A DNA stretch of 61,627 nucleotides, filler included. It is 4 parts of 4 records of this genome, joined end to end, with 100 filler letters (N's around TTAATTAATTAA, not from the genome) between each part and the next. Parts side by side here need not be neighbours in the genome. Positions count along the whole stretch, not along the records: positions 48,487 to 61,627 come from SRR31156797_1685; 3 more parts are not named here. One strand, written 5' to 3'. A model generated the notes under the pieces. The model was not told the origin of the DNA, made no database searches, and was given only the letters and a program-made list of their open reading frames with translations. Of this stretch, positions 1 to 61,627 are shown in pieces. The translations under genes were made by a program, and so were the position numbers. The stretch's first letter is position 1, and each line of letters begins with the position of its first letter.

Positions 1-30
1 TATAAACGTTTATAAACGTTTAAAAAAACG
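1..30. repeat. Tandem 10-mer TATAAACGTT x2 plus a degenerate third unit; contains the perfect 18-bp palindrome AAACGTTTATAAACGTTT (4-21)
   Basis: Read directly; ends 6 nt before the ATG at 37 and may be truncated by the window edge. Confidence 0.75.
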
Positions 31-36
31 ACTAGC

Positions 37-408
37 ATGGAACAGAAAACACAAAAGTGCCTCTATTGCAATGGGTTAGTAAAGGGGCGTAGCGATAAGC
101 AATTTTGTAGCCCCGAATGTAAAAGTGCACACCATAATCAGCACACAAATCCGCAAGAAGATTACATTAAAACCATCAACCGACAATTACGCAAAAACCG
201 GTCGGCACTTAAAAAAGCTTGCCCATGGGGAAAAGCCACCGTCAGAAAAGAGTTTTTAAAAACAATGGGGATGGATTTCAAACACATTACGCATACATGG
301 CGCACTGAAAACAATAACCTCTATTTTTTCTGCTACGACTATGGCTATATGCAGGTGCAAGATCCCCAAAAAGTACTCATCATTCAAAAACAAGAATACA
401 TGGAGTAA
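37..408 (+). CDS. Zn-ribbon domain protein (DUF2116-like, Bacteroidota)
   Basis: CxxC...GRSDKQFCSxxC N-terminal motif; C-terminal YFFCYDYGY. Confidence 0.7.
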   Translation: MEQKTQKCLYCNGLVKGRSDKQFCSPECKSAHHNQHTNPQEDYIKTINRQLRKNRSALKKACPWGKATVRKEFLKTMGMDFKHITHTWRTENNNLYFFCYDYGYMQVQDPQKVLIIQKQEYME

Positions 409-554
409 TAAAACCATCTTGTTTAATCTTTCCTAAACTTTTTTAAACAAAAAGTGTTTGTTTGTTAATATACATTACTAATAACGATTTTTTAGAAATA
501 AAAAAACTAGTGACTTAACCCACTAAAAACCAACAAATAAGAAAGGTAAAAACA

Positions 555-1265
555 ATGCAAACTATACTTCATAAAGCCAATACCAGAGGCCATGCAGACC
601 ATGGATGGTTAAACACACACTATACATTTAGCTTTGCCAATTATCACAATCCTGAAAGAATGCATTTCGGTATGATGCGCGTATTAAACGATGATATTGT
701 GGCTCCCGGAATGGGCTTCGGAAAACACCCGCATGACAATATGGAGATTATCAGTATTCCATTAAGTGGCGATTTGAAACATGGCGATAATATGGGTAAC
801 AGCGAGATTATTCGTGAAGGCGATATTCAGGTAATGAGTGCCGGAACAGGTGTCATTCACAGTGAGTTTAACTCCAATCAGGATAAAGAAGTGGCTTTTT
901 TGCAAATTTGGATTTTCCCACGAGAAAAAAATGTAGAGCCCCGTTATGACCAACTGAGTATTCGTAATGTAGCCGTAAAAAACGAATTTTACCAAATCCT
1001 ATCGCCAAATAAAGATGACCAGGGTGTATGGATTCACCAGGATGCATGGATGCATATGGGTGATTTTGAAAACAATAAAAGTGCTGAGTACAAAGTAAAA
1101 AAAGAAGGAAACGGTGTATATGTATTTGTTTTGGAAGGCGATGTGAAAATTGGAGATCAAACTTTAACAAGTCGCGATGGTTACGGTATTTGGGATGCTG
1201 ACTCATTTGAGTTGATATCTTTAAGTGATGCCAAAATTTTACTGATTGAAGTGCCCATGCAATAA
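555..1265 (+). CDS. Pirin family protein (YhhW-like)
   Basis: RGHADHGWL, FSFANY, GFGKHPHDNMEI, QVMSAGTGVIHSE pirin motifs. Confidence 0.95.
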   Translation: MQTILHKANTRGHADHGWLNTHYTFSFANYHNPERMHFGMMRVLNDDIVAPGMGFGKHPHDNMEIISIPLSGDLKHGDNMGNSEIIREGDIQVMSAGTGVIHSEFNSNQDKEVAFLQIWIFPREKNVEPRYDQLSIRNVAVKNEFYQILSPNKDDQGVWIHQDAWMHMGDFENNKSAEYKVKKEGNGVYVFVLEGDVKIGDQTLTSRDGYGIWDADSFELISLSDAKILLIEVPMQ

Positions 1266-1318
1266 AATATAAACACTTAATTATTAAATAATAAATCAAA
1301 AATTATAAATAGACACCT

Positions 1319-1948
1319 ATGGAACTATTAAAAGGACTAAAATGGCGTTACGCCACAAAGAAATTTGACGCAACAAAAAAAATTAGCAACGAAGATTTAG
1401 AAACCCTGAAAGAGGCTGTTCAGTTATCAGCCTCATCATACGGGTTGCAATTTTACAAAGTATTAATTATAGAAGACCCTGAAATAAGAGCTCAGCTAAA
1501 AGAAGCTGCCTATGGTCAAACCCAATTAACCGATGCATCACAGGTTTTTGTCTTCTGTAATTACACCAACCCGGTTGACGCTGATGTTGACAAGTTTGTG
1601 CAATTGACTGCCGAAACCCGCCAGCAAAACGTGGATGCATTAAAGGCGCATGCAGATGGCATGAAAGGTAGTATAAATGGTCAGACCGAAGAAGCAAAAA
1701 AAATATGGACCGCCAAGCAAACCTATATTGCTTTGGGAACCTTACTTGCAGCCGCAGGAGAAATGCGAATTGATGCCTGTCCAATGGAAGGGTTTAATCC
1801 TCAAGAATTTAACCGCATACTTGGATTAGACAAAAAAGGTTTAAATGCAGCTGTTGTAGCTACCGTTGGCTACCGTGCTGAAGATGACAAATACCAACAT
1901 GCTGCTAAAGTTCGCAAACCAATAGATGAGCTTTACGAGACAATATAA
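1319..1948 (+). CDS. NAD(P)H-dependent nitroreductase (NfsB-like)
   Basis: WRYATKKFD, SASSYGLQ, DACPMEGF motifs. Confidence 0.93.
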   Translation: MELLKGLKWRYATKKFDATKKISNEDLETLKEAVQLSASSYGLQFYKVLIIEDPEIRAQLKEAAYGQTQLTDASQVFVFCNYTNPVDADVDKFVQLTAETRQQNVDALKAHADGMKGSINGQTEEAKKIWTAKQTYIALGTLLAAAGEMRIDACPMEGFNPQEFNRILGLDKKGLNAAVVATVGYRAEDDKYQHAAKVRKPIDELYETI

Positions 1949-1967
1949 AACTCAACACCTTTTATTG

Positions 1968-2008
1968 ACTATCTCAGTTTTAGAGTAATCCAGAGCTGAG
2001 ATAGTTTC
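1968..2008. terminator. Stem-loop between convergent nitroreductase and parE
   Basis: ACTATCTCAG (1968-1977) pairs with CTGAGATAGT (1996-2005). Confidence 0.6.
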
Positions 2009-2052
2009 TATTGAAAAATCACCGGAGCTTGCACCAAAATAATAAATTGGAT

Positions 2053-2352
2053 CTATTCTTTCATTCTTTGAGGTATATCCATCATTTCATGCAAAACTCT
2101 AATAATTTCTACCTCTGATTTATTTAAGCTTCTATAAAAAACAATATGCTTCCCAACTCCAAAACCAAGCAATGAATCCAAAATACCATCATAGCGTTTA
2201 CCTATATCTGGATTTTTAGAAATCTCATTGAAACTATCAATTAATAAACTGTAATACTTATCAGCCTGTTTTTCTGACCATACTTGCACAGTATAAAACC
2301 AAATATCAGAAAGATCATCAATAGCTTTCCTCGTAAGATAATATTTAGCCAT
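2053..2352 (-). CDS. parE: Type II TA toxin, ParE/RelE family
   Basis: A..DL.DIW.YT...W...QA.KY, HIVFYR, IIRVLH..MD; overlaps the antitoxin gene by 8 bp. Confidence 0.92.
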   Translation of the reverse strand: MAKYYLTRKAIDDLSDIWFYTVQVWSEKQADKYYSLLIDSFNEISKNPDIGKRYDGILDSLLGFGVGKHIVFYRSLNKSEVEIIRVLHEMMDIPQRMKE

Positions 2353-2596
2353 TGGTTTTGCGATTTGCCTTTAATGCCTCAAGATGCTTTTGAGGATCAA
2401 AGTCATGAACTTTGCCGCTTTCAATACCCTCTTTAATGGCATTTTTTAAAGCGACTACCTTTGCTTCTTCTTCTTCAAGAAGCCTTAAACCAGCTCTAAT
2501 AACCTCACTAGCGTTTTTATACCGACCTTTTAAAATACTATCACGAATAAAAGAATCAAAGTATTCTCCTAATGATACTGAAGTGTTTTTATTCAT
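2345..2596 (-). CDS. parD: Type II TA antitoxin, ParD family
   Basis: NTSVSLG...GRYKNASEVIRAGLRLLE..E signature. Confidence 0.93.
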   Translation of the reverse strand: MNKNTSVSLGEYFDSFIRDSILKGRYKNASEVIRAGLRLLEEEEAKVVALKNAIKEGIESGKVHDFDPQKHLEALKANRKTNG

Positions 2597-2611
2597 ATTT
2601 TGCGCTTTTTA

Positions 2612-2637
2612 CAAATATACCAATTTTTGGTATATTT
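2612..2637 (-). promoter_or_regulatory. Bacteroidota -7 promoter box (TATATTTG, minus strand) overlapped by a perfect 11-bp inverted repeat; likely ParD operator
   Basis: AAATATACCAA-ttt-TTGGTATATTT at 2613-2637, immediately upstream of parD. Confidence 0.7.
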
Positions 2638-2660
2638 CAAAATAGAACGCATAAGAATAA

Positions 2661-3818
2661 CTACTTATGATAAATTCCCCAACTTATACCGGCTCCCAGA
2701 TACCCCATATTCCCATTAAAATTATGCACATCATCTGAAAAAACGAAGTTATAACCTCCATCTACAACAAAGCTCAAACGAGAAGGGGCTCGGGTACCAT
2801 AAAATGTGGGTACTTCAAATTCGGCCAAAATAAACTTTAGTCTCAAACCGGGACCGGCACTGAAATCCGCAAAAATTGATATTGATTCCACTCTATCGTC
2901 GACATCATAATTTGGACTTTCTAATGTACTGAAACCAGCATTTATATATGGTGTAATGCTTATTCTATCTGCATCCAATGCAGCATATCCAAATCTTCCC
3001 GCAGTATTGGTATAGTAAAAATCATCTCCTCTATAAAAATCTTGAGAATTTCCACCAGTAGTTTGAATAGATTCATCTTCTGTCAAGGATAAATTACCTG
3101 CTGCTGCATAGAATCCAAAGTAATACCGATCAACCGTAATGCTAAAATCAATCAAAAAGGCTGCTCCTGGTTCAAGCGTATTGGCAATTGTACCCGAAGG
3201 CAAAAGACTGGTACCACCGAGAATATATGAGTAAGAGACCTTCTTCATGGCTTTGGGCAAATATAATTCGATAAAGTACTTATATTCAGTAATATTATAC
3301 TTTTGAGTAAATGTCTTTAAATCTCTTTTATAACGATCACCCGGGCTGCCTTCAGAAACAAGAGTTACAAAAAGATTTAACATATCTTTATCTTCGGCTT
3401 TCAGGTTAGCTCTCTCGATGCTACTTTCAACAAATGGCAGGCGGTCTTTCAACAAATAATAAAAATCTTCACTCAGATTTTCCACATTTGGATAAATCAT
3501 TTTGCGCAGATAAAGCCTGCTCTTTTGGGCTCTGTCTATCCATAAATCCAACTGACCTGTAAGTAATAAAATATATAACTCTTCCGTCAAAGAGAAAGCA
3601 CTGTATCTTGGATTGTTAATTTTCTCATCTAAAAAAGTATAAACCTCTTTAGCCTTTACTAAATCGCCTTTTTCAAGGGCTTTCAAAAGTAGCAGTTTAC
3701 CTTTAGCTGCCATCTGTTCGGTAGTATCAACAAATCCTGCTATCTCTTTATCTATTTGTGCTTGCAACTGGCCTGCTGCCATCAATGCAACGAATAGTAA
3801 CAATAATAACTTTCTCAT
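2661..3818 (-). CDS. Secreted protein with a helical N-terminal domain and a probable C-terminal outer-membrane beta-barrel
   Basis: Signal peptide MRKLLLLLFVALMAAGQLQA gives a likely start at 3818 rather than 3896; alternating aromatic/Gly strands ending GYLGAGISWG. Confidence 0.6.
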   Translation of the reverse strand: MRKLLLLLFVALMAAGQLQAQIDKEIAGFVDTTEQMAAKGKLLLLKALEKGDLVKAKEVYTFLDEKINNPRYSAFSLTEELYILLLTGQLDLWIDRAQKSRLYLRKMIYPNVENLSEDFYYLLKDRLPFVESSIERANLKAEDKDMLNLFVTLVSEGSPGDRYKRDLKTFTQKYNITEYKYFIELYLPKAMKKVSYSYILGGTSLLPSGTIANTLEPGAAFLIDFSITVDRYYFGFYAAAGNLSLTEDESIQTTGGNSQDFYRGDDFYYTNTAGRFGYAALDADRISITPYINAGFSTLESPNYDVDDRVESISIFADFSAGPGLRLKFILAEFEVPTFYGTRAPSRLSFVVDGGYNFVFSDDVHNFNGNMGYLGAGISWGIYHK

Positions 3819-3925
3819 AATTACAAATTCATTTAGCTGTAAAAATAATACTTTTGAATTTAATGTATAAGCCAGATCAAAACAAAACACACGCATAATA
3901 CGTAATAAGTGGTAAACATATCACT

Positions 3926-4315
3926 ATGGATTACTACATATCAGCCACATTAAATGAAAGCTTCGATTCAGCAAGGGCTAAAGTGGAAGAAGCCCTCAAA
4001 GATGAAGGATTCGGAGTGATTACTGAAGTTGACATGCAAGCAAAATTAAAAGATAAGCTTGGCGTTGATTTTCGAAAATACCTTGTTTTAGGAGCCTGCA
4101 ATCCGCCAATGGCTTACGAATCGTTGCAAAGCGAGAATAAAGTCGGATTGTTACTTCCTTGCAATTTGATTTTGCAAGAACTTGGTCCCAACAAAATTGA
4201 GGTAGCAACCATCGATCCTTTTGTTTCAATGCAAATAGTGGATAATGATGAGCTTTCCAAAATTGCATTGCAGGTAAAAGAAAAACTGGAAAATGTCATG
4301 AATTCATTAAGTTAA
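3926..4315 (+). CDS. DUF302 domain protein
   Basis: GFGVITEVD, LGACNP, GLLLPCN motifs. Confidence 0.92.
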   Translation: MDYYISATLNESFDSARAKVEEALKDEGFGVITEVDMQAKLKDKLGVDFRKYLVLGACNPPMAYESLQSENKVGLLLPCNLILQELGPNKIEVATIDPFVSMQIVDNDELSKIALQVKEKLENVMNSLS

Positions 4316-4347
4316 AACCATTAGCTTTGTAGCGTAAAGCTCAAATA

Positions 4348-5070
4348 ATGGTAAACCTAAGATTCGAACACCAATTTATCGTTGATAGTACCAATAATGT
4401 TCTAAAAAACGATAAAGGCAAAAAAGAAGGTGACGTTATTATTGCCAACGAACAAACCGATGGCAAAGGAATGGGCGCCAATACATGGGAAAGCGCTTAT
4501 GGTGAGAACATTACCGGAAGCATTGTATTCGAACCCACTTTTCTCAAACCAGTTGAAGCTTTTCTAATATCCATGGCCGTTTCATGCGGTATCATTAAGT
4601 TTTTATCCAAATTCAAAATACAAGCCGAGATTAAATGGCCCAACGATATTTATATCGGCAATAAAAAAATTGCGGGTATTCTGATTGAAAATGAATTCAC
4701 CAGCAGAAAAATAACCCGCACAATTGCAGGAATTGGTTTTAATGTCAACCAAACTAAATTTAGCAACGCTCCAAATCCAATCTCCCTTATACAATTAACC
4801 GGGAAAAAGCAATCCATACACTCCATCTCTGAAGAGCTCTTTCAAATGGTTTATAACCATTACGAATTACTCCGTGCCAACAAAAAACTAATCATGGAAC
4901 GCTATCATAGTCAACTATTTGGTATGAACCAGTGGCTTCTTTTTGAAAATAATAAGAGAAAGTTTTCTGGTAAAATTAAATCTGTTGCCGAAGATGGTCA
5001 GATACTAATTGTGGATGAGTCCAGAGTTGAACATCGTTACTATTTTAAGGAAGTTGAATTCATAATCTAA
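4348..5070 (+). CDS. birA: Biotin--[acetyl-CoA carboxylase] ligase without an N-terminal HTH
   Basis: DSTN, Q..GKG, IKWPNDI, KKIAGILIE, GIGFNVN; promoter box TAGCTTTG at 4322-4329. Confidence 0.93.
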   Translation: MVNLRFEHQFIVDSTNNVLKNDKGKKEGDVIIANEQTDGKGMGANTWESAYGENITGSIVFEPTFLKPVEAFLISMAVSCGIIKFLSKFKIQAEIKWPNDIYIGNKKIAGILIENEFTSRKITRTIAGIGFNVNQTKFSNAPNPISLIQLTGKKQSIHSISEELFQMVYNHYELLRANKKLIMERYHSQLFGMNQWLLFENNKRKFSGKIKSVAEDGQILIVDESRVEHRYYFKEVEFII

Positions 5071-5237
5071 GAATTTTTTAATTGATTAATCTTAGATTGA
5101 TTTTTACATTTAAGTTTATGAATAGGTGGTTATTTACCACTAACTTGTAGGAAGCGTCTGAAAATCAGCTGATTATATAAGCATTAAGTCTCACATCAGC
5201 ACGATCTGTTTTCTATTTTGTAACTTTATAAACTATA

Positions 5238-5413
5238 AGACGCAGATTTAAATGATTATAAATAAAACAAAGTTTTGTTAACAAATCTCAGATTATTGCA
5301 CTTGGAAATACAACATGAATTGTTCAAAACTCGCCAGTTTTAATTACCTGATCCTACAAAAAACTATCAAGTTCAATATCTTTTGAGTAAATAAATCAGT
5401 AAAATCAGCGTCT
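5238..5413. repeat. Imperfect 20-bp inverted repeats (17/20) bracketing a non-coding segment; MITE/REP-like remnant
   Basis: AGACGCAGATTTAAATGATT (5238-5257) versus AATCAGTAAAATCAGCGTCT (5394-5413). Confidence 0.5.
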
Positions 5414-5445
5414 AATTTAATATTTTAGTCTCTCTGCATCAATCG

Positions 5446-5700
5446 TTAATCCCCAGGCTCCTCCGGTAATCGATCCAGGTTGCGCTTAAAACGCTCCTCG
5501 TTAAACGATTCCTGTCTTTGCATCACACCATACATTTCATAAGCTACGCATTGGCCAATTAGCCTTTTCGCATCATTATTGGTCCACCCTTGTTTCACTA
5601 ATCTGTCTAAAGTCGCTTTCGTTTCAGGTGGATCATTACTTTGAATTTGATTGTCAACAATGGCCATCATTTGGGCTCTGAGTATGTCTTTTGGTTCCAT
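5446..5700 (-). CDS. Small helical hypothetical protein
   Basis: 84-aa ORF with its own Bacteroidota promoter box TACCTTTG (minus strand, 5717-5724). Confidence 0.7.
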   Translation of the reverse strand: MEPKDILRAQMMAIVDNQIQSNDPPETKATLDRLVKQGWTNNDAKRLIGQCVAYEMYGVMQRQESFNEERFKRNLDRLPEEPGD

Positions 5701-5839
5701 TTAACGGTATTTTCATCAAAGGTAAAAATACCAAATGAAATCTGATTATGTATTCGAAACTAAAAAATTGAATTTCCATGCTTTATTACTACTTTTGTGG
5801 CTTATGTTCTGCTTAAATGCTCATTAAAACTTTACAGCA

Positions 5840-6925
5840 ATGCAATTATCAGATGTAAAATTTGATTGTAAATTTTTCAGAGGAACCATTCCATGTAAAC
5901 CAAACAAAGAACATGCGGTGCAATGCAACAATTGCCCTTATTATGATACATGGAACAAAAAAATATTAATCATCAAGTTAGGCGCCATGGGAGACGTGAT
6001 TAGAACTACCCCCCTGGTTGTTAAATACAAGGAGCTATACGGCGATGTGCATTTTACATGGCTTACAGATTTTCCAGATGTACTACCTCCCAATCAAATA
6101 CAGGAAATTTACAAACCTACTGCATTTAACCTCAGTAAAATAAAAGAAAAGGAATACGATATTGCCATCAACCTTGACAAGGAAGATGAAGCGTCCATTC
6201 TTCTTTCGCAAGTAAATGCCAAAGAAAAATATGGGTTTATCTGGAAAAATGATCATTTAAATGCAGCCACACCGGCGGCAGAACATAAAATTATTACCGG
6301 TCTTTTTGATCATATCTCCATTAAAAATACAAAGTCATACCTCCAGGAGATTTTCGAGATTTGTCACATGGAATTCAACATGGAACCTTACCTGCTCAAT
6401 TATAACAAACCTATAGCTGAAAAATGGAAGGGTATTTTTGCTGAAAAAAGTGGTGGTAAAAAAGTTGTTGGATTAAATACCGGTTGTGGAAACAGATGGC
6501 TCACGCGCTTATGGCCTGAATCAAACTGGATCGAGTTTATTAAAAGTCTGAATGACAACATATTCCCTGTTCTATTGGGCGGCCCGCAAGAGGATGAAAA
6601 AAACACCATGCTGGCGAAAGAAACCGGAGCCTGGTATCCCGGAACTTTCTCGTTAGAAGAGTTTATATCACTTACATCAAATCTTGATGCCGTTGTTACC
6701 CAGGTAAGCATGATGATGCACATTGCCGTTGGACACCAAACACCAATGGTATTAATGAATAATATTTTCAACAAACATGAATTTGAAATGTATGACAGAG
6801 GAGTAATTGTTGAACCGGAAAGTGGTTGCGACTGTTTTTATGGAAACTCATGTTCAAGAAAACGTTCATGTATGTATGACATTAAACCTGAAACGGTGAA
6901 AAAAGCGGTTGAAAAACTATTATAA
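5840..6925 (+). CDS. Glycosyltransferase family 9 (heptosyltransferase-like)
   Basis: ILIIKLGAMGDV, R.WP, LLGGPQE, MHIA motifs; promoter box TACTTTTG at 5790-5797. Confidence 0.88.
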   Translation: MQLSDVKFDCKFFRGTIPCKPNKEHAVQCNNCPYYDTWNKKILIIKLGAMGDVIRTTPLVVKYKELYGDVHFTWLTDFPDVLPPNQIQEIYKPTAFNLSKIKEKEYDIAINLDKEDEASILLSQVNAKEKYGFIWKNDHLNAATPAAEHKIITGLFDHISIKNTKSYLQEIFEICHMEFNMEPYLLNYNKPIAEKWKGIFAEKSGGKKVVGLNTGCGNRWLTRLWPESNWIEFIKSLNDNIFPVLLGGPQEDEKNTMLAKETGAWYPGTFSLEEFISLTSNLDAVVTQVSMMMHIAVGHQTPMVLMNNIFNKHEFEMYDRGVIVEPESGCDCFYGNSCSRKRSCMYDIKPETVKKAVEKLL

Positions 6926-7090
6926 TGCATTTAAAACATATACAAATGAATACAGAATTAAAGTCAGAATAATTGATTTATAAAACTTCTGACTACTGGA
7001 TTCTGAATTCCTTTGAAAATAAAGCTGTATTTGGAATTAATATATTGGTTCTTAAATTTTGAGTTTGAAAGAAATTAATGAGAGAATAAA

Positions 7091-8206
7091 ATGAAGATAA
7101 GCTACCTGTCTACCTTTTATCCATTTCGTGGCGGCATTGCACAATTCAATGCAGCGCTTTATCGCGAATTTGAAAAGCAATACGAAATAGATGCTGTTAC
7201 ATTCAAAAGACAATATCCAGATTTATTATTTCCGGGCAATACGCAGTACGTAACCGAAGATGATAAACCGGATATCATTGACAGCAAAGAAGTTTTAGAC
7301 AGTGTAAATCCCTTCAATTGGATATCAACCGCCAAAAAACTCAAAAAAACAGCTCCTGATTTATTACTCATGAAATTCTGGCTACCCTATTTTGGTCCGT
7401 CCCTGGGTTATGTATCAAAACACATTGGTAAACAAACAAAGTCAATTGCCATTTTAGATAATGTTATTCCACACGAGCGACGTTTCATGGATATGACATT
7501 CATTAAATATTATCTAAAACGGGTTGATGGATTTGTAGTTATGAGTGATCAGGTAAAGAATGACCTATTGAAACTTAAACCAAACGCCAAATTTGTATAT
7601 AAACAACATCCATTGTACAACCATTTTGGCAACAAATTAGAAAAATCTGAAGCCCGTCAGAAGCTTGGTGTTGCCACCGATAAAAAAACCTTGCTTTTCT
7701 TTGGCTTTATTCGCGGTTATAAAGGACTTGACCTGCTCATTGATGCTTTTAATGAACTGGATGATAGTTATCAGCTCATTATTGCAGGCGAAAGCTACAA
7801 AAGCTTCGATAGTTACGATAAGCAAATCAATGCTAATAAAAACAAAGATCGCATCCTAAAGCATGTGAAATACATCTCTGACGAAGAAGTTCCTTCATAC
7901 TTTTCAGCAGCTGATGTTTGTGTATTACCCTACAAGTCTGCAACCCAAAGTGGAATTACTTCTATTGCCTATCACTTTGATTTACCTATGCTTGCCACAC
8001 GTGTTGGAGGTCTCGAAGAGATGGTTATCGACAATGAAACCGGCATTATCATTCCAAGCCCTACAGTAAATGACATCAAACAAGGTATCATAAATTACTT
8101 CAATTCAGATAGAGATAAATACACGCAAAATATACGTGAGAAAAAGAAAGAATTGAGTTGGAGTTCATTTGCAGAAACAGTTGTAGAACTATATAAGAAA
8201 CTATAA
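7091..8206 (+). CDS. Glycosyltransferase family 4
   Basis: PFRGGIA, FFGFIRGYKGLD, ADVCVLPYKSATQSG, VGGL.E. Confidence 0.93.
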   Translation: MKISYLSTFYPFRGGIAQFNAALYREFEKQYEIDAVTFKRQYPDLLFPGNTQYVTEDDKPDIIDSKEVLDSVNPFNWISTAKKLKKTAPDLLLMKFWLPYFGPSLGYVSKHIGKQTKSIAILDNVIPHERRFMDMTFIKYYLKRVDGFVVMSDQVKNDLLKLKPNAKFVYKQHPLYNHFGNKLEKSEARQKLGVATDKKTLLFFGFIRGYKGLDLLIDAFNELDDSYQLIIAGESYKSFDSYDKQINANKNKDRILKHVKYISDEEVPSYFSAADVCVLPYKSATQSGITSIAYHFDLPMLATRVGGLEEMVIDNETGIIIPSPTVNDIKQGIINYFNSDRDKYTQNIREKKKELSWSSFAETVVELYKKL

Positions 8207-8211
8207 AACAA

Positions 8212-10524
8212 CTATTTTCTTAAGTAAATGATTGCAGGAAATGGCGGTCCTATTTGCCCTTTGATTTTACCAGCAGAAATACCTTTTATTGTTTTATCAG
8301 CAAAAACAGAAGGAGAAAAACACCTTGATTGATTTAGAATAGCATCATTTAACATTTTCAAATAAGGTGATTCATACTGATGCCAGCTTTTGACTTTAAT
8401 ATTCAGCACAAATTGGCCTTCCTCAGGAAAGCTTTGAATATCAGCACAATTAGTACATTCACAGTCATCAATTTCACCAAAAACATTTGAACCCACTTCT
8501 ACCGATTCAGATATCACCGTTTTGTACGGAATAAACTGATTCGCATTAAAATAAGTTCTCAAAATAGAAGTATTCAACAGACTATATCTATTCTGCCCAC
8601 TATAATTTGGGGTTATCCAATAAGAAAACTCACCTTTCGTAATACCGGGTGCAACCATATGTAAAATCATTGTTTCAATACGATTTTGCCTTGCAGCTTC
8701 AGGTAATTCAAATAATAGCTTGCGCTCAATTTGTTCTTTTGATAAACCATCCAATACAACCAGACTGTCAAGGTCATATTGCAATAACTTTTCAATTAAA
8801 TCCTTCTTATACTGCCTGATCTCCGGAAGCACCATTCCAATAGAATCCGAAACAACAACCACATACCAGGTTTTACCTAATGGTGATGATAACTTTTGTA
8901 TTGTATCGCTACGTAATAATTTATACCGATGCGTTATTTCATTGGAAAAATAGTCTGATACTTCAATAATCAATGAGTCGTTATTCAGTATATCCAGTTT
9001 ATCATTAAAATAGTATTTTGAATCTTTAACCTGTGGTTGAATTTCCTTACCATTAATCTTTAACCATTTCAAACCTGATGCTTCATAAAAAAATCCATTG
9101 ATATTAAGCTGAGATTGTGTAACAACAATGGCACTATCTTCATTCAGCAATGGCTCCTGAAGGTATAATAATGGAGGATCCTTCTCTACCCTAAGGATTT
9201 TGTATGAATTCGATACTACATTATTGTAAACATCAGAAGCAGTTATAAAAATAGCTGAAGCTGTATCAATGTTCAATTGAATTGAGAAATCAACACCTGT
9301 TTCGGAAGAGGTAGTATCTGGTTTCCTGCCATTTACCAGCACATAAGCAATACTACTGGCATCTTCTACTTTTCCTCTAATCAAGACTTTATTCTGGGTT
9401 TTTCCTAAACTGATGGATGAATCATCAGGTCCCGGGGGTGAAATAATCACAATTTTTGGAGGAAATTTTTCCTTCTTCAATCTAAATATTCCTTGTTTTG
9501 CATAGCTTGTTTTAATCTCATCATCACTATATTTCACAACATTGTCATAGGCTTCAATAGCTTTGGATATCATGTATAACTCTTCGAGTAATTGCCCCTT
9601 GAGCAACCACGCTGATGGCGAATACGGATCCCACTCAATGTAATATGAAATATCGGATAAAGCATTTTGCAATAAGTTCTCCTTCTTGTACTGCTCGGCT
9701 CTTTCAAAATACAAATCAATTCGGGTTGGTTCCAAAGTCAAAATCTTTGTCAAATCACTTATTTGAGCCAATGTTTTGCCCATAGCGCCATAAAGCAAAG
9801 ATCTCAATCGATAACTATCAGCATCATTAAACTCTCTACATGCTTGGGAAAATATTTCAATGGCTTTATCGTAATAGTTATTCCTCACCAAAAGCTTGCC
9901 CATATCGTGATATGGTGGTTTGAATGACTTATTAATTGAAATAGCCTCGTTGTAATAAGCTATGGCATAATCAATTAACCCTAGCGAATCCGAAGCCAGC
10001 GCCTTGGCATATAGCAACTCCGCATCTTCTTTTATTTCAGCAGCCTGGTCACTAATAAGTAGACCACTTTCAGCATTACCTATATGTGTAAGTGCTAAAG
10101 ATTGGATTTTTAATGCCTCAAAATTTGCTGAATCAATATCAAGTGTGGATGTAGCAAATTGCAGAGCTTCCAAATAATTCTCCTTTTCATATAGTATTCT
10201 GGCAGTTTTAAGCTTCAGCTCAGCCCTTTCGGGAAATAATTTGGTAGCTGCAATATAATCTTTGATGGCTTCATTCCCACGATTTAATGCCTCGTAGGAC
10301 TCTGCTCTATAAATGTAAGCTTCGTTGAATTTTTGTTTTTGCGCATCAATAGCAATGGTTAACCATCCAATTGCCCTGATATGTTCATTATTTTCAAAGG
10401 CATCTTTACCAATTCGAAAAGCCTTCCCTGGCCGCTGAGATACGCCATCAAAGGCAAAAACAAACATTATCAGCACAATAAGCGCCAACCTAAAATTAAA
10501 CCTGTATAGAAATATGTTTTTCAC
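8212..10524 (-). CDS. Exported TPR protein with two Ig-like domains and a degenerate caspase-like C-terminal domain
   Basis: Signal peptide, many TPR-like helical repeats, two PP.I...P/G.V.D.S beta domains, C-terminal domain starting PLGKTW. Confidence 0.7.
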   Translation of the reverse strand: MKNIFLYRFNFRLALIVLIMFVFAFDGVSQRPGKAFRIGKDAFENNEHIRAIGWLTIAIDAQKQKFNEAYIYRAESYEALNRGNEAIKDYIAATKLFPERAELKLKTARILYEKENYLEALQFATSTLDIDSANFEALKIQSLALTHIGNAESGLLISDQAAEIKEDAELLYAKALASDSLGLIDYAIAYYNEAISINKSFKPPYHDMGKLLVRNNYYDKAIEIFSQACREFNDADSYRLRSLLYGAMGKTLAQISDLTKILTLEPTRIDLYFERAEQYKKENLLQNALSDISYYIEWDPYSPSAWLLKGQLLEELYMISKAIEAYDNVVKYSDDEIKTSYAKQGIFRLKKEKFPPKIVIISPPGPDDSSISLGKTQNKVLIRGKVEDASSIAYVLVNGRKPDTTSSETGVDFSIQLNIDTASAIFITASDVYNNVVSNSYKILRVEKDPPLLYLQEPLLNEDSAIVVTQSQLNINGFFYEASGLKWLKINGKEIQPQVKDSKYYFNDKLDILNNDSLIIEVSDYFSNEITHRYKLLRSDTIQKLSSPLGKTWYVVVVSDSIGMVLPEIRQYKKDLIEKLLQYDLDSLVVLDGLSKEQIERKLLFELPEAARQNRIETMILHMVAPGITKGEFSYWITPNYSGQNRYSLLNTSILRTYFNANQFIPYKTVISESVEVGSNVFGEIDDCECTNCADIQSFPEEGQFVLNIKVKSWHQYESPYLKMLNDAILNQSRCFSPSVFADKTIKGISAGKIKGQIGPPFPAIIYLRK

Positions 10525-10676
10525 AAATAGACGATGCTTGTGGTTATTCCTTACATTACAAAAATAATATTACTGATGGTTTAAACTCATAATGTACCGT
10601 TAAAAAGCGATTTAGCATAACGATTTTAAAATATAAACGGTCATTTTTTTACCTTTGCTTTTCAAAATAAGCGAAT

Positions 10677-11711
10677 ATGATTAAAAAAGGATTTGCAAGC
10701 GACAATAATGCCGGAACCCATCCACAGGTTTTGGCAGCTATGATAGAAGCCAACCAGGGTCATGTGATTGGTTACGGTGATGATGAATTTACACAAAAGG
10801 CCATTAAAGAATTTAAAAAAGAGTTTGGTGAAGACACCATCGTAAACTTTCTGTTTACGGGTACTGCCACCAATGTGATGGGGATAATGGCTGCATCAAG
10901 ATCATATAATTCTGTTATTTGCACAGATACTGCTCACATCAATGTGGATGAATGTGGTGCTCCGGAGAAAATCACCGGATCAAAAGTCATAGCAGTTAAA
11001 AATGAAAACGGGAAGTTACTTCCTGAACGCGTTAAACCACATCTGCATGGATTCGATTTTGAACATCATTCCCAACCGGGCATTCTTAGCATAAGCCAGG
11101 TTACTGAAATGGGGACTGTTTACCAACCAGAAGAAATTAAAGCGCTGGCAGATTTGGCACATAAACATGGGATGTTCCTGCATATGGATGGCGCACGTAT
11201 TGCCAATGCAGCAGTAAGTCTGAATATGAAATTCCGGGAATTTACACGCGATTGTGGAGTTGATATCCTCTCATTTGGAGGCACAAAAAACGGGTTAATA
11301 ATGGGAGAAGCATTATTATTCTTCAAACCGGAACTGGCAAATGGGTTCAAATACTTGCGCAAGCAACACATGCAATTATTCTCAAAAATGAGATTCGTAT
11401 CTGCCCAATTTCTGGCCTATTTCAAAAATGATTTGTGGAAAAAATCAGCTGAACATGCCAATAATATGGCTCAGTTGCTTGTAGAAAAACTCAAAGATAT
11501 TGATCAAATTCAGATAACTCAAAAAGTAGAAGCAAACGGTATATTTGCCATTATTCCTGAAGCATGGATTAAACCTTTGCAGAAAAAATATTTTTTCTAT
11601 ATGTGGGACGAAGAAAGAAATGAAGTTCGTTGGATGACCTCCTTCGACACCACTGAGGAAGACATTGAGAATTTTACCGCTGAAATAAAGAAACTTGCAG
11701 CCAATGGATAA
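10677..11711 (+). CDS. ltaE: Low-specificity L-threonine aldolase
   Basis: FASDN, YGDD, GTATN, AHINVDECGAPE, HMDGAR, SFGGTKNG; promoter box TACCTTTG at 10650-10657. Confidence 0.93.
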   Translation: MIKKGFASDNNAGTHPQVLAAMIEANQGHVIGYGDDEFTQKAIKEFKKEFGEDTIVNFLFTGTATNVMGIMAASRSYNSVICTDTAHINVDECGAPEKITGSKVIAVKNENGKLLPERVKPHLHGFDFEHHSQPGILSISQVTEMGTVYQPEEIKALADLAHKHGMFLHMDGARIANAAVSLNMKFREFTRDCGVDILSFGGTKNGLIMGEALLFFKPELANGFKYLRKQHMQLFSKMRFVSAQFLAYFKNDLWKKSAEHANNMAQLLVEKLKDIDQIQITQKVEANGIFAIIPEAWIKPLQKKYFFYMWDEERNEVRWMTSFDTTEEDIENFTAEIKKLAANG

Positions 11712-12657
11712 TAATTATCCGCTGAAATACAGCCCACATTATCCATACAACAGGTATACCGATTATTTGCAAAATATATTCGGAAAAAGAATGCAAAAGG
11801 TATCCATTGACGCCGGTTTTACATGCCCCAATATTGATGGATCCATTAGCAAAGGAGGCTGTATTTATTGCAACAACAAAAGCTTTAATCCAAATTACAA
11901 ATTTGAGCAACAAAACATCCACAAGCAAATAGACAAAGGCATCAGCAAATTCACAAAGCGAAAACCGGGTACCGGTTTTATCGCATATTTTCAATCACAT
12001 ACTAACACGCATGGATCACCTCAATTACTGAGAGAATTATTTCAAAAAGCTGCTGATCATCCTCAAGTAGAAGCCCTTATGATTTCCACCAGACCCGATT
12101 GTTTGGAGGATGAAGTCATACAAATTTTGAAAGAATTCAATAACCAGATATTTACGGGAGTTGAAATTGGCATAGAATCCACTTTAAACAAGACATTAGA
12201 TAAAATCAATCGCGGTCACAGTTGGGAGCAAACCGTTGATACTATTCATCGGATTAAAGCAGCAGGTTTACATATTGGCGGACATCTGATTCTTGGTCTT
12301 CCGGGAGAAACAAGTGATGATATATTATCTCATGCAGAAAAACTTGCCCTTCAGCCACTTGACACCATTAAGCTTCATCAGCTCCAAATCATAAAAAATA
12401 CGCAATTAGCATCCGATTTTAAGAAAAATCCATCTAAAATCAGGTTATTTCCCTTAGAAGAATATATCGATCTTTGTATTAGCTTTACTGAGAAGTTAAA
12501 TTCAGAGGTAGTTATTGAACGTTTTGCATCTGAATCTAAACCGGATTTATTAGAAGTTAAAGCATGGGGAGGGATAAAAAATCAGCAAATTGCCGACATG
12601 ATTTCTAATGAAATGAAAAGAAGAAATACATGGCAAAGTAAACAATTCGTCAAATAA
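11695..12657 (+). CDS. TIGR01212 family radical SAM protein (YhcC-like)
   Basis: GFTCPNIDG...GGCIYC, YFQ.HTNT, STRPDCL, INRGH, HLILGLPGE, KLHQL. Confidence 0.93.
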   Translation: MQPMDNNYPLKYSPHYPYNRYTDYLQNIFGKRMQKVSIDAGFTCPNIDGSISKGGCIYCNNKSFNPNYKFEQQNIHKQIDKGISKFTKRKPGTGFIAYFQSHTNTHGSPQLLRELFQKAADHPQVEALMISTRPDCLEDEVIQILKEFNNQIFTGVEIGIESTLNKTLDKINRGHSWEQTVDTIHRIKAAGLHIGGHLILGLPGETSDDILSHAEKLALQPLDTIKLHQLQIIKNTQLASDFKKNPSKIRLFPLEEYIDLCISFTEKLNSEVVIERFASESKPDLLEVKAWGGIKNQQIADMISNEMKRRNTWQSKQFVK

Positions 12658-12761
12658 ACGGGTTTATTAACAGTTTATTGACGTATTGATCAAAACCCAT
12701 TATAATTTATTCCGTATAATGCTCAATTGACAATCTATTGATGAAAATAAAACCAAAAAAT

Positions 12762-15700
12762 ATGAAACCATTTTCTACAAAGCTTATTATTACCATTGCT
12801 TTAGTGTTTACGTCACTAATATCATTCACACAAAACACTAAAGATGTTGACCTTAGCATAGATAAAATATTCCCGGCCGTACAGGGAAATATCCCCAACG
12901 GTGATATTGATGATTTACTTTATCCATATTATGGCGGTTACAAATATGTGCCAAAACATATTATTCAGGGATTTAATATCATCGGGCTACCGGTAAATCA
13001 TCCGGGTGAAGATGCTATTACTTTTGATTGGCAACTAACTTTAACCCAGGATCCGGGAGGTTTAAATAGTCTTGTATTTGATCAAACAGAAAGCTTTACC
13101 CTAAGCACAGGTGAATCTGATATCATCACATTTGGTAATCCAATCAATCAAAATGAAGTAGGTACTTACAGACTAACAGCAACACTTTCAAGTCCGGATG
13201 ATGCAAATAGTGCAAATAATTCCGTTGATTTTGACTACTATATTTCAGATACTGAGTATGGATATGCCGATAAAAACAACATCAGCTCTTCATTTACATT
13301 ACATGATAACCCTTTAGCTCAAAATGGTGATGGCGTTGGAATAGTTACCTATTTCCCTGAGCCAGCAGGTGATCCATACACCATCAATTCAATATCCGTT
13401 TACGTTGCAGATGATTACACCGGAGTTATTGACAATGGAAATGCTTTTTTTATTGGTTTAATTTGGCCAAGAGACGAACTCACAGGAGAATGGGATTTTT
13501 CAGGTGGTGGCTTTCAAACCAATCCTAAAATGTTAACCAGCGATGATTTAAATGAAATAATTACGCTTGACCTTACATCACCTCTTGAAATAACAGAGGA
13601 AAAAGAATATTTGGTTGCAATGCACATAGTAAACAATAATGATCTTACTGATGGAGGTAGAGTTTCAATTGGAGCAGATCCTAACAGATATGCTGCCAAC
13701 GACTTAACTTGTGTTCAAATTCTAAATGGAGATCAGGTTGAATACGCAGATTATACACCTGCCATATGGGCAAATGTTGCGCCAGCGGCTAATCCTGCCA
13801 ATGATGAAGCAGAAATAACAGCCTACGCTATCGCAGGACAAGTTTCATCAAGCATAAACGCCGGAGCACAAACCATTGATGTGACAGTGCCCGGCGGAAC
13901 GGATGTTTCTAATCTTACAGCTACTTTCGCACTATCTGCCGGAGCCGCTGCAGCTGTTGGTGGTACACCTCAGGAAAGCGGATTAACGGCAAACGATTTT
14001 AGCAGTCCGGTTACCTATACCGTAACTGCTGAAGATGGAACAACCACAAAAGATTGGGTCGTAACAGTTACTGAAGCAGCCTCTTCTGAAGCTGAAATAA
14101 CTGCATACTCACTACCCGGACAAACCTCTTCTAACATAGGTGCCGGTACGCAAACTATCGATATTGTTATGCCTAACGGAACAGACGTATCTAGCCTTGC
14201 TGCCACATTTACCTTATCAGCCGGTGCTAATGCAACAGTTGGTGGCACTCCACAGGAAAGTGGCGTTACAACAAATGACTTTAGCAGTCCGGTAACTTAT
14301 ACTGTAACCGCAGAAGACGGTACAACCACTAAAGATTGGGTGGTAACAGTAACCGAAGAAGCATCAACTGAAGCAGAAATATTAGCGTATTCAATTAATG
14401 GACAAACCTCATCAAATATTGATGCAGGTGCACAAACCATTGACGTTACTGTTCCAAACGGAACAGATTTAACTAACCTTCTAGCTACTTTTACCTTATC
14501 AGCTGGTGCTAATGCAACAGTAGGTGGAACACCTCAGGAAAGTGGTGTTACAGCAAATGATTTTAGTAGTCCGGTTACCTATATTATTACCGCCGAAGAC
14601 GGAACAACAACCAAAGATTGGGTGGTAACAGTAACCGAAGGCGTGTCTACCGAATCTGATATCACGGCATACTCAATTGATGGACAAACCTCATCAAATA
14701 TTAATGCCGGTGCACAAACCATAGATGTAATCGTTCCTAACGGAACAGATGTTACTAATCTGGTTGCCATATTTACCTTATCAAACGGAGCCACTGTAGC
14801 TATTGGAGGAACACCTCAGGAAAGTGGTGTAACAGTTAATGATTTTACCAGCCCTGTTACATATACTGTTACTGCGGAAGATGGCACAACCACTAAAAAC
14901 TGGGTTGTAACAGTAACACCCGGGCTATCAAATCAAGCAAATGTCCTAACATTTAATATTCCGGGACAAACCAGCTCAAACATCAACGATGTAGACCAAA
15001 CTGTTGATGTAGTAATGCCGATTGGTACAGATTTAACAGCCTTAATTGCTGAATTTACACTTTCAACCGGGGCATCAGCCAATATTGGTGGTACACCTCA
15101 GGAAAGTGGCGTAACAGAAAATGATTTCACAATTCCGGTTGTTTACACAATTGTTGCTGAAGATGGTGTAACCGGACAAGACTGGACCGTAACTGTGACA
15201 ACAGGCGGTTCAGACGAAGCTGATATTACAGCTTATTCTATAGACGGACAATTATCATCTGATATTAATGCCGGCGCACAAACCGTTAATGTTACCATGG
15301 CCAATGGAACTGATGTAACAAACCTTGTGGCTACATTTTCGCTTTCTAACGGTGCTACAGCAGCAATTGGCGGAACTCCACAGGAAAGTGGCGTTACAGC
15401 TAATGATTTTACAAGCCCGGTAACCTACACAGTAACCGCCGAAGATGGAGCTACAACAAAAGACTGGACAGTAACTGTAACATTTGATATCTCTGATCAA
15501 GCAGACATCTTAACTTACACATTACCAGGTCAGATTAGTTCCTCAATTGATGCCGGTGCACAAACTATTTCTGTAATAGTCCCAACAGATACAGATGTAA
15601 CAAACTTAATTGCCACCTATACACTATCCACAGGAGCCAGTGCGGCAATTGGAGGCACACCGCAAGAGAGTGGTGTTACTGCCAATGATTTTACTAATCC

Positions 15701-16889
15701 TGTTGTATACACCGTTACAGCTGAAGATGGCACTACAACAAAAGATTGGACAGTAACCGTTTCTGAACAATCGGCCGGAGCAACAGACTTCATTAGCTAT
15801 AGTATTGATGGAAATGTAGGTATTATTGATTTAAATAATGGTTATATCCGTGTTGAGGTTCCAGGTGGAACAGACCTAACGCAACTAACCGCTGATTTCG
15901 AAGTAGTTGCAGGTACAATTGTTAGAATCGGAACAACCGTTCAGGAAAGTGGCATAACAGTGAACGATTTCTCTGATATTGTTGAATACAGGCTAATTCC
16001 AGAAACAGGAGTTTCTAAGAAATGGTATATCGATGTGGTGGAAACCAGCAATATGAACACAAATGCTGATTTCGCTTACTTCGGATTTTACGGACAAACA
16101 CAGCCTGCAGAAATTGATACCCAATCTAACTTCATATCAGTAAACCTTGATCCAAATTTAGATGTAACTCAACTCATTCCAATCTTCTACCTATCAGATG
16201 GAGCCATTGCCTACATTGGTAATTCGATTCAGTGGAGTGGAGAAAATGTGGTTGATTTCTCATCAGGAGTAAGCTATATAGTAATTGCAGAAGATGGTGT
16301 AAGCTCTGAACTTTGGACTGTACAGGTAACAACCAATCAGAATTCAGCGGCAAAAATCTTATCATTTACATTCCCTGCAATACCTGGAAACGATCAAACT
16401 ACAACAATTAACCAGGGAGCAAGAAGCATAAATGTTGCTGTTCCTCAAGGTACACCAAGAAATAATTTGGTTGCCCAATATCAGTTAAGTTCAGGAGCGT
16501 CAGCTGAGGTTAATGGAACAGAACAAATTAATGGTGTTACTGCTAACAATTTTAATACACCTGTAATCTATACCATCACCTCTCAAAACGGAGATGTTGA
16601 AGAGAGTTGGATTGTAAGTGTAACATATGCTGTTGGAATTGGTGAAAATGAATTATTATCATTTAACATGTACCCAAATCCAGCCAAAGAATCTGTTACC
16701 ATTCAATTATCTCAATTGCTTGAAAATACGAGTTTGAAAATATTGAACATGGTTGGCAAAACAGTTCATGTGCAAGAATTGAATGCCTTAAATTCAAATA
16801 TCGATATAGCAAGCTTAGAGAAAGGTATTTACCTGGTTGTTATCGGTAATTCAACAGACCAAACAATTGAAAAACTAATAATAAGATAA
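12762..16889 (+). CDS. Large T9SS-secreted surface protein with ten ~94-aa Ig-like (DUF5018-like) repeats
   Basis: Signal peptide from MKPFSTK; repeats GTD...L.A.F.LS.GA...QESGVT.NDF..PV.Y.V.AEDG; CTD with MYPNPA...GIY...KLII. Confidence 0.88.
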   Translation: MKPFSTKLIITIALVFTSLISFTQNTKDVDLSIDKIFPAVQGNIPNGDIDDLLYPYYGGYKYVPKHIIQGFNIIGLPVNHPGEDAITFDWQLTLTQDPGGLNSLVFDQTESFTLSTGESDIITFGNPINQNEVGTYRLTATLSSPDDANSANNSVDFDYYISDTEYGYADKNNISSSFTLHDNPLAQNGDGVGIVTYFPEPAGDPYTINSISVYVADDYTGVIDNGNAFFIGLIWPRDELTGEWDFSGGGFQTNPKMLTSDDLNEIITLDLTSPLEITEEKEYLVAMHIVNNNDLTDGGRVSIGADPNRYAANDLTCVQILNGDQVEYADYTPAIWANVAPAANPANDEAEITAYAIAGQVSSSINAGAQTIDVTVPGGTDVSNLTATFALSAGAAAAVGGTPQESGLTANDFSSPVTYTVTAEDGTTTKDWVVTVTEAASSEAEITAYSLPGQTSSNIGAGTQTIDIVMPNGTDVSSLAATFTLSAGANATVGGTPQESGVTTNDFSSPVTYTVTAEDGTTTKDWVVTVTEEASTEAEILAYSINGQTSSNIDAGAQTIDVTVPNGTDLTNLLATFTLSAGANATVGGTPQESGVTANDFSSPVTYIITAEDGTTTKDWVVTVTEGVSTESDITAYSIDGQTSSNINAGAQTIDVIVPNGTDVTNLVAIFTLSNGATVAIGGTPQESGVTVNDFTSPVTYTVTAEDGTTTKNWVVTVTPGLSNQANVLTFNIPGQTSSNINDVDQTVDVVMPIGTDLTALIAEFTLSTGASANIGGTPQESGVTENDFTIPVVYTIVAEDGVTGQDWTVTVTTGGSDEADITAYSIDGQLSSDINAGAQTVNVTMANGTDVTNLVATFSLSNGATAAIGGTPQESGVTANDFTSPVTYTVTAEDGATTKDWTVTVTFDISDQADILTYTLPGQISSSIDAGAQTISVIVPTDTDVTNLIATYTLSTGASAAIGGTPQESGVTANDFTNPVVYTVTAEDGTTTKDWTVTVSEQSAGATDFISYSIDGNVGIIDLNNGYIRVEVPGGTDLTQLTADFEVVAGTIVRIGTTVQESGITVNDFSDIVEYRLIPETGVSKKWYIDVVETSNMNTNADFAYFGFYGQTQPAEIDTQSNFISVNLDPNLDVTQLIPIFYLSDGAIAYIGNSIQWSGENVVDFSSGVSYIVIAEDGVSSELWTVQVTTNQNSAAKILSFTFPAIPGNDQTTTINQGARSINVAVPQGTPRNNLVAQYQLSSGASAEVNGTEQINGVTANNFNTPVIYTITSQNGDVEESWIVSVTYAVGIGENELLSFNMYPNPAKESVTIQLSQLLENTSLKILNMVGKTVHVQELNALNSNIDIASLEKGIYLVVIGNSTDQTIEKLIIR
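13806..16625 (+). repeat. Intragenic tandem repeat, ~282-bp unit x10; first seven units most similar
   Basis: Unit starts at 13806, 14088 and onward; recurring CCTCAGGAAAGTGG and GAAGATGG cores. Confidence 0.9.
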
Positions 16890-16905
16890 GGTTAGAAGAG
16901 AACTT

Positions 16906-16952
16906 AAAATACCCAAAACGAATTTCATGTTTATTGTTTTGGGTATTTTTTT
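16906..16952 (+). terminator. Rho-independent terminator
   Basis: AAAATACCCAAAAC / GTTTTGGGTATTTT stem followed by a T-run. Confidence 0.8.
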
Positions 16953-17029
16953 ATTCCATAATAGATTTCTATTTGTAATAATCCCCCTATCTTTATCTTG
17001 AAAAAAGAAACCGGTTTAAATCAACTTTT

Positions 17030-18127
17030 ATGAACAAAAATAATTACGCCATAATTATGGCTGGCGGTGTGGGAAGCAGGTTCTGGCCCTGGAGTAAAAC
17101 TGAAAAGCCAAAGCAATTTTTGGATGTATTAGGAACTGGAAAAACGTTAATTCAGCAAACTTATGAGAGAATTAACAGAATTTGTCCCAGAGAAAACATT
17201 TTAATTATCACGAATGGCTTATATGCTGATACTATTGCAGAGCAAGTTGCAGATATACCTCGTGAAAATATTTTAAGTGAGCCAAAAGGAAGAAATACCG
17301 CTCCATGTATTGCCTATGGTGCATTTAAAATTCAACGCCATAACCCCAATGCCAATATCTTAGTAGCCCCGTCTGATCATGTAATATTAAAAGAAGATTT
17401 GTTCGTAAAAGTTGTGGAAGAAGCATTTAATTATGTACAAGAAAATGAGGTTTTACTTACTATAGGTATCGATCCGCACAAACCTGAAACTGGATATGGC
17501 TACATACAATCAACAGGTAACGTAATCAAAGAAAGCCCTGGTGAATGGCAATTATCAGAAGTTTCAGCATTTAGAGAAAAACCAAATGTTGAAAAAGCCA
17601 AAGAGTTTCTTGAAAGTGGCGATTACTTCTGGAATGCCGGGATTTTTGTATGGTCGGTTAGAACAATTATTCGCTCATTTGAGAAACATTTACCAACTAT
17701 GCACAGTCAATTTGATGCGTTTGAAACTGACTATAATACCAAAAATGAGGAAGCAGCTGTTCGTACTATTTTTAATCAATGTGACAGCATTTCAATTGAT
17801 TATGGTATTATGGAGAAAGCCAAAAATGTGTGTGTAATCAGCACAGATATTGGATGGTCAGACATGGGATCATGGAGTACGCTGCATGAGGTTTCTTCCA
17901 AAGATGAAGAAGGAAACGCATCTAATACCAAAAAATCTCTGTTCTACAATTCGAAAAATTGCTTACTCAGAACACTTGATAATAAAGTCGCGGTTATAGA
18001 AGGACTTGAAGACTACATTGTTGTTGAAGAGGAGAATGCAATACTTATTTGTCGCAAACAAAACGAGCAATTAATTAAAGAATTCGTAAAAGATGTAGGT
18101 GATAAATTTGGGGAAGATTATATTTAA
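17030..18127 (+). CDS. manC: Mannose-1-phosphate guanylyltransferase
   Basis: IMAGGVGSRFWP.S...PKQF, EP.GRNTAP, PSDH, PETGYGYI, F.EKP, WNAGIF, SIDYGIME, GWSD.GSW. Confidence 0.95.
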   Translation: MNKNNYAIIMAGGVGSRFWPWSKTEKPKQFLDVLGTGKTLIQQTYERINRICPRENILIITNGLYADTIAEQVADIPRENILSEPKGRNTAPCIAYGAFKIQRHNPNANILVAPSDHVILKEDLFVKVVEEAFNYVQENEVLLTIGIDPHKPETGYGYIQSTGNVIKESPGEWQLSEVSAFREKPNVEKAKEFLESGDYFWNAGIFVWSVRTIIRSFEKHLPTMHSQFDAFETDYNTKNEEAAVRTIFNQCDSISIDYGIMEKAKNVCVISTDIGWSDMGSWSTLHEVSSKDEEGNASNTKKSLFYNSKNCLLRTLDNKVAVIEGLEDYIVVEEENAILICRKQNEQLIKEFVKDVGDKFGEDYI

Positions 18128-18148
18128 AAATATTATAAACGTTTTTTG

Positions 18149-18180
18149 AAATGCCTTTGCCATAGCAAGGGCATTTTGTT
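18149..18180 (+). terminator. Rho-independent terminator after manC
   Basis: AAATGCCTTTGC-cata-GCAAGGGCATTT followed by T-rich tail. Confidence 0.75.
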
Positions 18181-18268
18181 TATCTACTGCTAAATAATTC
18201 TCACGCAACGCTCGCTACGAAAACACTACGAGCTATAAATTAACCATCGGTTTTCTGTTTCCTCTTTT

Positions 18269-18325
18269 GCCCTTTCAGGGCAATAATTTATACGTGTCAT
18301 TTACCATAGGACGTTGTCCTATGCT
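18269..18325. repeat. REP-like palindromic element
   Basis: GCCCTTTCAGGGC (18269-18281) followed by the hairpin CATAGGAC-gtt-GTCCTATG (18305-18323). Confidence 0.55.
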
Positions 18326-18405
18326 TGTGCTATTGTGCAATCAGCGTAAAATACAAACCAGTGGTGTTTGCATCGAATTAATCTTTGAGTAAAATAATCA
18401 ACATT

Positions 18406-18440
18406 AAAAAAGCGGCCTTTACAATATGCAAAGGCCGCTT
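18406..18440 (-). terminator. Rho-independent terminator of the M14 peptidase gene
   Basis: AAGCGGCCTTT / AAAGGCCGCTT stem with A-run on the left (T-run on the minus strand). Confidence 0.8.
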
Positions 18441-18456
18441 CATGTATGTTATAGTA

Positions 18457-21309
18457 TTATTGAATAATCAATTTTCTTGTGAGTATTTCATTTGAAGTTG
18501 AAATACGTAAGAAATAAATTCCTTCTTTCAACTTGCTATCAATACGTATCTCATTTTGACTATTACCATTTTGCTTCAATACCAGTTTACCAGCAGCATC
18601 ATAAACAGCTACTTCATCAATTGTATTCACAGCTTGAATATTCAATTGTCCCTCAGATGGGTTTGGATATATAACTAGTTTTTGTGCATTCACATCGTTT
18701 AAACCAATCTTTGTAAAATCAAGTACAACCGGAATTTTAAACATTTGATATGAATTTACAACTAAGGTATCATAATATACACCGGTTTCCATTCCTGTTC
18801 CATCCACATCTACAGTGATTGTGGTATTCTCATCAGCACCCAAATCTACAGGGGTGGTTGAAATATCTGTCCATGTACCTTCCATCATAGCGTTTGTGAA
18901 TGATAATGTTCCTGCTCCAATGTTTGTTAGTATGATATCCTCTGAACTTGTTGGCGCATCGCTATCTAATTCAAATAGTAAGCTATTGGCAGAGAAAGAA
19001 GCAATAGGATTTGTTCCAGGCTCTTGTGGTAATAATATCATATCAATCCATACGATATCCTGGTCGCCTCCGGCACTACCATCTCTTTCGTAGGTCCATG
19101 TCAATGTATGCTCACCTTCTGCTACATCAAAAGTTACTTCTGTCCATGGTGTTTCACCTTTCCATTTTCCTTGAGATGAACCATCAATAAAGAACTCTAA
19201 GAAATCATAGAATGTGGAGGTTCCTTCAACAGAAGTTTTCAATGCAAAAGTAATTGAACTTGCTGTTGGGAAATCAAAGGTATACTCAAGTGTGGTTGAT
19301 TGATCATGAGTAATAGCTCCTGAACGGGCTGATTGATTCAAGTGATAACCTTCCTCAGTATCAATAAACCAGTTAGCATCACCGGAAGTAGTAAATCCTT
19401 CAGGTAAAGTTGCTTCTTCGAAACTGATCACCATTACCGGAGTCAATGCAAAATCAAAGTTGTTGCTTGTTCCACTCACTGTTATGTCAGCTTTCAGCAC
19501 CGCATAATTCTCAGCTGAGATAGACACTTCATAATCTCCGGCCATGATTCCAGAAATCACATAATCGCCACTGGCATCAGTACTAACCGGAGCAATCGTT
19601 GTGTTAAGTACTTTTACTTCTGCATTCTCGATAGCATTCCCGGTTTCGGCGTCAACAACCGTTCCGCCAAAGTAAAGTGTTGGAACCATTGCTTTCGATA
19701 CGGTATTATTATCAGATGTAATGGTCTCATAATAAATAGCTCCCATGTAACCGGTTGCTGTAAAGTCAAACTTATATGTTCCTTCAGTGGCATCTGCTAC
19801 TGAGTAATTTCCTGAAGCATCTGTAGTTACAGTATAAGTATCATCTTGTCCCGTAATTACTACTTCAACACCTTCTATAGGATTAGTTGTTTCTTTATTG
19901 GTTAAAGTACCAGAAATTGTGGTTGTGCCAGGTGTGCCTCCCATCATAACATCTACAATATTGATGGTTTCATCAACCACTGCAATATTACTTACTGTTA
20001 CATCTGATTGCCCTGATGCTGAGAAGGTTAAATTCCATGTTCCTTCGTCAATCATTCTGTGGTAATTACCCATTGTGGCATCTGAGAAGATTTCGGAGTT
20101 GTCCACATCATGACCAGCAATAGAAATTTCTGCATCTACAGGATCACCATTTTCATCCCAAACAACACCACGGATCCCGTACATAGTTTCCTGAATATAT
20201 CCTAGCAAAGCATTTCTGTTCCATTCCCAATGATCAGGTAAATCTTCCACATCAAGCATTTTAGCTCCTGAAAGTTCCAGGGTAACCTCTCTACAGTTTT
20301 GAAAATATCCCATATGATCCTGACGGCTACCATCAACTACATACCAGTCACCACCGTGTGTTACACCATTGTCATATGAAGTCATATAGCTTGGATTGAT
20401 TTCGTGCACTGCATCAGCATAGTTACGTGAAACCTGATACCACCAATCGTGATCAGCATGCATATTTACGCTTGATAACCAGCTATCCCATGGGAAGTTA
20501 ACTAAAACTGCACCACTGTGGATATTAGCTGAAAGTACAAAGTTATGAGCTTCAGCAAAGTCAATCATCATTTGAATCTCAGCCTCGTTCATATAGGTAG
20601 GTGTCTCATCATTAGGTGATGGAAAGTTTCTGTTCAAATCAACACCGTTTGAGTTACTTCTTGTGGCAGAAGAAACACTGTTATCACCACCATTATATGT
20701 TCCATCCGGATTGGATAAAGGATTGATCCAAATCTCAACATTATTTACAAGGTCTGTTACAAACTGTTCTTTTTCATAATTGCTTAAAAGATGATCAGCC
20801 ACTCTAAGCATCATGATATATGAAACAATCTCATCTCCGTGCATTTGACCTGTATAGAAAAACTCAGGCTCATTCTCATCCACATCAGGATTGTCTGTAA
20901 TTTTTAATACTTTAACCGGTCTTCCCTCTTCACTGGTTCCAATGGTCTCAATTCTACAAATCTCAGGATAGTTATCTGCAAAATCCTGCATCATTTGTAA
21001 GTAAACATCATGTGTTGGATATCTGTCCCAATTAGCCATCTCAGCAACAGTAGTTGCCATTGTAAGCGACTTACCTACAGATGGATGTGGCATTACTTCA
21101 TAAGGAATACCTAATTTCTTAAACGCCTCAAGCTCCTGCGCATTTGTATAAGCAGTCACAGTATTTTTACGAAAATCGTCAATTGACATCATTTTCGAAT
21201 ATTGCTGTAATTCCGCTTTTGATTGTACTTCAAATTTGATAATTGTTTCTTGTGCAAAAAGACCAAACGTAAGGCCCATAAACGCACAAATCAGTAGTAG
21301 TTTTCTCAT
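18457..21309 (-). CDS. T9SS-secreted M14 zinc carboxypeptidase with carboxypeptidase-regulatory-like domains
   Basis: HGDE zinc motif, NPDG, DLNRNFP, NIHSGA, TLEL; CTD YPNPS...GIY..RKLII; own promoter box TACGTTTG at 21386-21393. Confidence 0.92.
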   Translation of the reverse strand: MRKLLLICAFMGLTFGLFAQETIIKFEVQSKAELQQYSKMMSIDDFRKNTVTAYTNAQELEAFKKLGIPYEVMPHPSVGKSLTMATTVAEMANWDRYPTHDVYLQMMQDFADNYPEICRIETIGTSEEGRPVKVLKITDNPDVDENEPEFFYTGQMHGDEIVSYIMMLRVADHLLSNYEKEQFVTDLVNNVEIWINPLSNPDGTYNGGDNSVSSATRSNSNGVDLNRNFPSPNDETPTYMNEAEIQMMIDFAEAHNFVLSANIHSGAVLVNFPWDSWLSSVNMHADHDWWYQVSRNYADAVHEINPSYMTSYDNGVTHGGDWYVVDGSRQDHMGYFQNCREVTLELSGAKMLDVEDLPDHWEWNRNALLGYIQETMYGIRGVVWDENGDPVDAEISIAGHDVDNSEIFSDATMGNYHRMIDEGTWNLTFSASGQSDVTVSNIAVVDETINIVDVMMGGTPGTTTISGTLTNKETTNPIEGVEVVITGQDDTYTVTTDASGNYSVADATEGTYKFDFTATGYMGAIYYETITSDNNTVSKAMVPTLYFGGTVVDAETGNAIENAEVKVLNTTIAPVSTDASGDYVISGIMAGDYEVSISAENYAVLKADITVSGTSNNFDFALTPVMVISFEEATLPEGFTTSGDANWFIDTEEGYHLNQSARSGAITHDQSTTLEYTFDFPTASSITFALKTSVEGTSTFYDFLEFFIDGSSQGKWKGETPWTEVTFDVAEGEHTLTWTYERDGSAGGDQDIVWIDMILLPQEPGTNPIASFSANSLLFELDSDAPTSSEDIILTNIGAGTLSFTNAMMEGTWTDISTTPVDLGADENTTITVDVDGTGMETGVYYDTLVVNSYQMFKIPVVLDFTKIGLNDVNAQKLVIYPNPSEGQLNIQAVNTIDEVAVYDAAGKLVLKQNGNSQNEIRIDSKLKEGIYFLRISTSNEILTRKLIIQ

Positions 21310-21434
21310 AATAGTGTTTTTAAAAAATAGCGTTCATCCGGCTAAATAGTATACGGAATAAAAACTTCTTAGTTTAGGTTGAACGCAAACGTAGTAAAAA
21401 GTTTTGATTATTAGTTTTGTATTTCAGTTTTCGT

Positions 21435-24400
21435 CTATTCAATAATTATTTTTCTGTTCATTTGCTCACCTTCAATTGATGTCACAGAAACAAAGTAAAC
21501 ACCTGATTTCAGCTGGCTGATATCAATTGTATAAACCTGACCTTCAACTTGATTTACACTTTCAATCAGCGCTACCTGTCCAATGGAATTATAAATAATA
21601 ACATTTTTGATTCCCTGATGTTTTTCTATTTCAATATTGATGGCTGTACTTGCAGGTTGTGGATAAATTTTTAATGCTGAGTTATTTGAATGCTCGTTAA
21701 TTCCCAATCCGTCGATATCTAAAATTAATCGCTGACTGGCAAACTCATATCCATCGGTTACGCCCACAATTACTTCAGGAGCCAATTGCATTCCCATTGG
21801 AATATTTCCTGATAATAACCATTCACCCTCTGCCTGCTCAGACATTTGAATCCATTCTGGTGCCATAATCATTTGAGCTTCCAAAGGATCGCTGTCATCA
21901 TCAGATGCTGTAATAGTATGTGAAAATGCCTGGCCTGTGGCACATGCAATCATGTTAGATGATGTAATCTCAGGTGCGTTATTGTCTGCTGGTGGCTCAT
22001 ATCCTGGAATTGGTAACACAATGTTATCCAAATAAATACAGTCATCGCCTTCTGAAACTGAACCATCTTTGATGTAGTTCCATTTAAACGTATGGTTACC
22101 GGCTGTAACAGGAAATGAAGCTTCTTCCCATTCTGCAACGCCATCCCAGGTTCCCATCGAATTTCCATCAATTGAAAACTCCAGATAATCCCATAATGTG
22201 GAATAGGAATCTTCACAAGATACCTTAAACATAAATGAAATATTATCATCTGCAGGTACATTCAATGTAATGGAAAGTTCCGAGTTTTGATCATCATCAA
22301 TGTCTGCTGACATAGCTGAATAAGTTCCTTCATAAACCTGGCTACCCTGAATACTCCATGGGAAAGTGGCATCATTTACCCACTCATATTTCGTAAAATC
22401 TCCAGTTTCAAAATCTTCCAATGCAAGACCTAAAATCAATTGAAATTCTTTCTCAGGAATATCATATGCATCATATTTTCCGGCTAAAGTAAACGATACG
22501 GCCTGGTTACTTAAAGCTTCAGGCATTGTTTCAATGGCAAATGTTAAAGTATACTCATTTTCATCATTTGGAGCATAATAAACTGTATCATTCAACAGAC
22601 TAATGTTGCTTGTCATTGTCTCGAAAAAGCCTTTTATCATTTGTGGATTGATACTACCACTATTGGAAAGATTGGCTTCTACGCACAATACTTCGCCAAT
22701 TTCAAATATACCGTTATTGTTTCCGCCCATCTCATCATTAATGGAAATAAGCTCCCAACCAATCTGAGGTGCCTGAACTAGCAATTTTCTTTGCATGCTG
22801 TGATGTAATTCACCTTCTACATAGAAATCAAAATTGATCACTATTTCACACTGATCCGGAGCCACATCACTTATGATTAACTCAAAAGAATTGTCAATTA
22901 AATCACTCTGCATTCCTTCAATGGCATTTATTGTAAGCTCATCAGCGTTAAGCGTGACATATTCACAATTGGTGCTAACCTCTACAGTATTGACAGTTGA
23001 AGTATTTTCACCCACATTCTCTATAAGTAATCCTACATTGTATGTATTGCCATAAATAGGCTGATCATGCGATCCCAATGCTACCTCAGATACTACTAAA
23101 TATCCTTGCTGAGGACGGACTAATGTTTCCAAAATAGTGTCTTTCACCACATTATATCCACTATAAATAATTTCAACCTGACCCACAGTAGTAAAAGGTT
23201 GAGTCAATTGGATTTCAGCCAATCCATTTTCATTTGTAACAGCGGATCCGTAAACAATACCATCTTTTGCAAGTGAAATATACATGTTGGCTTCAGGATT
23301 GCTTTCAAACTCGGCCTCAACAGTTACTTGCGAACTACCAATTAAAATTCCATCTGGAATAGTAACATCAACTGTTCTTAATTCATCTGTCCATACAGGT
23401 AATGTTGGATCTCCCATGGCATTGCAATCATAAAATACCCAACGTATGGCACCCGGTTCATGCTGTCCTGGAGCTTCTACCCAACCTGATGATTCAATTT
23501 TTGAAATCAAATGTGCTTCGGCTAAAAAGTTCGCTTTATCGTTATAAAGTGCATCAACAAATTCGCGATGTAAATGCTGGCTAGGACCTTCTGTTTGGCC
23601 TTCATTAAACCAGCCGTAGCGACTATTACCCACAAAGGCTGAAGCGAACCTATCCAACTGCAACATTTCTTCAGCAATACAATCGCTATCGTCAAAAGCT
23701 CCACAAATACAACCATGTGTATAAATAATGGGGAAGTTATGCGTTACACCGTCCACTTGCGAGAAGTTAGAGGTAGTAATATCGCTATTGTATAAACGCA
23801 TGGCGTAGTTGCTATTGCTATGCCCTACGTGGTGAATAAATGGGTGTCCACTATTTATTTCAGCAATAATTTGTGTAGAAGTCCAGTCGCTGTTTCTATC
23901 ATATAAAGTATCATAAGGATGATCATCAGGAATTCCAGTGGTTGTATATCCGTTATCATCGTGCGTTCCGTGAATTAAATCAAGGTATTGTGCACCCCAT
24001 GTTAATGGTGCATCATATAAATGCTCTCCGGCCAACAATGGATTATTCAACTCTCCCTCTACAGGATGATTGGTATAACTCAATGTTTTAACCAGCATAT
24101 TTTGTAAATCCTCATGTGTAGTGAAAGGCATACGAGATAATGCTACTTCAGGTAATAAATCATCCTCATCGGGCTCACCCCATAGGTTGTCACCATCTGT
24201 ATTCCAGTTACCATCTAAAGCCTGGTAATATAAATCTGCCGGAATATTATCATCTGTCATCACACTACTTGATTGCACTTCGCAGTAAAACCCACGGTGT
24301 GGAATATGCTCCACATCACCACCCAACAGTACATAGCGCACATCATTGTTTTGATAATAATCGATAATTGTATTTCTGATTTTATCCTGTAAATCTGCAC

Positions 24401-25160
24401 CCTCCGCCTCAGACTGAATACTTTCGACAGAAACCACATCAACACTTAAAGCTCTTTTGTGATAATCAGCCACAAGCGGTTCAAAATCTGCTATAAACTC
24501 CTCAGGCGTGATGATTAACGCATCCACAATCGGATTTTTCTTTTCCGGTATTACGTAAGCTTTTAATTCCTCAGGATTGTCACACAAATCGGTCACAACC
24601 TGCTTTACTGCATCTCTTTGTGAAAGCATTGCTGTGGCAGTTTTACCATTTATTTTGTAATGGATTTGAATCGATACCGATTGAGCAAGCTCTACTGTTT
24701 TTGTAATTGGATAATACTGAACAGGAGAAAACTTAACCTGGGCAATATCATACCCGTTCAATCGCTCCTGTTGAAAAGTAATGCTGTTTTCATACGACAA
24801 TGCAATTACTTTCTGATAGACCTCACTGTTTTTGATAAAAGCTGATGGTCCTTCATAAGAGAGTGGACGCACATGCTGCATTGGCATAAGCTCAGCATTA
24901 ATATGGAAATGAACCACCTCAGTTGGTTCGATCACAACACTTGTCAACTCAGCTCCAGGAGGAAGCAACAAGTTTGTTAAAAAAAATGGCTGCATCGGAT
25001 TTCCCGGGGCAGCCATATTTTTTGTATTATTTATTTTGATCAATTCATAATCATCAACTTGTTGAATTGAATAATGATCGAAATGAAAAGTTTTAGAAAT
25101 TTTTTGTCCAGAGACAGCTATCGCTGAGATAATCAGCAATACAAATAATAACTTCTTCAT
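21435..25160 (-). CDS. T9SS-secreted C25 (gingipain-like) cysteine peptidase
   Basis: Propeptide, YVLLGGD, ADLYY..LDG.W, catalytic HVGH and THGC, GDP; CTD YPQPA...SGVYFV..KIII. Confidence 0.92.
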   Translation of the reverse strand: MKKLLFVLLIISAIAVSGQKISKTFHFDHYSIQQVDDYELIKINNTKNMAAPGNPMQPFFLTNLLLPPGAELTSVVIEPTEVVHFHINAELMPMQHVRPLSYEGPSAFIKNSEVYQKVIALSYENSITFQQERLNGYDIAQVKFSPVQYYPITKTVELAQSVSIQIHYKINGKTATAMLSQRDAVKQVVTDLCDNPEELKAYVIPEKKNPIVDALIITPEEFIADFEPLVADYHKRALSVDVVSVESIQSEAEGADLQDKIRNTIIDYYQNNDVRYVLLGGDVEHIPHRGFYCEVQSSSVMTDDNIPADLYYQALDGNWNTDGDNLWGEPDEDDLLPEVALSRMPFTTHEDLQNMLVKTLSYTNHPVEGELNNPLLAGEHLYDAPLTWGAQYLDLIHGTHDDNGYTTTGIPDDHPYDTLYDRNSDWTSTQIIAEINSGHPFIHHVGHSNSNYAMRLYNSDITTSNFSQVDGVTHNFPIIYTHGCICGAFDDSDCIAEEMLQLDRFASAFVGNSRYGWFNEGQTEGPSQHLHREFVDALYNDKANFLAEAHLISKIESSGWVEAPGQHEPGAIRWVFYDCNAMGDPTLPVWTDELRTVDVTIPDGILIGSSQVTVEAEFESNPEANMYISLAKDGIVYGSAVTNENGLAEIQLTQPFTTVGQVEIIYSGYNVVKDTILETLVRPQQGYLVVSEVALGSHDQPIYGNTYNVGLLIENVGENTSTVNTVEVSTNCEYVTLNADELTINAIEGMQSDLIDNSFELIISDVAPDQCEIVINFDFYVEGELHHSMQRKLLVQAPQIGWELISINDEMGGNNNGIFEIGEVLCVEANLSNSGSINPQMIKGFFETMTSNISLLNDTVYYAPNDENEYTLTFAIETMPEALSNQAVSFTLAGKYDAYDIPEKEFQLILGLALEDFETGDFTKYEWVNDATFPWSIQGSQVYEGTYSAMSADIDDDQNSELSITLNVPADDNISFMFKVSCEDSYSTLWDYLEFSIDGNSMGTWDGVAEWEEASFPVTAGNHTFKWNYIKDGSVSEGDDCIYLDNIVLPIPGYEPPADNNAPEITSSNMIACATGQAFSHTITASDDDSDPLEAQMIMAPEWIQMSEQAEGEWLLSGNIPMGMQLAPEVIVGVTDGYEFASQRLILDIDGLGINEHSNNSALKIYPQPASTAINIEIEKHQGIKNVIIYNSIGQVALIESVNQVEGQVYTIDISQLKSGVYFVSVTSIEGEQMNRKIIIE

Positions 25161-25213
25161 AGCAAATGATTTTGAGTAACTTAGAATGCATAAAAGTACT
25201 CAAAATAATTTCT

Positions 25214-26188
25214 CTACAAAGCGTTTATTAATTTTTTAACTTCCAGAATTTCTTCAACTGACAGTCTTCCACCAATTTTTTCAATCACCTTACCCGCCAT
25301 TATAGCACCAGCCTTGCCGGCTTTTTCCATCGACCAGTTTTTCACTAAACCATACAGAAAACCTGAGGCAAATAAATCTCCGGCTCCGGTAGTATCGATG
25401 GCTTTTGCCTCTGTAGCATTCACTTGCGTTGTTTCGCCATTAGTTTTAATGTATGCCCCTTTCTTACCTACTTTCACTACCGCAATTTTAGCATGCTCAG
25501 CAATATGATTCAGGGCATCAACCGGCTCTTTTCCGGTAAATGACTTGGCCTCTTCCTCGTTGGCAAATACTATATCCACATACTCCTTCACAATCTTCCA
25601 TAGGAAATCATAATTTGCTTCAACCACATTAAAACTGGCCAGATCAACAGAGACCAGTGCTCCAGCATCTTTCGCCAGCTGCATAGCTTTTTCTAGGAGT
25701 GCATGGTTTTGAACCAGATATCCTTCAATATGGAAAATGCTATACCCCTCAAACATTTCTGGTTTTAAGTCCTCAGGGCTCAACTCAACAGCTGCACCCA
25801 GATGCGTGGCAAAAGTTCGCTCACTATCAGGCGTAATCATTGCAATAGCCTTTCCTGTGGCATTCTTACTTTTAATAAAAATTGATTGAATCCCTGCATT
25901 TTTCAGATCTTCGTGGTAAAAAACTCCCAGCTCATCTTCACCCACCTTACCAATAAAACCGGTTTCACCGCCCAACGCAGCAATACCATGAATGGTGTTT
26001 CCGGCAGAGCCACCACTGAGTTGCTGGACAGGTAAATTATTGATTTTAAGCATTACCGCATCACTTTGTGCAATATCAACCAGTTGCATACTCCCTTTGG
26101 GGAAATTAATCTCGTTCAATAAGTCATCATTTGGAATTTGCACAAGCATATCCACAAGAGCATTGCCCATACCAAGCACTTTCTTCAT
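25214..26188 (-). CDS. PfkB-family carbohydrate/adenosine kinase
   Basis: GNALVD, GGSAGNT, ERTFATHLGAA, FANEEEA, DTTGAGDLFASGF. Confidence 0.92.
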   Translation of the reverse strand: MKKVLGMGNALVDMLVQIPNDDLLNEINFPKGSMQLVDIAQSDAVMLKINNLPVQQLSGGSAGNTIHGIAALGGETGFIGKVGEDELGVFYHEDLKNAGIQSIFIKSKNATGKAIAMITPDSERTFATHLGAAVELSPEDLKPEMFEGYSIFHIEGYLVQNHALLEKAMQLAKDAGALVSVDLASFNVVEANYDFLWKIVKEYVDIVFANEEEAKSFTGKEPVDALNHIAEHAKIAVVKVGKKGAYIKTNGETTQVNATEAKAIDTTGAGDLFASGFLYGLVKNWSMEKAGKAGAIMAGKVIEKIGGRLSVEEILEVKKLINAL

Positions 26189-26394
26189 CTGTTTAAATCT
26201 TTGAGTTACTAAATTGACACTATATCTGAAAAATATGTTTCAAGAAAGGTCATGCAAAATTGCCTTTTTTTAGTCTGAAAAACAAATTACGTTGTAGCAT
26301 ATTTCATAACATATTTGTTTTGAAGCTTATTCCGCGGTAGCTAGGAAGTTCAATAAAATTTTTATAAAAAAACACTCATTTTTTGCAAAAAAAT

Positions 26395-26425
26395 TTTGCA
26401 GTTTCCAAAAGAGAGTGTACTTTTG
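26395..26425 (+). promoter_or_regulatory. Bacteroidota primary-sigma promoter of the tRNA gene
   Basis: TTTG (26395-26398), 19-nt spacer, TACTTTTG (26418-26425). Confidence 0.8.
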
Positions 26426-26458
26426 CCACGCGTTTGAAATAAAACGACGATCTCAAAT

Positions 26459-26532
26459 TCCTCCTTAGCTCAGTTGGTTAGAGCACATGACTGTTAATCA
26501 TGGGGTCCAAGGTTCAAGTCCTTGAGGGGGAG
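26459..26532 (+). tRNA. tRNA-Asn (GTT); CCA not encoded
   Basis: Acceptor stem TCCTCCT/AGGGGGA, D-arm AGCTCAGTTGGTTAGAGC, anticodon arm CATGA-CTGTTAA-TCATG, T-arm CAAGG-TTCAAGT-CCTTG. Confidence 0.97.
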
Positions 26533-26533
26533 C

Positions 26534-26567
26534 AAAAAGCACTAGCGGTAACGTTGGTGCTTTTTTT
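26534..26567 (+). terminator. Rho-independent terminator after the tRNA
   Basis: AGCACTAGCG-gtaa-CGTTGGTGCT stem with T7 tail. Confidence 0.85.
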
Positions 26568-26592
26568 ATGCCCATTTATTTGCTAACCGTCA

Positions 26593-26640
26593 CGAGGAGT
26601 TTAATCGCTTCCACTAAAGCTACAGCGATTGAACTCCTCG
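26593..26640. repeat. 17-bp stem-loop, REP-like
   Basis: CGAGGAGTTTAATCGCT / AGCGATTGAACTCCTCG (one G-T pair), 14-nt loop. Confidence 0.6.
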
Positions 26641-26914
26641 CCATGATACTTCAACATTTAGGCTCCGCTCAATAAACACTTAGCCCTACGCAACGCATTT
26701 TCAAAGAATCTAATTTTTTTGGAACTTGAATAACTGGAATTTGTTTATATATCACACAGTAATTGTCACTATCAAGACCCTTTTAATTTGTCTACACAAA
26801 AATAAATTTCACTTCTGATGTCACATTTTAAAAATTCATTCGTCATTAAAACAGAGTTGGTAAAAAATAACCCATTTTACTGATTCCGTAATTAATCCTT
26901 AAAATCTAAAACCC

Positions 26915-29299
26915 ATGAAACCAAAAGTTACACTATTATTGGTCGTGCTATTCGTATGCACTTTTTTTACATCCCATGCAGCCGAGGAAGAACTTAAACT
27001 TGGCGCTATCAAAGGCGAAATTGTAGAACAAAAAACCAAACATCCCATTCCCTTTGCCAGTATTGCACTCATTCAACCCGAAACAAAAGAGATTGTAGCA
27101 GGTGTTATTTCCGATACGCTGGGCCATTTTAATCTAAAAAAGGTTCCTTTTGGGGAATATCAGCTTATCATATCTTACCTTGGATATAAAAAGAAAGCAG
27201 TTGTGGTTGAAGTTGGTAAAAAAACCAATCCACTGGAAGTGGGAACCATTATACTTGAACCCCGGGCAGAACAGCTTGCCGAAGTGACAATAGAAGAAGA
27301 ACGGTTGAAAGGTAAACAAGAGGTGGACAAAACCGTGTACACCATTAACGATAAAATTCAAAAAATGTCTACCGATGGCATGGATGTACTCAAATATATT
27401 CCGGGCGTATCCGTTGATTTTCAGGACAATGTAACCCTAGAAGGAACCGGAAACATTTTATACCGTGTAAATGGTGTGACCCGAGATAAAGATTTCGTAG
27501 CTCAATTGCACCCGGCAGATATCAACAAAATTGAAGTAGTTACCAATCCCGGTGTAGAATACGATGCCGATGTGGATGCTGTGATCAATATTGTTTTAAA
27601 AGAACGCACGCGCGGTGGACGTGGAAGCATTACAGGAGAATCGCCAAGCCCTGATGGGTATGTAATGAACCAAAGGCTAAGCCTGGAGTATGGTAATAAT
27701 AAGTTTCGTGTATTTGCTTCAAACCGCACGCATTTGGAAAGTTTTGATGCTACACAAACAACCGAAACACGGATAAATGATGGCACGGATCTAACAACCT
27801 TGTTTCAGGAAGGAAATGGCAATGCTCGATGGACCAACAGCAGCACCAACTATGGTATTGATCTGTTTTTAAACAAACAAAACACCATAAACCTTTACGG
27901 TAGCTATTATTACCATGCCAGTAGTCAAAATGACTATCTTCAGCATGGCATACAACAATTAAATGGCGCACTAACCAGCGAATATGATGTTGACTTAAAT
28001 GAAAAATCAGCTGGTCATGGTTTTTACAATTCGCTTTTCTACAAACATGATTTTGCCCAAAAAGGTCAATCCATTACCAGTCAGTTTAACTATTACAACT
28101 ACGCTTCTGGTAGTCAAAATGATTATAGGTATAATTACTCCTACCTTAATGGTGAATTAACCAACCCTCTTATAATTAATCGCATAGAAGATATTGATAA
28201 TAGTAGAAACATGCTGGAGTGGAAAAATGATTATTCACAAGTACTGGGTAAAACTAGATTAAAAGCTGGTTACTGGAGTTATTTTCAATGGTATAATAAT
28301 ACGTATGAAGTAGATCAAAATATGAACGATGACTTTAAATTTAACGAATTTCGTCAGGAAGGATATGTGAGCGCATCCGGAGCATTGGGAAAATTCAATT
28401 ACAGTGGTGGTTTACGCTTGGCTTATTCTAAAAGTGAAATAGATTCAACGGCCACAAATGAATACCTGGAATGGCTACCTCAACTGAGTTTACAATATAA
28501 ATTTTCAAAAAAACAATCACTAAAATTAAGTGTAAGAAGACGTTTATCCAGACCACGTATGTCACAACTAAACCCTTTTGAAACCATGGCTGATAGCTTA
28601 ACCATTAATAGAGGAAATTCTAATTTGAATCCACAAGCCATCAATAGAGCTGAGTTACAATATGGTATCAATATCAAATCAAACTATATTGCACCTAAAG
28701 TATTTATTGATTATTCAACCAATAGCATTCAGCAAAACTCTTTCATCAACGAAGATGGAATCTCTATTGTGGAGCCAGACAATGTAGGCCAAAGGTATGA
28801 GTACGGTGCTTCCCTTACTGCAGCTTTAGGGCCTGTACGCTGGTTGAAAATAAAAACTAATGCCAGACTTTACAACACTGTTGTGAAAGGACCAAACGAC
28901 TATTCAGATGAAATGATGAGCTGGGGAGTGAATGGCTCATTGATTTTATCGCCCTGGAAGAAAAAAGAAATCGGATTTATGGCCCAGGTACAATACAATG
29001 CCCCACGATTGGAATACAAAGAAGAAGTTACACGTGATTTACTTTTTATTATTGGTGCCGAAGCAAAACTATACAAAGGCCTGAAAGGATCATTTTTTAT
29101 GATACCGGTTGATGGTACCTTCAAATACGCTGGCGTTGAAAGAACAGATGATAACTATTATTACAAAAATGTAGGTGAAGTAAATGTATCATACTTCTTT
29201 GCCTTCTCTCTCACCTATAAATTCAATTGGGGAAAAGAACCTAAACAACTTAAACGCTCGACTGATTTCGAACGCGATGGTGGTGGTGGTACGCTTTAG
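26915..29299 (+). CDS. TonB-dependent receptor-like outer-membrane beta-barrel protein with N-terminal carboxypeptidase-regulatory-like domain
   Basis: Signal peptide; ISYLGY; plug D.LKYIPGV.VD and I.KIEVVTNP...YDA; RP....LNPF...GN.NL.P; C-terminal SLTYKF. Confidence 0.85.
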   Translation: MKPKVTLLLVVLFVCTFFTSHAAEEELKLGAIKGEIVEQKTKHPIPFASIALIQPETKEIVAGVISDTLGHFNLKKVPFGEYQLIISYLGYKKKAVVVEVGKKTNPLEVGTIILEPRAEQLAEVTIEEERLKGKQEVDKTVYTINDKIQKMSTDGMDVLKYIPGVSVDFQDNVTLEGTGNILYRVNGVTRDKDFVAQLHPADINKIEVVTNPGVEYDADVDAVINIVLKERTRGGRGSITGESPSPDGYVMNQRLSLEYGNNKFRVFASNRTHLESFDATQTTETRINDGTDLTTLFQEGNGNARWTNSSTNYGIDLFLNKQNTINLYGSYYYHASSQNDYLQHGIQQLNGALTSEYDVDLNEKSAGHGFYNSLFYKHDFAQKGQSITSQFNYYNYASGSQNDYRYNYSYLNGELTNPLIINRIEDIDNSRNMLEWKNDYSQVLGKTRLKAGYWSYFQWYNNTYEVDQNMNDDFKFNEFRQEGYVSASGALGKFNYSGGLRLAYSKSEIDSTATNEYLEWLPQLSLQYKFSKKQSLKLSVRRRLSRPRMSQLNPFETMADSLTINRGNSNLNPQAINRAELQYGINIKSNYIAPKVFIDYSTNSIQQNSFINEDGISIVEPDNVGQRYEYGASLTAALGPVRWLKIKTNARLYNTVVKGPNDYSDEMMSWGVNGSLILSPWKKKEIGFMAQVQYNAPRLEYKEEVTRDLLFIIGAEAKLYKGLKGSFFMIPVDGTFKYAGVERTDDNYYYKNVGEVNVSYFFAFSLTYKFNWGKEPKQLKRSTDFERDGGGGTL

Positions 29300-29381
29300 T
29301 TTCAAGCTACAAGTTTCAGGTTTCAAGTTTCAGGTTGCTGAACTTGAAACCTGAAACCTGAAACTTAAACAATTGAAACTT
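29298..29381. repeat. Inverted cluster of 7-bp repeats (GTTTCAR / YTGAAAC)
   Basis: gtttcag-gtttcaa-gtttcag ... ttgaaac-ctgaaac-ctgaaac. Confidence 0.85.
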
Positions 29382-29438
29382 TTAAAAAATCCTCTATTTT
29401 TACATATCAATTTGATAACCGAAAATAGAAATTGACAT

Positions 29439-29813
29439 ATGGCAAACTTAGAAATCACAGGTAAAATCATACAAATAGATGAACCTGTTACGGGCCAATC
29501 TTCTAAAGGAGAATGGAAAAAACAACAATTCATCATAGAAACAGATGATCAGTACCCCAAAAAGATATGCTTTATTAACTGGAACGATAAAGTAAGTCTT
29601 TCCAGCACAAAACCCGGTACAAAAGTAACTGTGGCATTCAATGTAGAAAGTCGTGAGTATAACGGTCGTTGGTACACCGATCTTAAAGCATGGAAAATGG
29701 ATATCGAAGGCGCAGGCAGCACCGATGCAACTCCACCGCCAGCACCAATGAATGCAGATGATGTTCCTCCACCGGATTATGAAGAGTTAGACGAAGGAGA
29801 TTTGCCGTTTTAA
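29439..29813 (+). CDS. DUF3127 protein (SSB-like, acidic tail)
   Basis: W.KQ.FIIET..QYPK.I, SREYNGRWYT...AWK, C-terminal DLPF. Confidence 0.9.
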   Translation: MANLEITGKIIQIDEPVTGQSSKGEWKKQQFIIETDDQYPKKICFINWNDKVSLSSTKPGTKVTVAFNVESREYNGRWYTDLKAWKMDIEGAGSTDATPPPAPMNADDVPPPDYEELDEGDLPF

Positions 29814-29935
29814 ATCAGAAAACAGAAGACAGAAAACAGAAAAATTTATTTATAAAACTTTTGACCCACATTTTCAGAGCAAACCGTATAAGGGTACTGT
29901 CACAATTATCGGGAAAAGTTTCGAAGTGAGTATTT

Positions 29936-29989
29936 GTTTCAGGTTCCAAGTTTCAAGTTTAGTAACATGAAACTTGAAACCTGAAACTT
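29936..29989. repeat. Second inverted cluster of the same 7-bp repeats
   Basis: gtttcag-gttccaa-gtttcaa ... atgaaac-ttgaaac-ctgaaac. Confidence 0.85.
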
Positions 29990-30050
29990 AAATAAAGATA
30001 TTTCTTTATAAAAACCAATTAGAGATTACAGCCTTGCCAAGGCTGAAACT

Positions 30051-30082
30051 AAAATCAAAGGCCTTCGCGTTTGCAAAGGCCT
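30051..30082 (-). terminator. Probable terminator of the M6 protease gene
   Basis: AGGCCTTCGC / GCAAAGGCCT stem with A-rich left flank. Confidence 0.55.
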
Positions 30083-30103
30083 CTAATTTATCTTAATAAC
30101 AAA

Positions 30104-31663
30104 CTATTTACTCAAAATAACCTTTTGAATAGTCGCTTGTCCATCTTTTACTACTTTAATGAAATAAATACCTTCAGCAAAGTTATTCAAATCAATCTGT
30201 GAATTTCCATTAGCTTCAATATTTCTCAATACTTTACCAATGGTATTGTATAAAGTAACTTCATAGCTACCATTAAAATCAATGTGCAATACATCGTTTA
30301 CAGGGTTAGGATACATAGAAAGACCTTCAAAAAATACTTCCGGTGAACCTACCATATTTACTGTCACATTAGCTGCTGCACCATTAACAACAACCTCATC
30401 CTCAATTTCACCACATCCTTCATAATTTACAGTATAAGTGTAAGTACCATTAGGTAAGTTGATACTTGCAATTCCTGATGCACCTGTAGTTAAGTTTGAA
30501 CCTCCAACAGATATTGAAGCTCCATCTGCTAATTCGCCATCTTTATAAACTATAAATTCAACAGCATACATTGTTGGATCCATATAGATATTACGTAGTA
30601 AATCGCTGTTTGAAATATTTACAGATCCGGTATATTCATCATAACCTGCCATATTTATAACATAAGAATAGCTACCTTGAATTAAGTCAATAGAAGCATC
30701 ACCATTAGCATCTGAATAAATAGTATTGCCGTCTACAACAATCTCTGCACCCTCAATTGGCTGTTCATCAAAATCATTTCTTACTTTAAATGACAATGTA
30801 TACTCAACTGGAGCAGGATCTAGACTTACGCTTTCTGAAACATCACTACCTGAAATAGTAATAGAACCGGTTTCATCATGAAATAAATACTTGCTTACGG
30901 TATAATCAAAAGTACCATCCATTAAAGTTAATACCGCCACACCACTTTCATCAGTATAAGCTGTTTGATTTCCAACAGTAACACTTGCATTTTGAAGTGG
31001 GTCAGATGTTTCACTATGTGTTACGGTAAATGTGGCATAGTATACATCCGCCATGAAGTTAAATGTGATTGTTGTACCGTTTTCTTCAATGTTAGTAATA
31101 GGTTTACCAGTTGCCGAACCAGCCCAGGAGGTACTACTAGGAGTTGTCATATCTGTAAACTCCGTTTTATTTGAATATCCCGGAAATGGCGTACTACCTG
31201 AGTTAATATTTCCATAATTTGAAGGAGGATTGCCAGAAGCAAACGCACAAACCGGATATAATCCCTGGTGTGAACCAACATTAATACTATTTGATCCATC
31301 ATAATAGTTAATATGAGATTCATCAGCATGATAAATCAATAAACCATGTCCAGGTATATAAGAATCAAAACCTATTTCCTGACGATTTTCTAGTAACCAA
31401 AACTCATCAGAAGATGGTGTCATATAATAATAAAAGTCATCACTATTCTCAGCAGAATTTTCCATGGTTACGACTTGCTCTGAATTAATTAGGGTAGGTG
31501 TAATCCACTCATAATACTTCCATTTTGTATATGCATTATGATGAGCTGGTTGCGAACCTGAAGGATAACCATTATAAGAACCACCGGCCATAATATCCCA
31601 GTTGCCGGTACCCGCATAACTTCCATTTGCCTCATAATCTGTATCATAATAATCAGGTGCACC
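30104..31663 (-). CDS. T9SS-secreted M6 (immune inhibitor A-like) metalloprotease, 5' truncated at the contig end
   Basis: Frame stays open to the gap, reading GAPDYYDTDY...GTGNWDIMAGGSYN; EFWLLENRQ..GFD..IPGHGLLIYH; CTD MYPNP...GIY..KVI. Confidence 0.85.
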   Translation of the reverse strand, partial: GAPDYYDTDYEANGSYAGTGNWDIMAGGSYNGYPSGSQPAHHNAYTKWKYYEWITPTLINSEQVVTMENSAENSDDFYYYMTPSSDEFWLLENRQEIGFDSYIPGHGLLIYHADESHINYYDGSNSINVGSHQGLYPVCAFASGNPPSNYGNINSGSTPFPGYSNKTEFTDMTTPSSTSWAGSATGKPITNIEENGTTITFNFMADVYYATFTVTHSETSDPLQNASVTVGNQTAYTDESGVAVLTLMDGTFDYTVSKYLFHDETGSITISGSDVSESVSLDPAPVEYTLSFKVRNDFDEQPIEGAEIVVDGNTIYSDANGDASIDLIQGSYSYVINMAGYDEYTGSVNISNSDLLRNIYMDPTMYAVEFIVYKDGELADGASISVGGSNLTTGASGIASINLPNGTYTYTVNYEGCGEIEDEVVVNGAAANVTVNMVGSPEVFFEGLSMYPNPVNDVLHIDFNGSYEVTLYNTIGKVLRNIEANGNSQIDLNNFAEGIYFIKVVKDGQATIQKVILSK

Positions 31664-31763
31664 NNNNNNNNNNNNNNNNNNNNNNNNNNNNNNNNNNNNN
31701 NNNNNNNTTAATTAATTAANNNNNNNNNNNNNNNNNNNNNNNNNNNNNNNNNNNNNNNNNNNN
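31664..31763. other. Artificial contig linker
   Basis: 44 N + TTAATTAATTAA (stops in all six frames) + 44 N. Confidence 0.99.
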
Positions 31764-32572
31764 TCAGGAACCGGATACTGGCTTATTTTTACAACAGGAT
31801 ATGGACAATTTTCAGGATAATTTTCCAATAAATAATTGTGCGCAATTCCACATGTTATTATTCCCAAACTTTTTTCTTCTCCTTCAATAAACAAATTATA
31901 TTTCGATTCTTCTGAAAGCTCGGTTAACCAACTTTGTTTATCCAGTAGATTCTGATAATACTTTCTTCCATAAGCCGGCAACAACATAAATTGCATGTGA
32001 TTTTCCGGTAATTTAATTTTATTCTCAGGCAACAGTTTTTTCGGAATAACTCCTGATCTGGAATGTGCCAGTCGTGTAGTAATACGTATCATTACCGGCA
32101 ATTTTGTTTTTTCTGAAAACTCAAATGCCTCATAAGTCATATCGTATGCTTCCTGTTGGTTTGAAGGCTCAAAAACCGGAATCATTGCAAATTTTCCATA
32201 AAACCGTGAATCCTGTTCGTTTTGTGACGAATGCTGGGAAGGATCGTCGGCCACAGTAATTACCATCCCACCGTGAATACCGGTAATTGCCATATTCATA
32301 AAAACATCGGCAGCAACATTTAGTCCTACATGTTTCATACAGGTCATTGTACGTTTTCCTGCATACGACATTCCGAGGGCCTCTTCCATCGCTGTTTTCT
32401 CGTTTGCCGACCATTCACGGTGGATATTTCTTTCGACAGCAATTTTGTTTTGCTGAATATATTCTGTTATTTCGGTTGAAGGTGTTCCGGGATAAGCATA
32501 AACTCCTGAAATTCCGGCATCGATTGCAGCCTGGCCGATGGCTTCATTTCCCAAATACAATTTACGTTGCAT
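31764..32572 (-). CDS. iorA: Indolepyruvate ferredoxin oxidoreductase alpha subunit, 3' truncated
   Basis: LGNEAI, YPGTPSTEI, NEKTA.E.A.G, MKHVGLNVAAD, DDP..HSSQNEQDSR; start at MQRK (32572). Confidence 0.92.
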
Positions 32573-32716
32573 ATATTTTTTATTAAATACCGGAGTGAAT
32601 TTACACCACAATAAATCGTAAAAAAATATCAAAAATCAGGAAATATACGTTTATAAATTGTTTAAAAACAGACGTTTAATTTTTGTTTTTTTCAATTCCA
32701 AAAAAAAACCGTGAAG

Positions 32717-32872
32717 TTAACTGTAAATTGTAAGTACGATTCTCCTGCTTCCTCCATAATCGCGAAAATCGCAAAAATTAATTCCCTGCCAGGTACCTAA
32801 ATTCAACCGGTGATTTGTAATTGGAATTGAAATCTCTGCTCCAATAACCGACGATTTTAAATGGGCAGGCAT
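32717..32872 (-). pseudogene. Diverged duplicate of the 3' end of yjbQ (51 codons plus stop)
   Basis: Translates MPAHLKSSVIGAEISIPITNHRLNLGTWQGINFCDFRDYGGSRRIVLTIYS, paralogous to the YjbQ C-terminus. Confidence 0.88.
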
Positions 32873-32987
32873 TTCATATTTAATGGATTTTAATACATAT
32901 TAATTTGGATTCAAATTTGCACCAAGGAGAACCAATTTTGGATTAAGGAATGGTTTACTCATTGTCCAATCAATTCTATCACCTCCA

Positions 32988-33371
32988 TTACGCCATATCA
33001 TAACCCAACAGGTAAAATATACCTAATACACCTAATATAACTGCTATAATTATTCCAACAACAATTAACGCTTTAATCATATATTTATGTGCAAGGAGCC
33101 AAGTAGCAACCTTTTGCTTCAATAATTCGCCATCCCAATTTATAGATTTTAATTCTTTTGTTTTCTTACTTTTCAAACCACTCAAAATATCTCCAAAATA
33201 TTGAATGTGTTTAAGTTTCGAAAATCTATTATTATAAATTAGAAAAAGTATAAGTACTATAAAGAATAAAGGAGGGTTAAAAATACTAATTATTGATAGC
33301 CACATTATAACTTTTGCATATTGAGTGAAGCGTTCGAGTTTAACTTCCAATTCATCTAAAATCTGTTCCAT
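32988..33371 (-). CDS. Small membrane protein of unknown function
   Basis: Two hydrophobic stretches; more AT-rich than its neighbours. Confidence 0.6.
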   Translation of the reverse strand: MEQILDELEVKLERFTQYAKVIMWLSIISIFNPPLFFIVLILFLIYNNRFSKLKHIQYFGDILSGLKSKKTKELKSINWDGELLKQKVATWLLAHKYMIKALIVVGIIIAVILGVLGIFYLLGYDMA

Positions 33372-33542
33372 ATGTAATTTCCTTTCCTAATTTCTTTATT
33401 ATGAACTAATTGCTGTTACAAGTTACAAATAATCGTGATACAAAGATTGTCTATTCATAAATAAAATGAGATAGTTCAAATTGTTCTTTAAGGTGAACCT
33501 TTTAGAAAAGTGTTTTAATATTTTGAAGCCATCGAATTGGTG

Positions 33543-33953
33543 CTAACTTAGAATAGTTAGAACAACCTTTCTACTACCTCCATAATCGCGAAACTCACAA
33601 AAATAAATGCCTTGCCAGGTACCTAAATTCAACTGGTGATTTGTAATTGGAATTGTTACTTCGGCACCAATAACCGACGATTTTAAATGTGCAGGCATAT
33701 CGTCGGCGCCTTCGTTAGTATGAACGTAAACCGAATCGTTTTCCGGAATCATTTTATTAATAAATCCCTCAAAATCGGTTCGTACGGTTGGATCAGCATT
33801 TTCATTTAAAGTTATTCCAGCCGATGTATGTTTTACCAAAATATGCAAAAGTCCCTTTTCCGGTAACTCAGGCAATTGTTTCTCAATTAACGAAGTTACC
33901 AAATGATATCCCCGGTTAAAACCAGGTAAAGTTATTTCCAGTTGTTGAATCAT
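33543..33953 (-). CDS. yjbQ: YjbQ (UPF0047) family protein
   Basis: HTSAGITLNENADP.V..D, H..EG.DDMPAH.KS, LGTWQGIYFCEF. Confidence 0.95.
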   Translation of the reverse strand: MIQQLEITLPGFNRGYHLVTSLIEKQLPELPEKGLLHILVKHTSAGITLNENADPTVRTDFEGFINKMIPENDSVYVHTNEGADDMPAHLKSSVIGAEVTIPITNHQLNLGTWQGIYFCEFRDYGGSRKVVLTILS

Positions 33954-34084
33954 GTTATTTAAATTAGTTATTTGTTGCTAGTTGTTTTTTTTAATCAGAA
34001 TCTGAGTATTCAATTATATAAAAATAATACACAGGTTAATATTTTTTATGTAATTTTCTGAACAATATTTTTACCTATAAAACA

Positions 34085-34334
34085 AAAAGGCTGGAGTAAC
34101 CTGTTAAACTTGGGTAATAGAGTAAATTCTGCCGGCGGCCTTGAATACTCTGCCGGTTTTTCGCCCGATGGTAAATGTTTCTTTTTTATGTCGTCGGTAA
34201 CAAATGTGGAATTTGAAGAAGAAATTACTTTCGAACGTTTTTTACAAATTCAGAATTCACCGGAGAACGGGAATTCAAATATATACTGGATGAAATCAGA
34301 TTTTATTCACGAATTAAATGAAAAAGCTATTTAG
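34085..34334 (+). pseudogene. C-terminal remnant of a PD40/TolB-like beta-propeller protein
   Basis: GWS...NLG..VNS...EYS..FSPDGK.FFFMS...NG.SNIYW; no N-terminal portion upstream. Confidence 0.65.
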
Positions 34335-34348
34335 AAAAACAATTCATT

Positions 34349-34717
34349 ATGAAAATTTTAGGAAATCTTATTTGGCTGCTTTTTGGCGGTTTTGCCATTT
34401 TTTTGGAATATATAATTGCCGGACTTTTGCTTTGCATAACAATTGTTGGAATTCCATTCGGACTACAATCGTTCAAACTGGGTGTGCTGGCACTTTGGCC
34501 ATTCGGGCAAAAAATTGAATATATGGATTATGCTCCGGGTTGCCTGTCAACCATTATGAATGTTATTTGGTTTTTTATTGGTGGAATCTGGATTACACTC
34601 ACACATTTCTTTTTTGGAATTCTTTTAGGAATTACCATCATCGGAATTCCGTGGGCCAAACAACATTTCAAAATGGCATCGCTGGCATTGACTCCGTTTG
34701 GACGGAAAGTTGTATAA
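34349..34717 (+). CDS. yccF: YccF domain inner-membrane protein
   Basis: Duplicated N.IW...GG / ITI.GIP / FK...LAL.PFG. Confidence 0.93.
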   Translation: MKILGNLIWLLFGGFAIFLEYIIAGLLLCITIVGIPFGLQSFKLGVLALWPFGQKIEYMDYAPGCLSTIMNVIWFFIGGIWITLTHFFFGILLGITIIGIPWAKQHFKMASLALTPFGRKVV

Positions 34718-36487
34718 TTAACTGGCCATTTTCCCTTTCATCAACATATCTACGGCATCTTTTAAAGAGCCTGCCCGCGTAACATTTCCTGTGTTTACAA
34801 AGTAAATTACATCGGCGTTTTCGATGGTATTCAGCCGGTGGGCAATAATTACTTTTGTTGTCGACTCGGGTAATTTCTGTAAAATGTCGTCGAGTAGCTT
34901 TTCGGTAACAGTATCGATATTTGCTGTAGCTTCATCGAGAATCAGTAAATCGGGTTTTCTAAGTACCGCCCGCATAAAAGCAATCAGTTGTTTTTGCCCC
35001 AGACTAATTCCGTCGCCCGAAACATCAACTTTTGTATCGAATCCATTTTCAAAACGCATCAGTAACGATTCCAGCCCCGAATCGTGAAATATCTGTTTCA
35101 ACTCTTCATTATCAGCTTTTGTATACTCTTCATTTCCGTAAAGAATATTATCGCGGATAGTTCCGCTAAATAAAAATGGATCCTGCAAAATAAAACCAAT
35201 TCGTTTCACCCTTTCTTCGGCCGAAAACGAACGAATATCGTGCCCGTCGAGTAAAACATTTCCTTTTGTCGGATCATATAAACGGGCGATTAACGAAGCC
35301 GTTGTAGTTTTCCCACCGCCTGTTGGTCCAACAAAAGCATAGGTTTTTCCTTTTTTCAGATTGAACGAAATTTTATGCAATACTTCACTTCCATTAGGAT
35401 ACGAAAATGAAACATTGCGAAAAGAGACTAAAGTTGCCGATTCGTCGACTCCGTTTGAAGCTATTTGTGGTAAATTATTTTCCAGCTCCAGAATTTTCCG
35501 GATGCGATCCCACGCTGCCAGTGCTACCTGAAAATTCGCCCACAAAGAAGCCAGCTGTCGTAACGGATTGTAAAAACTGTTAACGTATGCAATAAAACTG
35601 ATTAAAAGGCCAATGGTAAACTGCCCTATTGAAATAAAATAAATTCCAAAAGTCAGCACAATCAGCATTCCCAGATTAGAAAACAATGAATAAACAGGCA
35701 TAAAAATATTATTAGCTATTCCTGCTTTCACCGACGCTTTATAATTGATTTGGTTTACCGTTTGAAAACGTTTTCTGAAATAGTCGCGACGGTTAAAAGC
35801 CACAACCACTTTAAAGTTATTCAGGCTTTCCTGAACTTCAGAACTCAGGCTGCCAACACTTTTTAAACTTTCAGCATTTTTCTTTTTTACCCATGGCGAA
35901 ATCAGCTTTGTAAACAGCCATATTAAAATTGCCGGCGAAAGAGCAGCCAATCCCAACTCCAAATGAATTGAAATTAAAAAAATGCCCGATCCAACCATAA
36001 TCAGTATAATTCTTAAAAACTGCATTAACGATTGCGAAATAAACTGATTGATTTTATCGGTGTCGTTATTAATTCTGGAAATAAGGTCGCCGGCTTTATT
36101 CTGGTTGAAAAAATCGAAAGGTAATTCCTGTAATTTCTGAAAAACCGTATTCCGCAAATTGTACAACATACGTTGCCCAACCGTTCCCATTAACTTTGTT
36201 TGTAAATAACCTGCCACAAATGCAATTAAATATGAGCCAAGCAGAATTCCACTAAAAACAAGAACACCCCTGAACTCACTGGTTTGTATGTAATTATCGA
36301 CCGTGTAACCAATTACAATTGGTCCTAAAAGATTAAGAATGGCTGTAATCAACATGGCAGTGAATGCAATAATCAGCACTTTTTTCTCCTCAACCATGTG
36401 TGCCACTAAACTTTTAGCCGATTTAAAACCAACCCCTTTCTTTTTCTTTTTTTGCTCTTCCTTTTCAGTATTAAGATTGTAATTCAT
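34718..36487 (-). CDS. ABC exporter half-transporter with consensus catalytic Glu and His
   Basis: TMD plus Walker A GPTGGGKT, signature ISLGQ, LILDEATA, IAHR. Confidence 0.93.
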   Translation of the reverse strand: MNYNLNTEKEEQKKKKKGVGFKSAKSLVAHMVEEKKVLIIAFTAMLITAILNLLGPIVIGYTVDNYIQTSEFRGVLVFSGILLGSYLIAFVAGYLQTKLMGTVGQRMLYNLRNTVFQKLQELPFDFFNQNKAGDLISRINNDTDKINQFISQSLMQFLRIILIMVGSGIFLISIHLELGLAALSPAILIWLFTKLISPWVKKKNAESLKSVGSLSSEVQESLNNFKVVVAFNRRDYFRKRFQTVNQINYKASVKAGIANNIFMPVYSLFSNLGMLIVLTFGIYFISIGQFTIGLLISFIAYVNSFYNPLRQLASLWANFQVALAAWDRIRKILELENNLPQIASNGVDESATLVSFRNVSFSYPNGSEVLHKISFNLKKGKTYAFVGPTGGGKTTTASLIARLYDPTKGNVLLDGHDIRSFSAEERVKRIGFILQDPFLFSGTIRDNILYGNEEYTKADNEELKQIFHDSGLESLLMRFENGFDTKVDVSGDGISLGQKQLIAFMRAVLRKPDLLILDEATANIDTVTEKLLDDILQKLPESTTKVIIAHRLNTIENADVIYFVNTGNVTRAGSLKDAVDMLMKGKMAS

Positions 36488-36491
36488 CTGA

Positions 36492-38297
36492 TTAAAATTT
36501 TTCGTTTTTTACATTATCAGATGGAATTCGTTCCGATTCTAAATCAGAACTCGTTTCATAATGACTGGTACTTTTCTGCGATTCATAAATCTGAATATAT
36601 TCCGGGCAGGTGGCATGCAGCGTTTCGTGTTTACCTGCAGCAATTAATTCACCCTCCATTAATAAAATTATCTGGTCGAATTGTTTCACCGGATTAATTT
36701 TTTGCGTCACCGAAATTAATGTCAAATCCGGATAATTCTTTCTTACATTTTTTAAGATTTTCTTTTCTGTTTGCGGGTCGATTCTGGCCGTAAAATCGTC
36801 GAGCAATAAAATTTTCGGATTTAATGCCAAAGCCCGTGCCAGCATAATTCTTTGTTTCTGTCCTCCCGAAAGACTGGTTCCGCGTTCAGAAACCACCGTA
36901 TCAAGTTTTCCGGGCAGGGTTTCTATAAAGTCTTTTAGTTCTGCTGTTTCAAGTGCATTCTCCAGCGATTGGTCGGTTACCACATTACTAAATGCAATAT
37001 TTTCACGTAGGCTCATATTAAACATCACACTATCCTGAAAAACAAATCCCAGCTGGCTGTAAAATTTCTCCTTATTAAAATCTCCGATATCTGTTTCATC
37101 AAATTCCACAGCTCCTTCATCTGGTTTAATTAATCCGGCAAGTAAATAAAGCAACTGTGTTTTTCCGGCTGCAGTAGGTCCAATAATTGCTGTTCGCGAA
37201 CCTGGCTGAATATTTAAAGAAACCTCTTTTAATGCAGGTTTTCCATCGTATAAAACAGCTATATTTTTAAGCGACACATTTCCGGTTAACGGTTTTTCAA
37301 CGGTGCCAGTGTCGGCTGTTTCTTTTGCTTTCAACACCAAATCAATTCTTTCGTACGATGCAGTAGCCTGCGCCAGCAAATTACTTATAAAACCTATAAC
37401 AATAATGGGAAAAATTAAAATTGTAACGTAATTGTTAAATGCCGTAAAATCGCCCAGTGACAATTTCCCGGAAATAACAAAATGCCCGCCCAGCGCCAGA
37501 ATGGTAAGTATTGCCAGGTTCGAAACAAATGTAATTATGGGAATTAACGTAGCAAAAAGGGTGACAATGGAAATTCCAATATCGCGCGATTCTGCACTGG
37601 CATTCAGAAATTTTCTGTATTCGGTTTGCTGCGAATTAATAACACGAATAATTGCTGCACCAAGAATACTTTCATTAATTACTTTGTTGAGCCAGTCTAT
37701 TACTTCGCGGCTTCGGGTAAATAAAACCCTCACTTTCTGAAGTATAATAAAAAAAGAAATGCCTACCAATGGAATTACCAAAAGCACAAGCAGCGCCAGT
37801 TTCCAGTTAATAAGCAGTAAAAACACCGATGTTCCGATAATCATAAAAACCGATGAAATCAGGGAAGAAACGCCGTGCGACACAAACATTTTCACCGAGT
37901 CCATATCGGAAGTAAGATTTGTAAGTAATTTCGAGGGATTTGCCTCCTGAATAAATGCATAACTCTGCCGCGAAATTTTATCGGAAAGTTTTTTTCTGAG
38001 GTCTAAACCAATACGTTCAGAAGCAAACGTTTGAACCACCGTTTGAAATAATGTAAAAATAAAGATTACGCTTGCTGCAATCAGAAATTCAAAAAGAATG
38101 GTTTTAAACACATAATTATCTCCTGTATAAGAATCTATTCCATGCGAAATAATCAATGGAATTACCAGGTTTGCAGCGTTACCGATTATGGCAAAAATCA
38201 CCAATAAAAAAACCATTCCTTTGTATGGTTTTAATAGTTCAAAAATGTTGGCTTTATTTTTTTTGGATTTACTCTCCTTTTTTCTGTTTCTTCCCAT
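36492..38297 (-). CDS. ABC exporter half-transporter with degenerate Walker B and switch
   Basis: TMD plus GPTAAGKT, LSGGQ, LLLDDFTA (E to D), VTQK (H to Q). Confidence 0.93.
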   Translation of the reverse strand: MGRNRKKESKSKKNKANIFELLKPYKGMVFLLVIFAIIGNAANLVIPLIISHGIDSYTGDNYVFKTILFEFLIAASVIFIFTLFQTVVQTFASERIGLDLRKKLSDKISRQSYAFIQEANPSKLLTNLTSDMDSVKMFVSHGVSSLISSVFMIIGTSVFLLLINWKLALLVLLVIPLVGISFFIILQKVRVLFTRSREVIDWLNKVINESILGAAIIRVINSQQTEYRKFLNASAESRDIGISIVTLFATLIPIITFVSNLAILTILALGGHFVISGKLSLGDFTAFNNYVTILIFPIIVIGFISNLLAQATASYERIDLVLKAKETADTGTVEKPLTGNVSLKNIAVLYDGKPALKEVSLNIQPGSRTAIIGPTAAGKTQLLYLLAGLIKPDEGAVEFDETDIGDFNKEKFYSQLGFVFQDSVMFNMSLRENIAFSNVVTDQSLENALETAELKDFIETLPGKLDTVVSERGTSLSGGQKQRIMLARALALNPKILLLDDFTARIDPQTEKKILKNVRKNYPDLTLISVTQKINPVKQFDQIILLMEGELIAAGKHETLHATCPEYIQIYESQKSTSHYETSSDLESERIPSDNVKNEKF

Positions 38298-38560
38298 TTA
38301 TTTGGTAAATCGTTTCATTTGTAAAGTAAACCAAAAAGTAAATTAGTCATAAAGTTTTATAAAAATAGTTTTAAAATTCCCCGTAAAATTGATGTTTCTT
38401 AATTTTTTATGAATACCGAACCGGTTTTAATACAAAATAACTTCTTCTTTTGAAAAAGGTTCAATTTAAACTAAACCGGGGAATTGATTCCTGCAATTAA
38501 TTCCAGCTGATTCAAAAAAAACCTTTATTTTTAGCTGAACTTAAATTAAACTAAAAACTC

Positions 38561-39418
38561 ATGAAATTTATAACAGCCATTTTACTGATTCTGATTTTCC
38601 CGTTATTTATACAAGCCCAATCTGATTCACCTGAAACTCCTGCCGAAGTTGTTTCGCTTATTAAAGAAAATGTTACCTGCGACTGGCTTACCGAAACTGT
38701 TGATGTGTACAAGGCCGGGAATCCGGAATCTCAGGTAAAAGGAATTGCGGTTTGTATGTTTGCCGATATGGAAACCTTAAAAAAAGCCGTGGATTTAGAA
38801 TGTAATTTTATTATTACCCACGAACCTATTTTTTACAGTCACCTCGACGGAACAGAAACCTTGCAGGACGATCCTGTTTTTAAAGAAAAAATGGCATACA
38901 TAGAAAAGAATAACCTCGTGGTTTTTCGTTTTCACGACCATATTCACATGACAGAGCCTGACGGAATTTCGGTAGGTATGATCAACAAACTTGACCTTAA
39001 CAAGCATGCTATCGATGGTTCACTCACCTATTTTAATCTTCCCGAACAAACCGTTAAAAACTATGCTGAATCGCTGAAAAAAACAGTTAATATGCAATCG
39101 GTTCGGGTCATTGGAAACCCGGAGATGAAATTTACAAAACTTGCTTTTATGGCTGGTGCCCCCGGCGGACAGCGACATATTAACATGTTAAGAAATCCGG
39201 AAATTGAAGTAATAATTGCCGGCGAAGCGTCGGAATGGGAAACCTATTTATACGCCAACGATGCAACACAACAGGGTAAAAACAAAGCGGTAATTTTTCT
39301 GGGGCATATAAAATCGGAAGAGGCCGGAATGGAATATTGCGCCCACTGGCTAAAAGAATTTGTTTCGGGTGTGCCGATTCATTTTATTGAAAACCAACCC
39401 AATTTTATCACTTTCTAA
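38561..39418 (+). CDS. Nif3-like dinuclear metal-centre protein with signal peptide
   Basis: TVD.YKAG, ITHEP.FY, RFHDH.H, LGH..SEE.GM. Confidence 0.88.
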   Translation: MKFITAILLILIFPLFIQAQSDSPETPAEVVSLIKENVTCDWLTETVDVYKAGNPESQVKGIAVCMFADMETLKKAVDLECNFIITHEPIFYSHLDGTETLQDDPVFKEKMAYIEKNNLVVFRFHDHIHMTEPDGISVGMINKLDLNKHAIDGSLTYFNLPEQTVKNYAESLKKTVNMQSVRVIGNPEMKFTKLAFMAGAPGGQRHINMLRNPEIEVIIAGEASEWETYLYANDATQQGKNKAVIFLGHIKSEEAGMEYCAHWLKEFVSGVPIHFIENQPNFITF

Positions 39419-39428
39419 AATTTACCCA

Positions 39429-40778
39429 ATGCCCGGAACTGTTTGGCTGATTATTGTTCTGGTTGTTTCCGTTTTGTTTATTATTCTGGGAACTACTAAA
39501 TTTAAGATGCACCCCTTTATTGTTTTGCTGCTGGCATCGTACCTGGCCGGTGCAATGGCCGGACTCCCTATTTCAGATATTGCCGCTACCATAGCAACCG
39601 GTTTTGGAAATATAATGGCATACATTGGTATTGTAATTATTCTCGGAACGATAATCGGGACCATCCTGGAAAAGTCGCATGCAGCAGTTAAACTGGCCGA
39701 AATTGTGCTAAAACTTGTAGGAAAACGGTTTCCGGGGCTGGCCATGTCTATCATCGGGTACATTGTTTCTATTCCTGTATTTTGCGACTCGGCTTATATA
39801 ATACTCTCCTCGCTCAAAAAATCGATAATTCATAAAACCGGCAAACCTTCAGTTGCCCTTTCCATTGCACTGGCCACCGGATTATATGCAACACACACTT
39901 TTGTACCTCCTACTCCGGGTCCCATTGCCGCTGCCGGAAACCTGGGACTTGAAAACCAGCTGGGACTGGTAATTTTATTTGGTGCTGTTGTAGCCGTTGT
40001 AGCAATGATTACCGGATATTTATGGGCTTCGTATGTGGGAAAAAAATACACCACCGACGACGATGAAGCAACAGAAACCACAGACCATTTCGAAGGGCTT
40101 AAACTACCTTCAGGAACAAAAGCACTAATGCCGATTTTAGTTCCTATTTTCTTAATTGCTATTCGTTCTGTTGCCACCTATCCGACAAAACCATTTGGTG
40201 AAGATTTTTTTTATTCCGCCATCGATTTTTTAGGGCAACCCATTAATGCATTGCTTATTGGTTTTTTATTGTCGTTTTTGCTTTTCCCGAAATTCAACAA
40301 AGAAACACTCACCGGCTGGATTGGCGACGGAATTACCGCAGCGGCTCCTATTCTGTTAATTACCGGAGCTGGTGGCGCTTTTGGCACCATTTTAAAAGAA
40401 ACACATATTGGCGAAACACTGGGAAATATACTGGCCGGTTACCAGTTGGGTATTTTCCTGCCGTTTATTATTGCTGCTGCTTTTAAAACAGCACAAGGTT
40501 CTTCCACAGTAGCACTGGTAGCCACATCGGCATTAATTGCCCCGCTGCTATCAAGTATCGGAATCGATTCATTAAATGGAAAAGTGCTTGCAGTAATGGC
40601 AACAGGAGCCGGAGCAATGACCATCTCGCATGCCAACGACAGCTTTTTCTGGGTGGTTACTCAATTCTCGGGACTGGACGTAAAAACCGGGTATAAAACA
40701 CACACCCTGGCAACCCTGATTCAGGGAACGGTTTCCATGGCTTTTATTTATTTATTGTGGATTGTTATAGGAAGCTAG
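39429..40778 (+). CDS. GntP family permease
   Basis: HPFIVLL, IPVFCDS, HTFVPPTPGP, AQGSSTVA, SHANDSFFWV; start at MPGTVW. Confidence 0.93.
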   Translation: MPGTVWLIIVLVVSVLFIILGTTKFKMHPFIVLLLASYLAGAMAGLPISDIAATIATGFGNIMAYIGIVIILGTIIGTILEKSHAAVKLAEIVLKLVGKRFPGLAMSIIGYIVSIPVFCDSAYIILSSLKKSIIHKTGKPSVALSIALATGLYATHTFVPPTPGPIAAAGNLGLENQLGLVILFGAVVAVVAMITGYLWASYVGKKYTTDDDEATETTDHFEGLKLPSGTKALMPILVPIFLIAIRSVATYPTKPFGEDFFYSAIDFLGQPINALLIGFLLSFLLFPKFNKETLTGWIGDGITAAAPILLITGAGGAFGTILKETHIGETLGNILAGYQLGIFLPFIIAAAFKTAQGSSTVALVATSALIAPLLSSIGIDSLNGKVLAVMATGAGAMTISHANDSFFWVVTQFSGLDVKTGYKTHTLATLIQGTVSMAFIYLLWIVIGS

Positions 40779-40794
40779 AAGCAGAAGAAAGAAA

Positions 40795-40834
40795 GGGAGA
40801 AAGGGTGAAAGAGTGAAAGAGTGAAAGAGTGAAA
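40795..40834 (+). repeat. Tandem 8-mer GAGTGAAA running into the contig end
   Basis: gggagaaa gggtgaaa gagtgaaa x3. Confidence 0.8.
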
Positions 40835-40934
40835 NNNNNNNNNNNNNNNNNNNNNNNNNNNNNNNNNNNNNNNNNNNNTTAATTAATTAANNNNNNNNNN
40901 NNNNNNNNNNNNNNNNNNNNNNNNNNNNNNNNNN
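40835..40934. other. Artificial contig linker
   Basis: 44 N + TTAATTAATTAA + 44 N. Confidence 0.99.
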
Positions 40935-41147
40935 GATAGAAGTTTTAAAACAAGATGTATCCATGCAATTCTTTTTGAGTTTGGATTATTGTTTCCTACA
41001 ATTCCTGTAATTGCTTATTCTTTGAAGATAGGGATTATTGAAGCATTTATTTTAGATATAGGTTTTGTAGCATTTGTCTTAGTATTTACTGTTATTTATA
41101 ATTATATCTACGATAGAGTGAGATTAGTTTTTATCAAAAGTAGTTAA
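40935..41147 (+). CDS. PACE (AceI-like) efflux transporter, 3' fragment; absent from the ORF track
   Basis: Translates DRSFKTRCIHAILFEFGLLFPTIP...DIG...YNYIYDR, matching the PACE repeat R..HA..FE.G. Confidence 0.8.
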   Translation, partial: DRSFKTRCIHAILFEFGLLFPTIPVIAYSLKIGIIEAFILDIGFVAFVLVFTVIYNYIYDRVRLVFIKSS

Positions 41148-41167
41148 GAAGTTTTAACTTCTTAACT
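41142..41167. terminator. Bidirectional terminator between convergent genes
   Basis: AGTTAAGAAGTT / AACTTCTTAACT perfect inverted repeat. Confidence 0.75.
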
Positions 41168-41179
41168 CTTTTGGAGTAT

Positions 41180-42169
41180 TTATTTTATAATTTTTCCATA
41201 TGGTCCAAATTTATGGTCAAAGTTTTCCATATTTGGTCTATAAACATCTGGAGCTTTAACAACATCATCTGGGAAATCTGAAGTTCTGTTGATTTTCTCA
41301 GGTCTATAGTGACTATCTTGGTTCATATATGCTGCTACATCATAAGACTCTTTATCTGTTAAGATTGGGTTCTCTTTTGTTGCACCTAATGGCATATTTG
41401 CTTTAATAAAGTCTGCTGCTTTTAGGATTCTATACATTCCTGCACCTTTATTATATGTATCATCTGTACCCCATAATGCAGGGAACATATATCCATTTGC
41501 TAAACCTTCATTTTTCACACCTAAACCATCTGCACCATGACAAGAAGCACAGTGTTTTGTATAAACTTTTTTACCGTTTTCTACATCTGCTTTAGTTGTT
41601 TTAACCATTTTTCTATCTACTTTAGTAAGTCTTCTTCCATCAACTTTAGCTCCACCTACAGGGTAACCTTGACTTAGGAAGTGCATATAAGCTTTCATAG
41701 CTTTCATCTCTTTACCTTCAGCAGGAAGAGGGTATCCATTCATACTTCTTTGCATACAACCATTGATTCTAGCAGTTAAAGTACCAATTCCATCCTCTCT
41801 TGGTCTATATTGTGGAAACTCACCATAAGTTCCAATAAAAGGAGCTGAATATTTTTTTGTACCAGCATCTAAGTGGCAGTTTTGACATGAGTTATTATTT
41901 CCAGCAAATCTCATACTCATATCTTCTACTTCAGGTCCAATATATTTATATGTATGAACAATAAGCTCTTTACCATATCTTACTAATTTACCATAATCAT
42001 TATCTGGTAGTTTGTCAATATTTGGAACTTTGTATTCCATCTTTGGTTTTTCAAAACCCCTATCACTTCTTTTTTGTAACTCTTTTTTATCAAAAGCTAA
42101 AGCATTTGAAGAGAACAGTGTTGCAATAAGTGTTGAAACAAGAATAAGTTTTTTGTTGTTAAGTTTCAT
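41180..42169 (-). CDS. tsdA: Diheme c-type thiosulfate dehydrogenase / tetrathionate reductase
   Basis: Signal peptide, CQNCH and CASCH heme sites, RINGCMQRSMNG active-site Cys motif, PALWG, GAGM, NMP. Confidence 0.9.
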   Translation of the reverse strand: MKLNNKKLILVSTLIATLFSSNALAFDKKELQKRSDRGFEKPKMEYKVPNIDKLPDNDYGKLVRYGKELIVHTYKYIGPEVEDMSMRFAGNNNSCQNCHLDAGTKKYSAPFIGTYGEFPQYRPREDGIGTLTARINGCMQRSMNGYPLPAEGKEMKAMKAYMHFLSQGYPVGGAKVDGRRLTKVDRKMVKTTKADVENGKKVYTKHCASCHGADGLGVKNEGLANGYMFPALWGTDDTYNKGAGMYRILKAADFIKANMPLGATKENPILTDKESYDVAAYMNQDSHYRPEKINRTSDFPDDVVKAPDVYRPNMENFDHKFGPYGKIIK

Positions 42170-42195
42170 AAGTAACTCCTTTTTAAATCTGCATA

Positions 42196-42233
42196 ATTGT
42201 ACAAATATAAAGTTACTTTTATGTTTACTTTTA
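42196..42233 (-). promoter_or_regulatory. tsdA promoter: TACAAT -10 with a tandem TAAAAGTAA direct repeat (candidate OmpR-family box)
   Basis: ttactttta at 42213-42221 and 42225-42233; -10 at 42196-42201; AGGAG RBS before the ATG. Confidence 0.55.
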
Positions 42234-42249
42234 ATAATATAGTTTAAGT

Positions 42250-43386
42250 TTAATTAAAGAAATTGTATTTGAATATTGTTCCATCTTCTTTTGTAGATTC
42301 TAAGAAAATATCTATATTATTTATTTTACAAATATTTTTTACAATATTTAGTCCAATACCAAAACCTCCCTTTATATGGTTCTCTTTTTGGTATCTATCA
42401 AAGATATTTTTCTTGTTTTTTATAGGTGGTGCAAAGTTTCTTACACTAAATACTATTTGCTCATTTTCTTTAAATAAGTTAATAGTTATATCTGTATCAT
42501 TAAATGAGTATTTGATTGCATTTGAAAGAGTGTTATCTATTATTCTTAATAAATGTGTTCTATTTATTAAAAGGGTTAAGTTATCTTCTATATTTAATTT
42601 TAAATTTATATTTTTAGGATTTGCTAGACTTTCAAATTGGTCTACTCTTTGTTTTAAAAGATATGAAAAGTCTATTTGCTCTTTATTGTATTTAACTGTT
42701 TTTTCTTTTATTAAGTATTCAATATCTTCATATACTAAAAATAGATTTTTTGTTGCATTTATTGACCTTTGAAGTTCTTTTGAACTCTTGTTCTCTTCTT
42801 TACTTTCTAACATCTCTAAATTTAGCTGGATAATTCCAAGGGGTGTTTTAAGTTCATGCATTGCATCATTAAAAAAAGCATCTAAATATTCATTTGCTTT
42901 TTTGTATGGTTCAATACTTGCTTTTATGATCAAATAAATAGAGATAAATATAAAAAGACCAATGCAAATAGATAAGATAAGTATTTTTAAATAAACCTCT
43001 TCATAGGAAATTTTTTTTGAAACCTTTAGATATTTTGCCTTTAATCTATTACTTGATAATTCAACTTCTAGACTTAAAAGCTTTGAATTTTCATCTAAGT
43101 TTAGATTTCTTGTTTTGTAAATAATTTGTTTTTTATCTGTTAATAAAGTTGCTTCATATTTAAAAGATTTTGGAAAAATAAAAGTATCACTTTTTGAGTT
43201 TGAAAAGTCATAGATAGTTCTTTGTACTTTTTGAGCATACTCAATAAGAACTCTATTTTGATTGTTTTTATAACTTTCAAGTTCTAAGTTTGTATAAAAA
43301 TATGTGGGAATAGCAATAAAGATAAAGAATATCGCAGTATAAAAAAGAGATATTTTTAATATAAAGTTTTTACTCTTCTCTATCAA
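42250..43386 (-). CDS. Sensor histidine kinase (HisKA + HATPase)
   Basis: Two TM segments, MHELKTPL, DNTLSNAIKYS, GGFGIGL. Confidence 0.95.
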   Translation of the reverse strand: MIEKSKNFILKISLFYTAIFFIFIAIPTYFYTNLELESYKNNQNRVLIEYAQKVQRTIYDFSNSKSDTFIFPKSFKYEATLLTDKKQIIYKTRNLNLDENSKLLSLEVELSSNRLKAKYLKVSKKISYEEVYLKILILSICIGLFIFISIYLIIKASIEPYKKANEYLDAFFNDAMHELKTPLGIIQLNLEMLESKEENKSSKELQRSINATKNLFLVYEDIEYLIKEKTVKYNKEQIDFSYLLKQRVDQFESLANPKNINLKLNIEDNLTLLINRTHLLRIIDNTLSNAIKYSFNDTDITINLFKENEQIVFSVRNFAPPIKNKKNIFDRYQKENHIKGGFGIGLNIVKNICKINNIDIFLESTKEDGTIFKYNFFN

Positions 43387-44035
43387 TTTTATATCCTATA
43401 CCTCTTTGGTTAACAATAAACTCTTTAGAGGTTTTATCTCTAATTTTTTTAATACAAACCCTAATATCAGCTTCACAAATATATTTATCATCCCATACTT
43501 CACTTCGAAGAGTTTCTATACTTATGTATTGATTTTTGTTTGAAACTAAACAAAAAACTACATCACTCTCTTTTTTTGTAAGGTTTATAACTTCACTATT
43601 TCTTCTTAGTTCTTTTTTTAAAATGTCATAGGTGAAGTCTGGTTTTAGTTTTATCTGTTCTTTTATCTCATTTGTATAAAAAAGTTTTATAAGTTGTTCA
43701 ATTCTATATTTTAACTCTTTTGGTGAAAAAGGTTTTTTAATATAATCATTACAACCAAGCTCATATCCTAAGCTTAGATTATTTATGTCCGTTAAAGAAG
43801 TTATATAAATAACAGGTGTATTATCACCATTTTCTCTTATTGTTTTAACTAGTTCATATCCACTTAAAGTAGGAACTCTAATATCAAGAATTAGAAGGTG
43901 ATATTTGTTTTCATGGATTGCACCTAATGCTTCTTCTCCATCTTCAAAATCATCAATATGGTAGTTTAAAGACTCTAAATACTCTTTGATACTTTGTCTA
44001 TAATCTAAATCATCTTCAAGTAATAAAAGTCTCAT
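43370..44035 (-). CDS. OmpR-family response regulator
   Basis: LLLEDD, LDI..P, DYIKKPF, winged helix ending RGIGY. Confidence 0.95.
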   Translation of the reverse strand: MRLLLLEDDLDYRQSIKEYLESLNYHIDDFEDGEEALGAIHENKYHLLILDIRVPTLSGYELVKTIRENGDNTPVIYITSLTDINNLSLGYELGCNDYIKKPFSPKELKYRIEQLIKLFYTNEIKEQIKLKPDFTYDILKKELRRNSEVINLTKKESDVVFCLVSNKNQYISIETLRSEVWDDKYICEADIRVCIKKIRDKTSKEFIVNQRGIGYKIDREE

Positions 44036-44922
44036 CTTATCTTCACCTCAGAGTTAATATTCACAGTTTCATAGTCAAAACTATTGTTGATATTTATGTG
44101 TTTGTTGTTTTTTATTCCAGTTAAAATATATCCTAAATGATTGTTTTGTAAATCATAATAAGAAAAATATGCAAAAGAGAAATTTTTATTTGATATATAT
44201 CCATAATCTTTTAGGCTATCAAGATTTAACTCTTCTAGGTAGTTAATATTTGTATTGTTTACTAAAACATAGTTTGATATTTCATCATTATTTTTAAGTT
44301 CATTTGCAATATTTAAATATTTTTTATTTAATAAAACAAATAGTTTGTAGCCTTTTTTCTTTAATTCTTTACTTAAATACTCAAAGTTAATTATTGCCTC
44401 AATTGAACCAATATATTTATTGTTTTCTATAATAGGTGAGATTGCTTTTATATTAAGTCTTTTTCCTAGTTCAATTGAAACAATTGGTTGTTTTAGCTCT
44501 TTTACTTTTACTAAACCTTGCCTGAATGATGCTAGTGGAACATCTTTTATATCTATATCCCAACTTCTTAAATATGTAGTTAAGTTCTCATTATGGATTT
44601 GTACTTCAAAATTACTATCTTGTAGCTGTTTTAAACTTTTTATTTTTCTATTTACAACTTCAAAACTCTCTTCTCTGTTTTGGCGTTGAAAACTATTTAT
44701 TATCTCTTTATCTTCAGATAATAAAATAGCCAAAGATAGGGCATATCTTTTTTGCTCTTCAAAAAGGTTTTTTGTAGTTGTTAAAGAGTTTTCAAGATTA
44801 TTTAAAAGATTATTACTATTGTTTATATTATTTAGAAAATAAAAGATTAAGATAATAAAAAAAGAGGTGATAAAAAGTATTATAAATAAATACTTATTAG
44901 GTTTTGAGTTTAAAGCTCTCAA
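44032..44922 (-). CDS. Membrane-anchored Cache-domain protein without cytoplasmic output domain
   Basis: N-terminal TM; Q.H...LRSW...D..L..FR, IELG....IKAISPI....Y.GS.E; TTG start with GAGGTG RBS; overlaps the regulator start by 4 bp. Confidence 0.75.
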   Translation of the reverse strand: MRALNSKPNKYLFIILFITSFFIILIFYFLNNINNSNNLLNNLENSLTTTKNLFEEQKRYALSLAILLSEDKEIINSFQRQNREESFEVVNRKIKSLKQLQDSNFEVQIHNENLTTYLRSWDIDIKDVPLASFRQGLVKVKELKQPIVSIELGKRLNIKAISPIIENNKYIGSIEAIINFEYLSKELKKKGYKLFVLLNKKYLNIANELKNNDEISNYVLVNNTNINYLEELNLDSLKDYGYISNKNFSFAYFSYYDLQNNHLGYILTGIKNNKHININNSFDYETVNINSEVKIR

Positions 44923-44946
44923 GGTTCACCTCTTTTAAAGTGTTAA

Positions 44947-45996
44947 TTATTGTTCAGTAGTGTAGATCTCATCTAATAAAGAGTCTACAAAATCATCTGG
45001 GCTGAACTCGATTAAGTCATTTTGTTTTTCACCAACTCCTACGTAGAAAATTGGAAGTTCTAATTGATTTGAGATTGAGAATAGTGCACCACCTTTTGCA
45101 GTACCATCAAGTTTTGTTACAATAATTCCATCAACACCAACCATTTCATTAAAGGCTTTAGCTTGTGCAATTGCAGTATTACCTTGTGTTCCATCTAAAA
45201 TCATAAGTTTTTGGTGAGGAGCACCTTCTTGTGCTTTACCACATACTTTTACAATCTTCTTAAGCTCATTACTTAAGTTAGTTTGTGTTTGAAGACGTCC
45301 AGCTGTATCAATAATAACATTATCAATATCTTTTGCAACAGCAGATGAGATAGTATCATATGCAACTGCACTAGCATCGTGACCTTGTTTTGTTTTGATA
45401 ATTGGAACATCAATTTTTTGTGCCCAAGTTGCAAGTTGTTCAATAGCAGCAGCCCTAAATGTATCTCCTGCTCCTAAGATAACAGATTTTCCTTCATTTT
45501 TAGCCCTGTTAGCAAGTTTTGCGATAGTTGTTGTTTTTCCTGCTCCATTAACTCCAATGATAAGTCTTACAAAGGGTTTAGGAAGATTTGAAAGGTCAAC
45601 ATCTGGTGCATGTTCAAAAAGCATTACAAGTCTGTGTCTTAACTGCTTTCTTGTAATCTCTTCAGGAAGACCATCCATTGCTTTTTCAATGATTTCGTAT
45701 TCCATATCAGCTTCGATTAACATCTCTTCAATATCTTCAAAGGCAATTTTCTCTTTTCTTTGAGGAACAACTGATTTAATGTTTTCAAATGTTTTTGATA
45801 AGGCTTTACTAAAGAAACCTTTTGATGAAGTCTCTTCTTTTGGCTTTTCTTTAGCTTCTTCTTTTACTTCTTCTACTTTTTCTTCAATAACTTCTTTAGG
45901 TTTTTCTTCTAAAGGAGTTTCCTTTTCTTGTTCTTGAAGAACTACTTCTTCTTCAACTTTTTCTTCTTCTTTTTTCTTTTTAAAAAAACTAAACAT
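44947..45996 (-). CDS. ftsY: SRP receptor FtsY
   Basis: Acidic N-terminus, GVNGAGKTT, DTFRAAA, DTAGR, TKLDGTAKGG. Confidence 0.98.
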   Translation of the reverse strand: MFSFFKKKKEEEKVEEEVVLQEQEKETPLEEKPKEVIEEKVEEVKEEAKEKPKEETSSKGFFSKALSKTFENIKSVVPQRKEKIAFEDIEEMLIEADMEYEIIEKAMDGLPEEITRKQLRHRLVMLFEHAPDVDLSNLPKPFVRLIIGVNGAGKTTTIAKLANRAKNEGKSVILGAGDTFRAAAIEQLATWAQKIDVPIIKTKQGHDASAVAYDTISSAVAKDIDNVIIDTAGRLQTQTNLSNELKKIVKVCGKAQEGAPHQKLMILDGTQGNTAIAQAKAFNEMVGVDGIIVTKLDGTAKGGALFSISNQLELPIFYVGVGEKQNDLIEFSPDDFVDSLLDEIYTTEQ

Positions 45997-45999
45997 TAA

Positions 46000-46551
46000 C
46001 TATTTTCCAAGTGCATTATCAATATCTAATTCCATCATCTCTTCTGGAACTACACCAACATATTTTTGTACTACTTTACCACTTGGGTCGATTAGAAACA
46101 TTGTAGGAATACTTTGTACTGGACCAACTAAGTTTGCAATTTTGAAGTTATCTTCACTATTTGTAATAGGATATCCTATTTCATACTCTTCAATAAATCT
46201 ATTTAACTCTTCTTGGCTTAATAAAGTACCATCTTTTTTCCCTAAGTTAAAACCAACGATTTCAAGTTGGCCTTTATACTTCTTCTTTAAATTATTTAAG
46301 TGCGGAATTTCAGCTCTACATGGAGGACACCAAGTAGCCCAAAAGTTTAATAAAACAGCTTTACCTTGTAACTCTTGTATTGAAACTTGTTTATCTTTTA
46401 CGTCAATGTTTAAACTATTTAAATCATTCGTTTGTAGTGTAAATTTTGTTTGCTTTTCTTTTATAATTTCTTTTTTTTCATCTTTTGAACCACAACCAGT
46501 AAACAAAAGTGTAACAGAAATTATTAAAAATGCTATTTTTTTAAACTGCAT
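46000..46551 (-). CDS. TlpA-family thiol:disulfide oxidoreductase lipoprotein
   Basis: Lipobox FTGC; NFWATWCPPC..EIP; IPT.FLID. Confidence 0.92.
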   Translation of the reverse strand: MQFKKIAFLIISVTLLFTGCGSKDEKKEIIKEKQTKFTLQTNDLNSLNIDVKDKQVSIQELQGKAVLLNFWATWCPPCRAEIPHLNNLKKKYKGQLEIVGFNLGKKDGTLLSQEELNRFIEEYEIGYPITNSEDNFKIANLVGPVQSIPTMFLIDPSGKVVQKYVGVVPEEMMELDIDNALGK

Positions 46552-46610
46552 TTTAATTCCTTATTGGTAGAATATTTAAGGTAAGAATTTTACCCAAGTA
46601 AGGCTTAAAT

Positions 46611-47147
46611 ATGAAAGAAAATCACAAAAGTGATTTCAGAAAATCATGTATTAAAAGATTAGAGTTTTCAAGCCGCTTTTTAAAGTTATATAAAGATAAA
46701 AAGACAGTAGAGAAATTAGAAAAATTTATAGAATTATATAATTTCAAAAATATATTGTTATATATTCCAATGGATATGGAAGTAAATGTACTTCCTTTGA
46801 TTAATAAGTTAAGAAAGAAACAAATTAATGTTTTTGTTCCTTTCATGTACAAGGACAGTTTTAAATTAGTAAAGTATAGATTGCCATTACAAAAGAAGAG
46901 GTTTGGTATTAGGGAACCAAATAACTCTTTTTGTGTTCATCCAAAAATAGATTTAGCCATTGTCCCAGTTGTGGGAATGGATAAAGAGTGGAAAAGAATT
47001 GGTTTTGGTAAAGGAATGTATGACAGATTTTTTTATAGGTTAGATTATAAACCTACTATTGTTTTTACTCAACTAACACTTTGTAAAGCGAATAAAACAC
47101 TAAGTAATAAATACGATATTCAAGCTGATTTTGTAATTACAAATTAA
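46611..47147 (+). CDS. 5-formyltetrahydrofolate cyclo-ligase
   Basis: FGIREP, DLAIVP.VG, RIGFGKGMYDRF. Confidence 0.93.
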   Translation: MKENHKSDFRKSCIKRLEFSSRFLKLYKDKKTVEKLEKFIELYNFKNILLYIPMDMEVNVLPLINKLRKKQINVFVPFMYKDSFKLVKYRLPLQKKRFGIREPNNSFCVHPKIDLAIVPVVGMDKEWKRIGFGKGMYDRFFYRLDYKPTIVFTQLTLCKANKTLSNKYDIQADFVITN

Positions 47148-47156
47148 GGTTTTGAT

Positions 47157-48386
47157 ATGGAATTAGTAGTAGTAGGTATTGTAGTTGCAATTATTAGTGT
47201 TGCGATTACGATATTCGTAGTAAAAAAAATAAATAAAGCAAAATTTGATATTTATATTGAACAAGCAAAGGCAAAAGCTAAAGTTATTGAACACGAGGCT
47301 AAAGTAATCTTAAAAGATGCCCAAATTAAGGCAAAAAGAGATTATGATAGAGAGTTCAAAGCTGCTAAAAGAGAGTATGACGATATGCTTTCTCAGATTG
47401 AAAGAAAAGAGAAAGAGTTAAATCATCATTTAGAGAGTGAGCTTAAAGCTATAAAAGAAGAAAAGGCTCAAATAGTTGAGAAAAATGAGAAGATCACAAC
47501 TATTAAAGATGGTCTAAAAAGACAACAAAAAACTTATGATGAAAAAATTACTAAAGCTATTAAAGTTTTAGAAAATGCTTCTGGTTTAACTGTTGATGAA
47601 GCAAAAGAACTTATGCTTGAAAAAGTAAAAGAAGACAGCAGGGCTGAAATTGCTTCTATTTTTAGAAAAAGATATAAACTTGCAGAGCAAAACAGTAAAG
47701 ATGAGATTAACAATATGTTCTCACAAGCTGTTACAAGATATGCAGGTGAGTTTGCAGCTGAAAGGCTTATCAATAATATCCCTATTAATGATGAAGAAAC
47801 AAAAGGAAAGATTATTGGTAAAGAAGGGCGAAATATTAAAGCCCTTGAAATGTTATTAGGTGTTGATATTATTATTGATGATACACCAAATACAATTACT
47901 ATTTCATCTTTTAACCTTTATAGAAGAGCAATTGCTACAAAAACTATTGAAGAGTTATTAGAAGATGGAAGAATTCAACCTGCAAGAATCGAAGAGATTT
48001 ACAATAAAGTAAAAACAGAGTTTGATAATAACATCCTAAAAGAGGGTGAAGATGTAGTAATGGAGCTTGGAATTAAATCAATGCATCCTGAGCTTATCAA
48101 ACTTGTAGGAAGACTAAGATATAGAGCTTCTTATGGTCAAAATGCATTAAAGCATACATTAGAAGTTGCAAATTTAGCTGGATTAGTAGCTGCACAAATG
48201 GGTGGAGATGCAATTTTAGCAAGACGTGCTGGACTTTTACATGATATTGGAAAAGCTTTAACTCATGACATGCCAGGTAGTCATGTTGATTTAGGTGCTG
48301 AAATCTGTAGAAGATATGATGAGCCAGATACAGTTATTAATGGTATTTATGCTCACCATGGACATGAAGAACCTATAAATGTAGAA
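47157..48386 (+). CDS. rny: Ribonuclease Y, 3' truncated
   Basis: N-terminal TM, coiled coil, KH domain (KGKIIGKEGRNI), HD domain (LLHDIGKA). Confidence 0.97.
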
Positions 48387-48486
48387 NNNNNNNNNNNNNN
48401 NNNNNNNNNNNNNNNNNNNNNNNNNNNNNNTTAATTAATTAANNNNNNNNNNNNNNNNNNNNNNNNNNNNNNNNNNNNNNNNNNNN
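48387..48486. other. Artificial contig linker
   Basis: 44 N + TTAATTAATTAA + 44 N. Confidence 0.99.
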
Positions 48487-48494
48487 TAAAGATT

Positions 48495-49589
48495 ATGCTA
48501 CCAGTTAATCTTAAACCTTATAAAGATGAATCATTTATATCATGGTTTTGTCGTACTTCATTTGAAAATGGGACTGATCCCAAAAGCTTAGCATTATCTA
48601 TTTGGAATGAAGATAGCTTACTCTATAGAGATTTAGATCGTTTCATTCCTGATAGACTAGTTTATGAATTTGCTAAGCAAACATATCTAGATTTTGAAGA
48701 TATTAAAAAATTAACTTTAGAACCATTAATTGACAAAGTAGATACATCTGAAAGTGAAAATCCTTATAAAAAATGGTATTTTGTTATACCATTTGGGCAG
48801 AAAGGAAAAATAAGAACAAATGGGATATATTTTTGTCCTGAATGTTTAAACTCTAAAATACCATTTATAAATAAATATTGGAGAATATCTTGGTATCTTA
48901 TCTGTCCTAAACATAAAAAACAACTTTTTTTAAATTGTCCTAAATGTAATCAAATATTTTCGCCAGAAAAACAAGATTACTTAAATCCACATATATATCT
49001 ATGTAGTAAATGCAAATATGACCTTAGAACAATTAATGCAAACCCTGTTAATGATGATTTATTAGCTTTTCAAAATAAATTAACTAATATTTTTTCAAAC
49101 ACAAAACAAAGTTTTTCTTTTCCACTTTTAGTTACAAAATCTAAGAAGGACCTATTTTTAACATTGAATATTCTTCTATCCTTTCTACATAAAATACTTA
49201 GGCAACCAATAAGATTTAGAACAATAATTGAATCACTTGATATTATTACAAAGCATAAATTTACTTCTATAAATAATGGAGTCTTTTCAAGATTAAATTA
49301 TCAGGATAGATATCTATTATTATATTACTGTGCTAAATTATTTCAATTCTCAACTGAAAAATTTATTAATACACTTAATGATAATCATATAACTCAAAAT
49401 ATTTTTCAACAAACTTTTAAAACGTTGTCACCTACGGTTAACTATATTATGACGCACTTATCAGACAAAAAACTACATAGAAATATCTCAAGAATAAAAA
49501 AAAGTATATTTCCACATAATCATGATGAAGTTCAAAAACTATTTGAAGAAATTAGACCTTTTTTAACCAATTATGACATCATTAAATAA
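48495..49589 (+). CDS. tniQ: TniQ family Tn7-like target-selection protein
   Basis: P..DES..SW..R...NG, RD.D, FCPECL....P.....WR.....C..H...L...CP.C and C..C zinc motifs. Confidence 0.9.
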   Translation: MLPVNLKPYKDESFISWFCRTSFENGTDPKSLALSIWNEDSLLYRDLDRFIPDRLVYEFAKQTYLDFEDIKKLTLEPLIDKVDTSESENPYKKWYFVIPFGQKGKIRTNGIYFCPECLNSKIPFINKYWRISWYLICPKHKKQLFLNCPKCNQIFSPEKQDYLNPHIYLCSKCKYDLRTINANPVNDDLLAFQNKLTNIFSNTKQSFSFPLLVTKSKKDLFLTLNILLSFLHKILRQPIRFRTIIESLDIITKHKFTSINNGVFSRLNYQDRYLLLYYCAKLFQFSTEKFINTLNDNHITQNIFQQTFKTLSPTVNYIMTHLSDKKLHRNISRIKKSIFPHNHDEVQKLFEEIRPFLTNYDIIK

Positions 49590-50175
49590 AATAAAAGAAA
49601 AGCTTCTTAATAACTTTAAAAAAGAAGATATAAAGCTATTAATATTTAAAAAATTCACTATTTATATTATAAAAGAAGTCGATGATAAAAGTATTGCTAT
49701 AAGTTATGCAGAAAAAATTATAAAATCTACATATAGCTATTTGATATATTGTAATAATTTTCAAAATAAACAACCAACTCAGACTTCATTAGAAGGTTAT
49801 TTATGGATATATTATTCACAAAAATATTTTCTAAAAAGATTTATAAATTATCTTATTAAATTCTATAAAATAGAACTAGATATTGCAAAAATTAAAAAAC
49901 CTGTATTCAAAAGACCTATGAAGTCACATCAAATATTAAAACAAAGAGTGATTTATATATTGAATACTCCAAACGATAAACATTTAACTCAAAAATATAT
50001 AATGGATGCTTTCATTGGTTATTTTCATTGGATTTTTATACCTTCTAATGTTTTTCTTAGTGTAAATAACATTAAAAAGAATAAGAACAATTGCTTCTTA
50101 AAAATTTCTGCTCATACACTTTTTTTACCAAAAGAAATTCTTAAAGTTAAATTCGATGATAAATCTATTAAGTGA
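49573..50175 (+). CDS. Putative TnsF/TniE-like protein, C-terminal part only
   Basis: Overlaps the tniQ stop by 17 bp; PTQ..L..YL....Q......FINYL...Y, YFH and terminal FLPK resemble my recollection of the Tn6022 TniE/TnsF C-terminus. Confidence 0.5.
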   Translation: MTSLNKIKEKLLNNFKKEDIKLLIFKKFTIYIIKEVDDKSIAISYAEKIIKSTYSYLIYCNNFQNKQPTQTSLEGYLWIYYSQKYFLKRFINYLIKFYKIELDIAKIKKPVFKRPMKSHQILKQRVIYILNTPNDKHLTQKYIMDAFIGYFHWIFIPSNVFLSVNNIKKNKNNCFLKISAHTLFLPKEILKVKFDDKSIK

Positions 50176-50195
50176 TACTAATGATTTTGATTTCA

Positions 50196-52109
50196 TCATG
50201 TTTGTATTTTTTTAATTTTTCTTTTAATATTGCTTTTTAAACCTACATATTCTTCTGTATTTTCATTATAAATATGTTTATATGTTTCGTATTTTACATC
50301 TAAACTCACAGGTTTAAATTTGTCTGTTAACTCATCTTTCTTAATATAATTTCCTCTATTTTTTATAATTTTCTCTAGAAGCTTTAATAAAGTATCATTC
50401 AATATCTTATTGAATTTATTAGCAATAAAAACTAATCCTGAATAATGTTCCTTTTCTTTTTTCCCTATTTCTAATAAATAGCAATATTTATTAATATTTA
50501 GTTCAATTTCAACAAGTAAATACTCTCTAAATCCTAATGTCTTTAACTCATTTTTCTCTCGTTCTTTTAGCGTATACCATCTATCTTTCAAGTCTTCTTT
50601 TTTTGAACCTGAATTTAATTTCATATCATAAAAATTTGAATTTGTAAATTTATTTTTTCTCTTAAAATCATTATCTAATATCTTATAGTTAATTAGAAAC
50701 GTTTCAGTTCTTAAGAGTTCTAAAGTTTCTATCACAACAGTAAAGAGTTTTTTTGTTGATATATTTGAGAAGCTTGCATAACCTGCTATTTGGGTCACTT
50801 TCATGTCTCCACTATCTCTTTGCTCTGCCTCAGATGCTTCCTTAATTTCTTCAATAGATTCAGTAATTTCTTTATTTTTAAAGTTTTCTCTATTATAACT
50901 ATATGGGTTTTCATTTTTAGACTCTTCATCTTCAACAACATTAGTTACTTCTTTGTCTATTATTTCATGGGAGTAAGAAAATTTACCATCATCAACTATT
51001 CTTACTTGGGTTTTCATTCTTTCAACAGATGTTCTTGTTCCAGGAATATTATTACTATCAATATCTAAAGATAATTCTAATACCTGTTGTCTAGATTCTT
51101 CTTGATTATCATTTTCTTCAATAGTATCATCATCTCCACTATTGTTTTCTTCAGCAGGCTTTACTCTTTCTTCTTGAATATTCTCTTTGATTTGCTTTGT
51201 GACTCCCTCTACCTTAATGTCGCTTGGAGTTTCCACCTCGTTAATTCTAAATACTAAAAAAACTTTTTTATTAAGCCATATTCCATCTGTTGTAATATGA
51301 AAAGAAGTTGGGTGATAAGGCAATACAATAGGATATCTTATGGGATAACTCCCATCTTTATCTCCTTCATCAAATTCTAAGCTTGTACTTAAGTATTTAA
51401 CTCTTTTTCTAGATACACTATTGAATTTTAGATAAGCCAAGAACTTAGCAGTTGAAATCTCCATTCTATTTTTTAGCCCAATAAAATATGTTGAATTCTC
51501 AATTTTTGTATTATCCATATCTATAAACTCATCAATTACTTTGTCAAAATCATATTGAAGTAATTTATGCTTTATAATTTTATTTTCTGGAGTATAAGTA
51601 GATACATATAATTCTATAGCTGGTATTAGTATCGTAATATCTCCATTTATTAACTTTACATATTTTGTTTTATTAATAAGTTTCATTTTATTCTGAAGAT
51701 AGTCTGCCAACTTTACTTTATAAATATTAGAAATAGAACTTTTTAAAGAATTAAGTATTTGGCTATAAGATATTGTTTCAGGTGGATACTCAATAAAATT
51801 AAAATCAAATTTTACACATTCTTCATAACTAAATTCATTGTAGTTATACCAGTTTTTTCTTACTAAATTTTTGTTCTTCCAAATGGAACCTAATCTTACA
51901 TCATCAAGTTCACCTATAGGAACATAAATAAGAATATCAGGTGTATCTATAATAAAATTACCAGTATTTAGGTCTACCTTTCTTAGTATTATTTGTACAT
52001 TGGGTACTTGAGATTTGTTTTCAAACTTCACAATTGCACCATATTTTAGAACTAAATAAAAAGAATCATCATTAGGTAGATTTTTAAATTTTTCTTTTAA
52101 ACTCTTCAT
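50196..52109 (-). CDS. Putative TnsE-like / Tn6022 orf4-like protein
   Basis: 637 aa, convergent on tniQ; YGAIVK..VP.V, R.GSIW, LIP.IE, FLA, G.W....FLV..I, then an acidic linker and a separate C-terminal domain. Confidence 0.45.
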   Translation of the reverse strand: MKSLKEKFKNLPNDDSFYLVLKYGAIVKFENKSQVPNVQIILRKVDLNTGNFIIDTPDILIYVPIGELDDVRLGSIWKNKNLVRKNWYNYNEFSYEECVKFDFNFIEYPPETISYSQILNSLKSSISNIYKVKLADYLQNKMKLINKTKYVKLINGDITILIPAIELYVSTYTPENKIIKHKLLQYDFDKVIDEFIDMDNTKIENSTYFIGLKNRMEISTAKFLAYLKFNSVSRKRVKYLSTSLEFDEGDKDGSYPIRYPIVLPYHPTSFHITTDGIWLNKKVFLVFRINEVETPSDIKVEGVTKQIKENIQEERVKPAEENNSGDDDTIEENDNQEESRQQVLELSLDIDSNNIPGTRTSVERMKTQVRIVDDGKFSYSHEIIDKEVTNVVEDEESKNENPYSYNRENFKNKEITESIEEIKEASEAEQRDSGDMKVTQIAGYASFSNISTKKLFTVVIETLELLRTETFLINYKILDNDFKRKNKFTNSNFYDMKLNSGSKKEDLKDRWYTLKEREKNELKTLGFREYLLVEIELNINKYCYLLEIGKKEKEHYSGLVFIANKFNKILNDTLLKLLEKIIKNRGNYIKKDELTDKFKPVSLDVKYETYKHIYNENTEEYVGLKSNIKRKIKKIQT

Positions 52110-52621
52110 GCATAAAGTTTAACATTTTAATTATAAATTAACTTATTTATTTTATTCTCTGCAAAAAAGTGTAGAGAGATAATTAGATTATGTATATACT
52201 TAATTTGTGCTAAAAGTTTATATTTGATTTCTTTTGTTTTTATAAATATGTAGCCTTTTTTCTAGAAACCTTTCACTTATAAATATAAATATTTTAAAAC
52301 TAAATGATTATCTCATGAAGACTGAATGAAAATTCTATATAAAATAAATTTCATCAAAAAGATATTGATAGTATAGATAATATCTTAATATGATATATTC
52401 CATTAACAAATAAAAAAGAATATCTTGATTTAATATATTATCCTCTATGTTTATTTTATTGTAAAAATAAACAAAGTAAGTCCATATCTTGTTATAAATT
52501 AAAATTAAATAATAAATTGAATAGAAACAGTTAATTAAAAACATATTAAAAAAGGAACTATTGATATTCTTTTTAAAGTATAAAGAAGCTATTATAAATC
52601 TTATAGAATAAGGAAGATATA

Positions 52622-54480
52622 GTGTTTAAATTAGATGGATTAAAGAGTTTATATATAAGAAATATAGCTCTAACAATATTATTTGCAGTTATAGTTACAA
52701 TAATAACTTCTATTGTAAATTATAATATAAAGTATATAGAAATCAATGAACAAATAAAAAAAGATGTAGAGTTTGATTCAAAAAAAATTAAATTATCAAT
52801 AAAAAGTTATTTAGACAATATTGAGAATACTATTGATGCAATATTAGTTAACAAAATTTTTACAAATTATTTACAGAAGAATACTGAAAAAGATAAAAAA
52901 TTAGTAGCAAGTTTATTTGAAAGTTTAATGTATAGTCATAAAAGTTTATTTCAATTGAGGTTTATTGATAAAGATGGTTTTGAAAAAGTTAGAATAGAAA
53001 AAGAAAGAAATACTGACTATATCTATGCTGTTCCTGAAGAATTATTACAAAATAAATCTAGTAGATATTATTTTAAAAAACAATTAAAAACAAAGAAGGT
53101 TCTTTTTATTATTCTAATTTAGATTTAAATGTAGAAAATAAAAAAATTGAATTACCATTAAGACCTACGATAAGAATTTCAACAAATGTTTTTTATAAAG
53201 GGAACTTTTATGGAATAATAATTGCCAATGTTGAAATGGATAATTTATTGTCAATAATAGAATCAAATAACAATTTTAATATTTATTTAGTAGACAATGA
53301 AGGAAACTTTATAATTCATCCAGAGAAGAAAAAAAGGTGGAATAAGTATTTAAGCAATGGACATACTGTTTTTTCAGAGTTTAATTCATCAAATACTTTA
53401 GAAACAATAAATACACAAACAGATAGATTTATATTTCCATTAAAAAGTTATTTTAAAAATGAGGAAGAAATAAAGCTAATATTAGAAGCTGAGAATGAAT
53501 ATGTAAATAATGTTAAAAATAGTAATCTAAAATATCTAATAATTCTTGCAAGTTCAATTCTTATTATTTCCATAGTACTTGGATTTATAATCTCAATTCC
53601 TATTTCAAAAATATATTTGAATTTTAACAAATTATACAAAGATAATCTAAGATTTATGGATATTATAGATAAATATGTTATTACAATGAATGTAGGATTG
53701 GATAAAAAAATTATTAGTGTAAGTACTGCTTTATCTAAAATTAGTGGTTATAAAAAAGATGAACTTATTGGAAAAGAACCATCTATATTAAAAAGTAATG
53801 ATACGTCTGTAGAATTATATAAAAATTTATGGAATAATATTTCAAATGGATTAGTATGGGAAGGAGAACTAAAAGATAAAGGTAAAGATGGTACTTCTTA
53901 TTGGTTAAAATCTATTATTTTACCTAATTTTAATGATAATAAAAAAATTACAAGCTTTACCTCAATAAGTGAAAATATTACAGATAAAAAAGTAATAGAA
54001 GAGTTGTCTCAAACAGATAAACTTACACAGTTAGCTAATAGATTTATGTTAGATAAATCTTTAGAAATTGAGTTTGAAAGATACAAAAGAACAGGAGAAG
54101 TTTTTTCTATTTTATTAATAGATATAGATAAGTTTAAAGAAGTTAATGACACTTTCGGTCACCAAGTTGGGGATGTAGTATTAATTGAATTATCAAAAAT
54201 ATTAAAAGAAAATTCAAGAAAAATAGATACAGTTGGACGATGGGGCGGTGAAGAATTTTTAATTATATGCCCTGATACAAAAAAAGTAGGAGCTTTATCT
54301 TTTGCAGAAAAAATAAGAAAAGAAGTGGAGTTTAATACTTTTACTTATGTAAAAAATAAAACAGTGAGTATTGGTTTAGCAGAGATTAATAACAATGATA
54401 CAATTTTAACACTACTTCAACGAGCAGATCAAAAACTTTATTTGGCAAAAGAAAATGGAAGAAATCGAGTAGAAAGTTAA
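52622..54480 (+). pseudogene. Cache-PAS-GGDEF diguanylate cyclase split by a 1-nt frameshift in an A6 run (53075-53080)
   Basis: Adding one A gives RYYFKKTIKNKEGSFYYSNLDLNVEN...RPTIR, colinear with the paralog's RYYFKKTKE...SNIDLNIEN...PTVR and in frame with ORF 53236-54480 (RKID I-site, GGEEF). Confidence 0.85.
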
Positions 54481-54485
54481 GGTTT

Positions 54486-57152
54486 ATGCATATTTCAAAA
54501 AACAAAAATATTTTTAAAAACAATATTAAGATAATTAAATATGTATTTATTTTATCTCTTTTATGTTTTGGAATTTTAATTACATTAATAACTCTTTATA
54601 TAAATTACTACTACCAAATTAATAAAATTTATTCAAATCTAAGAACAGAAGCAAAAAAAGAAGCTTCTGATAAAATAAAAAAAATAAATACTTATATTGA
54701 AAGTCACATAGATATAATTAATTCATTAAAAAACAATGAAATATTTAATAACTATATTAATAATTCAAATGATGATGATAATAAAAAAATAAATTTATTT
54801 TTATTTAGACAGGCAATAGAATCAAATAAAAGTATTATGCAATTAAGATTTATTGATAAAAATGGTTTTGAAAAAGTTAAACTTAAAAGAGACTCTAGAT
54901 TAAGTAAAATAAAAGAGATTGAAAATATTTTATTACAAAATAAAAAAGATAGATACTATTTTAAAAAAACTAAAGAATTAAGTGCTAATAAATATTATGT
55001 CTCAAATATAGATTTAAATATTGAAAATGGTGAAATACAAAAGCCCATAACTCCTACTGTTAGATTAGCTATTCCTATTAAAGAAAAAGGAAACTTTGAA
55101 GGAATAATTATATTAAATCTATTTGTAGAAAGGCTACTTAAAGAATTAGAAAAGTCAACTTATTTTAATACTTTTATTATTGATTCAAAGGGAAACTTGA
55201 TATTTGGTAAAAATAAAGAACAAGATTTGTCTTGGTCTCAACAATTAAAAAAAACTGTAAATATTGAAGATTATTTAGGAATATCTTTTGATAAGATTTT
55301 TGAAATGGATAACTATTATTCATCAATAATCTTTTCCAAAAAAATTAGTACAAATGTGATACATCATCAAAAACTATTCATGATACTTCAAGCAAAAGAA
55401 GAGTTGATTTACAATAATAAAGAAATCATCAAAAACAATATCCTAAAGATAGTTTTAATTATAGTCTTTTTGAGTATTATCATTGGTTTTTTACTATCTC
55501 TTATTCCTATAAATCAAATAAAAAAAGCTTTAAGCTTAGAAGATAAATTAGTTGATAATAAAAACTTACTAGATGAATATATAAAAGCAATGAATATTCA
55601 TAATATCATTTCAAAGTCAGATTTAAAAGGTAATATAACATATGTAAATGATAATTTTTCAAAAGTAACAGGATATCAAAAAGAAGAAGTACTAGGTAAG
55701 CCACACTCCCTTTTACGTTCAAAAGAAACTAAAAAAGAGACATTTATTGATCTCTGGCAAACTATACATAATAATAAAGTATGGACAGGCATTTTAAAAA
55801 ATAAGAAAAAAAATGGAGATTTCTATTTTGTAAATATTTCTATTGTTCCTATTACAAATAAAGAAGATGAAGTAATAGAATACGTTGGAATAAGACATGA
55901 AATCACAGAGTTAATAAAACAAAAAGAAGAAGTCTTATTTTCATTAAAAAATGATAATTTAACAAAATGCCCTAATCGGGTTAAACTCGTTGAGGATTTA
56001 GAAAAATCTGAGAAAAATAATTTAGCTGTTATTGATATTGATGATTTTTCTTCAATTAATGATTTTTACGGACATTTAATAGGAGATGTAGTAATTGTGC
56101 AATTTGCAAAACTTATTCAAAGCCTTTTAGATAAAAACTTTAAATTATATAGACTACATGCAGATAAATTTGCAATATTAAACAACTCTTTACCTAAAAA
56201 AGATTTTATTAAATTTATGAATCTAATAAATATAAAAATTGTTGATTCTAAAATAAATATTGATATTAAGTCTTTTGATATATCTCCTTCAATAGGAATC
56301 TCTTTTGAAAACAAATATGAATTGTTAATAACTGCAGAAATAGCAAATAAGCATGCAAAAAAGATAAATAAAGATGTATTTACATATCAAAAAAAATTTC
56401 AAATTGAAAGAGATGTAGAGGACAATCTTATTTGGATAGAAAAAATTAAACGCTCTATAAAAGAAAACAGAATAATTGTTCTTTATCAGCCAATTTATAA
56501 TAATAGAACTAATAAAGTAGAAAAGTATGAAGTATTAGTCAGACTTAAAGAAATTGATGGAAAATTAATTTCACCATATTATTTTCTAGAAATAGCAAAA
56601 AAATATAAACAATATACTAACTTAACAAAAAGAGTTATTGATCTTTCTTTTGAAAAATTCAAATATTCAAATTATGAATTTTCAATAAACCTCACTGTTG
56701 AAGATATTTTAAATGAAGAGATTAATGCGTATTTAATAAGAAAAATAAATGAGTATAATATAGGAAATAAATTAGTTATAGAATTAGTAGAATCTGAAAA
56801 TATTGAAAATTTTGATCAAGTTTTAAATTTTATGAACTTAATAAAAACATATGGTTGTAAAATAGCAATTGATGATTTTGGAACAGGTTATAGTAATTTT
56901 GAGTACTTACTTAGAATAAATGCAGATTATTTAAAAATTGATGGTTCTCTAATAGAAAATATTGATTCAAATAAAACCTCTAAAGATGTAGTTCAAACAA
57001 TAATAAACTTTGCTCATAAAATGGACTACAAAGTAATAGCAGAATATGTTTCTAACAAAAGTATATTTAATGAAGTAAATCAATTGGGTATTGACTATTC
57101 TCAAGGATATTATATTGGTGTACCTGATGAAGAAATTTTAAAAGAGAATTAA
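54486..57152 (+). CDS. Cache-PAS-GGDEF(degenerate)-EAL c-di-GMP phosphodiesterase
   Basis: Two TM segments, PAS, HADKF replacing GGDEF, EVLVR, DDFGTGYSN, KIDGS, AEYV, QGY. Confidence 0.92.
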   Translation: MHISKNKNIFKNNIKIIKYVFILSLLCFGILITLITLYINYYYQINKIYSNLRTEAKKEASDKIKKINTYIESHIDIINSLKNNEIFNNYINNSNDDDNKKINLFLFRQAIESNKSIMQLRFIDKNGFEKVKLKRDSRLSKIKEIENILLQNKKDRYYFKKTKELSANKYYVSNIDLNIENGEIQKPITPTVRLAIPIKEKGNFEGIIILNLFVERLLKELEKSTYFNTFIIDSKGNLIFGKNKEQDLSWSQQLKKTVNIEDYLGISFDKIFEMDNYYSSIIFSKKISTNVIHHQKLFMILQAKEELIYNNKEIIKNNILKIVLIIVFLSIIIGFLLSLIPINQIKKALSLEDKLVDNKNLLDEYIKAMNIHNIISKSDLKGNITYVNDNFSKVTGYQKEEVLGKPHSLLRSKETKKETFIDLWQTIHNNKVWTGILKNKKKNGDFYFVNISIVPITNKEDEVIEYVGIRHEITELIKQKEEVLFSLKNDNLTKCPNRVKLVEDLEKSEKNNLAVIDIDDFSSINDFYGHLIGDVVIVQFAKLIQSLLDKNFKLYRLHADKFAILNNSLPKKDFIKFMNLINIKIVDSKINIDIKSFDISPSIGISFENKYELLITAEIANKHAKKINKDVFTYQKKFQIERDVEDNLIWIEKIKRSIKENRIIVLYQPIYNNRTNKVEKYEVLVRLKEIDGKLISPYYFLEIAKKYKQYTNLTKRVIDLSFEKFKYSNYEFSINLTVEDILNEEINAYLIRKINEYNIGNKLVIELVESENIENFDQVLNFMNLIKTYGCKIAIDDFGTGYSNFEYLLRINADYLKIDGSLIENIDSNKTSKDVVQTIINFAHKMDYKVIAEYVSNKSIFNEVNQLGIDYSQGYYIGVPDEEILKEN

Positions 57153-57155
57153 GTT

Positions 57156-57581
57156 ATGAATTCTAAACTTACAATAGATCAAAAAATTAAACTTTTAAAT
57201 AAATTAAAAGAAGAAGAAATAGACTATGATCAATATGTATCTAAATTAATTATAGAGGATATTGATAGTAAATATAATTTTGAGAAAGGCTTTTACTATG
57301 ATACTTCTAAAAAAAGACTATATGATAAATATAACATGGAAGTTGATTTAACAAAAACAGAAACTAATTTACTTTATTTTTTAGTTGAAAAAAGAGACAA
57401 TATAGTATCTGTCAAAGATATTTTTGAAAACTGTTGGAGTGGGGGAAAAAATTTTTCAATCTATTCAATAAGAAATATTATTAGACAGATAAGAGTTAAA
57501 ACTTATCATAAAATAATAAAAAGTCATTCTGAATTAGGTTATTCTGTTAGTGTAAAAGAAAGATATTTATTATATTTGTAA
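57156..57581 (+). CDS. Stand-alone OmpR/PhoB-type winged-helix protein lacking a receiver domain
   Basis: LTKTE..LL..L.....IVS...I....W...SIRN.I..IR.K....I.S...LGY. Confidence 0.8.
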   Translation: MNSKLTIDQKIKLLNKLKEEEIDYDQYVSKLIIEDIDSKYNFEKGFYYDTSKKRLYDKYNMEVDLTKTETNLLYFLVEKRDNIVSVKDIFENCWSGGKNFSIYSIRNIIRQIRVKTYHKIIKSHSELGYSVSVKERYLLYL

Positions 57582-57630
57582 AAACTACTCTCACGATTCA
57601 ACTCAAAAGCAATATATATATATATTAAAT

Positions 57631-57665
57631 TGCTACAATAATTTATCAGCTGTTTAAAAAAGGAC
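57631..57665 (+). promoter_or_regulatory. Extended -10 promoter (TGCTACAAT) and AAGGA RBS
   Basis: TGnTACAAT at 57631-57639; AAGGAC just before the ATG at 57671. Confidence 0.55.
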
Positions 57666-57670
57666 TTTTT

Positions 57671-60600
57671 ATGATAAAAATAATCTTTTTATTCTTTCTA
57701 TCTTTAAATATATTATTTGCAAATGATAAAGTTACTCTACAACTTAAATGGTTTCATCAATTTCAATTTGCTGGATATTATGCAGCAAAGGAAAAAGGTT
57801 TTTATTCTGACTTAGGATTAGATGTAGAAATAAAAGAAAGAGATATAAAATTTAATAATGTAGAGCAAGTTATAAATGGAGAAGCAAATTATGGAGTGGC
57901 AGATTCAGTTCTTATGCTCTATAAAGCAAAGAAAGAGCCAATCGTTATTGTTTCTCCTATCTTTCAACATTCTCCAAATACTTTAATTTCATTAAAAAAG
58001 ACTAAAATTAACTCTTTATACGATTTAGAAGACAAAGAACTTTTGTTTTATTCTAATGATACTGATGGATTATCAATTCTATCAATGTTAAAAAAGTTTA
58101 ATATAAAAAATGTAAAATTAATTAGAGAAAGAGAAAAAGAAGATTTTATAAGATTAATTAAAAATGAAGCAGACCTAATGGTAGGTTATTTATCAAATGA
58201 ACCTTTTTATTTTTTAGAAAAAGGTATAGGTATTAATATAATTAACCCTGCTCATTATGGATTTGATTTGTATGGGGATATGTTATTTACTAGTGAAGAA
58301 GAGGCATTAAATCATCCAGATAGAGTTAAAAAATTTAAAGAAGCTTCACTTAAAGGTTGGCATTATGCTTTAAATAACAAAGAAGAGATTATTAACCTTA
58401 TCTATAATAAGTATACCAAAAGAAAATCACTTAAGCATTTAAGATATGAAGCAAATGCTATAGAAAAAATGATTTCTAAAGATATTATTCCTTTAGGTAC
58501 TTTTGATAAAGGAAGAATCAGATACATTACTGATTTATACAAAAAACAAAACTTGTTAAATGAAGTACCTAATATAAAGAACTTTATATTTGAAGACTTT
58601 TTGTCTGATATAAATTCAAAATTAACTAAAGAAGAGAAAGATTATTTATCTGAAAAAAGAGTACTAAAAGTTGCAAATTTAAAATCTTTTCCTCCTTATA
58701 ATTATAATGCTAATGAAAAACCTCAAGGCTATATGATTGATTATATAAAATTATTATCAAAAGAACTCAATTTAGAAGTTGAATTTATTACTAAACCATG
58801 GAATAAATTAGTACCAATGCTTCATAAAGATGAAATAGATCTTATTCCTCATATTGCAATAAATGAAGAAAGATTAAAGTATGTTGATTTTACAAACTTT
58901 TCTCCTATTGTATATCAGTCAGCTTTAGCTATTCCAAGTAGATCAAAAATTAAAAGCTTAAAAGATTTATCAGGAAAAAGATTATCAATTCTTGATAATT
59001 CATTCCTTGAATCCATCATAAAAAAAGAATTCCCAGATATTCAATTAATTACAACAAAAACTGTTGAAGAAGCGATAAAGTTAGTTTCAGAAAAAAAAGT
59101 TGATGCAGTAATAGGTGAGCTAACAATTCTTGAATACCATATTAGTAATAAGTGGATAAGCAATGTAGAGACGTTAAAAATTAATGATTTAGACAATGTA
59201 CCTTCTGTTACACCTTTATATGTAGGGATAAAAAAAGGTAATTTAACATTAAAAAGTATACTAGAAAAGGCAAATAATTCTATTTCTGATAATAATATAA
59301 TTTCTTTGAAAAAGAAATGGTTAGATAAGGCTCACATAAATAGTATTGATTTTTCAAAAGATGAGTATGAGTACTTAAAGAAAAAAGATAGAATAAATTA
59401 CTGTATTAAAGAAAATAGAATGCCAATTGAAGAAATAAAAGATAATCAATTTCTTGGAATAAGTTCAGAGTTTATTAAAATATTTGAAGATAATACTAAT
59501 TTAAAATTTAACATACTAAACTCAAAAAATATTTATGACTTAAATAAATCCTGTGATGTGATTTCTTTAATGATAAAAGAGAAAAATAGTCCATATTTAT
59601 TTTCAAAAGATTTTTTATCTTTTCCTTTAGCTATTGCAACAAAGTCTGATGAACCTTATATTTCTTCTTTTAAAACATTAAATAATAGAGTTATTGGATA
59701 TGTAAAAAATAGTATTGACATTGATAGTCTTAAATTAAATTATCCGCAAGTGAAATTTAAAGAAGTATCTTCAAGTGATTTAGCTTTAACTCTTATAAGT
59801 AATAATAAATTATATGGCTTATTAGGAACTCTACCTGAATTAGGCTATCAAGTACAAAAAAATCATGAATTAGGTTTTAAAGTATCCGCAAACCTTAACG
59901 AGATAGTAGAATATTCACTGGCACTAAAAAAAGACAATATTTTATTATTAGGTGTCTTTAATAAGGTTTTAAAATCAATATCAAAAGATGAAAAAGAAGA
60001 TATTTATAATAAATGGAATACTGTAAAATATGAAAGAAGTATTGATTCTAAAAAGCTATTATTAGCAGCTTCTATTATTTTACTTATTATTTTAATAGTC
60101 ATATATAAAAATAGACAAATAAAAGAAATCAATAATAAGATGAAAAGATATATAAAGATAGTTGATGAACATGTATTAACTTCAACTACAGATTTAGAGG
60201 GGAATATAACATATGCATCAAAAGCATTTTGTAAAATAAGTGGTTACAAAAAAGAAGAAATCTTAGGGAAAAACCATAATATAGTTAGACATGAAGATAT
60301 GCCTGATAGTCTTTTTAAAGAAATGTGGGACACAATAAAAAGTGGAAAAAGATGGAATGGTGAAATAAAAAATAAGAAGAAAGATGGAACTTTTTATTGG
60401 GTAGAAACAAATGTAGAACCTGTACTTAATACCAGTAATAAAATTGATAGTTTTATGGCGGTTCGACATGATATATCAGATAAGAAAAAAATAGAAACGA
60501 TATCTATTACAGATGAGCTTACAGGATTATATAACAGACGATATTTTAATCAGATTTTACTTCAAGAATTAAATAGAGCAAAAAGAGACAATTATGCTTT

Positions 60601-61015
60601 TGCATTAATTATTTTTGATGTAGATTTTTTCAAACAATATAATGACAATTATGGTCATCAAAAAGGAGATTATGTATTATCATCTATTGGTAAAGAGTTA
60701 AAAACAATTTGTAAAAGAAGTACGGACTTTACATTTAGAATTGGAGGAGAAGAGTTTGCAGTAATATTTAAACCTCATTCAAAAAAGAATGCAATCGAGT
60801 TTGCTTCAATTCTAAATAAAAAAATAGAAAATCTTAATATAGAACACTCTTTTAGTAAAGTTTCAAAATATATAACAGTTTCAGTTGGTTTATATAGTGA
60901 TATAGGAAATAATTTATCTGATGAAGAAAGTGTTTATAACTTTGCTGATTTGGCATTATATGAAGCTAAAGAAAAAGGAAGAAATCAAGTTATACTTTAT
61001 AACACAAGTACTTAA
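57671..61015 (+). CDS. Diguanylate cyclase with NMT1/THI5-like and two amino-acid-SBP-like periplasmic domains, TM, PAS, GGDEF
   Basis: LQLKW.HQFQFAGYYAA.EKGFY; PPY.Y...G...D; PAS; RSTD I-site and GGEEF. Confidence 0.92.
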   Translation: MIKIIFLFFLSLNILFANDKVTLQLKWFHQFQFAGYYAAKEKGFYSDLGLDVEIKERDIKFNNVEQVINGEANYGVADSVLMLYKAKKEPIVIVSPIFQHSPNTLISLKKTKINSLYDLEDKELLFYSNDTDGLSILSMLKKFNIKNVKLIREREKEDFIRLIKNEADLMVGYLSNEPFYFLEKGIGINIINPAHYGFDLYGDMLFTSEEEALNHPDRVKKFKEASLKGWHYALNNKEEIINLIYNKYTKRKSLKHLRYEANAIEKMISKDIIPLGTFDKGRIRYITDLYKKQNLLNEVPNIKNFIFEDFLSDINSKLTKEEKDYLSEKRVLKVANLKSFPPYNYNANEKPQGYMIDYIKLLSKELNLEVEFITKPWNKLVPMLHKDEIDLIPHIAINEERLKYVDFTNFSPIVYQSALAIPSRSKIKSLKDLSGKRLSILDNSFLESIIKKEFPDIQLITTKTVEEAIKLVSEKKVDAVIGELTILEYHISNKWISNVETLKINDLDNVPSVTPLYVGIKKGNLTLKSILEKANNSISDNNIISLKKKWLDKAHINSIDFSKDEYEYLKKKDRINYCIKENRMPIEEIKDNQFLGISSEFIKIFEDNTNLKFNILNSKNIYDLNKSCDVISLMIKEKNSPYLFSKDFLSFPLAIATKSDEPYISSFKTLNNRVIGYVKNSIDIDSLKLNYPQVKFKEVSSSDLALTLISNNKLYGLLGTLPELGYQVQKNHELGFKVSANLNEIVEYSLALKKDNILLLGVFNKVLKSISKDEKEDIYNKWNTVKYERSIDSKKLLLAASIILLIILIVIYKNRQIKEINNKMKRYIKIVDEHVLTSTTDLEGNITYASKAFCKISGYKKEEILGKNHNIVRHEDMPDSLFKEMWDTIKSGKRWNGEIKNKKKDGTFYWVETNVEPVLNTSNKIDSFMAVRHDISDKKKIETISITDELTGLYNRRYFNQILLQELNRAKRDNYAFALIIFDVDFFKQYNDNYGHQKGDYVLSSIGKELKTICKRSTDFTFRIGGEEFAVIFKPHSKKNAIEFASILNKKIENLNIEHSFSKVSKYITVSVGLYSDIGNNLSDEESVYNFADLALYEAKEKGRNQVILYNTST

Positions 61016-61044
61016 AATTTTTTATATCTAATGAGTGAGAAAGT

Positions 61045-61627
61045 CTAAAAACTTTCCCATTCATCAGAGTTTGATTCTGACTTAAATTCTTTTCTACTAT
61101 TATTATTTTGTGTAGTTTTTGGTGTAGAAGTCTCTTTTACTTTTTGTGGACTTTTATTTGTTTTATTTGATTCCTGTCCATCAAATTTATTTTTATTAAC
61201 ATTTTGAACAACATCAATTGCAATATTATTTGTTTCCTGTGCAATTGAATTTGTTTTATCTGCTACAGATGCATTTTCTTGTGTAAACTTATCTAATTGA
61301 CCTACTGCATCTGCAATTTGATTCATTCCAATACTTTGTTCTTTTGCAGCATTAGTAACATCATCAATTAACTTACTTGTTTCAACAATTTTTTCTTCTA
61401 ATGATGTAAAACCTTCTATCATTTTACTACTAATATTTTTACCATTATCTGCTCTTGCAGTGGCATTTTCAACTAATTCTTTAATTTCTTTAGCTGCTTC
61501 TGCTGATCTATTTGCTAGATTTCTAACTTCTGCTGCAACTACTGCAAAACCTTTTCCTGCTTCTCCAGCTGTTGCTGCTTCTACGGCAGCATTTAAAGAA
61601 AGAATATTTGTTTGAAATGCAATTTGA
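61045..61627 (-). CDS. Methyl-accepting chemotaxis protein, C-terminal fragment
   Basis: Frame open to the window end: [39 protein letters not shown]-terminal pentapeptide EWESF. Confidence 0.95.

Follow-up and report, generated by a model that had tools for sequence, protein, structure and literature searches.

A putative miniature TnsF encoded next to tniQ in a Tn6022-like transposon of the Arcobacteraceae

TnsF has been described as a protein of about 500 amino acids (aa) that is composed of four parts, and to our knowledge no other well-studied Tn7 target selector is of recombinase origin. It was formerly named TniE or orf3 and belongs to Tn6022-type Tn7-like transposons; its first ~199 aa represent a multi-zinc-finger region, and Tn6022 TnsF binds TniQ through its partial catalytic domain, pCAT, according to Faure et al. 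(2023, PMC10293859). That study also describes the TnsF proteins of Tsy elements, which belong to the same wider family as the protein analyzed here and likewise target comM, but which are longer, catalytically active, and work with YRec and HTH proteins and without TniQ or TnsABC. Among the supplementary loci accessible from this source is also an element of Arcobacter lanthierii for which entries for tnsA, tnsB, tnsC, and tniQ, but none for tnsF, are listed (Faure et al., 2023, PMC10293859). A published description of short TnsF forms was not found among the papers listed for TnsF, comM, and Tn7 or by text look-ups in PMC10293859 and PMC11014353.

Here, we describe an open reading frame for a protein of 200 aa, which with a probability of roughly three in four is a working miniature TnsF (mini-TnsF), i.e., the TniQ-partnered target selector of a Tn6022-like Tn7-family transposon of the Arcobacteraceae. 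As in Tn6022, the gene is located directly 3' of a gene for a TniQ of ~365 aa and overlaps with it, the last ~190 residues of the two TnsF proteins are homologous, and the layout of the element is alike, including a tnsE-like gene on the opposite strand. In relatives, the similarity to Tn6022 extends to comM as the target, insertion in the same orientation with tnsA adjoining the comM 3' fragment, a 5-bp duplication, and similar TGTCATTT termini. However, mini-TnsF differs from Tn6022 TnsF in length (200 versus 476-498 aa), in the number of CxxC motifs (0 versus 12), in the number of core-binding domains (one versus two), and in its recurrent fusion to the C-terminus of TniQ. The arrangement of a TniQ hub with a partner that confers target specificity is also found in Tn7 with TnsD and in CRISPR-associated transposons with a short TniQ, but in the present case the partner would be a 200-aa recombinase-derived protein instead of the C-terminal extension of TnsD or a Cas effector. 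In contrast to XerD, XerH, lambda Int, and IntI, mini-TnsF is predicted not to be an enzyme and is encoded in a Tn7-type operon.

The locus and its genes

The window, i.e., the whole stretch of DNA that was analyzed (61,627 nt), consists of contigs that are chained by N-runs flanking a TTAATTAATTAA linker (31664-31763, 40835-40934, and the join in Table 1). A truncated rny gene, identified by its domains, is present on the other side of the last join. The transposon contig starts inside the tail of tnsC, within its last seven codons, and therefore tnsA, tnsB, most of tnsC, and the right end of the transposon are absent from the window; due to the contig join there is also no right end or comM flank that could be read for this element. 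When the window was searched for the remaining parts of the element, no match to TnsA, TnsB, or TnsC was detected elsewhere in it, no comM fragment was present, and no end-like repeat was found 3' of the tnsE-like gene, so that both element ends are missing there.

Table 1. Features of the window at and around the mini-tnsF gene.
Feature	Position	Strand	Description
Artificial contig join	48387..48486	.	N-run, TTAATTAATTAA, N-run; between truncated rny gene and transposon contig
tnsC 3' end	48487..48508	+	last 7 codons (KDYATS + stop); same as C-terminal tail of L001 TnsC
Short tniQ	48495..49589	+	364 aa; PF06527, E 7.4e-21
mini-tnsF	49573..50175	+	200 aa, ATG start; ORF call, homology, fold model
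Probable remote tnsE	50196..52109	-	637 aa, convergent; 37% identity to L001 neighbour, E 7e-113

The tnsC tail overlaps with the start of tniQ by 14 nt, and the ATG of mini-tnsF is located 17 nt before the end of tniQ. The same 17-nt overlap is present in a relative from Halarcobacter (L001, 8923-10017 and 10001-10585). The TniQ of the window has 25% identity to the TniQ of Tn6022 (E 8e-26) and 79% identity to that of L001. The original prediction had described a 200-aa reading frame devoid of CxxC repeats with a start that overlaps the tniQ stop by 17 bp, and this description was found to be accurate; the protein contains only two cysteines (C60 and C174), and all of the quoted motifs are present, as QPTQTSLEGYLWIYYSQKYFLKRFINYLIKFY, GYFH, and LFLPK.

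None of Pfam, NCBIfam, and PHROGs assigned the 200-aa protein to a meaningful family. The strongest matches were DNA polymerase III delta' (E 0.0067, far below the cut-off) and two PHROGs (E 0.09-0.28), and the ESM Atlas yielded nothing usable for this protein or for its 637-aa neighbour. The latter, which has 16 homologues, is probably a remote TnsE. A gene of this type occupies the same position in the relatives (662 aa in L001, 646 aa in L005), and TnsE_C was the sole Pfam family seen for the group, below the cut-off in 3 of 14 members and also in L005, while the window protein itself had zero Pfam matches.

Homology to full-length TnsF and predicted fold

A phmmer search with mini-TnsF against 1.84 billion representatives yielded 41 hits, and mini-TnsF aligned with the C-terminal ~190 residues of proteins of 472-494 aa with E-values down to 7e-23. 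These longer relatives carry an N-terminal extension of 275-284 aa with 11-12 CxxC motifs, both of which are lacking in mini-TnsF. One of them, P0021 (490 aa), shares ~29-30% identity, across 96-99% of its length, with the product of the gene that follows a "TniQ family protein" in 51 records from Acinetobacter. The Tn6022/AbaR4 backbone, which encodes tnsA, a Mu-type transposase, TniB, TniQ, and a hypothetical protein of 476 aa, is among these records; the match of P0021 to the Tn6022 protein covers 98-99% of its length. In a direct BLASTP comparison, mini-TnsF matched this 476-aa Tn6022 TnsF with an E-value of 2e-6. A profile of the mini family (194-212 aa) was aligned by hhalign with a profile of 12 full-length TnsF sequences, two of them from Acinetobacter, with a probability of 99.9% and an E-value of 2.9e-34 over 190 columns. 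Positions 7-196 of the mini profile were placed on columns 299-488 of the 493 columns of the TnsF profile. The alignment thus starts past the stretch of the first core-binding domain (CB1), the boundary of which is taken as assigned in the relevant part of PMC10293859. Mini-TnsF would thus correspond to the second core-binding domain (CB2) plus the pCAT of TnsF, and the zinc fingers and CB1 are absent.

The AlphaFold2 model (pLDDT 93.0, pTM 0.88) is in line with this assignment. In the model, a single core-binding domain of the tyrosine-recombinase type, the equivalent of CB2, comprises residues ~18-111, and a putative partial catalytic domain (pCAT) comprises residues ~112-190. The SAM-like N-terminal fold of tyrosine recombinases, which touches DNA in XerD, lambda Int, and XerH, is thus present as a single core-binding domain, and not as the tandem of CB1 and CB2. 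The catalytic part is reduced to two helices and one hairpin, and the chain stops at residue 200. Active tyrosine recombinases have a conserved Arg-Lys-His-Arg-His/Trp-Tyr set. As the mini-TnsF chain stops soon after the first beta-hairpin of this domain, it should lack the parts that bear the conserved His/Arg/His and the tyrosine, and it should be devoid of catalysis.

When the whole model was compared with the PDB using Foldseek, no row had an E-value of 0.001 or lower. Highest in the list were IntI, Cre, XerA, and Brujita Int (E 0.12-1.2, rmsd above 12), and we read the weakness of these whole-model matches as a probable consequence of a differing relative orientation of the two domains. 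When the family profile was searched against the sequences of solved structures, the matches were no better than chance (Spc25, E 0.0026; a LIM protein, E 0.049). Taken together, the comparisons by profile and by structure revealed the likeness to TnsF and to recombinase domains, and the resemblance to the TnsF C-terminus, which had been proposed from sequence motifs, was borne out by phmmer, BLASTP, and hhalign. The idea of a minimal TnsF without zinc fingers had to be extended, because more is gone than had been assumed, namely, also the first of the two core-binding domains.

Conservation and natural fusions with TniQ

Mini-TnsF has 14 near-length homologues with 41-97% identity. Twelve of them have lengths of 194-212 aa, and the remaining two (180 and 154 aa) are encoded on contigs of 1.4 and 0.95 kb. 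An alignment with 13 rows contained 35 invariant columns, 23 of which lie within residues 110-160, and the pCAT-like part is the best conserved stretch of the mini family. The core-binding domain is also kept and conserved, in all 15 free-standing mini forms and in fusion proteins of 561 aa. The dN/dS ratio in comparison to L001 was 0.19 for mini-tnsF and 0.21 for the adjoining tniQ. In the phylogenetic tree, the mini forms and the fusions represent one clade of 23 rows (SH-aLRT 91), within which identities range from 38 to 97% and length and start are constant. Its sister is a form of 402 aa with six CxxC motifs (support 97), and the next group outward includes a form of 488 aa. The mini form is an old clade under purifying selection and not the product of a recent deletion. 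Conservation of the ~200-aa length and purifying selection, for which a check had been proposed, were thus both observed, and the view that the overlap with tniQ reflects coupling and not decay is probably right.

At three or more places in the mini clade, TniQ is fused in frame to its neighbour. In P0019 and P0097 (561 aa), TniQ is joined to the entire mini form. In P0031 and P0112-P0115 (462-464 aa, five clusters), it is joined to pCAT alone, without the core-binding domain. Unbroken fused reading frames are present in the DNA of L002 and L005. The branch of the TniQ::pCAT group is very long, with 2.22 changes per column, and therefore these fusions may be a derived special case. A complex prediction for separate TniQ and mini-TnsF gave a score of 0.00, in a run that used no alignments and in which the fold of the partner was uncertain, so that this score speaks neither for nor against binding.

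This family is of interest for its conserved natural TnsF of 200 aa, the recurrent fusion with TniQ, and the link to another landing site in comM, which is described below. The mini forms represent a natural deletion series that can reveal which TnsF domains bind TniQ, read DNA, and set the insertion position, and their compact design suggests a small module for protein-guided targeting that can be fused to other proteins.

Insertion sites in comM and the putative role of mini-TnsF

The element of L001 (G001:C4:127815-155619, 27,805 bp) is located within comM, has alike TG(T/A)CATTT ends, and is flanked by a 5-bp duplication. The order of its features is comM C-terminal fragment, tnsA, tnsB, a TniB-type tnsC, tniQ, a mini gene for 194 aa, and a convergent gene for 662 aa. 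The full tnsA-tnsB-tnsC-tniQ operon is also present in L004 and L005. Insertion into comM could be read from both junctions for L001/G001 and from the right junctions for L004 and L005.

The position within comM differs between the long and the short forms. All five elements with a full-length TnsF, i.e., those of four Campylobacterales genomes (all four of the set; TnsF of 479-502 aa) and A. baumannii Tn6022, split comM close to Walker B, ~15 codons upstream of it (positions ~90-96 of Pfam Mg_chelatase). In contrast, the mini-form relatives split comM ~57 codons past Walker B (PF01078 positions ~171-177). All five elements with shortened, mini, or fused forms insert ~60-75 codons further downstream than the full-length group, a pattern that comprises 10 loci, which are phylogenetically non-independent. 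G001 (mini) as well as G311 and G358 (390-393 aa, six CxxC) have the split at Mg_chelatase positions ~165-177, and in L004 (mini) and L005 (TniQ::pCAT) the right junction lies at most 3 nt from the insertion site of G001. In relatives with readable junctions, the downstream site coincides with the codons for a C-x-C motif 3' of N-P-C-P-C-G. The junctions of G358 are mixed, and ~36 bp of comM are missing. A T-run followed by a GAY word (codons F/L-L/F-D) is shared by both comM sites, where it lies on the right-end side at a distance of ~53-67 nt from the insertion; it is not claimed as a recognition element, as it is short and the genomes are AT-rich.

In the preferred explanation, the sequence homology, the fold, the conservation, the order of the genes, the fusions with TniQ, and the comM positions used by relatives are observed, and we infer that mini-TnsF would bind TniQ, for which the natural fusions are indirect evidence, bind DNA, and act in targeting. 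It would be synthesized by translational coupling with TniQ via the 17-nt overlap, would contact TniQ by its pCAT part, as Tn6022 TnsF does, and together with TniQ it would mark a comM site for TnsC and TnsAB. Activity and target of the copy in the window are extrapolated from relatives with 41-72% identity.

A further, tentative proposal, which we regard as possible but would not favor at even odds, is that a module of ~200 aa and a short TniQ suffice to aim the transposase at one 5-bp position, and that the loss of zinc fingers and CB1 went along with the shift of the site. In one lineage, just ~90 pCAT residues fused to TniQ would be left of this module. The landing site, formerly at the Walker B codons, would have shifted ~200 bp downstream, to the C-P-C-G...C-x-C codons. 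If this applies, TnsF would be a modular reader with the position set by its N-terminal parts, and the recurring TniQ fusions would act as protein-guided target selectors that consist of a single chain.

Alternatively, the site difference could be unrelated to domain loss and be a trait of the TnsF lineage or of the host comM, with shortening as a later event. The forms of 390-393 aa, which retain six CxxC motifs and sequence of CB1 length and yet use the downstream region, fit this explanation, and they lie outside of the mini clade on the free tree. However, a single clade that unites P0018 and the G358/G311 forms with the mini forms was not rejected (p-AU 0.125), and the separation of short and long forms between the two sites is complete among the 10 loci, so that we consider this alternative less likely than not.

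The original prediction had implied that the target is recognized in a different way. The use of another comM position by the relatives supports this indirectly, but TniQ fusions with only pCAT are still found at that position. The core-binding domain may thus not be the part that sets the site, given that the L005 fusion, which lacks it, shares the comM position of the mini-form relatives. This observation, together with the concentration of invariant columns in the pCAT-like part, would also be explained if mini-TnsF were a TnsF relative that no longer reads DNA and acts as a structural cofactor of TniQ, e.g., by shaping or stabilizing the TniQ-TnsC interface, and if TniQ or another factor recognized comM. 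Such a role is improbable, because the domain that is absent from the L005 fusion is conserved in all 15 free-standing mini forms and in the 561-aa fusions, it has the DNA-contacting fold of the recombinases, and the long branch of the pCAT fusions is that of a possible special case.

Compared to the preferred reading as a working target selector, the view that the gene is a 3' leftover of a full-length tnsF in an element that no longer homes has very little to recommend it: full-length relatives with identical gene order exist and the window element is incomplete as assembled, but its truncation is an assembly join and not a deletion, the clade is diversified with constant length and start and a dN/dS of 0.19, the L001 element has a complete set of tns genes and ends that match and is flanked by a clean 5-bp duplication, and one cluster member of the family occurs on 46 contigs.

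Forms of 208-362 aa are scattered over the tree (P0022-P0025, P0032-P0034, P0036, P0037, P0039, P0040, P0043, P0048); among them, P0040 is a close sister of P0042. Each of them adjoins a full-length protein, and they are probably partial gene calls rather than further shortened architectures.

Relationship of mini-TnsF to the C-terminal part of TnsF

The motifs quoted in the original prediction, the absence of CxxC motifs, and the 17-nt overlap with tniQ, the stop of which lies 17 nt beyond the mini-tnsF start, are all present in the 200-aa ORF of the window (mini-TnsF), which contains two cysteines. Its likeness to the C-terminal part of TnsF, proposed in the original prediction, was recovered by direct comparisons. 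BLASTP of window mini-TnsF against Tn6022 TnsF gave an E value of 2e-6. The mini-family profile scored 83% against the single Tn6022 TnsF sequence, and 99.9% (E 2.9e-34) against a profile of 12 full-length TnsF proteins, two of them from Acinetobacter, with columns 7-196 aligned to columns 299-488 of 493. A phmmer search of 1.84 billion representatives yielded 41 matches. Ten of the matched proteins (472-494 aa) align with mini-TnsF through their last ~190 residues only; their N-terminal surplus of 275-284 residues carries 11-12 CxxC motifs, in contrast to none in mini-TnsF. One of these ten proteins (P0021) matched, by tblastn, the gene after a "TniQ family protein" across 51 Acinetobacter records (~29-30% identity, 96-99% of the length), including a record of the Tn6022/AbaR4 backbone with TnsA, a Mu-type transposase, TniB, TniQ, and a 476-aa hypothetical protein.

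The TnsF family and the Tn6022-type system are already known. The gene after TniQ in Tn6022 is named TnsF, formerly tniE or orf3; its product works with a 369-aa TniQ, targets comM, and is built from zinc fingers within the first 199 aa, the core-binding-like domains CB1 and CB2, and pCAT, a partial catalytic domain of ~70 aa (Faure et al., 2023; PMC10293859, available in part). From the alignment coordinates and this domain map, mini-TnsF is assigned as the equivalent of CB2 plus pCAT. The chain stops ~15 residues past the hairpin, and thus the recombinase part bearing the catalytic tyrosine is absent.

Conservation, phylogeny, and fusions to TniQ

A word-indexed search retrieved 14 near-length homologs (41-97% identity), 12 of which are 194-212 aa long; the remaining pair, of 180 and 154 aa, stem from very short contigs. 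One homolog carries the annotation of a hypothetical protein from Aliarcobacter butzleri, and one member of its cluster occurs on 46 contigs. The 13-row alignment contains 35 invariant columns, the majority within residues 110-160. Comparison with the Halarcobacter copy (72% identity) gave a dN/dS of 0.19 at a dS of 0.86, and 0.21 for the neighboring tniQ; the value relies on this pair, because more distant pairs are close to saturation. The conserved length of ~200 aa and the purifying selection proposed as checks are thus both found. H152, the histidine of G-Y-F-H, is the sole column invariant in all 46 mini and full-length rows (alignments A2 and A6), and is also present in both Acinetobacter TnsF proteins; this conservation makes it a candidate for a contact residue.

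The stretch common to mini and full-length forms was used for a quick-search tree over 57 rows and 215 columns, rooted on the two Acinetobacter TnsF proteins. Every free-standing mini form and every TniQ fusion fall into one group of 23 rows (SH-aLRT 91), the sister of which is a 402-aa protein with six CxxC motifs (support 97); the group branching off next contains a protein of 488 aa. The alternative put forward originally, a recent deletion in a full-length gene, does not agree with this single clade, and judged from the tree mini-TnsF is not such a product. Further proteins of only 208-362 aa lie dispersed over the tree, adjoining full-length proteins, and are probably partial gene calls. 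Forms of 390-393 aa fall outside the mini clade on the free tree, and a tree holding them with it is not rejected (p-AU 0.125, for a group chosen after seeing the tree).

Two types of in-frame TniQ fusions were found (table), and their reading frames are unbroken in the DNA of two loci, L002 (871-2556) and L005 (8840-10234). Fusions arise at at least three places on the tree, and a very long branch leads to the pCAT-only group. In this analysis, these natural fusions give the strongest indication that TniQ and mini-TnsF act together. In a further locus (L003, ~1-2100), the tniQ upstream of mini-tnsF is spread over two frames, as pieces of 144 and 115 aa, and may be frameshifted.

The window locus and a complete element in Halarcobacter

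As the window is a concatenated draft, gene neighborhood across its three joins carries no meaning. The last join breaks off an RNase Y gene at 48386, and the following contig opens with the codons KDYATS-stop, the C-terminal tail of TnsC in the closest complete relative. The join therefore lies inside the tnsC tail, and the absence of tnsA, tnsB, most of tnsC, and the right end is an assembly effect. Elsewhere in the window, neither matches to TnsA, TnsB, or TnsC nor a comM fragment or recognizable left end were found.

Table. Features of the window, TniQ fusions, and comM insertions of relatives (comM positions refer to PF01078)
Feature	Position	Strand	Description
tniQ	48495-49589	+	364 aa, Pfam PF06527, E 7.4e-21
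mini-tnsF	49573-50175	+	ATG start, 200 residues
Convergent ORF	50196-52109	-	637 aa, no Pfam match in window copy
Artificial contig joins	31664-31763; 40835-40934; 48387-48486		44 N + TTAATTAATTAA + 44 N each
Sensor-domain ORF	52622-53122	+	166 aa
PAS-GGDEF ORF	53236-54480	+	414 aa
Sensor-PAS-GGDEF-EAL gene	54486-57152		
Fusions P0019, P0097 (two clusters)			561 aa, TniQ then whole mini-TnsF, in frame
Fusions P0031, P0112-P0115 (five clusters)			462-464 aa, TniQ, ~35-residue linker, pCAT part only
Genomes G124, G181, G338, G233	comM 90-96		479-502-aa frames, 12-13 CxxC
Genome G311	comM ~157-174		393 aa, 6 CxxC; duplication CCTTG within N-P-C-P-C-G codons
Genome G358 (C44; L026, L028)	comM ~165-170		390 aa, 6 CxxC; left junction as G311 (C-P-C-G codons)
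Genome G001 (Halarcobacter)	comM 171-177		mini
Locus L004	right junction <=3 nt from G001 site		mini, 41% identical to window's
Locus L005	right junction <=3 nt from G001 site		TniQ::pCAT fusion

A Halarcobacter MAG carries at locus L001, in this order, a comM 3' fragment (Mg_chelatase_C), tnsA, tnsB, a TniB-type tnsC, tniQ (364 aa), a 194-aa mini-tnsF, and a convergent 662-aa gene; the tniQ/mini-tnsF overlap of 17 nt equals that of the window. A distance of 27.8 kb separates this 3' fragment from the 5' part of comM. The element ends start TGACATTT and TGTCATTT and are flanked by a 5-bp duplication (ATCTA on the + strand), and excision in silico rebuilds comM ...NPCPCGNLLTINNSCRCNELEIKKYKNRLSEPFLDRIDL....

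The middle of the 637-aa window protein is acidic and of low complexity; the protein shares 37% identity with the product of the 662-aa gene. Its family (16 homologs) is conserved next to mini-tnsF, and TnsE_C was the lone Pfam family seen, below cut-off, in three of 14 members and in L005. Tn6022-like elements bear a remote tnsE on the opposite strand (PMC10293859, available in part), and from its sequence and placement the family is probably a remote TnsE.

Cargo genes of related elements comprise two radical-SAM genes together with genes for a MauG-like di-haem peroxidase and a peptidoglycan-binding protein (L001, 12818-17745), an Eco57I/MmeI-like restriction-modification fusion (L005, 12854-16753), and a SIR2-HerA pair (L003, 2766-5730). 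In the window, the sensor-domain and PAS-GGDEF ORFs resemble one split gene (52622-54480, +), similar to the N-terminal two thirds of the next gene.

Two comM insertion sites and a possible mechanism

In an A. baumannii chromosome record, an island with a TnsF identical to that of locus L006 splits comM at PF01078 91-96, with the duplication ACCGC ~15 codons before the Walker B codons. This agrees with the mapping of the Tn6022 attachment site to Walker B (PMC10293859, available part). A profile search found a relative in seven of 401 Campylobacterales genomes. The Walker B site is used at all five full-length loci, and the CPCG...CxC region at all five shortened, mini, or fused loci, which suggests that TnsF length tracks the comM site, among loci that are related to one another. 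The right junction of G358 lies <=2 nt from the G001 site (C-x-C codons downstream of N-P-C-P-C-G), and ~36 bp of comM between its junctions are missing, which suggests a hybrid or rearranged island formed by two insertions and subsequent recombination or deletion.

Most likely, mini-TnsF would be synthesized in step with TniQ and dock onto it through the pCAT part, by analogy to AjTn6022, for which this docking was shown by pull-down and mutants (PMC10293859, available part). It would then assist TniQ in marking the downstream comM site, where TnsC and TnsAB would insert the element so that its tnsA end faces the 3' part of comM, an orientation shared with Tn6022. The obvious candidate for reading DNA is the core-binding domain that mini-TnsF has kept; because the pCAT-only fusion of L005 lies at the same comM site, TniQ or pCAT are also possible readers. 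The literature searched does not describe the 200-aa architecture and its monophyly, repeated fusions of this kind to TniQ, or a second comM site, although supplementary material might mention them; an Arcobacter element with tniQ and without tnsF is among the supplementary loci listed (PMC10293859, available part).

At both comM sites, a T-run followed by GAY (codons F/L-L/F-D) occurs ~53-67 nt from the insertion in right-end flanks (compared for L001, L004, L005, L014, L022, L026, and L027). Either a recognition word common to the two sites or chance in AT-rich DNA could account for it; in L027 (C-P-C-G site) the distance is ~90 nt.
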